Shown piece after piece: positions 1-64,000 of a stretch of DNA of 64,000 bases. A program made the translations under genes and the position numbers. The stretch's first letter is position 1. The number at the start of each line of letters is the position of its first letter. The notes beneath the pieces are model-generated. The model searched no databases. It worked only from the letters and a program-made list of their open reading frames with translations, and was not told the DNA's origin. The DNA comes from Tricharina praecox (Eukaryota): positions 186,001-250,000 of the forward strand of contig NW_026250430.1 of NCBI RefSeq assembly GCF_024521635.1, given 5' to 3'.

Positions 1-1
1 T

Positions 2-955
2 GCGGACCGCTTGATAACCGACTTTGTGTTTAGCTTTGTGAAGCAGAAAAAGAGTGTCCACACCGCGATCCTCTCCAACGATAAGAACCTTTGCTACAGA
101 GCCCTGGTATACAGTAGGTCCACATCTTCACTACGAAACTGGCTTGACACTAACCCCAGGTCAGATGTCTCTGCCGTCTCATTCGCTGGCACTCCTTTGA
201 CTGCCGATGGAGTCATGAAGACCCTTGAATCCAATAAGAAAGATACATCCTCATCCCGTCCACCCGGTATCTGGTCCTCGGTCGAAGATTTCGATAAACC
301 CGTCCCCAAGTTGCCGGAAAACCCTCCTTCCTTTCCTAAAACACCCCCACGGGTCGAAATTACCGGAAAGGGTCTCTACGACTCGCTGTATACCGGGTCA
401 TCTTGTGGAGCGGTTGCGCCGTCTGATGGTAACCGGAGCGGGCATGGGCATGGAAACTTCAATAATTTGCCTAAGGTTCAGGCCGATGTGGGATTGCTCT
501 TGCTCAGGATCGAAGATGATCTCCTAACCAACATTGTTCCATTACTGCATGCGCTCTGGACCTCCTCCAACCTTATTTCTCGGGGTATTCAGGATCCTTC
601 CGGGGCACGGAACCTCGAGAATATTGAAATTTCCCTCTGGCATTGTGTTCAGCCTTTGTTCGATCAGCTGTACCCCGGAAAAACGGAAATTCGTGGACAG
701 GTTAGCAGCAGTGAGCTCTCACGCATCTGGAACGCCTGGGGTTCCTGGTCGGCTCCAGATTTGCAACGTCTACCGTCCGTCAAGCCAACACCTCAAGGTC
801 TCACTCGTTTCATCGAGAGTTGGGAAGTTCTTTGGCGTGGCTTGATTCATTTCGCCCAGGAACCTGAAGATACCAACCGTCGTCTTCTGCTTACTGTTGA
901 GACATGGAAGGCGTTGATTTCGGGGCTTGCTCATAGTTTGGCTGCTTTTAAGTAA
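2..955 (+). CDS. Partial (5'-truncated) ORF, hypothetical protein; probably the last exon of a gene starting left of the window
   Basis: Frame is open from the window edge to TAA at 953-955 (>310 codons). Possible acceptor tttag at 33. C-terminal half looks globular and Trp/Leu-rich. A T-rich 3'UTR-like tract follows. No family recognised. Confidence 0.5.
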   Translation, partial: ADRLITDFVFSFVKQKKSVHTAILSNDKNLCYRALVYSRSTSSLRNWLDTNPRSDVSAVSFAGTPLTADGVMKTLESNKKDTSSSRPPGIWSSVEDFDKPVPKLPENPPSFPKTPPRVEITGKGLYDSLYTGSSCGAVAPSDGNRSGHGHGNFNNLPKVQADVGLLLLRIEDDLLTNIVPLLHALWTSSNLISRGIQDPSGARNLENIEISLWHCVQPLFDQLYPGKTEIRGQVSSSELSRIWNAWGSWSAPDLQRLPSVKPTPQGLTRFIESWEVLWRGLIHFAQEPEDTNRRLLLTVETWKALISGLAHSLAAFK

Positions 956-1698
956 CCGACTAATCATAGCCAGATTTCCTGTGGCTCACTCAGCTTCCCC
1001 TGTTATTCATGCTGTTACAATTCCTCTCTTCCCCTGTGAGATTTCCCCAATATCGATACCCAGTCCCGAATCCAGAATCAACTTACCGTCATGGTCTTGA
1101 GTGCCCCGACGTTGTACAAGTTGTTTCTCCCTTCATTCATCTATTATATTTTCCCCTTCCTACTATTTTCTCTAGTGCTTTGCCTTTTTGGTATACCTGT
1201 TTTCACCCCCTTCTTTTTTATGAGGTTATCCCTCGTTACTTCCCCTTGACGTATCACTTGCGTGTTCGAGTTTATCGCAAGACGGTGTTTGTTTATGTAT
1301 TTATGCGTGTTTCTTTTTCTTTTCTTGCTAGGTTTCTCATTGGATTGGGAACATATGGTGGGCGGTGGCGCTTGTTTGTCTTTGCGTCGAAGTGGAGGAA
1401 ATTGATTTTCTTTGCTTTGGTGATGCTTGCACTTCTGCGTTTGTTGATTTATTTATGTGTATGATGACGAGGCCGGAGGCGGGAGGCGAATTAAGTATGT
1501 TTTTATATTGATATGGGCTCCACGAATGAACCGTTTTGCGGATCGTCAGGTCGCTTTCGGACATCTCATGGCGAGCAGTACTGAATTATCAATCAATCAA
1601 TTGCTTTCCCCATAGGCTTCTTTTTCGCTTATCGGGATAGTTTGTAGGAGTGGTTTTGTGTGGGATTTCTCAATGCGGCTCTGCAGGGCTTGCCCTGT

Positions 1699-1738
1699 TG
1701 TGACTAGTATTTCCTCATGTGAACTAGCTTTTAGCACT
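1699..1738 (+). promoter_or_regulatory. Candidate ribosomal-protein promoter motifs (Homol-D-like TGTGACTA, CATGTGA, TTAGCACT)
   Basis: About 150-190 nt upstream of the RPL34 ATG. Similar motifs occur upstream of RPL23 in this window. Confidence 0.35.
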
Positions 1739-1884
1739 CCACACACAACAATTAGGGACTCCCGCCGCAAATCATACTATCGGAAATTGACGAAGACGAC
1801 CGACCGACCCCCCGACGACCGACGCTCAACGACCCCACGACAAATCCACGAACCTTCGATCGGCGAGAGCACCCGCAGTAAACA

Positions 1885-2519
1885 ATGGCCGACACTAGAC
1901 TTACTTACGTGAGTGTTTTCCCGATATGAGGGGAGAATTTTGGGAAGTGGGAAGAGTTGGATGCTGACAGTATACCTATTTTGTAGAGGCGGAGGAACCC
2001 GTATGCAATCCCACCTACAAACGATGTCGAGCGAACTGGCAACGGGGGGAATGGGAGGGCTGACTGAGGATCGATCGCAGGTACAACACCCGGTCCAACA
2101 AGGTCCGCGTTGTCAAGACCCCCGGTGGAAAGCTTCGGTACCTCCACATCAAGAAGAAGGGTAGCCCGGTGAAGTGCGGTGACTGTGGCATCAAGCTTCC
2201 TGGTGTAAGTTTCACCTATCGGTATCGAACGCGATTGGGGACTTGTTTCTGATGGGTGGATTTCGACATACAGATCCCCGCCCTCCGCCCCCGCGAGTAC
2301 GCCCAGATCTCGAAGCCCAACAAGACCGTCCAGCGTGCCTACGGTGGATCCCGCTGCGCCAACTGTGTCAAGGACCGCGTTGTTCGCGCGTTCTTGATCG
2401 AGGAGCAAAAGATCGTCAAGAAGGTCCGCCTCTACATCCCAGGCGTGTCTCGCGGTCGAGACGAAGTGCTGACCATTTTGCGTGAACAGGTCCTCAAGGA
2501 CTCCGCCAAGAAGCGTTAA
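1885..2519 (+). CDS. RPL34: 60S ribosomal protein eL34 (113 aa)
   Basis: Exons 1885-1908, 1987-2000, 2081-2204, 2274-2423, 2490-2519 join in frame via GT-AG introns: [31 protein letters not shown]...KCGDCG...[39 protein letters not shown]. High-expression codon bias. Confidence 0.97.
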
Positions 2520-5500
2520 ACGCTTTCTTTACTTCCTTCTTGTGCGTTTTTTTGTCAACATAACTGGGAATAAAAGCGGGTTTTCTTGTTCTTGTGGTGT
2601 TGGCCGGGCTGGGAATTGTACAATCGCGCAGGTCGACGGACACGGGTACCGGAATACGAAGCGAATCTTCAGTCAATCTCGTACACGGCAATGGCGTTGT
2701 GCTATAGGGTGGTTTAATGTCTAGACGATGGTGACGAAGATACTCGGTGTTGTCTGCATATGCGTCGTTGCCTTCCAAATCTTTGTGCGTCTAAGGGTGT
2801 GAACGCGTTCCGATTATGTCCGCGAGGGATGACAAAATCTTTGGCCATAAGAATTGCACGTTACGTCTGCCTTGTATTCTCAGCAGATTTGAGGACTGAA
2901 CGCCAAATTCGACTGCCATAATCACCTTGCGCAAAGCTACTTTTCATGTGTAACTTGTTTTCTCTAGCTGTCCCCTGCGCATCCTCCACCAACGCGCAAC
3001 CACAACTCATCCACTTCTCTCCTCCAGTTCCATGTAAGCCGAATTCTGACCGGCCCGATATTGCCGTTTGTTGCGCGCCCGGAGCTGCCGGAATCACTGC
3101 CCTGCATGCACTGAGCCATCCGCTAACCTCCGGAATCTGAAGCTACGATTAGCTCAAGTCGGCCTTGCGCTATGGTTGGTGAAACGCCGAAATGCCGCCC
3201 CAGCGCCGGCCGGCACCGGCGGAATGATGATGAGGCGGGATCATGGTCGTGTTCATGTGTATTATTGATTCTCGGCGGCCGGGGAACTCGACAGCGCTTC
3301 TCGTTTTTGTAATCATTACACAGCTGCTTGGACAGCCGCCAGCGCTTCTCCGCTGGCTACGACGCTGGTCCGTGATCTTCAAGCGAGTGATATATCGTGC
3401 GCTATCTAGGTACTCCCATGACCTGTACCCTCACGCCGAAAACCTCCCCGCTCCTCCTCCTCCTCCTCCTGGTCTGTTCCCACCTACAACAGGCGAGCTC
3501 CAGATCCTACATAACCTTCCCTACCTCCCTCGCTCCCTCCCGCGAGACGATCACGGACAGATGAGTGTGAATCGCTGTCGGCAGCCGCTCGCTGATCACA
3601 ACCAGGTACAACCACGTAAGGAGTTCGACAAGCGGGGTGAAAAAAGCGTTCTATGCAAGGGGGGGTGGGAAACGGGATATTCAAGACTCAAGTCGATGCA
3701 AACCCCGCCGTTCCGTTTCAAAAAACCTTTTGCGCGCGAAAATGGATGGGTGTGCTGTTGGTTATTTGGCGGGACGTTCTGTGCTGCCAAGTTGCTGTGT
3801 GTGTACGGACTCCCTTGCTGGTCCTGTCACTGTGCTACGGGCTCAGAGTCGGGATTCTTTGGCGTTCCTGGGAATGGCGGGGCTCGGTGATGGATCAGGG
3901 CGGTGAGGTATTTCGGGCTTTGGGAAAGACGGCTGGGTGGTTGAGACCACTTGGATAACTAAAAACAAGAGCGTACTCGACACACCGAGGGACAAATGAT
4001 TCGATGGCTCGATGGTTCGACAATACAGATGCGTACAAATGCGAAGGTGATGAAGCACCCGAAGCCAATGGGTACCCCAGAAGAACCCGTGTTGAAATTT
4101 GAAGGCAATAGGTAGAGTAGAGCAATGAATGGACTTTCTCCCCCTCCATTCTGCACTGGTGACTGGTGAAAGCTATTAACCCAACGGTTCCAACCAGGCT
4201 TGCTCTTTTTTGCCATGTCAACTTTCAAGCATGGCGGTGAAGGCAGATGCAACCAACGTTATATGTACAGTGTACTGCACCAAGCTCAGCGGCCATAGCG
4301 GGTATGTTGGCAGGCAGGGGAAAACAACGGACTGCCAGTGGCGGTCTGATTGCTTCCGGCAGATGTCTTTCCCTATATAGTACAGCTTGGTGATGGGACA
4401 TCGCATACCTATGATATCTGCACCCGAAGAAGAGCTCGGGATTCATATCCTTGTATGTAGGAGTGAACTTCGACTACATAGCATCCGGCATGGGTAAGGA
4501 AATTGCCGCACTCGCACACTTCTGAGATGTAGGTAGCTTGCGTACTGCAGGTGGTCTTCAGAGTTTACTGGTGACTTTAGTCGCTGTTAGTGGCCTCAGG
4601 ATGGTGTGGAATGATACTCTTGGTGTCACGGCCTCTAGCTATTGCTCTTATTCTCCTGACCCCGAGAAGTCTCGGAGAAGCCATCATCAAGATGGCCTAC
4701 GATGCTTGGCATATTCTAGACATACAGTTATCAATAATCAAAGCAGGCCCTGGCCGATAACGTCTATGGAAACAACTGACGCCAGCCCTAGTTTCCAGCT
4801 GCTCCTGGGGAACAACCGTCACCTTACATAGCTATGGGGCGGAATCTGTGGTGTGGACGTGAGGAATGAACACTGAACAGCAGCTTCATGCATACCGAAA
4901 CGAAACGAAACATAGCGTTGGCCTATGGCGAGGCAATGCAGTTTGCCGTGGCTAGAATCCATTACGGGAGACCCCTTTGTTGTGGGAGCAAGAGGATTTG
5001 AATGGTGAGGGACGGTCAGTTATGGGCAGTTGGAATGGTTGGGTCGTGCGAATCGAGATGTGAAGATTGGATGCGGTGGCTTGGTCCGTGTGCCCAATCC
5101 GGTCCCCGAATCCCCGCATACCGTACTATACTTGTACCTACTGTCCTACGCCGGTATGTACGACGGTCTCCCGCCTACATACTTAGCAAGAGTGGATGGT
5201 ACCTGGCATTTGACGATGGACCGAACTCGGAATAGGTGCAAGAAAGAAAAAAGCACTTTTGCTCTTTCCATCTGCTGGGCAGGGTCGGTATTTGGGAACC
5301 TGAGTAGAGCTCCGGTATCGAAGCGAATTGGCGCAGTATCGGTGCGGTGTTCTTTGGCCAAATACCAGTTTATGGCAGTATGTTTTCAGTGATGGGGGTT
5401 TTCTTTCATTCCCCTCATCCATTTGCCTAACGGTTGTAATACTAGTACCAAGTACTTCTTTTCATCATGTAGTGCAGTGCCCTATCATGCATAAATGCCA

Positions 5501-8500
5501 GTATTCTCCCAGGAGTTTCATTCTCCAGAGTCAAGACACCAACGGCAACCACCACAGCATCCGGCACATAACTTCACCACCTCAGCCCTTAGTTATGAGC
5601 AATATCTTTCTCCAGGCGTCGCTCTTCACTTTCCACGAGCGTCCCTTCAATCTAAGTTTCTACGCCCATTCTTTGCCATGACACCAGCAAATCGCCAATC
5701 ACCGTCTCGAGAGTCGAGACCTATCAACAAAACCGTTATCTCCGCTCCCGTCAACGGGATATCGTATCAAGAACACCGCTTCCTGGACTTGTGCCACGTT
5801 TCATCCATTCATTCATTATACGGCCGCGCTGATGATTTCCAGTTGCGGTCAGTGCATGCCACCCCCATTTAAAGCATGTGCCCTTCGGCCAACGGAGGGG
5901 CCAATCTTTTATACCTATGGTAGTACCGTTCGCGGAGCCCAATAATTGGAATCGTGGCCATCAGGTTCTAGGTATCAGAAGTTGAAACAGTCGACGATGC
6001 TTGCCAATATTTCAACAGGAATGGAGCTGAGGGCCCAGAAATAGGTGTATGGTGTTCGTGAATCGTGTCTAGCAGTGGATGGGATGGGAGAGCTTGTGTA
6101 CTTGGGGATAGGTAGGGCTCTATGTGTTGGCTTCTCCAATAATTTCGTGCGGGTTTGAAGTTTGAAGTTTGAAGCCAGCCTTTACAAGGTGGTTGAAGTG
6201 TAGGTACGTACTGTACTCTATCACCAGTGGTTTTGGCCGGGTTTCCCCGGTCGGCGGTCGCAGCACCACCACCACTTGTATCTACGCCACAATCGTGACC
6301 GTATCTATATTGGCAAGGACTAGCTGGCCAGGCCGGCGGTGAAGTACCTCAGATCTCTGGAAAGGTATTCGTAACCGAGTGAGATCGTATGTTTCACATA
6401 CTGCCTGTAGGCTGTACGTGTATTCCACAGGCGCGAAACCACCCACCACCCATGCATATCTTATACGAGACTTCTCTCCTCTTCTCTGCAGAAGCCCCTT
6501 CCGTCCTCTACATACATCCTTCGAAGTTCGAAGTTCGCGGTCCGAGCTGAACAGGTTAAAATAGTAAAAAATAAGAGTGCCGTCCTGTCCTGTCCTGTCC
6601 GCTGCCGGTGGTACCTCTCCAATCCTTTCATAGGAAGTATGTGCCCCCTACAGCTGAATTCAACGAGCAAAAGGAGAACTCAGAAGAGTGAATGCCGTAT
6701 GCAAGGGGGAAACGGTGCCGACGATTTGCATAGGTAAATACTTGGATATGTCGAGTACATACAGGAGCAGTGACCCAGTGGATCCTAATGCCGTCATAAA
6801 ACCGACTTTAGACTTTAGACTTTGGAATGTTGGATGGATGGATGGAATCACGGACCGTGCTTTTTCGTTTTTTATCAACACCCTCTCTGTCCGCTGCGAC
6901 CGCCGACAATACTCTGCTTGTCCCACCACCACCACCACCACCACCACCACCACAACAACCAGTATCGAAATCGTCAGAAATTTTCAGCAGGGTAGGGGGG
7001 TGAAATCATAAATGTGAGATGTGGCGGACTTTGGGTTGGATTATGTAGAGTAGGTAGCGTTGTGGGACAGAGGATTAGGCTGTTTGTATGTACTGTACAT
7101 ACCTACACTACGGTACGGTATGTACTCTACTGAGTGATGTCCCCCGGGCCCCAATCAGACGTGCCGTAGGCATGCAAAGTCTGCAGTGCTGTGGGACTTG
7201 AAACAGCTTCAGCGTTTCTGTAGATTGTGAGGTCTGCTTTGATTTCCAACCGCATGGACGCATGCATACCTAGGATCTACATACCCGGTTAGCTGTTAGT
7301 TACTTCAGACCTGAGTGCTTAGCTACGCCTTAAGTAGCCGGAAGAACTTCGACAAGAGGTTACATACCATAGGTTTTTCGTTTCGGGGGACAGAGCAGAA
7401 ACGCTTTTCAGTATTATGAACACGGTGCTATGCAACCGATACAGACGGTGGTGCTGGATGGTCATCGGTGTTGGCTGTAATCGCCTTGGCCAAGGTGTGA
7501 TGACGTTGGGGCCGGCGGATACAGAAGAAACACCGATCCATGCCGCCCGTGCAACCACTCAGTTTCCTAGGTATTCCTCTACATACATTCAACACGAAAC
7601 ATTTGTTCTCCATGTTCACGTCCAATAACTCGACGTTCATGATGATTAGAATAGGTAGTAGCGGTGGACTACCGAATACCGTAGTAGGAATGCTGAGTCG
7701 CAGCGGCTGAAGGCTGAACTCACGGCATCGAGGTAGGTAAGAGGTGTGTATTATGTACCTCCAAGGCTGAGCCCTTTACCGTACTCATGCTGACGACTTT
7801 CCAGAAGCTCGAAGGAAGCCCAGACGTCAGACGTCTACTTACATACCCCCCTTGACTGGTAGTTAAGCCGCGATACCCGAGCTGAGAAGGTAGAGGAGGA
7901 GGAGGCCCCACTGTGGGGGTTTTGGGGCAAAGCCTGATCTAACAGTTAACTACCGACAGTCGAACTTGGAGGCCGCATGGCATGGTGGACATCGTCAGAC
8001 GCGACTATCGACATATAGTTAAACGCAGCGTAAGAAACTCGACAACACATTGCGCCGAGGTTGTAATACCTCTGAAGTTCCCCTTGAAACTGTCGTCCCC
8101 ATCAAGGTTCTACTCCGGGAGTTGGACTGTGGCTGCAGCGTCTATGTACTCTGTGGACGGGACCATGAGCAAACGCATTTCTGCAGTAATGAGGTGCTTG
8201 TGGAGATGGAGGTGCAGGTCGATCTGCTAAAATCGGACAAGGTGGTGAAGAACAGACAGATTATCGAATCCGATGGCCGTAGGGAAATGACGGAAGGCTT
8301 GCCGGGTGGTTTCTTGCAATGTACATTGTAAAGCCGACTGTTGTGCTGTTTCTTCAGTGAGAACTTGTCCACCTTATGGGACCTGGCAGTATAGTATCTT
8401 GGTCCAGGCCGCATCGATATCAGCGTAGACCAGATCTTGCACGATCATTATCGAAGCTTCGATTTTGCGGGATTGGTATCACGGCTGTTGGGTGGGCATA

Positions 8501-9325
8501 TATTTCGAACAAGGTAGATATTGAAGTTCAAGGGAGCGGCCTCATACTGGGACCGTTACACTGTAGAGTACGCTTGCAGTGGGTTAACCTCATACCACTT
8601 GTTCACATGCAGGTATTGATCGGAAGCGGCGCTATTCCTGGAAACCAAGCACTTCCCTCTCATCCAGCTTGGGGGGGTCTAAGGTACCTACAGCGATCAG
8701 CGCCGACCTCTCCGTATACGCAATTCCGCAGAGGAGAACACTCTATAACCGGCCGAAGATCCGTGAGGACTGGACGAAGACTCCTATCACACGCACCCCT
8801 GAGCGGTCGGCAGTAACTAGTTCTCTATGGTATTCGTATGCACAGTGGAATTCAGGAGGGGTTGGAACAAGCACACTCCCCTTCCCTGCCCTGTGGCCGA
8901 GGAGACGGGCAACTGCGACTGGGGTGTCACGAAATCGAGCTCGCTGACTTGACGGACCGCCTCCTGCCCTCCACTCCCTGTGGCGGAACCATATTATTTG
9001 ATCTCTCTCTGCTCACGCACGCCCTCTGCTGTCAGCCGAGACCCTCTTGCATACATACAGAACCCTTCTCATATCCAACTTGACGTTTGTATTTCCGACC
9101 CGCCTTGATTCTTCATATCTATCGCCACCACCACCACTACCACCATCATCACCATCACCACCGCCACCACCGTGTCGCCGGAAGTTCACGACCATAAGAA
9201 ACAACAGATCACAAGGGGCGCTCCTCTCCATTCAGATATAATCTCTCAGCAAACTACTCTTCCGCTATATACCATCACCACCTCCACCATCTATAGGAGC
9301 CCACGATCTCAAGCTCTATGCCAAC

Positions 9326-12300
9326 ATGACCTTATCCGACTCTCCCATTCGACGGAAACCCGTCGCTCCTCCGTCGCCGACAGGAGCCGACAATAAGGAA
9401 GAGCCGACTTGGGACGCCAACTACAACGAGAAGCCAATAGTACTGAATCGCAAGGGGAAGGGAAAAGAGAAAGCAACAGTTTCGGCGTTTGATCGGTTGC
9501 CTCGGGAGATAATTCAAGAGTATGTTTTAGCGCGCGCGCTCGCGCAAAGTTGCCTGAAGGTGCCGGACTGACTGACGGAAAAAACAGGATTCTTTACACG
9601 GCAGATCCGAATACCTTCGATTCGCTGACGCTGATCAACTCGAAGTGGCATCACGCTTCGCGGAATGTGCTGCTCTACACGCACCAGCTAGCGCGATGTG
9701 GGATCACGAACGTGCCCGAAGCTAAAGGCAAAGGTGGTGACGACGATAGCAACGACGAGACTCTTCAGAACTTGATCCGTCTCTTCAACGAGGTCGGCCG
9801 GCGCGAGCTGTTCGAGACGGTGTTGCGCCCTAGCGTAACCGAAATTCAGCTCATCTACTCGGCATCGTCATCAGCCGCGGCATGTCCTGGGGGTGAAGCG
9901 TTCCGTTTCGAGTTTTCGCCGAAGGGAACGCAGCTACTTGCGCTGCTTTCGAGTCGTATCTTCGTTGTCGATCTGTCGCAGCGGGAGATTAAGGTCGGTC
10001 GCGAACTTAAAATATCCAGGAGGCCTGTGTCAGCTGCGATCTTGGATGACGGGAGTATCCTTGCTGTGCTGAGCTCGAATCAAAACGTCACCCTGTACGA
10101 CCTCACCAAGCCAACCGCAAAGATCATCAAGAGCTTCCCGCTGGATAACGAGCCAAGGACGATCGCGTTGTCGCCGGGCGCGGAGGTGCTGGGCGCGGCG
10201 TTTGCGGGTGGGATCGAGGTGTACTCGCTGCACCCCGATGCGGGTCCTAACGATCGTCGGGCGGTGAACTGTGACACCGTTGACACGCTGGCATTCTCGC
10301 CGGATGGCACGATATTGCTCGGTACTACGTTGAACCCGAAGAATCCGACGACTGTTATTGTGTCTGCGCAACACTTTTCGACGGATATGCCGGTGGAAGG
10401 GTTGGCGCAGCTGTGGACCACGCAGGTTCTCTTCCCACGCAGCTCGAGGGATAGTTCGCATGCGAGTTTGTTGCCGGGCGATGAGGACGAAGAGGGCGCC
10501 ACTTGGACTTTCACCTACGACCGCGTGTACGAGACGTTCCGCGCGGTCAGGGTAGACGACTTGAGGAACGGTCATTCGTACTTTGCTGGGCCGAATAATG
10601 CTAACCGGAGTGTCATACCCCCGGCGACATTGCCTTCTTCGACAAAGGATGGAAGTTTGGTTGCAGCTGGTTTCGAAGGCGGGCGGGTCTGGGTCTTTGG
10701 TATTCCGGAAAAACTTGATCTCCCTGCCGACTACATGTACAACGACTTCAACGGTGGAAGCGCAGTCAGCACTCCGGAGAGGAGCAACAGCACTGCGAGT
10801 AGGAGCGGTACCAGGGAACGAGTGCGTTCCATCGTCGTGCCGCAGTGGCAAGTGCTCTGCGACAAGATGCGGAACGTGTTTATCCGCGGACGCGAGGTTG
10901 GACAGGTCAACGGGTTATCGGGTGTCAAGTTCGTCATGAGCGTCGACGGGTCCGAGCGATTGGTTGCTGTCGCAGGTGGAGGAGTGGACGATGCGATGGG
11001 AGAGTGCAGTGAGGAGGAGTTCTTCGCTATTGGGGGTGGCAGGGTCACAGTCTACGATTTCACTCGGGGTCCCAGAGTCGGCTCGAAGGTGGTGATTCCC
11101 ATCGAGGTTGGAGATGGTGTGCAGGGTCCGGTCGAAACATTGGTGGAGGAGCAAAGGGATCTCGAGGTGGAAGTCGACATCGTCCGGAGACGTACCGTTG
11201 CCAACCGAAGGAATGCAGCGTCGAGGCAGAATTCGTTCCCAACAGACGCACCCCCTGTTCCGACGACGAGGAGGCAAGCTCCGGGCTCAAGTGGAGGTAC
11301 CAGTACGAGGACCAGGCCCGTCAGCCCACTTGCCCGCGCCTCCGTAGCTGCAGATGATACCGATGAGGCTATCGATGTTCCATACGTTCAGGGTGCTCCG
11401 CGATCCAGGAATGTGCTGCAGCGTGCTGCCACCGTCGCCCGCAGAACACCACAAACTGCAGACGACAGCAGGTACGCGCGTGCGGTAGGCCCTGACGGCC
11501 GGCCAAGTCCAGTTGTCCGTCAGCGCGCCCCACCAGACGAGAGATGGGATCCCCCGCCACCACCTTACACTCCCAGGAACCACAACCCGGCCCCGCTACC
11601 TCCGCAGCTGCTTTGGAGTCTTCAAGGCCCACCACGACACCCAGAAGTTCACATGCCTGCGCCGCCGGAGTCGCCACCACAGCAGCAAGGCGCTTTCCCG
11701 TTGGTTCCGCCGCAGGCGGAAGGACTCGAGAGAGCTAGGACTACCATTGGGGGTATCGTGCGGCGCGGCAGTCTCTTCAGGCTTGCAACTGGTAGCAGCA
11801 GCAACATCTTAGCTTCCCATTCTGCGCCCGTTTCTCCAGCCGTCGAAGGAATGCCAGCCCCGAACCTTCCGCAGCAGCACCACCACAACCTACCATTTCT
11901 CGGTATTCCAGGAAACCAAGGTCCCCAACCGCCTCGACAGCACCGTAGCGTCTCGGACCAGCGCACCACACGGTACGACATCCCACCGGTCCCCATGATT
12001 CCACAAGAACACTACGCACCCAGCCATCCTGCCGTGCCCCACACTCCCTGGGCCCACTATTCCCCGCAGCAAGCTGTAGAGCACTACGCGCCGGCCTCCC
12101 ACGGGCCACCACGGCGACCCTCCTCCCCTCCCGGCTCCATCCGTTCCCAGCACTTCCCGCAGCAACCGCAACAACCGCAACAACCGCAACAATACCACCA
12201 ACCGCCGCCACCACAAGAATACCTGCACGCCCCCGCCGCGCCGTCCAACCACCGCAGCACGAGCCCCCGCCGCAACCGGAGCACGCGTCGCGGCACAACC

Positions 12301-12585
12301 CTGCGCGAAACCTACGCCACGCCCGAGCAACAAGCGTCGCAGCTCGTTCCGCCGCCAATCCCGAGTCCCCGCACCGTTTCCCCCGGGAACGCAAATAACA
12401 GCGTCATCGTCAGTCGCAGCGGCAGCGTGAGCGTCATGCGGAGGCCCAGCCGCGCAAGCAGGAGTGCGCAGGTCAATGTGCGCGAGGCCAAGAGGAAGCG
12501 CGAGGAGAAGAAGAATAAAAATGGAGCGGGTGGCGGGAAGGGCGCTGGCGGGGGAAAGGATAAGGGTGCTTGTGTTATCATGTAG
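9326..12585 (+). CDS. F-box + WD40-like beta-propeller protein with Pro/Gln-rich tail, PY motif and C-terminal CAAX box (1063 aa)
   Basis: Exons 9326-9519 and 9588-12585 (intron gtatgt...ctgac...aacag). Splicing restores the F-box-like FDRLPREIIQEILY...LTLINSKWH. Propeller-type blades FEFSPKG, IALSPGA, LAFSPDG. PPPPPY at 11551-11568. Ends KRKREEKKNK...GACVIM*. Confidence 0.88.
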
Positions 12586-13758
12586 TTGATCTTGATTAAT
12601 GTTTTCGTTTTTGGTTTTTTGGTTTTTTGGTTTTGTGGTTTTGGTTTTGAATTTTGGTTTTTGGTTTTGGTTTTGTTTATCTACACGGGAGTTCGGGATT
12701 TGGGTGGCTTGGATGGGATATACCTAGGACGTTCGCTTTCGGAATTTAGTTGGTACTACCGTACTGGGACGTGGATTACGAGATTTGAATTTGGAATTTG
12801 GAATTGGTTTGGAATTCGGTCACGTTTGTGTTTGTGTTTGCGTTTGTGTCTTATTGGATACCGTTGATACCGTTGGATTTGATACCATGTATTCATGTAT
12901 TACGTTTAGTTGGGGTTTCGTTTGAATTACTGGATTGGTAGTACTCTAGAGAATGATCTATGTGGTAGCAGGAGTGGCAGGAGTGATAAAAATCTGGGAA
13001 AGATACATCATACAGTCTCATGTTCATGGTTCCATCTGATTGTATGTAGGTGAATGACTTTTCGTGGGTTCTGCAATTTCGATAGAAGCTGGGATGAGCT
13101 GGGTGTGGTCAGCGTGGCCATGGGTGATGGTGAACGGGCTCAGAGCCTTGGAAGGGGATGATGGAGGGGGATTGTGGAGAGTGGGCATAATCGCTCACTC
13201 GCTCACTCGGCGTTTATTAACGTCTTGAGTTGGGTGGAGGGAGGGTAGGCCGGCGAGGGGCAATGGGGAGTGAAAGGGTTATACTAGTACAGCAAAATAC
13301 TAGAATACCCAGAACGGAGCTGGAGTTTGGGCGCGCGGGTTTACTATGTGTCTGCGGTCTCACGGCGGCGACGGGCTGGCGGATCGCAGGGTTATACTTC
13401 CGTTGGCAGCACAACACATCTAGTTTCAATTCAGGACCTGACAAGACAATAGCGAGTACCACCTAGCAAGGTGAAGCATACACAGTGCACACAGTCCTCA
13501 TTCTCACCCTCTCAACAGCAAGGAAACGGAGGCTATGTGTAACAAGTATGGGGTAGAAGTAGAAGTAGAAGTAGATCAAGTAGGTAGCAGATAAAAAGAC
13601 AGACAGACGAATAGGCAGGTAGACAGACAAGTTGACAAAGTACAAAGAAATTAATGCGTTGGGCACAGGCTACAGCTCAGTAATACATCCACGACCCCAA
13701 ACTCAAACTCCAACCTCAACGCCACCCACCCCCCTCATTCCTACCCTCAGGCTGAGGC

Positions 13759-15427
13759 TCAATCGTAATCCTCGGCGGTATTGTACTGCGAGTCATCGTA
13801 GTCGGCGTACTCAACCGGCCACGGGTTCTCACCCGGCGCAAGCAGCCCATTCTGCCTGGGCTGCACGGTCTCCTCGCTTCCGGCATCACTGGACGGCGAG
13901 TCGACCTCGACACTGACTCTGCCTCTGCTGCCGCCGTAATTCTCGAGGTCGGTCGGATCCATCTCCGAGTCGTCGTCATCGAGGAGGTCATCGTCCTCAT
14001 CGTGGTCGCCGGCAGCGGAGTCAGACGAGGAGTCGTGCTCGAGGTGATGATGGTCGTCGTCGTCGGCGTGGGATTTAGTGTAGACCTCCTCGCCCCAGTC
14101 GCCGACGCCAGTCAGGCCCTCGAGCCCGCCGCGCCACGGACGACACCGCTTCACGAGCCCGCCGCAGCGCAGACATGTCCAGCCCTCGCCCTCCTCGAGC
14201 TCGATCTTGCCCGCGAGACAGACGTAGCAGTACACGTGGCCGCACTCGACGGCCTCATAGGGGTTGGTGATGTCGGTTGCGCGCGCGCCGGCCGCCGCGC
14301 CCGCCGTCTCCGCGTCCGTCTCCTTGTAGCATATTGCGCACGTGCGCTCGGGCAGGAAGGCGAGCTCGCCGGTGGTTTCGCCGGTGGCGCCGCCTTCCGA
14401 GCGGATGCGGCGCAGGAACCGCGCCCACCAGCGCCGCCAACGGCCGATTCGGAGCAGTGGCAGGATGAATAGGAGGAATTCGGTGAAGGCGTGCCACACT
14501 AGTTGTCGGTTGAGGTATTCGAAGGAGACTTCACGTGCGACGGCGCGCGTGGGTGTGACGAGGCGCATGCGTAGGACCCGATCGAGGAGTGTACGGTAAT
14601 GGCCGGTTACGAGGAAGGCGGTAAAGGAGACCAGTGTCAGTGCTGAATGTGCGGATCCGACTGTGTCGATGAAGCGGGATAGCTTGCTGGTGAACGATGA
14701 CGCCTGCAACCCCGCCATGTATCAGTAAGTGGAAAGAATACGTTGGGATAGTGGTTGTATTTACTTCGGAGGAACCCGATCGCTGCAGTAAAAAGAGATT
14801 TAATCTATGGTGGAGATATCTTCCGCCGACGGTGATGAGTCCATACAGTGACTTTTGCCCCTTCGACGGCGGATGGTCAATAAACCCTGACCTCCGCGCA
14901 TCGGTATATCTCAAATTTTGCAAAGCAGCGCCGTACGAAGCATTATGGTCCCATATTGTAAGTTTAAACAGCGCCGCTCTCAAAAGGAGCAGCAGTTCTG
15001 GCTCGTAGGTCTCCTTGATCGACGGCTATGTATCGAAATCATCACATGTTAGCTAGCTTCATTCCACCTCCCTCCCTCCCCTTTGATTCTACCCCCCTCA
15101 ACAAACGAAACGCGTAATAAGAGACCGACAACTCACCCTAAAGTATTTCAGTCCGCCCCACAGCTGTCCCTTCAGCAGATCCAGCAGTTCTTCATCCAGC
15201 AGTTCTGTATCGAGCTGGCCGACTCTAAACGCCGGACGCGACTCGACGGTGGACGAGAACAAGCTGCGAAGCCGAGAGATGCCGGTAGCGTTTGACGACG
15301 TAGCTTCCTGTGCGCGTTGTTGCTGAAGCTGGATTATTCGCTCTTGCGCGCGATTGTTAGCGAGCGTCCAGTCGGTCGACGTGGCGGTGGTGGTCGCTAA
15401 TCCGGTGGTAGTCGTTGTGGATGCCAT
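13759..15427 (-). CDS. PEX2: Peroxin-2, peroxisomal RING-finger E3 ligase (498 aa)
   Basis: Exons 15427-15137, 15025-14765, 14703-13759. Motifs RPAFRVGQLD.ELLDEEL, ASYGAALQNLRY, FEYLNRQLVWHAFTEFLLF, RING CAIC...CGHVYCYVC...CLRC, then an acidic tail. Confidence 0.96.
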
Positions 15428-16496
15428 TGACGACGACGGGGCATTGGCGACGGGTCAAGATGGGGGTTCGGTGTTGGTGCGAAGGTATCTAAGGCGGTGG
15501 ATGCCTCGTCGTGGCTGGCCCTGGCATGCCTCCCTCCTCGCCTGTGCGAGCCGAGGTCAGAGGCTCAAGGGTCACTCGTGTTTGCCGCCCGGAGCCTGTG
15601 GCCATGCAAAACACGTTGCTTTCAGGAACGGGTTCAAGAGTATTTGATTCGTTTTCTTTTTCGCCGATGAGAAAGAAGTCCAACAACTACATACAACAGC
15701 TTCATACAACAGCTCCATCTTTCTTCGATGATCTACCCTCCCGCTCCTCGGTTCCATTACCGGTCTTCTGTCCTCGCAGCAAACTACAAAGCTAAATGCA
15801 CGTGAGTCGGATGAATTGAAGACTAATTAAGCAAGCCGACCATGCAATTTAGCTGATCCTACACACCCCCAAGAAGCCAAAGCATGATCACGCGGGCGTA
15901 CGTACGACGGGTGTACGACGGGTGATGTTTATTCGATCCGGAGTGGTGGTTTGCACGAGTCATCACTCGCGAGTTTATTCGGCAGCATAGAAGCAATCTG
16001 ACGTGCTCTATTCACGCGCTGTTTCTCCTCACACTCTCCTTCATGGAACCTGAGGCGGAGTGGGAGCGAACCTTCTTTCTTTTCCAAGCTTTATTTCCTC
16101 GGTTCTCTACGTGTATCTTTGGGAAACGCCGATACACAGTTAAACAACCCATGATTTAGACAGGTCTGATACACAAAAACAAACCAGCTCCATTCACACC
16201 CAGCCCCGATATTTACATCCCAGGACTCATAACCTCACACCGTCTTCCTAATCCCATTTAGGACGTATCCCACGACGACACCCCATGCCATCGCCATCGC
16301 CAATGCTCTTACGCCCTATTCCATTCCATTCCATCCGACGCGATGCTAACTACTCCTAAACAAGCCCTGTTTACTCTTCGACCCCGGGGGTATATATACA
16401 TACACAACTCCTCGAACCCAAACCTACTATATAGTACAATGACCCACAACGCCCATCATCATGCAAAACTTCCACGTTGAATTCAATCCTCTTTTA

Positions 16497-18019
16497 CTAC
16501 TGATTCTTCTTCTCATCTGACGTCTTCTCATCTGACGTCTTCTCATCCGACGCCTTCGCAACCGGCACCGGAACCAAAAAGTCGAGCGCCCACCACAGCG
16601 CGAGAATCGACGTCCACAACACGGCGATGACGTTGACGACATGCACGGTCCACCAGACGTGCTGGATCCCGAGCGCGCAGGCGACGTATTCGAATTTCCA
16701 CTCTGATAGCGTCCCCGTTAGTATGTCTCGCGAGCGAAGCTGGAGAGAGGAGTCAGAGGCATACCATTTAAATCATAATCGAACCAAGCACTAAACAGCC
16801 CCGCGTTCCCACCAAACTCGCCCATCATACTCCTGACCGTGATTTCTCGTACAGTCTTTGGCTCGCCCTTCTTCTTCTCCTCCTCGCGGCGCCCATCAAT
16901 CCACTTTTTATACGTCATCACATTCCACGCGTTCTTCTCCTTCTCCCAAAAATGCACGCTCTGGCAGCCCTCATGGTCATGTCCCGTGAGGATAACGCCC
17001 TCGCTGCCACCGCCCCCCTGCGCCTCCTCGTCCGTCGGCGATCCAAATATCATCTCCTTGAGCTTGTCGCTAACATCCTCGGAAACGAAGTTCTGGCTTT
17101 TGATGCCGCCGCCATAGTGCGGCGGAAAGTACTTCATCTCCGGGCCGTCAACACAGATGCGCTCGGGCTTGTGCAGCGGGAGGTGCGTGAGCAGCACTGT
17201 GGCCTGCGTTTTCCCGCCGTCCTTCCGCCTTGTATTCTGCAGCGCCTCCAGGAAGTCGTACGTCTCGTCCGCGAGCGACTGATCCCATATGGGAGTGTCG
17301 AGGGTGAGCGAGTTGAGCACTGCAATCCTCAGCTCGGGCTCCTCGCCGGCGACGGCGGCGGTGAGACTCCCATTCCCATTCCCATCCTCCTTTGGCGGCG
17401 GTCGGAACGCCAGCACGTAGTTGTACGGGCCGAACGCCTTCTCGTAGCGCACCAGCCTGGGCCTCGATATGTCGCCCGCATAGCCCACATCGTGGTTCCC
17501 AGGCAGCAGCATCAGCGCCTCGCCCCAGCCGTCGCCGAGCGCGCTCCCCCCCGCCACCTCCTCCGCCGACACCTGTCTCACGCCCCCAAAAATCCTCCAA
17601 AACCTCTTCGCGCGCCGCCAAAACTCGTCGTCAGTGATCCACTGGCTGCCGAGGAGATCTCCTAGCACCGTGGTGTGCGTGGGGAACGTGTGTCGTCGCA
17701 TGGTGTGGTATATATGCGAGAGGTAGAGGTCGTTCCCCCAGAGATCCAGCATCTTACCGTACTTCCTGATTAGGGTGCCGGCGCGCGCGGGAGAGAACCG
17801 CGTGTTCGGTGGCAGGTCGTATTTTCGCAGCGTGGTGTCGCCCTCGATTTGTGGGTCGGCCAGCGTCAGCAGCCGGAAGGGCGCGGGCACAGACGCCGAG
17901 GGCCGCGGAAACGCGCAGGCGTATAATACCGGGTAGAAGTATAGGTAGATGTTGAGGATTACCGCGGCCGGCAAAAGCAGGTCCACCAGGATCATCGTCG
18001 CGAACCCCTTGATCGTCAT
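16497..18019 (-). CDS. TED1: Ted1/PGAP5-family metallophosphoesterase, GPI-glycan remodelling (486 aa)
   Basis: Exons 18019-16765 and 16702-16497. N-terminal TM; calcineurin-like motifs ADPQIEG, LGDLLGSQW, GNHDVG, LTHLPL, TGHDHEG; C-terminal TM and KKNQ* dilysine ER-retrieval motif. Confidence 0.88.
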
Positions 18020-18697
18020 GATGGCTGCTGGTGGTGGGCGGGACTATGGATGGCGGGAATGTTGCTAGATGTAAGGGTTCGCGATGCCGCCGGCGATGAG
18101 GCGGGCCGGTGCATAAGTAAGGAGCAGGAGGGAAAGGGTGGATGGATATGGAGGGATGCTGGCATATGTAGACGGAAGGCGAGATGGTGCGGCGGATCGA
18201 ACTAGCCAGTCGGTGAGTCGGGATTGGACTGGGACTACAGGGCGGCTCGAGCTTATGCTACAGGGATTACTCCGCCTCCATAGAGCAGAATCACACAAAG
18301 GCGACTCGCCTCTAACCGCCGCGGCTGTTTCATAGAATAAAACAGATCAAGTCCTTTGAAGGGTAGGTAGTTCAATCCAGCACACGCACGATATGATTCA
18401 ATGGAACTGGTTCCTGGAGGTTTTGCATCTGTCTACATTGCACAACTCGCATACCACTCTAGTCCAAGCCACGATGCCGGTGAAGACGGAGCGGGGCCAA
18501 GCCGAGCGGGCTCGATGATGCGGAGCTAGACTTTGATGATCTGCAACAAGTGGCAACATATTGGAGATCGGGAGTATTTGTAGCCCGCGGTGACGAACAT
18601 CAAAAATATAGCGGGCCACCGGCATCGGTCCATTCTTCAAGCCGCCGTCCGTCCTTCACGTCGGGCATCACGGTGATCACGGTATCATTGGATGCTA

Positions 18698-19576
<879 letters not shown>

Positions 19577-19748
19577 CTTGAGCTATTCTTTTCGTTAATC
19601 GGGGGGAAGGGTGTGTGTGGGCGTCGGTCGTTTCGTCGGTCGTCGGTCGTCGTCGTCGTCGTCGTCGGCTCTAGATTGGGGAATTGCGACAAGCTTCTGG
19701 GATCGTTGTGTGTGGGTTTTTTTGTGTGGGGGCTTGGCGTGGGGTGAG

Positions 19749-19844
19749 CAGTCACCGGGCGGTAGCGTGTACCACCAGTGCTTAATGTGGGTAGGTCACG
19801 TGGTTAGACGTCTTTCCGAGCCCCACCTTTGGGCTTGAGTGACT
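19749..19844 (-). promoter_or_regulatory. Candidate RPL23 promoter motifs (GTGACTG Homol-D-like, TAAGCACT, CACGTGA)
   Basis: Plus-strand cagtcac 19749-19755, agtgctta 19777-19784, tcacgtg 19796-19802, gtgact 19839-19844. Parallels the RPL34 upstream set. Confidence 0.35.
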
Positions 19845-19855
19845 TCGCGAGCAAG

Positions 19856-19925
19856 CAATTTATCATGATTGTCTAAGGGACCGAGACCAATTTATCATGA
19901 TTGTCTAAAGGGACCGAGACCAATT
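19856..19925. repeat. Tandem duplication of a 32/33-bp unit
   Basis: caatttatcatgattgtcta(a)agggaccgagac x2 followed by a partial caatt. Confidence 0.9.
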
Positions 19926-20381
19926 ACTCTAGAGTAGAAGCCGTGAGGTAGTAAGGATGGCTCTGTAGTCTTGCGTATGAAGTCTGCCAGAATTGGGCAG
20001 GACGCACTTGGTACGGCATTGACGCGCCCATCTTCAAAGTTGTAGACAGGAGGAGGCCAGATTCATCAACGAAATATGTCCACAGTACAGTTGGCAAACA
20101 ACACCATTTTGAACCAGCAGATAACTATCCGCGGGAGCTGCCCTCACAATACGAGACGACCGCTGACCAATGACCACAAGCTCGACACTCTTCATACGTA
20201 GTAACGATTGCATTCTTTCCATGGATTCTTTCTAAATAAACATTAAGATTATATCTACTCTGCTTTGCTACTTCCAAGTTCCAAATTCCAACCTCCCGTC
20301 CAGTGTCTAGAGCTTTTGAAGCCGAATATCCAGCAGCAACCAGTCTGGAGTACTCTAGGTATTTCGGCCCAAGCTTTGCAT

Positions 20382-20933
20382 CTACACCTGCACCGCCTTG
20401 ACCTCACCAGTCGTCTCCTTATCCAACGACTTGAGCCCCACATTCCCCTTCTCCTTCACCTCCTCCTTCACCTCCTCCACCTCCCCCTCCTCTCTAGGAG
20501 GACAAGCCGGCGCCTCAAACGTGGGCACATCCTGTCCACCCGAGCAATCAATGTAGCAGCCGCCGTAGCTCACACCCTGCGTGTCCCCATTGTCAGCCCC
20601 CAATCTTCATCTCCAATCCACAGTCTATTATCTGTAATCAAGGAACCATACACAATCATTCATAAACGTAACACACTCCGTTGTGCAAACCTGGGTGGTG
20701 GTAAACTTCGCGTAGGCAATGGTCGCGGTCGGGGTGGGCACGATGTCCTCCATCTCCTCCGCGCCCTCCATCGGCTCCATCCCCTTGACCATCTCCATCC
20801 CCTCCATCCCCTTGATCACAGGAATCAAGTCCAGTGTGGAGGTGGGGGAGGGGGTGAGGGAAGGGACCATGCTCTGGGGAAAAGCGGTGGTCAGGGAGAA
20901 GAAGAGAAATGCGAGGAGGGGTTGCGTGAACAT
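20382..20933 (-). CDS. Small secreted Cys-rich protein with Met/Glu-rich segment (158 aa)
   Basis: Exons 20933-20652 and 20576-20382 (intron gtatgg...gctgac...cgcag). Signal peptide MFTQPLLAFLFFSLTTA. Six-Cys module CTTECVTFMNDCGVSYGGCYIDC...PTFEAPACP is rebuilt across the splice. Glu/Lys-rich tail. Confidence 0.8.
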
Positions 20934-23900
20934 GTTGGGCGGATTGGGATTGGGCGGATTGGGTGGATGAGGGAGAGGGATGAGGGATGAGAAATGAGGG
21001 AGAGACTGGGAGAGACTGGTTGAACTGGGGAGCTGGCTGGGCTATCGTCGAGGGCTCTCTTTATACACCATCGCGGAGGTGGAGGGATAGGCAATGCTTG
21101 ACTTGAAAGTTGACCGTAAGGTCGAGGAGGTGGGTACGCATACGCAGCATCGTCGCAATCCATCATCCTCAGATGCCGCGTCTTGTCGACGGATTGGAGA
21201 TTCACGTGTAATGGTCTATGGATGGTCTCGCAACCCAGCTCCGCTCCTTCAGAAGATGTGAGCATCAGCTCCACCTAGATCCTCTAGGCTCGAACAGAGT
21301 CCGTTCAGGGCGTTGCAACTCGCGGCTTGCGATGTTAAGCTTAACGGAGAGGGTTTGCTTGCGTCCGAGTAGATACGCCTAAGCTTGAAGTTGGGTTCAA
21401 ATGCCATGCCTATTCGCAAGGTTGAAGAGGCATGTCGACGTGAGGTGAGGTCCAACACAGGAGAATGAGTGGTCGCGCTGTGAATTCGTGTACTGACTCG
21501 TATTACCTGCGTAAGTATATCAGCTTAAGCTCAAGGCAAAAGTGTACGCGTACTCTACCGTACTTGGGTAACTATCTCTGGACCGTCTAGTGCTGGACAT
21601 ACCTATGATGGTATCAAGATAGAAGCACCCACCAGAAGGCATGTAAGTACAATACAAATTCCAGATCCCAGGATTTATGTAGAAGGCATGTAGTGATGGA
21701 TCATGGTTCCCATTTCCCGCTTACATAAACTGGGGCTCGCCGTTCCATCGGTTACGGGTTCTGCAGGCATGATTCATACTCAAAAGACTCGGACAAAGCA
21801 AGTTATGGTTATGCTCGAGCGGCACTTACATAGGGCGTAGATACATAGAGTATCCAGGATGCTGTGCGTATGTCTGTGCGTTTGCGTCTGCAGCTGCAAT
21901 CCATGACCAGTCCATGGGCAGCCCACCGATACATCTTTCTTCGCCGATCACGATGCGAACAGTGGACATGCCACCTCCGATTCCTTCCTTCTTGCCGACA
22001 ATTCTCGGCTTCGGCAAATCTGTACAGTATGTAGGCCTGAGCTGAGCAGTGAGCGGGGGGGCCGTTGTATAATTGTTGCTCCCTGATCCTAACCCCGTGC
22101 ATGCCGATATCAGCGCCTGCTATGGTACGGGGTTGTTAACGAGCGAGCAGGCAACTCGGTGGATTCCAAATTGTATTGTATTGTATCGTACATAGAGGAG
22201 AGGAGGGTGCACGGGTTGTGTTGGTGCTTGTAGTATTTCAGGGAAGCTCAGCTTTGAGTGGTGGACGAATAGATAGACTCCCTAGGATGGATACATGTGT
22301 GGATAGGAAGAGGGTAGGTGGACTTGAGATTAGCCGTTCGTGTGTTCGTGTGGGAACTTGGAAGCATGCAGTTCTAAGGGGCTGTAAAGTGGTGCAAGTA
22401 CAATACATAGGATAGACACCGATACTCTACACGTGCTCGGCGGGGGTACCTATCGGGCTGCGGTCTCTATGGTAACACGGCGTCGTGGTATCTATCGATC
22501 ATGCTTCCACCTCCGGCCCTCCAGGCATCGCCGAAAACCTCACCACTGCCATCCTTCATCCATCCGTCCATTCATCCTCTACCATTCTATCTCGACCAGC
22601 GCGGTTTACTTGCGGAAGGCGCGACAGTCGTCTGTAGAGTCTGAGCATGAAAATTTCGTTCAGCCCACATTCCCGGGGAGGTTGTGGTCGGCCAGTAACT
22701 GAAGCCTTCCGTTCTGCAAAACCATCACGGCGGTTCGAACCCGAATTCGCCAATCAACCACTCGGACGCAGTCAGGAGGTTGGGAGATGACGCAACCGCC
22801 CCGCAGGTGCGGCTCTGGATAGGCCGCTTCTCCTCCTCCGCAGACTCCTCCGCAGACTCCTCCGCAGACTCCGCAGAGTTAAAATCCGGGGCGGTCAACT
22901 CTCCTGTCCCCCACTCCCGCCGTAGGTACTAATGCAGATTCGATAGATACTTCCTTGCTCGTTGACTGGTACATAGAGTACCTAAGCAAGTCAACTTTCC
23001 GCAACCCATCCTTCTCAACATGCAGGTAAAAAAAATTCTTCACGGAGCAGAAATGCAAAGACAAAGGCACAGCACTCTCGGATTCTCCTCGGATTCGACG
23101 GCCTGTGGTGCGGGCTGAGATGGATGTGGACTCACAGATAGATGGAGGGAAGGATGATGTGCAGCACTTGGCCAAAAATGCGCCCGCCCCACCACCACCG
23201 GTGCACCCCTACCCCACGCCACTGCCGACGATACTGCGGGGTTCCCTCCCTCCCTCCCTCCCTTAACTCCTAACTAGTAGCGCTAACCATCGAGAATCGC
23301 GCGCGCGCTCTAGGGGTGTTTATCCCGGCAAGGCTCCCTTAAAGTTGGTTCGCGATTCGCTGCTCGGTGCTTGGAGATACAAAGGATTCGCTGGAGGGAC
23401 AGGTACCCATCAAATTCTCCAGCTTATGTACCAGAGTACCTAGGGGGTACTTGGCTACATACATACCGCTCCAGAGTAGGTAACGGAAGGGAAAGGGCCT
23501 GAAGAACCTGTACGTAGATAAAGTGGATCGCTGTACAGGACCATATCTACCACCTCTATACTGTGTACTCACAACATTCTCACTCTGCCTGCCGGCCCCC
23601 GTGCGTGCATCTGCTGTGTCTGTGAAGGGTGCTTGCCTTTGCCCTGCCTTGCCTGTCTGTACTGTACTCTAGGTACTCTGTGGATCCGGACCGATGCTGC
23701 TCTACAGGTTAGTTGAGTGGTGTGGCCATGGTGGGAACAGGCATGTCTGTAGAGTACTTAAAGCATGTATGTAAGACTGCGGAGGGTTGCTCCCGAGAAA
23801 GGAGCATAATTCACCCACTGCGGTAAGTTCCTTTTCGGAAAGCGAAGCAATTGTCGGGTGGGCCGTGTAGCCTTCGATTGGAGCTCGGCGGCGTAGGTGG

Positions 23901-24792
23901 CAGTGTCCTATTCTACAGTTGCGTAGAGTAGGTTATGTAGGCAGTCGTGGTTGATGGCTGTGATCGCACGTATCGTGACCGAACCGCTGCTCACCTCACT
24001 CACTCAACCCCATCACATCAACCTTCTTTCGCCCCACCCCCCCCCTCCTCCACCCGCCTACTCTTACTCTACATACAAGTTTCTCTACCTACCTCATACC
24101 TCCGATCCGAGATTACGCAGCCGTTACTTCTAGTTACGACACACGTCGGTAAGAAACACCCGTCAGCCTGCGGAAAAGACAAAGCACAAGCACAAGCACA
24201 AGACGCATCTCTTTCGTGGTCTACCTACCCTTCTCATCCCACCTATTCCATTCCGGACGACCTATTTGGCGCCAATAGAGCTTGCAAAAGAAAAAGAGAG
24301 AGACAGACTCAGCCAAAGGACGTCTTCTTATTCGAGCACTCTACGTATCTCTCTATCTCCATCTCTATCGCGGCCTATCTCTTCGGCTCAAACAACCCAA
24401 TCCTTCCCGTGCGAATCACTCCGTAACTACGCTTCGCCGCCGCCGCCGCCGCAGCAGCCCTGCCTCCTCGGTAAAGCAGCAAGCAAGCAAGCACACAGAC
24501 TCAAGCAAAGCAGACTCAAGCACACGCAAGGGGAATACCGAGAGACAGAACACAGAGGCGAGGGAGACACATAGAAAAAGAGGTGAAAAGGACTAGGTAG
24601 GTTGGAAAGACCACAGCACGCAAAACAATCACGCATTTCCCAGCCTGCATCCGACGAATAGCATCACCGGGCGGTGCACCCATCCCCACGCCCACGCCCA
24701 TCCGCTGGCTGATCAACCAACGGGGTCCACAACCACCTCCACCACCACTATCACCCACTGAGCAGCAGCAGAAGAAACCTGCAACCAAACAG

Positions 24793-27700
24793 ATGGCGAA
24801 CACGTCGACCAGCATACCATCGACTCCGACAACAACCGCCGCTTCTACCGCCGCCGCCGCTTCTTCTTCCTCCTCTTCTTCTTCTCGCTCACTGAACACT
24901 CCTCCGCCCCCATCCGACGACGACGAGGAAGTAACACAACTACTTTTCTCCAGCAACAACAGTAACACCGGCGAAGATCACGATCATATCGATCCACGCT
25001 CAAACACCCCCATCCCCGCCGCCGCCGCCATGGGGAGCACAGATGGAAACGGTTGTGCGAAAGAAGTCGCGAACAACAATACTCCCGATCACAACACCAA
25101 CAGCAACGGAAACGTCATCTACACACCCGCCTCGACAGTCTCTTCTTCGAAAGCGGATTCGACCTACGGCGGAGAAGAGAATGCGTCCGAGTCGGCGGGA
25201 GGAAATAGTTCGTGGGGCGAGTGGTGGAAAGCTGAGGGCATCGCGGCACAGGTGGGCAGCTTGAGCAAAGAGCTCACCGAGCTAAAGGATGCCATCGCAA
25301 ATAAGAATCTGGATGGCGAAACAAACGTGAGTTTTTTTTTCTTCCTCCATTCGGATCGGTTCCGGTCCTCCGATCGTGCTGTGACGCAAGAGGGCTGACT
25401 CGATTTCTCTTTTTGTTCGCGCTCAATAGGACATGTCTCGTCTCAAAGCGAATCATCGTTCGTCGCTAGCATCGCTTGCCGAATTCCATCGATCGGAAAT
25501 GGCTGGGCTCAACGCCTCCCACATCGAAGCGATGAAGAAGATGGAGTTGCAACACATGGAAGAACTGCGGAGTGCTAGAAGGGTCAACGGTCACGATCGC
25601 GAGCTGGTCCAGGGCTTACATCATAGCTACAGCAAACAGATAGAGAGCCTCGTGTTGGATCTCAGCGAAGCAAGACGGGAAGTGAAGGAGTTGAAGTTGA
25701 AGCAGCCATCATCGGCCTCGAGCGCATCAACTTCCGTAGCGACAGATCCGGCGCTAGATAAGGTCTCGGGCCGGACATTGGTGATGAACCTCACTTTCGA
25801 GAACTTGGACGCCCCTCTAGACACTGCCTCGCTCCCGATACCTCATCCAGGTCGCTCTTTCGATTCTCTGCTGAGGATCCTCTCCTTCAGTGTCAAGAAC
25901 CATCTACAGACTCTCAATAACACTGCGAGTTTCTTTATGCGTCGACCTAGTGAGGAACATGCCGAGGCAGCCTTGAAGATCAAACATTGGTACGAAGCTG
26001 CTCTCCAAGAGAGAGTACATTTCTCCTTCACATCGAGTGCCGATGCAGAGGGTAGAACTATGCACGAGCGGTGGGAGAATGGATACTGGAAGAATGACGA
26101 ATTCGTCCTGGGGGTGTTGTGCACCGCTGAAGGATGGGAGAGCAATGCCAGCACTCCGTATCCACCGGAAACAGTGGATGAGGAGGACGACATTGAAGAC
26201 TACATTCATGACTCGGTGCTCTCGCCTCTTGGTCGCAGATCGCCGGTCGAACGATTGGTCTCGATTGAGAGTTCGATAAGCGAACGGTTTGATCCCGCTG
26301 CTGAACTGGAGCGGATAAACCGCGAGATTGGTAATTTACAGCTTCACCAGCATCTTCAGGAGCAGGTAGACCGCGAGTTGCGGAAGCGGGGATCTAAGGA
26401 GAATTGCGAACCAGCGCTGCCATTGAGGATGAAGGCTCGCAAGGCTACGGTCGAGTCCGTTAAGGACGAGGATGATGTGCCATTGCCATCCAAGCCAACT
26501 CCTCCGACGAAGAATGTCCCTATCGTGAATCCTCCCAAACCTCACCAGCAGCCAGTGGAGACTTCAGCTTCGTCTACTGCTCCTTTCGTCTTGGAAGACA
26601 GCCAGACTGAACCGACGAACCGTACTCTGAACGCTTCGCTGGAGGAGGGCCTGAAGGAATACCTGGAGAAGGACATCGAGAGAGCTCAGCTCAAGGGCAA
26701 GACGGCTGGATCGGGAGAGTCCTGGTTGTTCGACGACCTGTTTTCGACTCCCACCGATCAGGGCAAGGATAAGGATGATGGGTCGGATGACGGTCGGTTC
26801 TTCTCGGTAATTGATATGCGACCGGAAGCTCACTGCCGCTTAGATTCTACTCACTCTACAGACGCTGCCGGAGGCACAGCCAACAGGGGAGTACCGCTGC
26901 GTTCTGGTCCCTCGAATAGCAAGATTGGAGAGGCCGCCCGTCGGGGCAGTGGCACTGGTGTACGTTCCGGGTTCGGATGGAGATGGCTGTCGGAAGGTGG
27001 AACCAAGTCTCCTCCGCTGTTTTCAGTAAAGGACCGCCATCCTACTCCCAAGCCGACGAAGCAGGGCTTCACGCCACCTGCGAGGGAGACTTATATGGGG
27101 AACGTAACCAGCGACAGCGATGGTAACGATCAGGATGACTCGGACTACTATCACGATCAGGGTGGGGATTCGCGAGCATACTTTTCGGGCCGTCCATTGT
27201 TTGGTTTCGCAGACGCACGATTGTCCCCAGCTCCTCCTCCGGCTCCACCCGCGCCTGAAGGAACTACCCGTGACTCCCCTACGGTGCCAGACTACGCACA
27301 GACCGATATTGGAACGTCTCACGACCAGGGAGGGTCTGCGCATGGAAACGATGATCAGGCGGAGGCAACTGATGCTACTCCAGGGATGGGCAAGGCCCAG
27401 AGTGTTGTCTCTTCGACACCTCTTCTCGGTAGCGATGCGACTGGCCACAGGTCTGTTCGCTTTGGAGGCAAGAAGCGGCCTTACCCGAATGACGAGGCAG
27501 GGCTGCGCATGCCAGCACCGCCGTTTCCTCCTTCGAGTGGCGGCGGCCCTAGGGGTGGAGACTCCCCACGATCCTCCAAATACTCGGAATCACAATACCT
27601 CAAGAGTCAGGGATATTTCCGCAGCGGAAGCAATAACGAGACTTCGCAGGCTCCCGGTGGATGGGGTGGCTCTCAATACACTACGAATAGCGATTATGAG

Positions 27701-28717
27701 CATGAGTCTTTGCAGGGAGAGAAGGGGTATGGATACGGGCAAGGTCACGAGGCGTACACCTGGAGACATCACCAAGAGCAGCAGGCAGAGGAGGCGGAAG
27801 ACGAGGATGAGGATGATGAGGACGACGAGGAGGGTGGATATCGACCAGGTTCGGTGTCACCGCCGCTTTCGAGGTCGTCCATGACTACAACCGACAGGCG
27901 AACCGAATACGTCCCCAACCCGTACAACCAGCCGCCTCCTGGTGGCAACCTCGCGCCGCCTTTCAGGTACGGCTTTGGTGGAATGCGTCCGATGGCGATG
28001 GGTCCGTTGGGGCCTCGAAATGGAATGCCCGCTTTCTCGAACCCGCAGCATTTGGACATGATCTTCCAGCAGCAGATGCGCAGCCAGATGGAGGAGCTCT
28101 TGGCCGGTAACTTTGGCCCACCACCTCGGTCTAGCACTGCACCGGCGTTCTCTAGTGGCCCCGTATTCGCCCCCAACCCGCCTCACTCGGTAGCAGCTAG
28201 AAGCGGTGGCGGAGGCGTCCCGGTCAACACCTCGCAGTACGCCTCTAACCAGGGCAACAACGGTTCTGCCGTTTCGGGCTCTGCCGTCAACGTCAACGGC
28301 ATCACGCGCTACCCGTTCGACACCTGGCCCATCAGCCCGCCGAACATGTCCCTGCACATGCCGCACCTACACCACCATCACCACCTCTTCAACAGCAATG
28401 GAGAGCCACGCCGCAGCTTCTCAACCGACTCCATCAGCCCCCTCCTCTGTCAACAGGGCCAGGGCCACTCTCCGTCCAACTCGAATAATCCGGGGATCTG
28501 GCAGCAGCACCAGCAGCAGCACCAACATCAGCAGCAGCAGCAAGCCGGAACCCCAGTTTCGATGTCGCAGCAGCAGCAACAGCAGTGGTTCCAGCAACAG
28601 CAGCAACAGCAGCAGCAGCAACAGGGGATCCCGCCGCCGTTCGAGGTCAACTGGGATGGGAGCCCGGTGAATGTTTCCATGCGCATGCCGGGACCGTGGG
28701 CGGGTTATGCAGCTTAA
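24793..28717 (+). CDS. Large low-complexity hypothetical protein with N-terminal coiled coil and Q-rich C-terminus (1273 aa)
   Basis: Exons 24793-25326 and 25430-28717 joined in frame by gtgagt...gctgac...aatag. Exon 2 is an uninterrupted frame of about 1095 codons. No family recognised. Confidence 0.8.
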
Positions 28718-31012
28718 CTAGGGGGTGAAGAAGGGGGTGCCACGATTACAGTTCAGTTACGAGTGTGCGTTTAGTTGCTTGTGATTCTTGTTTCTTGTTG
28801 CTTCTAAAGCGTGTTTAACTACTAGGTGTTTCGGGCTTGCTTTATGTCTTTCTGTTTGTGCTTTGCTTTACTTTTTGCGTTTGCATGGGGACGACGATGA
28901 TGATGATTGCGATGCGATGACACGATTGTCGGATGGGATGGGATGGGAAAAGGAGCTTGGTTTGATTGGCTTTTGCTTTTTCTTTGGTTTTTTCTGTAGG
29001 CTGGGGTGGGGGAGGGGAAATGCGTGGTGTTGCGTGGTGTTTGTACCTAGGTTGGGCGGGCGTGGTTGCGCGGGCGGGCGTGGAAATGCGGTGATTTCTA
29101 CTAAAAACTGGTTCGTTTTGATTTTTTTTTGTGCTTGTGTTTGGCGGATTGGCGGATTGGCTGATTGACTTGACTATCGATGATATCCTTATGCTTATGC
29201 GTTTTTTTGAATTTCTGTTTCTGTTGCTGTTCTGTTTCTGTTCTGTTTTGCTTCTTCGATGATGTTGCTCTTGATGGGTTCTTTTTACGACGGCGGGATT
29301 GATGGCACTTTTATGACTGACTGACCGGCTACGTAGGTAAATGGCTGGTTGAATGCCCCTGGTTGAAGGTTCGGGAATCGGGGTGGGTGGATGGAAGGAT
29401 GGATGGAATGTGTTCTTTTACGGCTGCTGGACGAATAGCTGCTGGATGGGCATGGGCATGGAGTTAGGAAGTTCAAAAGCTCGGAAACTTGCTACTTGCT
29501 ACTTATGGAGGAGAAGGTTGTGGATCGGTAGGAAGGGGGGGCTACTTACCTTTCTGTAGGTACTCGGATGGAGTAAGATGGAATGAAACATTATAAGTGA
29601 TGTATGTGGTCACAATTGTTCTCTTGCTCGAGATAGAGAGTGGTGTACCTACATATTGCTGTTCATATCCACACAACGAGGAATTTGTGGGTCCAGCTGG
29701 CTGCGTGTAAAGTTGATGCAGCACACGAAGTCCTCGAATCTGGGACCGAGTAGAGCACGGTATCTAGGGGCAACGAGTGATACCAAGGGCATTCCAAGCA
29801 AACCCAACGATAATGACAGCGACAACGACAACGATAATCGCAAGTACCAAGGGCAAGCACCAAGCACCAACCGCGCCCACCAAGCGCGCGCACAGCGAGC
29901 GAGAGGAGGCAGTCGTTATCACCGATTGGACGTCGCGTTACTAGTATCTAGGTGGATACACCGAACATCCGAGCCGGGCAATCCGGGGTAGTTACCTTGA
30001 TACGATCTCCGGCTTCGGCTTCGGCTTTGGCCGGATGATCGTGATCTGATCGTGATCGTGATCGTAGTCGTGATGGGGTCTGGTGACATGGGGTGGATGA
30101 GTGGATACCGCTGTAACTTGTCGTCGTGGGGATGGAGGTCGAAAAGAGACTGGAAACAGGAGACAGGAGACAGGAATGTCGCAAAGTCAAATATGTACTC
30201 ATCATATGTTCTTAGTCCGGAGGCGCGCCTCTGGTATGTATGTATGTAATCTAGGCTCAAGTTCCAGAATATGTATCTAGAGTAGGCATGCTCGGAGATT
30301 TACCCCCTCTCCATACCACTACCACTACCATACCTAGTAAATCACGTGCGTAGCCGTCTGTCGTTCACCTGCCTCTCCCGCCCGACGCCCGACGCCCGTC
30401 CGCCGTCCACCGCCAGCCAGCTCGCGTTCGCTTGCCCAATTTCCCAATTCCACGCCCTGCAAGTCGCACTGGATACATATTTCCGCATATCTTCCCCCAA
30501 CAACAAAGTTTGGTTGGGGTGGGCGCACTGCACTGCACCGCACTCAATCCGTGCAATCCGTGCCTTAACTTACCAACTACTCTAACTACTCCTTTACTCT
30601 AACTCCATACTCTAACTAACTCGGCACACTGTGGGCGAGCGAGCGATTGGACTGTATCTACTGCAACTACTGGACTGCACTGCATTCACGTGTCAACAAC
30701 AACGCATCAACACCGACAGCGACAGCGACGACAGCGACAGATAGCGACTTCGACATCGGCCGGTCAACGGAAATGCCGAGTGTCTTCTTGGGGCACTGAG
30801 TCTTTGCCTGCTCGACTGACTGACTGACTGACTGACCGTCGACCGACAAACCCACCGACGACCGACCGACAAACCATCGCCACGATACGATACCGGTAGA
30901 TACATAGCCGATCTCTTGCCCCCTACATACCACATCACCATCACCATCACCATCACCATCACCACCACTACTACACAGACACACACACACACGCACACGG
31001 AAAGAGCACTCA

Positions 31013-32941
31013 ATGACCATGGACGACGAACCCCCCACCGCCATGTCCCTCCAAGCGCGGCGCCTCAGCCTGCGGAACTCCCGAATCTCTCCTCTCGCCT
31101 TCACGACCACGACCTCCGCCACGTCTGCCCCTCCCCCTGCCGACGAAACCGAATGGGAGTCAGAAGCGGAGTCTTTATACCGGCCCTCGCCGCGTCGGGC
31201 ACGCACGCTCGAGCCCTCGTACCTATGCGCGCCCGTGTCGCAGCACCATCACAAGCGGGGGCGGTCCAGCGACGGGTCTGCGAAGTACATCGAGTATCTT
31301 GAGCGGCAGACAGCGGAGCTAACTGCGCAAGTAGCTGGCGCGGGGGTAGCCGCGAAGGGGCGCAAAGCTGTTGTTTCCGAGAACCGGAATCTGCGGCTTG
31401 AGCTGGCGGAGTGGGAAGAAAGGTTTGAGGTCCGGGTGAAGGATGAGACGGACAGGAGGAGGAAGATCGATGAGGCGCTTAGAGGCGCCGTCGAGGAGCT
31501 GCTGGGAAAGCTCGAGGAGTGCGAGGCGCAGCTGAGAGCGGCCCAGGCGGAGGTACTCAGAGCGAGGAATAGGGAGAAGGAGTTGAATGGTGTTGAGGAG
31601 GAGAATAGGAGGCTTTGTGGGAGGATCGAGACACTCACGGAGTTGTTGGCTGATTCGACTGGGAGTCAGGGCAGGAGGAGTACGGTCGGCTCGCCGATGG
31701 CGAGGAGGGCTAGGAGGGTTAGTAGTCTTTCGGGCTTGAAGGATATGGCAGCGCAGGAGGTGGCGATGGATTCGGAGAGCAGGAGGGTCAGCAAAGAGAG
31801 CGGGTCGTTTCAGGGCGCTGAGGACTATGGTATTACGGACATGGACGCGCCAATGTCCCCAGAAGGCTCCACAACCTCATCTGTGGGCTACCGACGCCTC
31901 TCCTTCGGGGGATCGCCGCCCACCTCTCCCAGCCCGCGAACACGCCGAATGCGTCGCTTCCCCTCGGGCTCGATAGCGCCGAAGACTCTAATCCTGCCGT
32001 CGGCAGTGGTTGTGGACTCGCCCACCTTCTCCCCCTCCCGCGAGCTCTTCCGCCCCTCGTCCGCACACTCCAGAAACCGTCCCAGTGTCGATCTGTCCGG
32101 CCGCAGCTTCTCTCACCCGAATCCCCACCGTAACAGTCTTTTCGCCGAGCTCGCTGCCGCAGACACTGACTCTGAGGAAGAAGAGTCAGAGGCGGAGAAC
32201 GAATCGGAATCCGGGGCGCCACCGACCACCACAGCAACAGCACCCAGCAGCACCACCGAAGTGTCTCTGTCCGTGCCAGACCCCTCCCCAGATCCCGAGC
32301 CAGCGGTATACTTCGAAACGCCCACTGCCCCCAGCTCCCCCGTCCTCTCGCCAGAAGACTACGCCTTCTCCCTCGTCGCCGACGAAATCCGGTACCCCAC
32401 CCCACTATTCGCCAAGGTGCTAAACCACGTCCCATCGCCAACCTCCACCTTCGTCTCCGCAAAGCGAAAAGCGATCGACATGATGCTCGGCAACTCCGCG
32501 CGGGCGATCACACCCGCGCCGATCACGCGGCGGTCGGCGCAGCTGCTCCCGCCACTCTCCCTCCAGCGCACGCGGCGCACGCCCTCGACCTCTCGCAAAA
32601 TCCCATTCATACCTGCGCCCTCCTGCTGCCACGAATGCGGCGCTCCGCGCGGCGGCGGCGCCGGCCGCCGCAAGGGCGCCGTCGGCGGAATGCGGAAGCG
32701 CTCTGGCTCTGTCGTCCAGCCCACTGGCGAGGACGGCATGGACGTCGTCTGGCTCTGGGTCAGGTTCATCATTGCTGTCGTTGTGGCGCTGGGCGTCGCC
32801 GTGAAGGATGGGAGCTCACACCCGCTGCCGCCACCGAGGAAGGGGGGGCTGGTGGGCGTGGGCGACGACGAGGAGGGGATCGATCATGTCCGTGAGGAGG
32901 AGAGGAGTAGAGCGCTGAAGAGGTTGGAGGGGAAACGGTGA
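31013..32941 (+). CDS. Coiled-coil protein with C-terminal transmembrane helix (642 aa), function unknown
   Basis: Intronless ORF. Heptad-rich region KYIEYLERQ...RIETLTELL, Ser/Pro/Arg-rich middle, CCHECG, hydrophobic VVWLWVRFIIAVVVALGVAV near the C-terminus. Confidence 0.85.
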   Translation: MTMDDEPPTAMSLQARRLSLRNSRISPLAFTTTTSATSAPPPADETEWESEAESLYRPSPRRARTLEPSYLCAPVSQHHHKRGRSSDGSAKYIEYLERQTAELTAQVAGAGVAAKGRKAVVSENRNLRLELAEWEERFEVRVKDETDRRRKIDEALRGAVEELLGKLEECEAQLRAAQAEVLRARNREKELNGVEEENRRLCGRIETLTELLADSTGSQGRRSTVGSPMARRARRVSSLSGLKDMAAQEVAMDSESRRVSKESGSFQGAEDYGITDMDAPMSPEGSTTSSVGYRRLSFGGSPPTSPSPRTRRMRRFPSGSIAPKTLILPSAVVVDSPTFSPSRELFRPSSAHSRNRPSVDLSGRSFSHPNPHRNSLFAELAAADTDSEEEESEAENESESGAPPTTTATAPSSTTEVSLSVPDPSPDPEPAVYFETPTAPSSPVLSPEDYAFSLVADEIRYPTPLFAKVLNHVPSPTSTFVSAKRKAIDMMLGNSARAITPAPITRRSAQLLPPLSLQRTRRTPSTSRKIPFIPAPSCCHECGAPRGGGAGRRKGAVGGMRKRSGSVVQPTGEDGMDVVWLWVRFIIAVVVALGVAVKDGSSHPLPPPRKGGLVGVGDDEEGIDHVREEERSRALKRLEGKR

Positions 32942-34149
32942 CGGTGACGGCGAAGGGGTAATATTGGGGTTGTGGATGTGGATGTGGTTGTGGATGTAAT
33001 CGCGGGGATGGGGAGGGGGGAGGCGGACGCTCTTTAAAGTTTCATTTGTTCCGCATTTGTGTTTGTTTTGGTCTTCCTTCTCGCACATCCCGCACCCCGC
33101 ATCAAGTATCCTGCAAGCAATATCGGCACTCACTTCTCACTTCTTCTCACTTCACTTCTTCTACCTACACTCTACACTCTACACTACACTCTACACTACA
33201 CTCTACACATCACATCAGCGGGACTTCCGTCTTTTCCTTCCTTTTCATTTCCTCTCTTTCTATTTCCTGGCCTTCTAACTCGCGTTTTACTGCCTGCGTT
33301 TTACTGCTTGCGTCTACTTGCGTGTGTCTGTCCGTCTGCTTTACTGGAGTTCTCCGTTTGTTCATTTTCCCACTTTTTCACTTAGGTATGTGTCTGATTT
33401 CGAGGGAGGGGGGATTGCGAGGGATTGCGAGGGAGTGAGGGATTGCGAGGGAGGGATTGCGCGGGATTGCGAGGGATTGGGAGCGGAGGGAAGGGAGGGA
33501 GGGGCATTTCGAGATCTTAATACTCTATCTACATATACAAGACAAGACAAGAAAACGAAACTGGATTGTACAGGACTGGTATGGACAGACTGGTATCTGG
33601 TATCTAAAAATCGAGCTGTAGAAACACCATGTTTAGTTCAGTGTTTTATTCGGGGTATTCCACCGTATCCAAGTTCCAACCGTGTCCATCCGGTCATGAC
33701 AGTCTTGATTAGAGTACACAAAGTCCGTCTCCCATTTCCCTCCCATCGATCTGGTTCAAACTTCAGGGCATTAATCTAGGTACATAGCCTACGTAAGGAA
33801 CTGTTCTCGCGAAGAAATGTGTGATGTGTGATGATTCCCGCCCCCGACACCTCAACACCCTCCCTCAACTACACAATCATCCGTCCATCCATCGATCCAT
33901 TGGTCCGATCCAGCTCTTCCTCATCTATCTACTTACAGCCAAACCTCAGAACACCACAATACAAGGCAACGAAAAAATACGAAAAACGAACACGAAAAAT
34001 AAGACACAAACTCCACATCGTAGATGCAAATGCTCCCCCGCGTCCCCTCCCCTCCCCCTCTTTCCTCCTCCGCCCCTTCCCCCCTTCCCCCCTTCCCCCC
34101 TTCCCCCCTTCCCCCCTTCCCCATCTCTCTCTCATCTCGTCATTACGAA

Positions 34150-37100
34150 CTACACCAACCCCAGCTTCGCAAACTCGCTGAGCACGTCACGGTCGACATT
34201 GACGACCCAGGTATCGCTGAACGCCTGGGGGCCTCCGTTCTCGTTCTGCACTTTTTCTAGGTGGTGTTTGATGAGTTCCGAGGCGTCGACCGAGTGCACG
34301 GGGTCGGATTCTGTTAGCTGGTCCGGGTTAGCATGGGCATATCAACAGACAGACAGAAGGATGTGGGATGTGGGTATGTAGGTACCTGATTCCGTCTCGT
34401 CCGCTCAGGAGTCTCCGGGTCCGCGCTGACGTCTTCGGCTGATTTCCAGACGAGGGTGCTGTACGCCACGTCGGTCAGTCGACATCGTTCCCGTACACAA
34501 GCTGGGTGGTGAAACTCACTCATTGGTACCATGCTCGTCCCTCAGCTCCACGACGACATCGGTCCATACAATCATCAGATCCTGCAATCTCTCCAATATC
34601 CACGGCTGATTCGTTTCGAGTAGCATAGTGAGGCCGAAGCAATTGAGCTTCCGCTGGCTAGGATGTCCCATATTCGCAAACTGCCCGTAACGCGCATTAG
34701 TATTCACACAACCCTCGCCATACCTTGAGAGTGCACGTACATGACCGAACCACTCGGCGAGCAGCCACTTCATGAAGTCTGGTACGCTCTGCTGCGTGGT
34801 CCTCTCGGCGACCATGCGGACGACCTCTAGGAAGCAGCCGGCGTTCGCGATCACGATGCGCGCCAGCAGCGAGAGGTAGTCCGAGATCTGCATTGCGGTC
34901 GGGGGGTGCCGCTTGTTGGGGCCGGTGGTCTGGTTGGCCTCGTAGCTCTCCCTGAGGCCCTCAAAGATGTTGACGAGGAAGCGGCTCTCGACCAGCTCGA
35001 CGCACACCGTGCCCAGCGCCGCGTCCCCGCCAATCTGCTTCGCCACGCGGATCAGAACTTCGACAATCCTAGTGACGGTTCCTTGCCCCTCCGGCTTCAG
35101 CTGCCCGAGGAGGTTCGCGAACGACACGAACAGCTGCCCCCGGTACGTCTCGATGATCTCGCGCGGCGCGAGGAGGACGTAGCTGTCGACGATGTCGAGG
35201 ACCTTGCGCAGGGCGATCGACGCGAGCTCCATGCACGCGATTAGGTACGAGAACAGGTCGAGCAGTTCTTGCGATGCCGGCGCTGGCGTGGCCCGGACGG
35301 TTGCTTCCCACAGGTCCAGCGCATCTTCAAGGAGATATACTTGCATACCCTACGCATGTTAGCAGAGCAACCGAGCGGTGGAGGGGGGGGCGCAGTAGAT
35401 TCACCGATCCTGGTTCCACCGAGTACCTAATCAACGGGATGACCATGTGGTGGTATTGCACGCTCTTATCCTTCATGGCGCCGATGAGTTTAGTCAGAAT
35501 CGCCAGAATCGCCTGCTTGAACAAATGCTCGTCGCCAGTCTGCTCCCACAGCGGCGGCAATATCTGCACGATCTGCTCGGCATACGGCGCAACCCTGTGC
35601 TCGAGCCTGTCGACGATCATGCCTATCACATCGAGCAGTCCCATTCTCGTCTCCGTCTGTTCGGACTCGCTGATCAGTCCCATTAGCTTGTGGAAGATGT
35701 CGTCCACAAAAGGCAGGAAAGCTTCCAGTCTGAAGTCCCATTCATCAACGCAACGCTTCAGGTTGTGCGCCGCCGTCAGGCGGACCACGAGATCATTGAG
35801 AGGATCCTCACGGTTCAATAGATGTTGCATGATTTTATACAATGTCGGCCGCGTCTCTACTGATATCTTAACGGAAACCCACTGCCCAATCAAGATTGCC
35901 ACCCTTCTCCGGATGATATTGTAACCCGGTTGCGCTATCTGGACCTCGTTCGCTAGAGTCTTGTTGATGAACTGATCAAAGTTGAGGTTCTGGTGCAGCA
36001 CACTCGCCGCGAGACCGACGGCCGTGTAGATAGCGTCCCGCATCAGGATGTCGTCTTTCGCGATCGACTCTATCGATCCAAAGACGGTCATCAACGGCTG
36101 CGCCAAAACATCCTTATAGTTGACCACCAGATCGTTAAAGAGCTTCTCAGCGCAGGGCCGGATCAGAAACTCGTAACTCTCCACTGCATTCTCCCACTGC
36201 TCGTTCCAGCCCTCGGGATCATCCGCCCATCCTTCCAGATCCGACGGCCTCAGGATGAAGTATTTAGTAACCAGCACTTCCATGCAATGCGTGACGGTCT
36301 GGGGCGAAAAGAGCTGTTCCTTGAACAGGACGGTTGCCGACTTGATCTCGTCTTTCTCGACTTTATGACGGTCTTTCCCGCCACCACGGGAGTTAGTTTT
36401 GTGCCCAGTGGCTCCGGAGGCTTTGGACCTACACTTAAAAGTAGCCGTCGGACTGTGGATCATCTTGACGGCCCCGCGGAACAAGAGCATGCCCTGCAGC
36501 GCCACCTTCTCGCTGAACTTCCGTTGCACGCGCTCGGCCTCGTCCTCGGCCGCGCCGTTGTTGCTGCCGATCGACGCGCCATTGATGCTGTGGACGGTGG
36601 TCTTACTCTGCGCCGCCAGAGTCTCGCCGTGCGCGACGACCACCTCCCAGTATCGTCCCAGCAACTCCAGTGTTCCAGGAAGCAGTGCGAATGCCGCCGG
36701 GTGATGCGCGATCACATCCAAAAACACCTTGCCGATGTTGACAACGTGCTTCCGCAGCAAGCCATTGATCTCGACGCTGGCAGCGGCCACCTCGCTGTCG
36801 GCGTTGAAGAAGACCCACACATGGTCCCGCAGAAGGCTCCACGCCTGGTTGACCTCCGGTGCTCTATTCGGGAACTCGTAGCCGGCCACGATCAGACGCC
36901 GCATGATCTTGAGGGCGGACAGAGAAATGGTCATCATCTGCTGGGTCCTCTCTGCGGGCGCGGCGGGCTGACCCAGGAGATTCTGCCAGACCTGCACATG
37001 CCTTATGTACACGTCTCCCAGTACCTTGAGGATCTCGGGGGTGACGGACTGCAAGCTGGACTTGGTTCTGCTGAGGCGGCCAGTAGCGAGCTCCTTCACC

Positions 37101-37842
37101 ACGTGCAGCAGGATCGATAGGGATCTCGTCAGCCGCAGCGACGCCTGCTCGTCCGTCCGGCCGTTGCTGGTGGCGTCCGAAGCTTGCCGGATGATCGCCG
37201 TGATGTCGGTAAACACCTTTGGCCACTCAAGCGGATACTCGAGGCGGACGACTTTCCCGACGATGACGGCATTCTGGACAGCTAGCTGCGACTGCGTCTC
37301 GTCGATCGAACTAGACAGTAAGCGAGCACGGATGCTGCGTTTCTCCTCTTTCGAGATAGCACTGTTTTTTTTTCGCGCGGTTTTATGTCAGCACCTCCGG
37401 TCAGGTCAGGATGATGAATGGGATTGCGGCTCTGCGGCGGCGGGGGACGGGTTCGGGGCTTTTTTACTTTTGAGATGTCTTCCGCCAGTATTTGTCGACG
37501 CCTTGCTTCAACGTGATGATGGCGATCCAACGTAGCTCGACGGGTAGCGATCGATCGAGAAAGGCGTCCTATGAAATCATTGCCAAAGATGCGTGAGCCA
37601 AGAACCGGTCTTCATTCAGAATTTGTCTGCGGGGGAGGGATGGGATGGGGACAAGCAAGATGCTCAACTCAAAGAGTAGTAGAACCGACCTGTAGCAACG
37701 TCCAATAGCCCGCCTGCTTCTCCCATTCCTTCAGCTGGGCCGAAGCTTGCTGCACGAGTTCCTGGGACTGGGAGCTGGCTGCATGCAGGGCCTCGAGTAG
37801 GTACTGGTGGTTGAGAGGGATTCGCTGGTGGGGCGTAGTCAT
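34150..37842 (-). CDS. KAP120: Importin-11 / karyopherin Kap120 (1053 aa)
   Basis: Exons 37842-37690, 37568-37468, 37361-36433, 36372-35405, 35349-34741, 34680-34520, 34458-34386, 34317-34150 join in frame. IBN_N motif (LKEWEKQAGYW...RWIAIITLKQGVDKYWRK), RLEYPLEWP, W.DDPEGW...RPCAEKL, IIRRRVAILIGQWV, DLVVRLTAA. Confidence 0.92.
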
Positions 37843-40758
37843 CACTGTGGCGCTTTGTCGAGGTGTTGGGGGTTCGTTTGAGGTCGTGGAGTCGTGATGG
37901 AAGAGTCGTAGGAGGGGTGCTGGGCAGAGGGCGGAACGAGGACGCGGCAAGGGTAGAGTAGACGGAGGAGGGGTGGAGTTTGCTGGCGTTGAACGATGTC
38001 GGGAGGGAGCTGTTGCTCTTGACGAGGAAAGTTCTCACAAGACGGGAGAGAGTAGGAGAGAGGATTGTTGTTGTGTGTGACGGGGGACGGGAACGCTAGT
38101 TAACGTATTGTATCGTATGTGTATCTCAGATAAAGTGAGCAACATCCATATGCGGCGGGGGTGGGGGTGGAGGTGGAGGTGGAGGGGTTGATGTTTCGGC
38201 CAAAAACGGCGGGTCACTCCACTTCCTCTAGTCACTTCTAGCATGATAGGCGCGATTCTATCACCAACGAAACACCGCCTCTTGCGCGCAGCGCGTCAGT
38301 TGCTCCGTTGGGCTTGCTCGCGTCGCAGCTGCTCGGCATGGCCCCTCGGTCATGGTCGGCCTTTTCCCGTGAGTGGCCGATGTTTGCTATCTCCATGTGT
38401 GAGATCAAGTGAGACATTTCGCGTCCGACAATTCGCGCCCGACACCTTGTGCAGACACTCCATTTCTATCGTCAAAACGGCTGTGAACACAATCCTATCA
38501 ACCCACATATATGAAGCGGCAGAGCTACCTTTCCCCTCCATTCCATTCCATCCTCGTGAAGTACTCCAACACGGAGCATCATAACTATCACTCGCATAAA
38601 GTGAAAAGCGACACACTTGCACCGCGTTAGCAACCATCACACCATTGCTCAGGCCACAGAGAGATTCACGTTAATACCACCAATCCGGTCACTTATATAC
38701 GTTCGGGAAGGGGGAGGAGACACCAGAAGGATATGGCTGTTTCGGGCCCACGAGAGCACTCATGGTGCTGAAAGCAAACTGATCGATCCAGATGAAGGAA
38801 GAATCCACCATGAGGAGCCCATTCCGTCCTGACAGCCGAGTTCGAAGCTCAATGCGTGCGAGCAGTTTATCGGGCTTGTTGGGGGTGATGACGAAACGAA
38901 GGACACGGATCACCATCATCTCCAAAGGCCGTACGTTCGAGGCTTTCAATTGACATACCTACTACGCTGCGTACCAATCGACCGTGTCTTTCTGTAAGTC
39001 TTCACTCTCTTTCTCGTCGCGTTTCTGGAGAGGGACTTGTTCCAGAGGTGGGCTTATTCATAGTTCCGAGGGACGAAGTCATCCGGTGACAGCTGTCGCG
39101 AACACACATGGCTGGTGCATCGTCTTCGCCATTACTGATGGCTGGTTCAAGGAATTATCCTTTAGAGTCCCTCCGCAATGCGGAGTCTGTTCCACCACTT
39201 CAGTGCGGCTGCGCGATATACCGGGAGCTGGCCGAAGTGGCGAACCAAAGAGGTGGATCATGGGAGCACCGGCAGGGACGTAGAGGTATGCTAGAAGTCG
39301 TAAAGAAGCCGTGGAGGTATAATCTGATTCGTGGGTATTATGAGATGCATCTGCAAGGTCGATTGCGGGTGCGGGAGGGGATCGGTAAGGTACCAGTCGG
39401 GGGATAGGTACGAACTGGAAGATACTTGTCGACGATGTGAAGCAGCTTGGTCTGAGCCACCGGTTAGTGAGGTACTCTGCCTCTTGGAAATGACATCCCT
39501 TCCGGCAGATTGGGAATTGTGGATGACCGAACTCCACCATCCGAATGGTGAGAACGCCTTCCCGCCAAAGGACAAAGGCCAAACCCTAAATCCCGTCTAC
39601 CCGGGGCAAGCCACCCGATCGCGATCCGCTCCCGATGTGATCGACCCGTCTGTTCGGCTTCTTTTTTGTTTTTTGTTTTAAAGGCCGGACAGTTCTGGTC
39701 GCACTTCTTCGATATCGGTTTCCGAAGATTGCTGCAGGGTATCACTTGAGCTGGCCGATCCGAAGCCGCTTAGCCGGTTGTCGACCCCACACCGAAATGT
39801 CAGCGGTTAGCCTCAGTTCTGTCCGCGTGCCTACTTCTTTTACGAGCACCGTCCTTTGAAGTTTGGAGTCCCAGGTCGTCTGATATAAGCACAGTATAGA
39901 GTTGTGCATTGTTCATCGTTCGCTCCAAGCCTCCAACGCTCCCCCTCACCTCGTGACGTCGGTTATTTCCGGCTCTCCACGTTTCGTTCAGGTCGCTCTA
40001 TGCAGGGTCCTCATATGATGCAATGGAGAGCGCCGAGCCGGACCTGTGCATGTGCCCTGATTTTGGGCGAATAAGGTACCCAAGTAAGAGAGCACTTTGC
40101 AGTAAAGTACCACAGAGAAAATATGTTTGAAGACCCACACGCGCGCACAGCCCCTCCCCTCCCCCCTCCCCCTCCTCACCGCGACCACTAGCCGACTCGA
40201 GACCGCTCAGCCCTTGGCGGCCTGCATGACCCGACGATGCGGCGGCGGCAGCGGCGGCAAGCAGAACTGGCAGATGCTCGCATGTATGTATAGTAGCTGA
40301 GATTCGCCGGTCACGATGAAAGAAAGGATGGCTGAAGAGGAGTGCGTAAGCAAGCAGCTATGTACACACAGGTCGGCAACTCGTCCCCGTGCATGCGTTG
40401 GAGCTTCTGAGACCCTTCCTCGTCATGACGCGGGCGGCTGACAGGCTCCCGTTCCCCAGATTTCCACTCGGGAGCCATCTCCAGCCTAGACCAGTCACTA
40501 GCACCGAGGGACCTGCTCATTTCACCGTAGCGCGCCCAGCAGGGGGGGGGGAGGGCCCGGAGGGGGTGTCCAGCTATTTTGGAACACCAAGAAGCTGCTG
40601 CCCTGGTGCTGTGTCCAACTGATCAACGCCTACGCACGCATCAATGTCCACCGACAAGACGCTACGAACGCTATACTATATAGTATATGTGCCCCCTCCC
40701 CCCCTTCCCCACCCGCACGAGAACACTGGTCTGAGCTGGTCTCAAGCACACTGCGACG

Positions 40759-42574
40759 ATGATGCCCCGCCTTTCCCACCTCCTCTGCGCGCTCACAGCA
40801 GCACTCCCTCTTTCCGGCGCGTCCCCGGCTCCCCGCGATGTCCTGGCCGACTACAAGGCCGCGGCGCACACGATGCAGACGCGGTTCTTCGACTTCGAGA
40901 CGGGCAGCTGGCCCAAGGCGATAGACTGGACGTCGGCGGTGTTGGGGACGCATCTGGCGGCGGCCAGTGCTACACTCACCACTACCGATCCCGCGCTCGC
41001 CGATAGCTACCTTAGCGAGCTACTGGCGTTCTACTACGGCCAGGCCAGCGAGAGCCTGAAGTTGCAGGCCTACGATGATATCCTGTGGGGTGAGTGGTGC
41101 GGAATGCGGGAGCGAACTGGGAGACTGACGGCGGCCCGCAGTGGTGCTGAACTGGCTCGAGGCCGTGCAAACGATTGACCACCGAGTTGCCGTGTTGCCC
41201 AAAGGCTCGTGGACGGGAGCGGAATGGCGAAGGACCTTTGCAGCTCGATCGTACGATTTCTACCAGATTGCGCACAATGGCTGGGACAACGATTTATGCG
41301 ATGGGGGGATGATCTGGTCTCCGGTATGCTCCCATAGCTCAATTGCAGCTCGGAGAGGGCGGCTGATACTAACTCCCCGCAGTGGCTAGAACCTTACAAG
41401 AATGCAATTACGAACGAGCTGTATATATCCGCGTCCATCGGCATGTTCCTGCATCACCCGTACCCGGCGCGGAATGAAACGTACCTTTGGAATGCGATCC
41501 GCGCGCACGAGTGGCTGACGAGCTCGAACATGACGGATGCGGGCGGGCTGTATACCGACGGCTTCCACGTGTCGAACCTCCGGGCCGGCGGGAAGCAGTG
41601 CGACAAGCGCGACGAGATGGTGTACACCTACAACCAGGGCGTGTTGCTCAGTGCGCTCAGGGGGCTAGCCGAGGCGACAAACGACGAGAAATACATCGTC
41701 GAGGGGCTGCAGCTGATCGATGCCGTGCTGAAATCAGAGGGCTCCGTCGGCGAACTCGTCTTCGACGGGATCCTGACGGAAAAATGCGATCCGGGCGGGT
41801 ACTGCTCGCAGAACGGGTTCGTTTTGTGCACCCCCTCTCCCTCCCCCACGAACAACACCCAAGTAACATCTCGACTGCAGCCAAACCTTCAAGGGCATCT
41901 TCATGCACCACCTAACGACCTTCTGCAAGCCGCTCACGCACGCCTCGCGCCTCGCGCCCGCCACAAAACGTAGCCACCGCCTCTCCTGCGCGCGGTACCA
42001 AACGTTCATCCGGCGCGCCGCCCACACCGCGCTGATAACGCGCAACGAGCACGGAGTAATGGGCAGCTGGTGGGGGATCCCGGCGGGGCTCCTCACCTCG
42101 ACACACTCCACACACGACACCCGGCCGCCCGGCACCAGCGACTTCGAGAACATGTGCGTCTCCTCTTTGCAGGCACACGCGTGCGAAGCCGCGCAGCGCC
42201 CCTCCGGCACCCGCTGGGGAGATCTGAATGATCGCGGCCGAGGCCGCACTGTGGAAAGCCACTCCGGCGGACTGGCCGCATTGAGAGCTCTCCTCGTGCT
42301 GAATGCGCAGACAAATGTAAAGACTAGGAGTATGCGCGCTGCGGAGATGTGGCGCGATATTGGGAAGAGCAGGTGGGCGGCTGCTCTAGAGGTGATGGTC
42401 GTAGCGGCGGCAGCGCTGTGGATGGTGACTATCGTTTGTTGGTCTGCGAAGGCGGGGGAGAAGGCGGGGGAGAAGGGGATGGGCAAGGGCAAGGGCAAGG
42501 GCAAGGAGAAGGAGCAACAGGTGGAAGTGGAAGAGGTGGATGAGGTGGGGAAAGGCGCTTATGGAACTTTCTAG
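40759..42574 (+). CDS. Glycoside hydrolase family 76 (alpha-1,6-mannanase-like) with signal peptide and C-terminal TM helix (546 aa)
   Basis: Exons 40759-41089, 41142-41323, 41383-41816, 41881-42574. Catalytic YDDILW, CDGGMIW, YKNAITNEL, YTYNQGVLLS, QTFKGIFMHHL, GRGRTVESHSGG. Confidence 0.92.
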
Positions 42575-43311
42575 GGATGGCCCAGGGGAGGTGATTATGA
42601 TGCTACGAATTCTTATGTACTTGCCTACCTTTCCGATTTGATTTGTTGGCGCGCGGGAGTTGTCTGTCTGTTGGAATTTGGAAGTTGCGGCTTATATCGT
42701 AATTTTCTTGAGCTTGAGCGGCTGGCGGGGGGCGCGATGGTAACGATGTGTGCATACCGGTGCTCTGCTTAGAGGCTTCTACTAGCAGTTGCTAGATGGC
42801 TTAGTTATACGCATGTGAGGCTATATACGTAGAGGAGTGAATTGATTGGAGTGTTTGTTGGAACTTGGAAGTTGGGAGTTGGGAGCTAGATTGTCTCTCG
42901 TGAATGGTGCCCGCAATCGCATGGGTGAATGATTTCCGCGAGAAGGACGGTGGTTATCTGCAGATGGACAGCAGGTATGGGTATTGATAGTTGGTGAGTG
43001 AATGAGTGAGTGAGTGAGTGGTTCCTGTCAGGATTTAGGGTAGGTAGATTGCCGCCAGACTCCAGACTCCAGACACCAGAGAGTGGACACTGTATGTACA
43101 CTGTATGTACACTGTATGATCCCTGCTTGAGACTCTGAGTTAATGAGATAATGGGCCAAGAGAGTGAATGGGCCAAGAGAGTCAATGGTCCTTGCCTGTG
43201 TGAATAGGCTTACGAATAAGGAGAGTGAATGAGCCTACGAGAGTAGATGGGCCTGCGAGACTGAATGGGCCACGAGAATTAATGGGCCAAGAGAGTGAAT
43301 GGTCCCTGCCT

Positions 43312-43420
43312 GAGTGAATGGGCCAAGAGAGTGAATGGGACAAGAGAGTGAATGGGACAAGAGAGTGAATGGGACAAGAGAGTGAATGGGACAAGAGAGT
43401 GAATGGGACAAGAGAGTGAA
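43312..43420. repeat. 17-bp minisatellite x6
   Basis: (gagtgaatggg[a/c]caaga)6. Confidence 0.95.
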
Positions 43421-43505
43421 ATGTAGTTAGCTACGAATGAATGAATGAATGGTGGTTGCGGGTACAAATACCTAGTGTGGTGTCTACCAACGAGAGCGGG
43501 GGAAG

Positions 43506-43627
43506 GTGAATGGAGCCTGCATAGGTGAATGGAGCCTGCAGAGGTGAATGGAGCCCGCAGATGTGAATGGAGCCCGCAGATGTGAATGGAGCCCGCAGAG
43601 GTGAATGGAGCCCGCAGAGGTGAATGG
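43506..43627. repeat. 19-bp minisatellite x6
   Basis: (gtgaatggagcc[c/t]gca[g/t]a[g/t])6. Confidence 0.95.
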
Positions 43628-43915
43628 GTCTGCGAGAGTGGATGGTCCCTGCCTGAGAGAATGGGACCTACGAGAGTGAGATTGAAATGTACGGTAGCTA
43701 TGAATGAATGGTGGCTGCGGGGTAAAATACTACAAATAGTGCTCACGAGAGCGGATGTGGTGTTTACCAACAAGAGGGGGTGGAAGATGAATGGTGCCCG
43801 CAATCATACGAGGAGGATTGAATTGATTGGAGTATTTGGTGGGAGCTGGATTGACCCTCGCACATGAAAGTAAATGGTGCCCGCATGGGTGAATGGGGCC
43901 TACGAGAGTGAAATG

Positions 43916-44128
43916 TGTTAGCAGGACTCGTGGAGGTGAATAACTAAAGCGATGGAGATTGAGGGAAGTGAAGCGGTACGTTCGTGCGTAGGAGCTACCG
44001 GTACAAGAGAGGGAGAGAAAGAGAAAGAAAACTAACCTTGGACCCACTACCGCACCGAATATTCCAAGCGTCCACCAGTCCTCCGAACGGCTAGTGGATT
44101 ACCTACCGGAAACACACCCGTTCCCATA
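43916..44128 (+). mobile_element. Putative solo LTR, copy 1 (no TSD)
   Basis: Starts TGTTAGCAGGACTCG and ends CCCATA. Aligns by eye to the reverse complement of 45102-45303 at both ends. Flanks (aaatg / cctga) do not match. Confidence 0.45.
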
Positions 44129-45101
44129 CCTGAGACTCTGAGAGAATAGGCCCTACGAGGGTGAAATGTAGTTACATGCGAATGAATGGTGGCTGCGAGT
44201 ACAACAATGCTCACGAGAGCGGATGTGGTGTCTACCAACGACTCGACGAGAGCGGGCGGGTAAAGATGAATGGACCACGGTGCCCGCATGGGCGAATGGT
44301 GCCCACGAGAAGGACGGTGTCGGCGGATGAACAACGCGTAGGATCATCGATAGTGGGTGGTTCTTATCAGCCTGAGGATACCATAGATGGCCTCCAGAGA
44401 GTGGATGGTCCCTGCCTGGGACTCTGGGAGAATGGGGCCTACGAGAGTGAATGGGATTACGAGAGTTAAATGTGGCTACGACCGAACAAATGAACGAATG
44501 GAGGCTGCGGGGGCACAAATAGTACTCACGACTCACGAAAGCGGATGTGGTGTCTACCAGCGACTCAACGAGAGAGGGCGGGTGAAGATGAATGGATCAT
44601 GGTGCCCGCAATCGCATCGGTGAATGATGTCCGAGAGAAGGACGGTGTTGGCGGATGAACAGCAAGTATAATCATTGATGGTGAGTGGCTACTGTCAAGA
44701 TAGATTGCCTCTAGAGAGTGCATGGCCCGTCCCTACAGGAGAGAATGGGGCCTATGACTCTACGGGAGAGAAATGTACGGTAGCAACGAATGAATTGTGA
44801 GAATGGGCCTACGAGCGTGAAGTGTAGCTACGAGTAAATGGTGAGAATGGGCCTACGAGGGTAAAGTGTAGCTACGAATGAATGGTCGCTGCGAGGTACA
44901 ATACTACAATTACCTAGTGCACACGGGAGCGCATGTGCTCTGGTGTCTACTGTACCAACGAGAGCGGGTGGAAGATGAAGATGAATGGAGCCCGCATGAG
45001 TGAATGAATGATGTCCACCAGAAGGACGATGTCTGCGGGTGAGCAACGCGTATGATCATTGATAGTGAGTGGTTCCTATCAGGATAGGTGGATTGCCTCC
45101 A

Positions 45102-45208
45102 TGCGGGAGCGAGTGTGTTTCCGGCGAGTAATCCACTATGTAGCCGTTCAGAGAACCGGTGGTGGGTGCTCGGAATATTCGATGCGGTAGCGGGTCCAAG
45201 TTTGGTTT

Positions 45209-45269
<61 letters not shown>

Positions 45270-45303
45270 ATCTCTCTCTCTCCCTCCGCGAGTCCTTCAA
45301 ACA
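45102..45303 (-). mobile_element. Putative solo LTR, copy 2, with 5-bp TSD and internal (TC)n expansion
   Basis: TG...CA termini flanked by CTCCA (45097-45101) and CTCCA (45304-45308). Sister repeat units show the empty site (gatggcctccagagagtg near 44387; gattgcctctagagagtg near 44703). Confidence 0.6.
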
Positions 45304-45658
45304 CTCCAGACTCCAGACAGTGAATGGTTCCTGTCTGACACTCTGGGAGAATGGGGTCTGCGAGAGTCAATGGTCACTGCCTGAGTGTATGGGTCTGCGA
45401 GAGTGAAATGTAGCTACGAAAGAGTGAGTGGTGGCTGCGGGGTACAAATAGTGCTCACGAGAGCGGATGTTGTGGTGTCTACCAACAAGGGCGGGCGAGC
45501 TTGAATAGGTAGGAGAGGGATTATGTGGTGGCCACCAGCATGTCCGAGAGTGAATAGGCGGTGAATGTCACCAAGTTAAGAGTGACAGATCATGATGCAA
45601 ATCATCGAACGAGGCTCAATAGGTACCGGTAGTTAGCAGTGAGGGTCATGTTGGGCAC

Positions 45659-46066
45659 CACGAAGCCATGCCTTCCAGACCATTATCGCAGTCCGTAACT
45701 CCTCGACAGTAGTCCACGGGTGTGTTGTCTGTCACCACCACGAGAGGCGTACATGTAGGATGGGTAGATGGGGGATCTGATTAGATAGGAAGAGGAGGAG
45801 AGGCTACTTTCGTCGGATCGGTGTACTCTATGTATATATCCGAATGGTGGTGTCAGCCGGACTAGCCGGATCGAGTGACACCGAACGTTGTAGGCAGCGG
45901 GGGAGAGCCAAAGTAGAGTAGACGGCTCTTCGAAGTTCAATACAACCTCAACTCCTTCTTCATCTTTCATTTTCGCCGTCTTCTTTCCAGGATTACGTCA
46001 GTATCACGAAACCATGCCTTCCAGACCATTAGAGCAATCTGCCATCCTCGACAGTAGCCCACGGGT
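45659..46066. repeat. Pair of diverged ~62-bp direct repeats
   Basis: cacgaa[g/a]ccatgccttccagaccatta...tcctcgacagtag[t/c]ccacgggt at 45659-45721 and 46005-46066. Confidence 0.85.
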
Positions 46067-48723
46067 AGTCCAATCATTCGGCACAATCATACACCACGCA
46101 GTCGCAGTGGCGCCAGCTCGAGCCTCGCAGAGTTGCAGACTCGCAGACTCCCAGTGGCCAACAACCGGCCGCAACAGCGACCAGCACCAGCACCAGCACC
46201 AGCCCACCACGTGTGGATGACAGCGAGCGGCGGACTATTCCACAGGAGGCTGTCGATTTGCGGCAAGATCAACCATCCCAGGCTCGGTGCGGGTATCGCT
46301 ATGGGGAGGGAGAGATCGTCAGACAGGCACCATCGTAAGCCACTGGTGCGCTTGCGACCACGCTCCATTCCAACGTTGGCGAGATGTGATGGAGTGACAG
46401 AACGGTTTATCGCCCCCCCCCTCCTCCCCCCTCCTGCCGCTCGCGCAGTAAAAACAACAGTGATTTGATATCTCGCGCGGCGCTGACGTCGTGGGCGAAA
46501 GGTGAGCGGCTGTTAATGTGTACAACCTACTCTACTCTGGATAGGATTGTGGCTCGTCACGTCAGCAAATGCTTAATCCTGTGCCGCACGACATCCGGCA
46601 GGAGCAGCCGACCGGAGAGTTTATCCTGGTTGTGATACCTATTGCATCTTATCTATCCGATCTGCTTCCGCCTATATACAATGAGTGTATGGCCGCTGCC
46701 GCCCGACCGCCGACCGCCGGGCTACATCACGTTGGGTCAATTAGGATTATCAATGTCCGCGCTGGCTTCTCACGGACTCGGGGTGCACCTACTCTATGGA
46801 ATGCCATAAGAAAAAAATTGGGTTGTCCCGCGGGCAATTGCGAATCAGTTACAAACTGGAAGCACAAAGAATCGGATCGACATCTCGATGGCATCAACTC
46901 TAGAGTCTACTACCGTACTCTACACACGTCCAGCAGCTTCCTTCCCTCCTCTCCCCCTTCCAGCAAGGACGCATCCATCATCACCGCCACCACCGCTACC
47001 ACCACCACCGCCGCCAAGCAAACGCATCCGATCCGGCCTTTGCACGCGAGCCAGCCAGCGTGCTGCGTGCGCAGACGAGCACCATTTCGTTCTGGCTGGC
47101 AGCTGCTGCCCGTTCCGTTTGCACCGAGAAGCCGCTATCCGGCAGTTCCAGCTCGTGCTCTACCGTACATAACTCCTCGCACTACCGTACGAGCTGCTTG
47201 AGGGAGCTGCCTCGATCCTGCACGCCATCTCGCTGGGCACTGAGCCCTCGCTACCAACAACAACCACTTCCCGATCTCCGGCAGCCCGCATGCATGCAGA
47301 GAGGGACGGGGGGCAGAGAACCGGATACTGTCCGGTGCAAACAATTGCTCCCAGCTATGGTAGGTGGCCATCACTCCCACTCCCGCTCCCCTTCCTCCAC
47401 CCACCACCCACCCACCCAATTCCTACTACCTAACCACTACAACTCCACCTCCAACTCCAACTCCAACTCCAACTCCAACTCCAACTCCACTGCGTACGAC
47501 TGCAACTCCAACCCACGGATCCTCACCTTCTTCGCCTCACTGTGCGCCCAACAACAATAACAACACTCTCGGCGGAAAGAAAGACGAAAAAAAAGCAAAC
47601 CCCACCCGCTGCAAACGAACGCACACACACATCTGCTGGCCATCTCATCTCGTTCAATTTGCCATCGTCCCTCTGAGGAAAAGAAAAAGAAAAATCAGAG
47701 GAGAGAAGGAAAAAAAAAGATCACCCTCCTTCCCGAGGCTCGGAGCAGAAGGGAAAGGGGGAAGAAAAAACGGGAAGAAAAAAAAACAACAACGATGCCA
47801 TTGCAAACAGAAATTGAAAGGGTAGAAATACATATCCCCACTGCCGCCGCCAGCACACAGGACAGCACAGTAAAGCAAAGCACAGGACGGCTCTTTCTTA
47901 TACTGTCTTCCCTTCTCATCCTTCCACCACCGAGAAACGATACCCACAAATGCACGGGAGCAAGAAAACCTCCGAACCAGATCGATCGAGGCTGAAAAGA
48001 GCCAGACAAATTTACCCCCGTCGACCAGCCACTGAGCAACCAATAAAACCGGGTATCATCACCCAAAACGGCCAAGAAGGTGCAAGACTAAGGAAAAAAT
48101 AGGGCAATTGAAAATTACAGACAGAACAGAAATCAATGACGGCTTCCGAAGAAAAAAAACACACACACTCATACATCGCGCCGCCGCGGCCGGTATATCG
48201 TCACCCAGAACGAAACGGAAAAGAGAAACAGAAAGAACACCCACAGCCTTTATAAAATAAAAAAAATAAAAAAACTTCCATAGGAAAAAAGATTTCTCAA
48301 ACGCCGCTCCAATCCCATCCAACCCAATCCAATCCCCCCTCCCCGCGCGCGCAAAACCCAAACAGATTAAGGTATGCCAGTTGCAAAAAAAAGAATTCAC
48401 GATCCGGAAACATATAACCACAAAACAAAACAAGAGAAAGAGAACATATAAGAGACATGAAAGTGTCGTCAGCCTCTCAGCCTTCAAAAAAATCTTTGCA
48501 TGTTCCCGGGGAACGACATCACGACACGGAGGATAACCAGCTTCGTCCGATTTCGGCTTTCCAACCAAGAAAATAAATATTCCGCCGCCGCCGTCATCGC
48601 TTTTCGGAAGGTCCAGGGAACAAGGAGGGGTGGGGACCATGAAACCAGAAATGTGATATCGCCCAGATATCCGTGGCGATAATCCGGCGGGTATTGCAGC
48701 AGCAGCGCACGGTACACACATCA

Positions 48724-50219
48724 CTACTGTGGTGATGGCTCATGTTCGGTATCTGAGATCTCCCGGGCCTTCTCCCTGCATGCTGCCGGCGAGAACCCGC
48801 TTCCAACTTTGGCAGCAATCAATCGCCACCGATCTTGCTCGTACTCCGAGATTGCGGTACGCAATCGCTGTACCTGCTTAGGGCCCCGGATGTCAGCAAA
48901 AGAACATGAAGGCAACAATCAACCCATCGCACCCGATGATCTCAATGGTATGCTTGATCCCGACAGTGGGAAAATTTCCCGAGCCCAGCAGGGGGTCGCA
49001 ACCCGGGAGATGGCGCTCATGCGGTTGGAGAAAGTGAAGAAACAGAGCCAGGTTGCTGGGAAGTAATAACGGGACTTCACTCCAACTGCCGCACCGGGGC
49101 TACACAAGATGTACCATGGGGTGCCCGCGCCGGTTCGACCAACCAACCCAGTCCAACCCGCACGACCAACATTTGGAAGTCCAACCGGGGCAACGCAAAG
49201 CGTGAGAAGTTGGGGAAAGTCGGGGAGTTGGGGAGTTGGGGGGAGTTGGGAATATTCCTTACCGTTTCATCTGTCCACTGTGTCGTCTTGGCCTTCAGTT
49301 TTGTGCAGTACCGGACCTGCAGAGTTCCAGACGAACGCCCCGGAAAGAACTCTGCGATTTGCTTCCACGTCAATGATTTGTTCTCCTTCAGATCGACTAG
49401 CAGCGTGTCATCCTCGGGTGTGAACTTCAGTTTGGGACCTCTAGGTCTTGGAGCGGGTGACGGCATCGTCATCGGGTGGGATGATGCGCTTGCCACAGCT
49501 GTGGAAGGGCCTGGCATGCCAATTGCCGGGCTTACACCTCCACCTCCACCTCCAATACTACCACCACCACCACCACCTCCACCTCCACCACCCAATCCGG
49601 CACTTGTTCTTGCCATTTTCGCTGGCGGTGGATGGTCGGATAGGTGGTGGTGATGGTGATGAAGCTGTTGATGTTGCTGAGTGAGCTGGGCATGCTGCTG
49701 ATGTTGATGCTGCTGATGCGCCCGGCGGTGGTGCGTGTGTTGCGGCGGCGGTGGGAGATGATGGTAGTGCGGTTCGACGTCTTGATCCTCCTCGTCTTCT
49801 CGGAGTCCAAGGTCCAGCTCTAACTCTTCGTGGGTGCGAGCTCGTGGCTTCGACGACGTGTGCCCGTACAGGTGCGTGCTTCCTCCGCCCAGATGCGATG
49901 GCGGCCGTTGGTGAGCCATTTGTTGGACGTGGAGTAGCGGTTCGTTCAAGTCGTCGAGCGAATCGAGCCCGCGGGGTTCTTGCTGTTGGGCCTGGGGGTA
50001 GTTGGCGGTGGTGGTGTACTCCTGTTGCTGTTGCTGTTGTTGCTGTTGCTGCTGCTGCTGCTGCTGGGAGTAGTGCCGTTGCTGCTGCTGCTGTTGATAA
50101 CTGACGCTGCCGCCGTGGGGTTCAGTTGTGGCCTGCTGGCTCTGGTGAAGGTGATGCTGCTGTGGCGGCCGGCGGGAGTAACTCGGTCCAGTGAGCTGGT
50201 GGTAATACGGAGCAGCCAC
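48724..50219 (-). CDS. Two-repeat Myb/SANT DNA-binding transcription factor with Q/H-rich N-terminus (368 aa from GTG 50219; 268 aa from first ATG 49919)
   Basis: Exons 50219(or 49919)-49263 and 48873-48724 (389-nt intron gtaagg...gctgac...agcag). KFTPEDDTLLVDLKENKSLTWKQIAEFFPGRSSGTLQVRYCTKL + QWTDET/VQRLRTAISEYEQDRWRLIAAKVGSGFSPAACREKA. Start codon uncertain. Confidence 0.9.
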
Positions 50220-53200
50220 TGTGGTGGATGATGTCGTGGGGGAGAACCGAGTCTCCAGCCACTTGTGGATTACGGTGGTAATGGTAGTGGCGGCGGCTGG
50301 GTGGTGGGCGGTGGTGGGCGGTCGAGGAATATCGTCGAGTGTTGTTTGGCTTTGCTATTCCTTTCGCGGCCGAATGGGTACGTATAGCGCGGCGGCGGGA
50401 GAGGTAGGTGTATATGATGAAGGTCTTAACTCTTGTCGCAAGGGGATCTGACGCGCAGCGTGCACTTTGAACGGCGCAGGGAGGCCGGTGGGTTATGGCC
50501 GACGACTCAGGGTGGGCGACGTGGCTTGGGGGTGAGGGAGGGATGGAGGAAGATCCAGGCGCTGGTGAAATTTTCGAGAGGCAGGCACCGCTGACGAAAT
50601 AACGTTTTTTACAAGGGAGGCGGTATAAGACAGGCCCTATAGCTCTGGCAGGAAGGAAACGAGGGAAGGGATATGTGGGGAGGGGGGGTGGGAAGGGTTA
50701 TGGGAAGGGGGCGGAAGGGAAGGTGTGCTGATGGAGGGCAGTCAATCCCAAATAAAAAGAAAACCGGTCGTCTGCTGGGATGCGGGGGGGGAGGTTGATG
50801 CTCCAGTTATCGATCTCACACTTGTGATATTCTCGCTTTAATCATGCCCGTCGGGGTCGTGGTCGTCGGTGTCGACAATCCGGGGGTGGGGGATTTCTTT
50901 AAATCCCCCAACTTAGCCGTTTAATCTGGCGCTCCCCCGCAGCCGCAGCTTTGTTTTTCGCTAAAGTGCAATGTTGTCAATCGCTCAGAGACGACGACGG
51001 GGGACGAGGGGACGATCCGGAACCGAAACGCGTTTGCTGACGACTGACGACTGACGACACTGGGGGGACGCGGATAATGCGAATAGTAGGTAGGTATGGC
51101 TTGACGATGGCTATGTATGATGTAGGTATGCTATGCTATGCTGACAGACACTGGGGTTCGGGTGGCGCTGGGACGCGGTGCTGCTGCTGCTGCTGCTGGC
51201 AGGTGGTGGTCTTGGGTGGTGGTGGTCTTGGGTGGTGGTGGTGGTGGTGGTGCTGCTGGTGGTGGTGGTGGTAGTGCTGGTGCTGGTAGGTGGGTGCTAG
51301 TTCTGGTGCTGGTGCTTGTGGGGTAGTGGTAGTGGCAGTGGCAGTGGTGGAAAAAGAAGAGGATGCTGCTGCTGCTGTCTGAGAGTCGATTGCATGACAA
51401 GCTGGTGGTGCATGGTTCAAAACAACAAAAAAACTAACTACGGCGATTTGAGAAAGACGAGACTCATTCGTTCGTTCGTGGGTTGCGACGACGTCTCGAG
51501 ACTCGAGAGAGAGAAGCTGACCAAGAATGAGGGATCGGGGATTGGAGGGGGAGGGGTGGGGGTGGATGGAGAGCCGGGAGGAGCAGGAGGAGGATCAGGA
51601 GCAGGATGATGAGCAGGAGCAGGAGAAGGAAGCGGCCGTTTTGCAGGAGATCGCCAGCGATGGATGGATGAGATAGAGCTACTACTATAGTAGGAAGAGC
51701 TAGGAACGGCGGCGCGTGAGTGATTGATCACGCTCCCGGGCTGGGCCGTGCGGCAATGATAGGCAGGCAGACAGACAGCGGCGACTATGCACAGATGGAG
51801 CGCACAGGTGGTGGTGGGAAAAGGGGGGGAGGGTCAAATACCTAGGTGGGTAAGGAAGCGGGTATCGGACCGAAACGCGAGACTGGCTGGCCCGTGGTAC
51901 AGGCCTTCTCGAAGCGGCCAACGAGGACGTGTGAGGATTTTGATTGTTGGGGCCGGATCGGAAGGGAAGGGATTGGGGTGGAGTGAGTGAGTGGGTACGG
52001 GCAGGCCAGGGCAGTGGCAGAGGAGAAGGAAGGATGTCTGATGTTGCGGCCAATCTGGAGCAGAGACCACTCGAGACGACAAGCTGGTCTCTGACTCTCT
52101 GCCGTGGGTAAGTGCCTGCTGTTCTCTTCAAATCCTCCCCTCGTCCTCCTCATCCTCCTATTCTTCCCGGACATACGACCAAAGAGAAGGTAGGGCCCCC
52201 GGCTTTCTCGGGAACATCCTGGGGAGGGAAATCATCGAAGAAGGAAAAACTCCTCGGGATTGGGTGAGAGACGTGGGTAGGTATTAGAAAAGCAGAACAA
52301 CGACAGCGCTGACACTTGCTACGTGAAGAGACAGACCACGTCCACGCACGAGTTGCACGTAAGAACGGCAGAAGGTATGTGAGGTAGGTACCAGGTAGGT
52401 ATAACAGGTGTATGTAGTAGGACTGACTGACTGGTCCAGGACAGGACGGGAGGAGCAGTGTGTGCACGATTACGGCAGCAGCAGCAGCACGGCTATAGTT
52501 AGGCTGCACCTTCTATGGATTCCTTCCCTTCCCTTCCCTACCTAGAACGGTAAAAAAAGCCATACGTGAGTAGTAGTTAACTGAACCAGCTTGTGACGGC
52601 AGAAAACCCGAAGAAAGAAAGAAAAGAAAGAAGAACGACACAGATGACGGATGACGGATGACAGAGAAGTGAACTGGCAAAAAAGACAATCCGTGCAATG
52701 AACCGATTGGATAGCTGGCGTCAAGGAGCAAGCACACTTTGCTCTCGAGTCCTTTCCTTGTCGGCCTGGGTTCGCGCGTCTGTTAGTTGGTTGGTTGGTA
52801 GATACATACGTATCAATAGGCTTCGTGCATCGTCCTCCGGAGAAGTGCCCATCCCCATCCCCATCCCCCATCACCATCCCCCATCACCATCACCATCACC
52901 GATACTGGTGGTGATGGTGATGCTAGTGATGGTGATGCTAGTGATGGTGATGCTAGTGGTGGTGATGGTGATGGTGTATCTGTGTATCTGGAAACCGGCA
53001 CAGGACAGACGGAGACGGGCGGGACTAGTTACTACGTGCTTGCTTGCATGAAGGGGCAGTGGATTCCATTTCGAAGAGACTCGAGAGTGTGAAGGTTAGA
53101 CACCTCAATAGTTGATGAGAGGATCCGCGACTAACCACATATCAGGGATGCTGCTACCCAACTCCAAGCTGGTCCGCGAAGAAAAAAAATTAGTTAAGGG

Positions 53201-55167
53201 AGAGGCTTGCCTGCCCGCCTGCTTGCTTTGAGACGCAAGGCGCTTGCTTTGCTTGACACAGTTTTTGACAGCTCGCTCGCTGCTCTGCACTGCAACTGCA
53301 CTGCAGCCACCACTGCACTGGTTAACTAAACTAACTATAGAGTAGTAGAGTAGCTAGGCCTCAGTTGGGATCGACATCCACATTTTTTTCTTTCTTAGCG
53401 GCGTTACATACCATTGGCCGGCGGAGGCTGCGGTGGCTGCGGAGGCTGCGCGGAGCACACCCATCTGCTGATCAAGTGACCGCTCGGGCAGCTGAAGCGA
53501 AGCAGGCCAACTGCAGTTGTGTGGAAAAAGCAAGGTTTGAGCGAGGAGGGTGTGCTGTGCGGCGCGGCGGCATTGGTGGGTTGGGGTTAGTGGAAGTGGT
53601 GGTGGTGGTGGTGGTGGTGGAGGAGGATGAGAAGGTGGTGGAAGTGCTGGCCATGACCACCCTGGTGGGGACGTCGTGGGGAGGTCCGATGGTGATAGTG
53701 ATGGTGGTGATGATGCTGATGCTGATGGTGATGGTGATGGTGGTGATGATGAGGGTGAGGGTGAGGAGTCCAAAGTCGCTCGCCCGCAGTACCAACGACC
53801 AATCTAAGCTGCTTTGGGGCTAGTCGGTGAGGCCAAATCGTACCTAAAGTAGAGTACCTGCCTGCGAGTATCTACATACAAAGCATTTACTATTAATGTG
53901 GGTAGTCGTCCATGTAGCGGTAGTTATCTAGAGTACATAGAGATGAGTACATATCAATCCATCTCCTCTGGCTTCCTCCTCGGAGTCGGTATGATACTCT
54001 ACTCCATGGTGAAGACATCGCGCATGGGCTAACTAACCGACTAGCCGTGGAGGGGAGCGGACACGGACAGAGAGGACTCGCTGGACTGGACTTGCACGGA
54101 GATGGCCACGATGGCCACGATGGCCGGCCGCCAGCGAAGGCCACGGAAATGAGAAGGGTGTGGCGAGTACCATACATACGACGACGACAACGAAGGCCTG
54201 CTCTGACTGCCCCACCCGCCACACACCACACCACCTCCACCATCCACCTCCACCAACGACCACCTACTGCACTCCGCATCCCTGAGGCATCTCGCCTGCG
54301 TAATAACAAGGCGCAGCAAAAGCACGGGGGTGGGGGGAGGTGGTTTTTTTCTCTTCATCTGCTCTACCAAATCCGTCTACAAATGATGATACATATCTCG
54401 TCTTCGGCGCTAGTGGGCGTTGACCCTAACTACCCTAACCACCCTAGACTCTAGAGATCCCCACCCGGGCCACCCGTTAACTAGCATAGTGAGCTAGCTA
54501 GCCTAGCTAGCATAGTTAGTTAGCTGGAGGATCGCCGTTCGCTGATGGTGCATAACGGAGCCAGCGGACTGCATATCGCCAGGGCAGGAGGGGCAGGAAC
54601 GACCAGAAGGAGGAACTGCTTCTCGTTTTGGGCCGTCGCCTTCGTTTCAAACCTCCACGCACTTTCCCGCATGCGTTTATGGTCCGCCTGCGGGTTCTCT
54701 GTGTTTTTTTCCTTTGCTTTCTTTCTTTCTGGCGTTCTCCCGCCCCTCGCCCTCGCTCGCACTTGCCCCTCGCGCCTCCACCCCCCCCTCTCTCTCCCCT
54801 CCCCTTTCCTCCTCTCCCCTCTCCTCCTCTCGGCGGGCTGCCGTGCTGGCTGGCTAGCAACGCTTAGTGTAGGTAGGGCACGTATGTATCACGCACTCTC
54901 GCCGAACTCGGCGCCCCTCGCAGTACTCTGGTGAGTTGTTGTTGTTGTTGTTATGTGTTTGCCCTGTCCCGGTGCAGTCGGCCGCAACCACCTTTTCAGC
55001 GACGAGTTGGGATGAACTGTGGAGAAACATGTGGAGTGGATATCGCGTATCTAGCCGACGAATGAGAAATTCGCTGGGAAGGGCGTACATAGGCGAGTAA
55101 GCCACCACAACCACCACCACCACCTCAACCACCAAACAGGCTAGTCCGCTTTCGGCTCCGCTCTCGG

Positions 55168-55232
55168 TACTTGGAGCACTTGGAGCACTTGGAGCAGCTC
55201 GGAACACTTGGGACAACTTGGAACACTTGGAA
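55168..55232. repeat. Degenerate 9-bp tandem repeat
   Basis: acttggagc / acttggaac units, about 7 copies. Confidence 0.75.
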
Positions 55233-58200
55233 ACCTCGACTCCTGGTGCAAGCACCTCCTCGCGTTCGCCAGAGCTGTGGAGAGAAAGTCTCAAACATAC
55301 CCTCGCCCGCTGTCTGTCGGTTACTACATAACTACTACTAGTTAATGCGTTTCGGAAACATGGCCTGCGCGGAATCCGGGCGGTGGATAAGTAAATAAAC
55401 CAGCCACTGCACTATTTATCTAACAAACTACTGGATATGTGCTCCGCAAGCTCGGACAAACACTGGCTTCAAACTCGAGAGAAAGAAAGAAAGGAACATG
55501 CCGTGTCTACATGTCTGTGTATGTTTCATCGTGATGGACTCTACATGCTCTGTAATTGCAGCATCAAATTCACGGTTTCACCTTATCCTCCTCCTCCTCC
55601 TCCTGCTCTTGTCCGTTCGGTGTCGTCGGCGTCGTCGACTTGTCGGGCTCGTTCCCTAAATCTCCGCCAAGCTCGTATATTTGTCGTCAAATCACCCTCC
55701 GTCAAAGTGCCCGAGCCCCTGTACCCGGTAGGTCCGGAGAGTTGGAAACGTCGACTTCAATTGAGTCTGGACGTCTCTCTCTCAGAGTGTCAGAGTCTCA
55801 GATTCTCAGTATGTGTGTTGCACACTGCTACGGCTGCGTGCCCTCTCTCTCTATGTGAAACCGTCACGTACCTGGGTATTATACTTTCCAGCGGTTTGGT
55901 GACTGCCGCGGATGCTCTGAACCTGCGTGGGGCTTGAGGATGTATGATATGTATGCAGATATCTATGTGATGTAGAATGTGTACCTGCAGAGGCGGTCGC
56001 CGGTGCGGCCCAGCTACATACTACGGTAGATGTGTACCATACTCTACCTAGTGTAGAGTACTAGTTAGTCCCCCCCCCCTCCTCCGCCCCCACCCCCGCT
56101 GTTACTCTAGTTACCACTGGTTCCTTCATCTGATCTCCGACAGGGCCCTCAGCTCAGCTCAGCTCAGCTCCGCTCCGGCTTGGTTTGGTTTTGGTTTGTG
56201 TACTCTACTCTACTCCACATATGTGTCCTGTAGGCAGTTTCGGATTTGCGCACGGAGCATACACTCAGCAGCAGCAACAGTACCGGTATCATCCGCCGAG
56301 CGGCCTGGCAGGTAGACTGGCTGGCTGGTAGCTCCATCGCCAAATCTTTGTGTACTCCACATAGCGAGCAAGCACCACAGGCCGGCAAGAACCGCAGGTC
56401 CGCAGCTTTTGAGTCTGGATTCGTCTTGCGGGTACATCCATAATTCCAAAAGCTTACCGGCGGCGGCGTTTCATCCTCGCTTTTGCCCCATTGCATTGAA
56501 CGTTCCTGGGTATGCTTATGCACTCCAGGTACGGTATGTTATAATGTCATGTACCTGCGTGTATATGTAAGTGCGCTTGAAGAATCTCGCGTTTCGGAGC
56601 TAGGTAGGTAAGTCGCACACACCGGCCGGAGTCGGTAGGTACAAGTCGGGTTCGAGAGTCGAGAGGTAGAGTGCATGGTTGACCCACCTGTGGTGAGGTG
56701 AAGTGAGGTGAGGTGAGGTGTGAGTACGTACCTACCTCCGTCACGGCGTCACGCATGATACGAGCGAAGCGCCGCCGGCCTCCGGCGTTCGGGGTCTGGA
56801 GTCTAGATAGGTACGTCTTTACCGAAAAGTGACAACGATACTACCTATACTATAACACATAAATACACTTATAAATTCGCGAACGAACCAGGAACTTGAC
56901 AGGAAATGCATGATGCATCGGCCAAGACTCAAGAGATGGGTTCCTTGCTCGCCGGCTAGGTATAGTACCTACATACATATGCAACGTTTTGGTTGAGGTT
57001 GAGAAAGGGTATGAGAAAGGGTGGTAGTTACTAGTAGTTACGTTAGTCTGCGCTTGCTGGCTCCTGGCACCGAAAGAGGCGGCAAAGCCCGGTAGATACG
57101 GCCGATCCTGGGCGGTAACTACATACAGATCGGGCGCGGAAGCTATCATGTATGGTACGTACGTAGCGGTGCGCTCTGTAACCTGTAACCAGTACTGTAA
57201 CCTCTCGCTCTGTTGCGCCATCGACTGATAGAGTAGTATGTGTCCGTTCCCATCCACCGAGATCGAGTCCGAGTACTCCGATAGGCGCCCAACCCTGCGT
57301 GGATTACCGTACTCACACTCCCCCCACACTCTGACTTCAAACTTTTCCGGTGTCATTCGCTCGTCTACCTACTTAGACTACCTACCTAGCTACATAACGA
57401 AGTACATACTACCTACCATAGTTGGCCATGCCGGCCGATGGCCGATGGCCGAAGGAGAGCTAAATATCTCTGGATGGGAAGGAATGGGATGAGAAGGGCC
57501 AGGATGAGGGACTTGACACGACGTGCGGCCTGGGCACTGGACAGTGGGTCTCGATCCTTATCGGTTTACCTAGGTTCTAGCTATGTAGTTATTTAGTGTA
57601 GGTAACTACATGGTAAGTTAGTGGCCGGCAACGGCAACTAATCGTGGGTAGCCGGCGTGTATGTATGCTATGATATCTACTACCGTATAGTGACCCTGGG
57701 GGGCCGAGCCTCCGTGATGTTGAACACGAATAAAGCAGGCGAACCAAAGGCATTCTCCGTTTGTTGCTTATGTAGGTACATACAGAGGTACATACCATCT
57801 CCATAGCACCCGATCTCCAACCTCCGACGAGGCCGGCGTGCTGGGATGATAGATGATGGATCAGGATAGGATGGCGGAGCTTCTTCTTCTTCTTCCTCCT
57901 CCGACGTACTGGGATCATGATTCTCATCCTCCTCCTCCTCCTCCTCCTGTTCCCATGGGACAGTAGCGAGTGTATTCGTGTACATATCATACACATCACA
58001 TATATCATACATACCGTATTACAACCTCACACGCCGACTCGTCGGTCCGTCGGTCGGACGTCTATTACTATACCGTACTCTACTACGTACTCTACTACCA
58101 GGTAGTAAACATCTGCTCTTCACGAACCACGTGTTTCAAGTTTGAGCCTTGCGTCTGAAACTCCATGCATGTACCCTGAACGCCCTGAGCACCCTGAGGG

Positions 58201-59005
58201 ACACATCACCGCCCTGACACCGACTCCGGCGTGTCGGACAATAGGTAGTGGGCGATGGTCGAAGTGACAGCGAGCGAGAAGAGAAACCTCCCATCCTGGG
58301 CTGTGGCCGTGTCGTCGCTGGTCCGAACTATAGTACGGCACATACCTTTTTTCTTTTCTTTTCCGGCTCAGTTGATGTGGCCGTTGTGGTGATGCTGGTG
58401 GTGGTGGGACTGGGATTGGGACTGTTGGGATTACCAACCACTCGCCATCGCAGCGTGCGCAAAACCGAAAACCAATGCCATCTCGAGCGAGCGAGCGAGA
58501 GCGACGTATCTGCACCATCTCCGGGGACCGGAGGGGTTAAAGCCACTCAGGACTGCCACGGAATGGGATTGCGGCTTGGGATATCTGACTGGGGCTGTCT
58601 GGCTGGACTGGACATCCCTCCCCCCCGGCCCACTGTCATCTCGACCTGCTCGCTGGCGGTTAGGGTACTATGTAGGTAGTACACTTCATCAAGTGACTTG
58701 AGCACTACCGATTGCAAGGCTATCCCCTGCATCCCGTGGAGACGTTTTTTTCGACGTGTGGTCCCTGGTGACGGTAGGTTCCAAGTGGACGGCTGTTTGT
58801 CATTGGTCGGTGACGGCGGGAGGGGCCACACCTGGTTGCCGGAATGTAAGCCGCGCGGATTTAGAGCTCCACTGCCGCTGCGGCTCTAATATGTATCGGT
58901 ACTGCTGGAGCGGATGCGGGCCGGTGATAGACGATGGCCTTCAGGGGCCAGGTGGGGAGGTGTGGCTCAATCGTCAACGTCGTAGGTGTGAATGTAACGG
59001 TCGTC

Positions 59006-59291
<286 letters not shown>

Positions 59292-59383
59292 CTTGGTTAC
59301 ACTGCAATCCCAGCATTCCACGCCTACTTATATATCAGTGTTACCGTCCCTCGACCGGGGGATGGCATGCCAGGACGACGACG

Positions 59384-59414
<31 letters not shown>

Positions 59415-62400
59415 GCCCTCAATAAAAGCCATTACCGCGTCCGCTGCTGACTACGCGACACGACAACCCACATGCGGGAGAGCCCAACACGGCTAACGTG
59501 TGGGGGTATATGGTTGTTGGCATCCAGTACCTACATAAGTACACACCTACATACATGCACCGCTGCGATCTCCTTTCCCATCGATATCTCATATCAAACT
59601 GCAGATATAACTTATGCGCGCATCAGCCGACAGGAGCATACGGCTAGTCCCCAATCAGCTACAGCAAAGGAGTGTCATCTTAACCATTTTCCATGATCCA
59701 TCTCGTGCGTCCCCCATCAGATTCAGCCATCAGATTCAGCCATCAGCCTCCTGAAATTGATAGATGCGTACCGCGAAAAAGAAAAGAAAAAAACAGTCGT
59801 GCAGGATCAACCCGTACCTAGGTCACTGCATACCTCCTTCCCCACTCTCATTGGCTCCGGACGTATCATCCTTCCTAGGTATATCGACGGTACTTGCCGG
59901 CAGGGACCAACACTCGCAGGCAAGTCCGATGATGAAAGCCTCAAAAAAATCAAACTTGCGCACCAGCCAGGTACCTAGGTACCTAGATTGGCAATTCACA
60001 TCGGATTCGGATTCGGATTCGGATTTGGATCGCCGCTCCGAATGCTGCTGAGGCGTTCCTGGTTGGCTCCTCCTTCTGCCTTTGCTCCCCCTTTCACGTG
60101 AAAAAAGCAAAGGTATCCACAACAATCTCCGTTTTTTTCGCGAGATCCATCTCCGTTCTATGTAGGTACCAAATCCGGTGGGCACTGCGGAGACTCGAGA
60201 GAGGTTGGCCATGCTACTATCCGTAGGGTTGACGCCACTTGCGCAGCCAAGCGATTAGCGATCTGCCGCTGCGCGCTTGCTAGAGTAGTGTGTATATATC
60301 CCCATCGGCTCTGTACTTTACTACACGCTTCCCCGTCCAATCACACGCTCGTGCTTCCGCTGTTGGCGCTTCAATCTATCTATCGAGTGCGACAGATCGA
60401 CCGGCGTACGTACCCCCCATTTATACTCGCAATCAATCCTACGAGGAGCCAGGTTACTACTATGTTTTGCGACATGTCATCCCGGCGCCAGGAAGGAGTG
60501 GCTTACCCCCCTCCCAAGGCCCTTGGAGAATTAGAAACGCGGCAGAATATCGACCGTACGGTAAGCGCCACATGGCATCCGTTTCGCATCTCGGGTCCGA
60601 GAAAAAGGTAAGTATTTAGATACTTTGTATCGCTTAGATCGTGGACGTGTATTTGTTAGAATGGGTCGTATTATGTGCATCATATGTACACGCATCGGAT
60701 AATATTGCGTGGTAGTCGCGGAGTTGAATCGCAAACGTTGACACTTCAGCCTGTTCCCGGCCATGGATCTTGGTTTATATCTAATACAGGAGTCTGGAGG
60801 CGAACCAGTCATCCTCGGACGCCAGATCTGGCAACGGCAATTAGAGTAGTTTCCCACCACCCCCCCCGGAATGCGTGCCGTTTCCCCATGACATACCTAC
60901 CTCCTACCTAACTATACCTGTGGGCCAGCTACAAGCTTCCCGTACGTGCTAGGTACGCGCAAATACGGTATACCTAGCTGGTCTGTCTGCGATGGCTACT
61001 AGGTAGATACGGTACCTGCTCTAGTCTTCAACCGACAGCTGGTTCCGAATCATATGTGCATACGGTATACCTCAAGCGTGGTTACGGGGTTATGTAGTTA
61101 TTGAGCCCATCCGCCCGATGAAAGGGGCTCTCACCCTCTCCCTCTCTCTCTCGTTCTCTCTCGTTCCTGCGACGCCTCGGTTCCTATCCATTCGATGCAG
61201 GTCCACACTCACTCGTATAGTCGTAGTTACCCAGGCCCCAGGGTTCCCCACGGAAACAACCCTCGTTTCTTCCGGCCCCGAGGCACCGTACATACGCAAC
61301 CTTCATAGGTATAGTATGTACAGGGCTTTGGGTGATTGCTACATATTTTTCGCCGAAAGGATCCCCCGGCCAATTGTTTCTTACTCTACATATTACCCGA
61401 CACATCCATAACTAACTTGGTAGGCTCCCGATCAATTTTGCTCACGATATGCGACAGCGGGATTCTCATTTCCATCTCGGACGCTGTGTTCGGTGGTTGG
61501 TTGGTTGGCTGGAAAACCCCTTCCAGTATACAGTATACAGTATACGTACATACCTGCTTCTTTCCCATCCTTCCCACGAGTCACCGCGGTGATGGCGGAA
61601 TCAGTTACCGGACCGGAGGCTTAACGTAAGCACACACATACTAGATGCTATGTAGATGGCCAATATATCCGGTACGAGTTGGATTACATACGTATGTGTC
61701 TGTCTGCTCGGATGCTGGCTTCTCCGGCCAGAAGGCGAAAGTTGAAACCTATATAGTACTAGGTAGTACACGAACCACAAACTCCCAGGTCGCACTCGAG
61801 TCGCGATGTGATATCTCATGATGCGCGGTTCCAGCCCGGCCCAAACTGCGGATCCACCACGTTCTTGGCCTCGCCGTGCCTCGCCCCACCGATTCTCGAT
61901 CGCGTATCGATTGCAACGATGGCTTGGCTAAGGGCTTCTTGCTCGCATCGCGGTCGCGATCGCGGTGTTTTGCGCTCGCGAAGTCATGTGAGCTTTTTTC
62001 CTCGGCACCCACCGCCGAATAACCTTTGTTTCTGTTTCTGTTTTTGTTTTTGTTTTTTTAAAGTGGCCCGCCACCTTTCAGGCCTTCCTTTCCTTTCCTT
62101 TCGTATCAATCCCCTCGACGCACACGACCGACGGACGCGACTCCCACACCCCCCTAGGTATTCCCATCGTACCGATTCATCTCGTTTCCAATCAATAACT
62201 CAATCAATCAATCGAAACGTCCTTCTGCTCACCCCCCCCCCCCTTCCCAAACACTCGCTTTGTTCCTAGAACCTAGGTAGTCGAGCGAACGAGCGCTGCG
62301 ATTGGTTGATTGGTGGCTCAAAACTTAAACTTTGCAATGCGACGTGCTGCACAGTGTCAAGTGACTTACTTACGGGCTCATATCGAGTTATGTATATGTG

Positions 62401-63424
62401 ACCATTGACCAGTCGAGGGGAGAGGGGAGGTTTCGGTTGGGCGGAGATGAGATGAAATCGAGGTGGAAGCTCGAGTCCGGAGGAGAGGAGGAGGAGAGGA
62501 GGAGGAGAGAGGAGGAGGGCGCGGGGGGGGGGGGGGGGGGGGGGGTACTTCGCGTGTCATAGGAATAGAGTACAGTATCAAAGCACTCTATGCAGTGCAC
62601 GGAGTATGAATACACACATGTATTGATTGGCCTTGTATTGATTGGCCAGGGGGGGAGGAGTCGCTGGCGGTGGAATGCGGGGAAATACACCCCCCTCACC
62701 CCTCCCCTCCCCCTCCATATCATCCCCCATATCAACCGGTCCCGGCGGGATTGATTGCTTGATTGATTGAGCTACCATATTTATGCACATATGCACATTT
62801 CACATTGCACATGAATTGCGGGGTGTGAAGAATACCCACTACCCATCAACCCATACCCTATGCACAAAGCACACGCGCAACAGCACTCGACGGCGCAAAC
62901 CGTGAATAATTCAAACTGCCCCTCCCCGTTTGTTGTTCGGTTTTGCTTTTTTTCGGTTTGCTTCTGTCGTTCGCTCGTTTCGCCCTCCGGAAGGAAATGC
63001 TACGGAAAAACTGCGCGGGGAGGCGGGGGGAGGGAAGAAAAGAAAAGAAAATGTATTTCTGCTTGTTTCCCTCGTCCCCGCTCCCTAGTGTATTGTATGT
63101 TGTACTGGTATGTACTCATTTGGGCAAGTAAGTACCTACTACCTACTGGTTGGTAGAGGAACATAGGTGAAGAAGTATGTAAGCCAAAGCCCACGTTCGT
63201 CCTGGTGCTGGTACTAGGAGGGACCAGAACATCCGCCCTGGCTGCGCGAGAGGGAGAGAGAGCATCAATCTATGTACCGTCGCCTACGGCCTGCAGGCTG
63301 CAGGCTGCATATCCCGCTGGCCAAGGCCGTGGCCGTAGTGATTGCCCGTGAAGCTGCAAGCCTCCCCCCCCCCCGCGCCCCGGCGCGCACAGTAGCAGTA
63401 ACAACAGTAGCACTATGCCCCACT

Positions 63425-63611
63425 AGTTCTGTTCGGATTGTTCAATTTTTTCGGAGGACTGTTCTGACTGTTCTATTCCGCTCGGACTGTTCGGACTATT
63501 CGGACTGTTTGGAGGATTATTCGGTTCGGACTGTCCGGAGAACCAGGTATTCGGTTCGGACTGTTCAGAGGACTATTTGGTCTGAACTGTTCGCATGACT
63601 GTTTGGACTGT
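63425..63611. repeat. Degenerate ~10-bp tandem repeat
   Basis: Recurrent gttcggactg / ttcggactatt units. Confidence 0.8.
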
Positions 63612-64000
63612 ATGTACTCACCTAAAACCTACCTACAACATATTTGCTCTACATACCTACGTGCAGATAGACGTACGTACTGTGTGTGCGTGTGGTCACA
63701 TAATCGTCATCATCACCACCATCACCACCATCACCACCTCCACCTCCACCTCCACCACTAGCATCATCGTCATCATCATCAGTAAACAGCACCTTCACCG
63801 CACGTGCAAATACTACGAATGCCCCGCAATCGCACCGCAAATGCCCCTTGAGTCGTCGCCGGACCTCGCATTACATTGTACAATGAACCTAGCCTGCACC
63901 GTGGTCCGTTGAGATACCTAACACATGTGCGACATAGCACGCGCAGCACTTATTTCTCGACCGACTTACATACTGACAGTCTGATGTACGCTTGAGACCG

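Follow-up and report, generated by a model that had tools for sequence, protein, structure and literature searches.

A conserved GUG codon as the likely start of an N-terminally extended Myb regulator in Pezizomycete fungi

Introduction

Comparative genomics by Ivanov et al. in 2011 reportedly found conserved non-AUG N-terminal extensions in human genes. The Myb gene described here shares with that human set a coding-type conservation 5' of the annotated AUG, which ends at a conserved near-cognate codon in a good context, although it is fungal and lies outside that set. In fungi themselves, non-AUG initiation yields peroxisomal isoforms of 6-phosphogluconate dehydrogenase (available part of PMC7214817). 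The common theme is a non-AUG N-terminal segment that places a motif on part of the protein pool; in the available part of that account the motif is an organelle-targeting signal on an enzyme, whereas in the Myb gene a DNA-binding regulator would receive an acidic-hydrophobic motif.

The closest parallel is cpc-1 of Neurospora crassa which, together with its Pezizomycotina homologues, has a conserved N-terminal extension initiated at near-cognate codons; according to the same source, what matters most in the Pezizomycotina start context is A at -3 and G at +4 (PMC5487733, available part). As far as that part of the paper goes, cpc-1 and the Myb gene have much in common: both encode fungal transcription factors with a leader of more than 600 nt, and both have an in-frame extension 5' of the main AUG, conserved at the protein level, a near-cognate codon that has A at -3 and G at +4 and is conserved, with an identity that changes by lineage (GTG versus CTG in the Myb gene), and AUG-started upstream ORFs, candidate ones in the Myb gene, farther 5'. 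On the other hand, the same part of the source describes a bZIP rather than a Myb/SANT protein, several conserved near-cognates rather than a single one, starts at ACG, AUU or CUG rather than GUG/CUG, and a second upstream ORF (uORF2) which overlaps the extension, whereas the zone from upstream ORF to main AUG is fully AUG-free in the Myb gene. Unlike cpc-1 as presented there, the Myb extension has so far been seen in Pezizomycetes only, and is known from sequence comparison.

Here we consider the Myb locus in the window, that is, the whole 64-kb stretch of DNA that was analysed. Our comparisons make it probable that translation of this Myb regulator starts at a GUG that precedes the first AUG by 100 codons; leaky scanning would then yield two isoforms.

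Results

Layout of the locus

The features of the gene are collected in Table 1. To judge by its sequence, this gene of a Pezizomycete fungus codes for a small DNA-binding protein with two Myb/SANT repeats. Exon 1 matches PF13921 (E 2.2e-12; residues 310-362 of P0001; 47.4 bits, cut-off 22.9), and exon 2, when scanned alone, matches PF00249 at E 1.9e-4, under Pfam's cut-off. In P0003, P0005 and P0008 the C-terminus aligns with exon 2, and the first of these proteins, a full-length orthologue, reaches 61.8 bits for PF13921 and 41 bits for PF00249. The joint across the 389-nt intron is carried by RNA contigs from two studies, X1 (depth 156) and X2 (depth 204), with intron-retaining contigs at depths of 28.7 and 40.8.

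Table 1. Coordinates of the Myb locus within the window
Feature	Position	Strand	Remarks
GUG initiation codon (putative)	50217..50219	(-)	-3 is A and +4 is G in the context ACC ACA GTG GCT
N-terminal extension, 99 codons after GTG	49920..50216	(-)	motifs AAPYY and EPRGLDSLDDLNEPLLHVQQ; Q-rich middle varying by lineage
First AUG (MAHQRPP...), proposed start of the short isoform	49917..49919	(-)	context CAACAA-ATG-G: C at -3, G at +4
Rest of coding exon 1, with first Myb/SANT repeat	49263..49916	(-)	PF13921 match
Intron, 389 nt, GTAAGG...CAG	48874..49262	(-)	RNA contig joints
Coding exon 2, with 49 codons and stop; carries second Myb repeat	48724..48873	(-)	
TAG stop closing exon 2	48726-48724	(-)	
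Nearest upstream in-frame stop, TAG	50355..50357	(-)	45 codons before GTG
ATG-free leader 5' of GTG	50220..50842	(-)	with the extension, a 926-nt ATG-free zone
Start-proximal conserved leader element AGTGGCTGGAGACTCGGTTCTCC	50241..50263	(-)	holds a second GTGGCTG, out of frame in the window

A preliminary description of this DNA had stated that, from 50354 on, the Myb frame stays open until the first ATG at 49919, that the sense strand has no ATG from 49920 to about 50842, and that GTG 50219 sits in the context ACC-ACA-GTG-GCT while the first ATG has C at -3. All three statements hold: the open stretch is preceded by the in-frame TAG at 50357-50355, the next ATG is at 50845, and both contexts are as described. 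The frame runs open for 145 codons 5' of ATG 49919, none of them ATG, and the 100 codons from GTG to ATG read VAAPYYHQLTGPSY...EPRGLDSLDDLNEPLLHVQQ, with 33% glutamine encoded by 22 CAG and 11 CAA codons.

A near-cognate codon conserved across three lineages

We compared the window with 11 orthologous metagenome loci (L001-L011), which together sample three deep Pezizomycete lineages: Pyronemataceae-like, Tuber-like and Tirmania-like. A near-cognate codon conserved among orthologues, which the preliminary description had proposed as a test of its reading, is present at exactly the same position in every locus, as GTG in ten (L001-L010) and as CTG in one (L011), so that with the window GTG is found in 11 of 12 sequences. 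The core RCA-[G/C]TG-GCT-GC around the site is invariant; +4 is G in 12/12, and -3 is a purine throughout (A in seven, G in five). Within the AAPY codons that follow, differences are synonymous only (GCT/GCC, CCG/CCA, TAT/TAC), and the relatives have an in-frame stop 14-57 codons 5' of the site. Taken alone, one valine codon kept across just three deep lineages with DNA is not decisive.

Two proteins, P0004 (MAAPY...) and P0006 (MADPY...), suggested an ATG at this site and were dropped as candidates. The near-identical locus L007 carries GTG, so the M of P0004 is most likely a GTG start as rewritten by the gene caller; P0006 is known as a protein alone.

The extension evolves as protein

An open frame is by itself weak evidence, since the two other frames have just one stop each over the 300 nt. 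Between the window and L001, mismatches in the extension fall 7/11/24 over the three codon phases and all six indels are multiples of three, against 18/18/20 and 7 of 40 in the leader 5' of the site, where a 1-nt indel at -8 shifts the upstream frame. Two further pairs give 13/5/24 and 9/6/25 for the extension, and dN/dS lies at 0.09-0.30 in those pairs for which dS can be estimated. For the rest of exon 1, window versus L001, the phase counts are 13/1/49 over 205 sites each, so that third-position divergence is equal in the extension (24/97) and the main coding sequence (49/205). Frame 0 is free of stops in all 12 sequences, over extensions that range from 43 to 105 codons; neither stops nor frameshifts interrupt the segment in any of the 11 relatives, a point that the preliminary description had left to such a comparison. 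Against the Tuber-like loci synonymous sites are saturated (pS 0.77-0.83), and the amino-acid motif is still kept. The protein-like character and the bias towards synonymous change over 50219-49920 are thus both borne out and, to judge by this pattern of substitution, the comparisons show that the extension evolves as protein, with a coding signature that starts at the conserved GTG/CTG.

Could the region instead be an untranslated 5' leader, kept for a function at the RNA or DNA level, with the protein starting only at AUG 49919? Deep conservation of nucleotides does occur elsewhere in the leader, and the named orthologues are all annotated from the AUG (see below). We nevertheless regard such a leader as extremely improbable: the third-position excess recurs in three pairs, the indels between window and L001 are all in frame, the amino-acid motif outlasts saturated synonymous sites, and the leader proper has none of these coding features.

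As to what exactly is conserved, the preliminary description had put forward a Q-rich extension. Its conservation as protein stands, but the Q tract is not the conserved part, which consists of AAPYY and EPRGLDSLDDLNEPLL. The window, L001 and L003 contain runs of Q, which are missing from the Tuber-like and Tirmania-like loci; Tuber-like loci have an H/Y-rich stretch instead, and L011 lacks the Q runs. An AlphaFold2 model from a 6-sequence alignment was uninformative (mean pLDDT 51.6, pTM 0.22), offering for the Q-rich part only a low-confidence helix.

An ATG-free zone and conserved blocks upstream

The ATG-free gap of 926 nt between 49919 and 50845 is the longest on that strand of the window. 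Mononucleotide shuffles of the stretch contain on average 7.2 ATGs, and 0.15% of 2000 are ATG-free; for dinucleotide shuffles the mean is 5.6, and none of 500 is ATG-free. The equivalent zone in the 11 loci spans 583-1192 nt before the main ATG, again without ATG in any frame, and is the longest ATG-free gap of its sequence in the 8/8 tested (zero-ATG dinucleotide shuffles, 0-2 of 500). The extension itself lacks ATG in all three frames in 12/12 sequences. Immediately 5' of the GTG, the adjoining 50 nt are the best-conserved bin of the leader (identity 0.92 with L001 and 0.90 with L003). Farther upstream lies a conserved ATG, with the core TGAAYCATGCAC in four of five lineages, and in every lineage it opens a candidate ORF of 26-46 codons, with peptide and frame varying among them. 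An Rfam scan of 49800-53000 returned only sub-threshold, miRNA-like matches on the microsatellite at 52,840-52,990, and an ORF listing of 52000-56500 only low-complexity frames.

These elements bear on whether the frame might be entered other than at the GUG, be it at another near-cognate, by reinitiation after an upstream ORF, or by a frameshift from an overlapping ORF. The window does offer in-frame near-cognates upstream (CTG at -13, ACG at -6) and an out-of-frame GTGGCTG 43 nt 5' of the start GTG, and upstream AUGs are conserved. The other near-cognates are not, with none between -47 and 0 in L001 and none upstream in L008; the indel at -8 leaves sequence farther upstream out of frame in either the window or L001; and the distance from the upstream GTGGCTG to the start GTG, counted by hand on the alignment, is 43, 44 and 43 nt in window, L001 and L003, values that differ modulo three. 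Entry by any of these routes is thus very improbable.

The extension region in RNA

Contigs from X1 and X2 are collinear with the window over 50103-51169, with no differing letters and no joint. They span about 950 nt 5' of the GTG and cover the GTG itself: the extension region is present unspliced in RNA. Such contigs give neither transcription start nor strand, and rare spliced forms may drop out of them. They reach upstream to about 52,900, taking in the ATGs at 50845, 51395, 51413 and 51467, so some transcripts may carry upstream ORFs ahead of the GUG. Of two soil RNA runs, X3 yielded one 186-nt contig, on 50801-50984, and X4 no contig matching the locus.

The contigs also bear on a rival reading, in which translation of the extension begins at an AUG on an upstream exon that has gone unrecognised and is spliced to it just after a CAG whose last letter is the G of the GTG. 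Read this way, the conserved ACAG/TGGCTGC (the slash marking the boundary) would be a splice acceptor and not a start context. The coding signature begins exactly at the site, as it would at an exon boundary, 11 of 12 sequences read an acceptor-like CAG/TG there, and a plausible intron of 53 nt, GTAAGG...TTCTTCGCAG, ends exactly at the site in the Tuber-like loci. Yet the X1 and X2 contigs, which do report the downstream intron, run straight through and contain no such splice, which the preliminary description had named as one threat to its reading. Furthermore, in L011, which has ACA-CTG without the AG, conservation as protein begins at the same point; upstream, the window, L001 and L003 have no GT donor that is conserved between them; and the 454-959 nt 5' of the site are ATG-free in every locus. 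Even for the Tuber-like loci, where ACACAG closes the candidate exon, splicing would restore ACA-GTG-GCT and add no AUG, and in the window 50845, the sole ATG over 1.1 kb of upstream sequence, joins 50218 in frame via neither of the GTs that follow it (hand reading). We therefore hold an upstream AUG exon to be highly unlikely.

As RNA covers the GTG, a transcription start downstream of 50219, another threat considered in the preliminary description, cannot be the sole start. It could still be one of two: a distal start would give the mRNA with the leader and the GUG form, and a proximal start within or after the extension the AUG form, so that two transcription starts, and not leaky scanning, would mainly make both proteins. 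Leader contigs have roughly half the mean k-mer depth of coding contigs (73 versus 156 in X1, 60 versus 129-204 in X2), as this would predict, but such depths come as a single value for each contig and are a poor guide. The absence of ATG from the extension in three frames, 12/12, is expected by a scanning model and not needed by a two-promoter one, and we think it rather unlikely that two starts are the main source of both forms. The two models are not mutually exclusive, and both can hold.

Homologues and current annotation

The methionine of the main AUG is invariant in 15/15 aligned sequences, and the five NCBI-named Pezizomycete orthologues (Sphaerosporella, Geopyxis, Morchella, Tuber and Tirmania) all start at the equivalent of AUG 49919. 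These five annotations are not independent evidence, because pipelines require an AUG. Judged from the alignments, the Myb protein appears longer than its relatives' current annotations show: these begin at an internal AUG and would thereby miss 43-105 residues, along with the best-conserved motif outside the Myb domain.

Searches for further homologues added little, with three matches when restricted to the region, two from a profile search of 1.84 billion representatives, and six, none of them new, from a search for longer homologues. With the AUG-started N-terminus of the Botrytis protein P0103, BLASTP and hhalign gave an alignment only from (P)LL..MAH onward, and homology to the extension was not established. 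A literature search on the orthologues' locus tags, and on Pezizomycetes together with near-cognate, found nothing.

Discussion

Taken together, the comparative evidence supports the main interpretation of the preliminary description, namely a GUG-initiated N-terminal extension of the Myb transcription factor. We infer that initiation takes place at GUG 50219, that leaky scanning supplies two isoforms side by side, and that start-codon stringency may control their supply. The mRNA would bear a long leader without AUG codons, such that scanning ribosomes reach GUG 50219 first, in the context that fungi prefer (-3 A, +4 G). A fraction of them would initiate there with initiator Met-tRNA, producing a 368-aa protein whose first 100 residues hold AAPYY and EPRGLDSLDDLNEPLL, split by a variable Q/H/Y-rich linker. 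Other ribosomes would scan on through 300 nt that are AUG-free in every frame, arrive at the invariant AUG 49919, and make a 268-aa protein devoid of both motifs. GUG is usually a weak start codon, so the long form may be the minor one. As for what it would add, we take the acidic-hydrophobic motif to be a candidate activation or export signal.

Might the leader as a whole be more than a passage to the GUG? One could imagine a GCN4/cpc-1-type translational switch that acts on the Myb regulator and has been conserved and maintained across Pezizomycetes. It would comprise a conserved upstream AUG that opens an ORF of 26-46 codons, an AUG-free spacer of 0.45-1.2 kb with deeply conserved nucleotide blocks, and the GUG/CUG set within a conserved structure to which the preceding 45 nt and the following codons 7-17 contribute. 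We consider this distinctly unlikely; were it true, stress or development would act through reinitiation or start-codon stringency to set the ratio of long to short protein.

Whatever the role of the leader, the locus would add a well-supported non-AUG N-terminus to those of fungi, one common to Pyronemataceae-like, Tuber-like and Tirmania-like lineages. With its single near-cognate codon and AUG-free leader, it may also offer a clean natural setting in which to measure how stringent start-codon choice is in filamentous fungi.

The Myb gene and its upstream reading frame

The gene (features in the table) is recognisable from exon 1, which matches the Pfam model Myb_DNA-bind_6 at 47.4 bits against a cut-off of 22.9, and a full-length orthologue, P0003, matches both Myb models. 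What the preliminary description had stated of the sequence, namely the open frame, its first ATG, the context of an in-frame GTG, the ATG gap and the glutamine codons, proved correct throughout on re-reading the window; glutamine takes up 33% of the 100 extension codons (22 CAG and 11 CAA). That the frame is open counts for little on its own, because the other two frames carry just one stop each across the same 300 nt.

Features of the Myb locus and RNA contigs in window coordinates
Feature	Position	Strand	Detail
In-frame stop before the frame	50357-50355	-	TAG
Stop-to-stop frame	50354-49077	-	holds first exon
GTG	50219-50217	-	ACC-ACA-GTG-GCT; 100 codons 5' of main ATG
Main ATG	49919-49917	-	first ATG of frame; CAACAA-ATG-G (C at -3, G at +4)
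Exon 1	3' end 49263	-	phase 0
Intron	49262-48874	-	389 nt, GTAAGG...CAG
Exon 2	48873-48724	-	second Myb repeat and TAG stop
Conserved upstream ATG	51419-51408	-	5' edge of ATG-free zone
Conserved blocks	51029-51013, 50982-50955, 50606-50582	-	common to loci as far as Tuber-like
Short upstream ORF	50845-50816	-	MIKARISQV*
Predicted RNA structure	50289-50144	-	MFE -35.6 kcal/mol, z -2.08
Collinear contigs, X1 and X2	50103-51169		one per run
Contig breaks, X1 and X2	50014-50102, 51170-51380		CAG repeat, repeat
X3 contig (soil metatranscriptome)	50801-50984		186 nt, 0 differing letters
RNA past stop codon	47461-48724		840-1260 nt; depths 207 and 146

Conservation of the near-cognate codon

The nearest proteins come from Pezizomycetes, with Sphaerosporella brunnea (70% identical from the AUG onward) followed by Geopyxis, Morchella, Tuber and Tirmania. 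MAH[QH]R, which corresponds to the main ATG, opens all five NCBI-named orthologues, and the AUG position is M in 15/15 aligned sequences. Several unnamed gene calls are longer and match the window's upstream frame, reading [V/L/M]-A-[A/E/D]-[P/Q]-Y ... EPRGL[DEN]SL[DE][DE]L[NS]EPLL.[VA]QQ-MAHQRPP. Two such automatic calls, P0004 and P0006, begin with M, and taking this M for an ATG was an option that we dropped: L007, a locus almost identical to P0004, has GTG. Such calls can print M where the DNA start is GTG, so that comparing proteins alone may point falsely to an orthologue with ATG.

Scanning metagenome contigs with the alignment of orthologues yielded 11 loci with DNA, comprising close relatives of the window (L001, L002), a second Pyronemataceae-like species (L003-L005), three closely related Tuber-like sequences (L006-L010) and a Tirmania-like locus (L011); with near-duplicates among them (L001/L002, L003-L005, L008-L010), the comparison spans just three deep lineages. 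Within these, the near-cognate codon expected by the preliminary description is kept, as GTG in 10/11 loci (L001-L010) and as CTG in 1/11 (L011). Its flanks read ACA-GTG-GCT-GCT, GCA-GTG-GCT-GCC or ACA-CTG-GCT-GCT, with a purine at -3 and G at +4 in 12/12 sequences (A at -3 in seven, G in the five Tuber-like loci); PMC5487733 ranks A at -3 and G at +4 as the context positions that matter most in Pezizomycotina. Upstream of the site, no other in-frame near-cognate codon is common to different lineages.

The coding signature begins at the site

Codons 2-5 (A-A-P-Y) show only synonymous changes between lineages (GCT/GCC, CCG/CCA, TAT/TAC). When the window is aligned with L001 under nucleotide guidance, mismatches downstream of the site fall 7/11/24 by codon phase and 6/6 indels are multiples of three, against 18/18/20 and 7/40 in the 700 nt upstream, where the closest indel (1 nt at -8) shifts the reading from ...SPTTSSTT to ...PPQHHPTT. 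The extension gives 13/5/24 for the window and L003, and 9/6/25 for L001 and L003, and the synonymous bias that had been proposed as a check on 50219-49920 thus appears as a third-position excess in three pairs. Extension dN/dS is 0.09-0.30 for pairs with estimable dS, in protein-guided codon alignments which are biased toward a coding reading in Q runs but with which the nucleotide-guided alignment agrees. Between the window and the Tuber-like loci synonymous sites are saturated (pS 0.77-0.83), and still the motif is kept. Third-position divergence is alike in the extension (24/97) and the main coding sequence (49/205), whilst first and second positions are looser in the former (18/194 versus 14/410). 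Frame 0 is free of stops, which would have spoken against coding, in 12/12 sequences over an extension of 43-105 codons, and the frame meets a stop 14-57 codons 5' of the site. The possibility that the segment is untranslated and acts at the RNA level is contradicted by these codon-phase and indel patterns.

Between L001 and L002, one species from two samples, the length of a CAC (His-like) repeat varies by 6 nt; this polymorphic repeat belongs to the leader, 5' of GTG, and so lies outside the coding signature.

RNA across the site

In X1 and X2, public runs that come from two studies, contigs skip exactly the 389-nt intron (depths 156 and 204, with intron-retaining contigs at 28.7 and 40.8), so both runs contain RNA. 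The collinear contigs cross the site with 0 differing letters, no gap and no joint, and break only at repeats; GTG is therefore GTG in RNA too, and RNA covers the leader for no less than 950 nt 5' of it. This bears on the alternative that an AUG-bearing upstream exon is spliced to an acceptor at CAG|TG, a joint absent from the dominant RNA form in X1 and X2, contigs being blind to transcription start, strand and rare isoforms. Splicing is further disfavoured by the lack of an AG at the site in L011, of a conserved donor, and of any ATG for 454-959 nt upstream of the site; by hand reading, the window's ATG at 50845 is not joinable in frame. The Tuber-like loci hold a candidate 53-nt intron (L006:962-1014, also L007-L010; GTAAGG...TTCTTCGCAG) that ends exactly at the G of GTG. 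Judging from the DNA, its removal would rebuild ACA-GTG-GCT, with A at -3, because the candidate upstream exon ends in ACACAG.

Beyond the 5' side of the gene, the X1 and X2 contigs reach about 52,860-52,940, ending in a microsatellite, and no convincing protein-coding frame was found in 51,200-56,500; this RNA might represent a very long leader, or else a non-coding transcript that is not annotated. RNA past the stop codon points either to a long 3' UTR or to an adjacent transcript.

An ATG-free leader with conserved elements

If ribosomes reach the downstream AUG by leaky scanning, the extension must stay free of out-of-frame ATGs. Between 50845 and 49919 the sense strand lacks ATG in all three frames, and this 926-nt gap is the window's longest on that strand; mononucleotide shuffles of the stretch hold a mean of 7.2 ATGs (0.15% of 2000 ATG-free) and dinucleotide shuffles 5.6 (0/500). 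All 11 loci are ATG-free in any frame for 583-1192 nt ahead of the main ATG, and in 8/8 sequences tested the zone is the strand's longest, with 0-2/500 dinucleotide shuffles lacking ATG. Perhaps two promoters, rather than leaky scanning, supply the two starts: leader contig depth is roughly half of coding depth, a crude figure, and this arrangement is possible.

The conserved upstream ATG lies at -959 from the start site in L003, about -550 in L006-L008 and -454 in L011, with the core TGAAYCATGCAC in 4/5 lineages and AAAATTATGCAC in L011. It starts a 26-46-codon ORF in every lineage, whose peptide and frame diverge after about 13 codons; the ATG may mark an upstream ORF with a regulatory role, or it may form part of a promoter. 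The conserved blocks read GTTTCGGTTCCGGATCG, GATTGACAACATYGCACTTTAGCGAAAA and AACGTTATTT..GTCAGYGGTKCCTG; the 14-mer GTCAGYGGTKCCTG is present as a single sense-strand copy in the window and 10/11 loci. The short upstream ORF has a counterpart in L001 (MIKARTS*) and is not at that position in the other lineages. In the predicted RNA structure, the conserved element before GTG pairs with codons about 7-17 and the start codon sits inside a 9-bp hairpin; with a compensatory change at 1/24 pairs across three sequences, folding weakly suggests a conserved structure around the start codon.

Known systems and proposed mechanism

Conserved non-AUG extensions have reportedly been found comparatively in human genes, and the Myb extension matches that kind. 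In Pezizomycotina, cpc-1 carries the same kind of feature, a conserved near-cognate-initiated extension, as described in PMC5487733. The Myb case differs from known ones in its protein family, its one conserved GUG/CUG codon, its wholly AUG-free zone and its detection so far only in Pezizomycetes. Literature searches on near-cognate starts in Pezizomycetes and on the locus tags of four orthologues found no reports, and one on non-AUG, Myb, N-terminal extension and fungi gave nothing on this Myb gene among the best 10 of 131 matches.

A GUG start with leaky scanning to the AUG is the most likely reading, in which GUG initiation, the isoform ratio and any control by start-codon stringency are all inferred. 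The scanning 43S would meet GUG in optimal context, where a minority of ribosomes would initiate to give a product of 368 aa, and the remainder would scan on to the invariant AUG to give one of 268 aa. The polyQ tract, which the preliminary description took as the difference between the isoforms, is lineage-specific and does not make up the conserved content of the extension. What the long form would gain is AAPYY and the acidic-hydrophobic EPRGLDSLDDLNEPLL, which, by pattern rules, resembles an acidic activation motif as well as a leucine-rich export signal, each putative.
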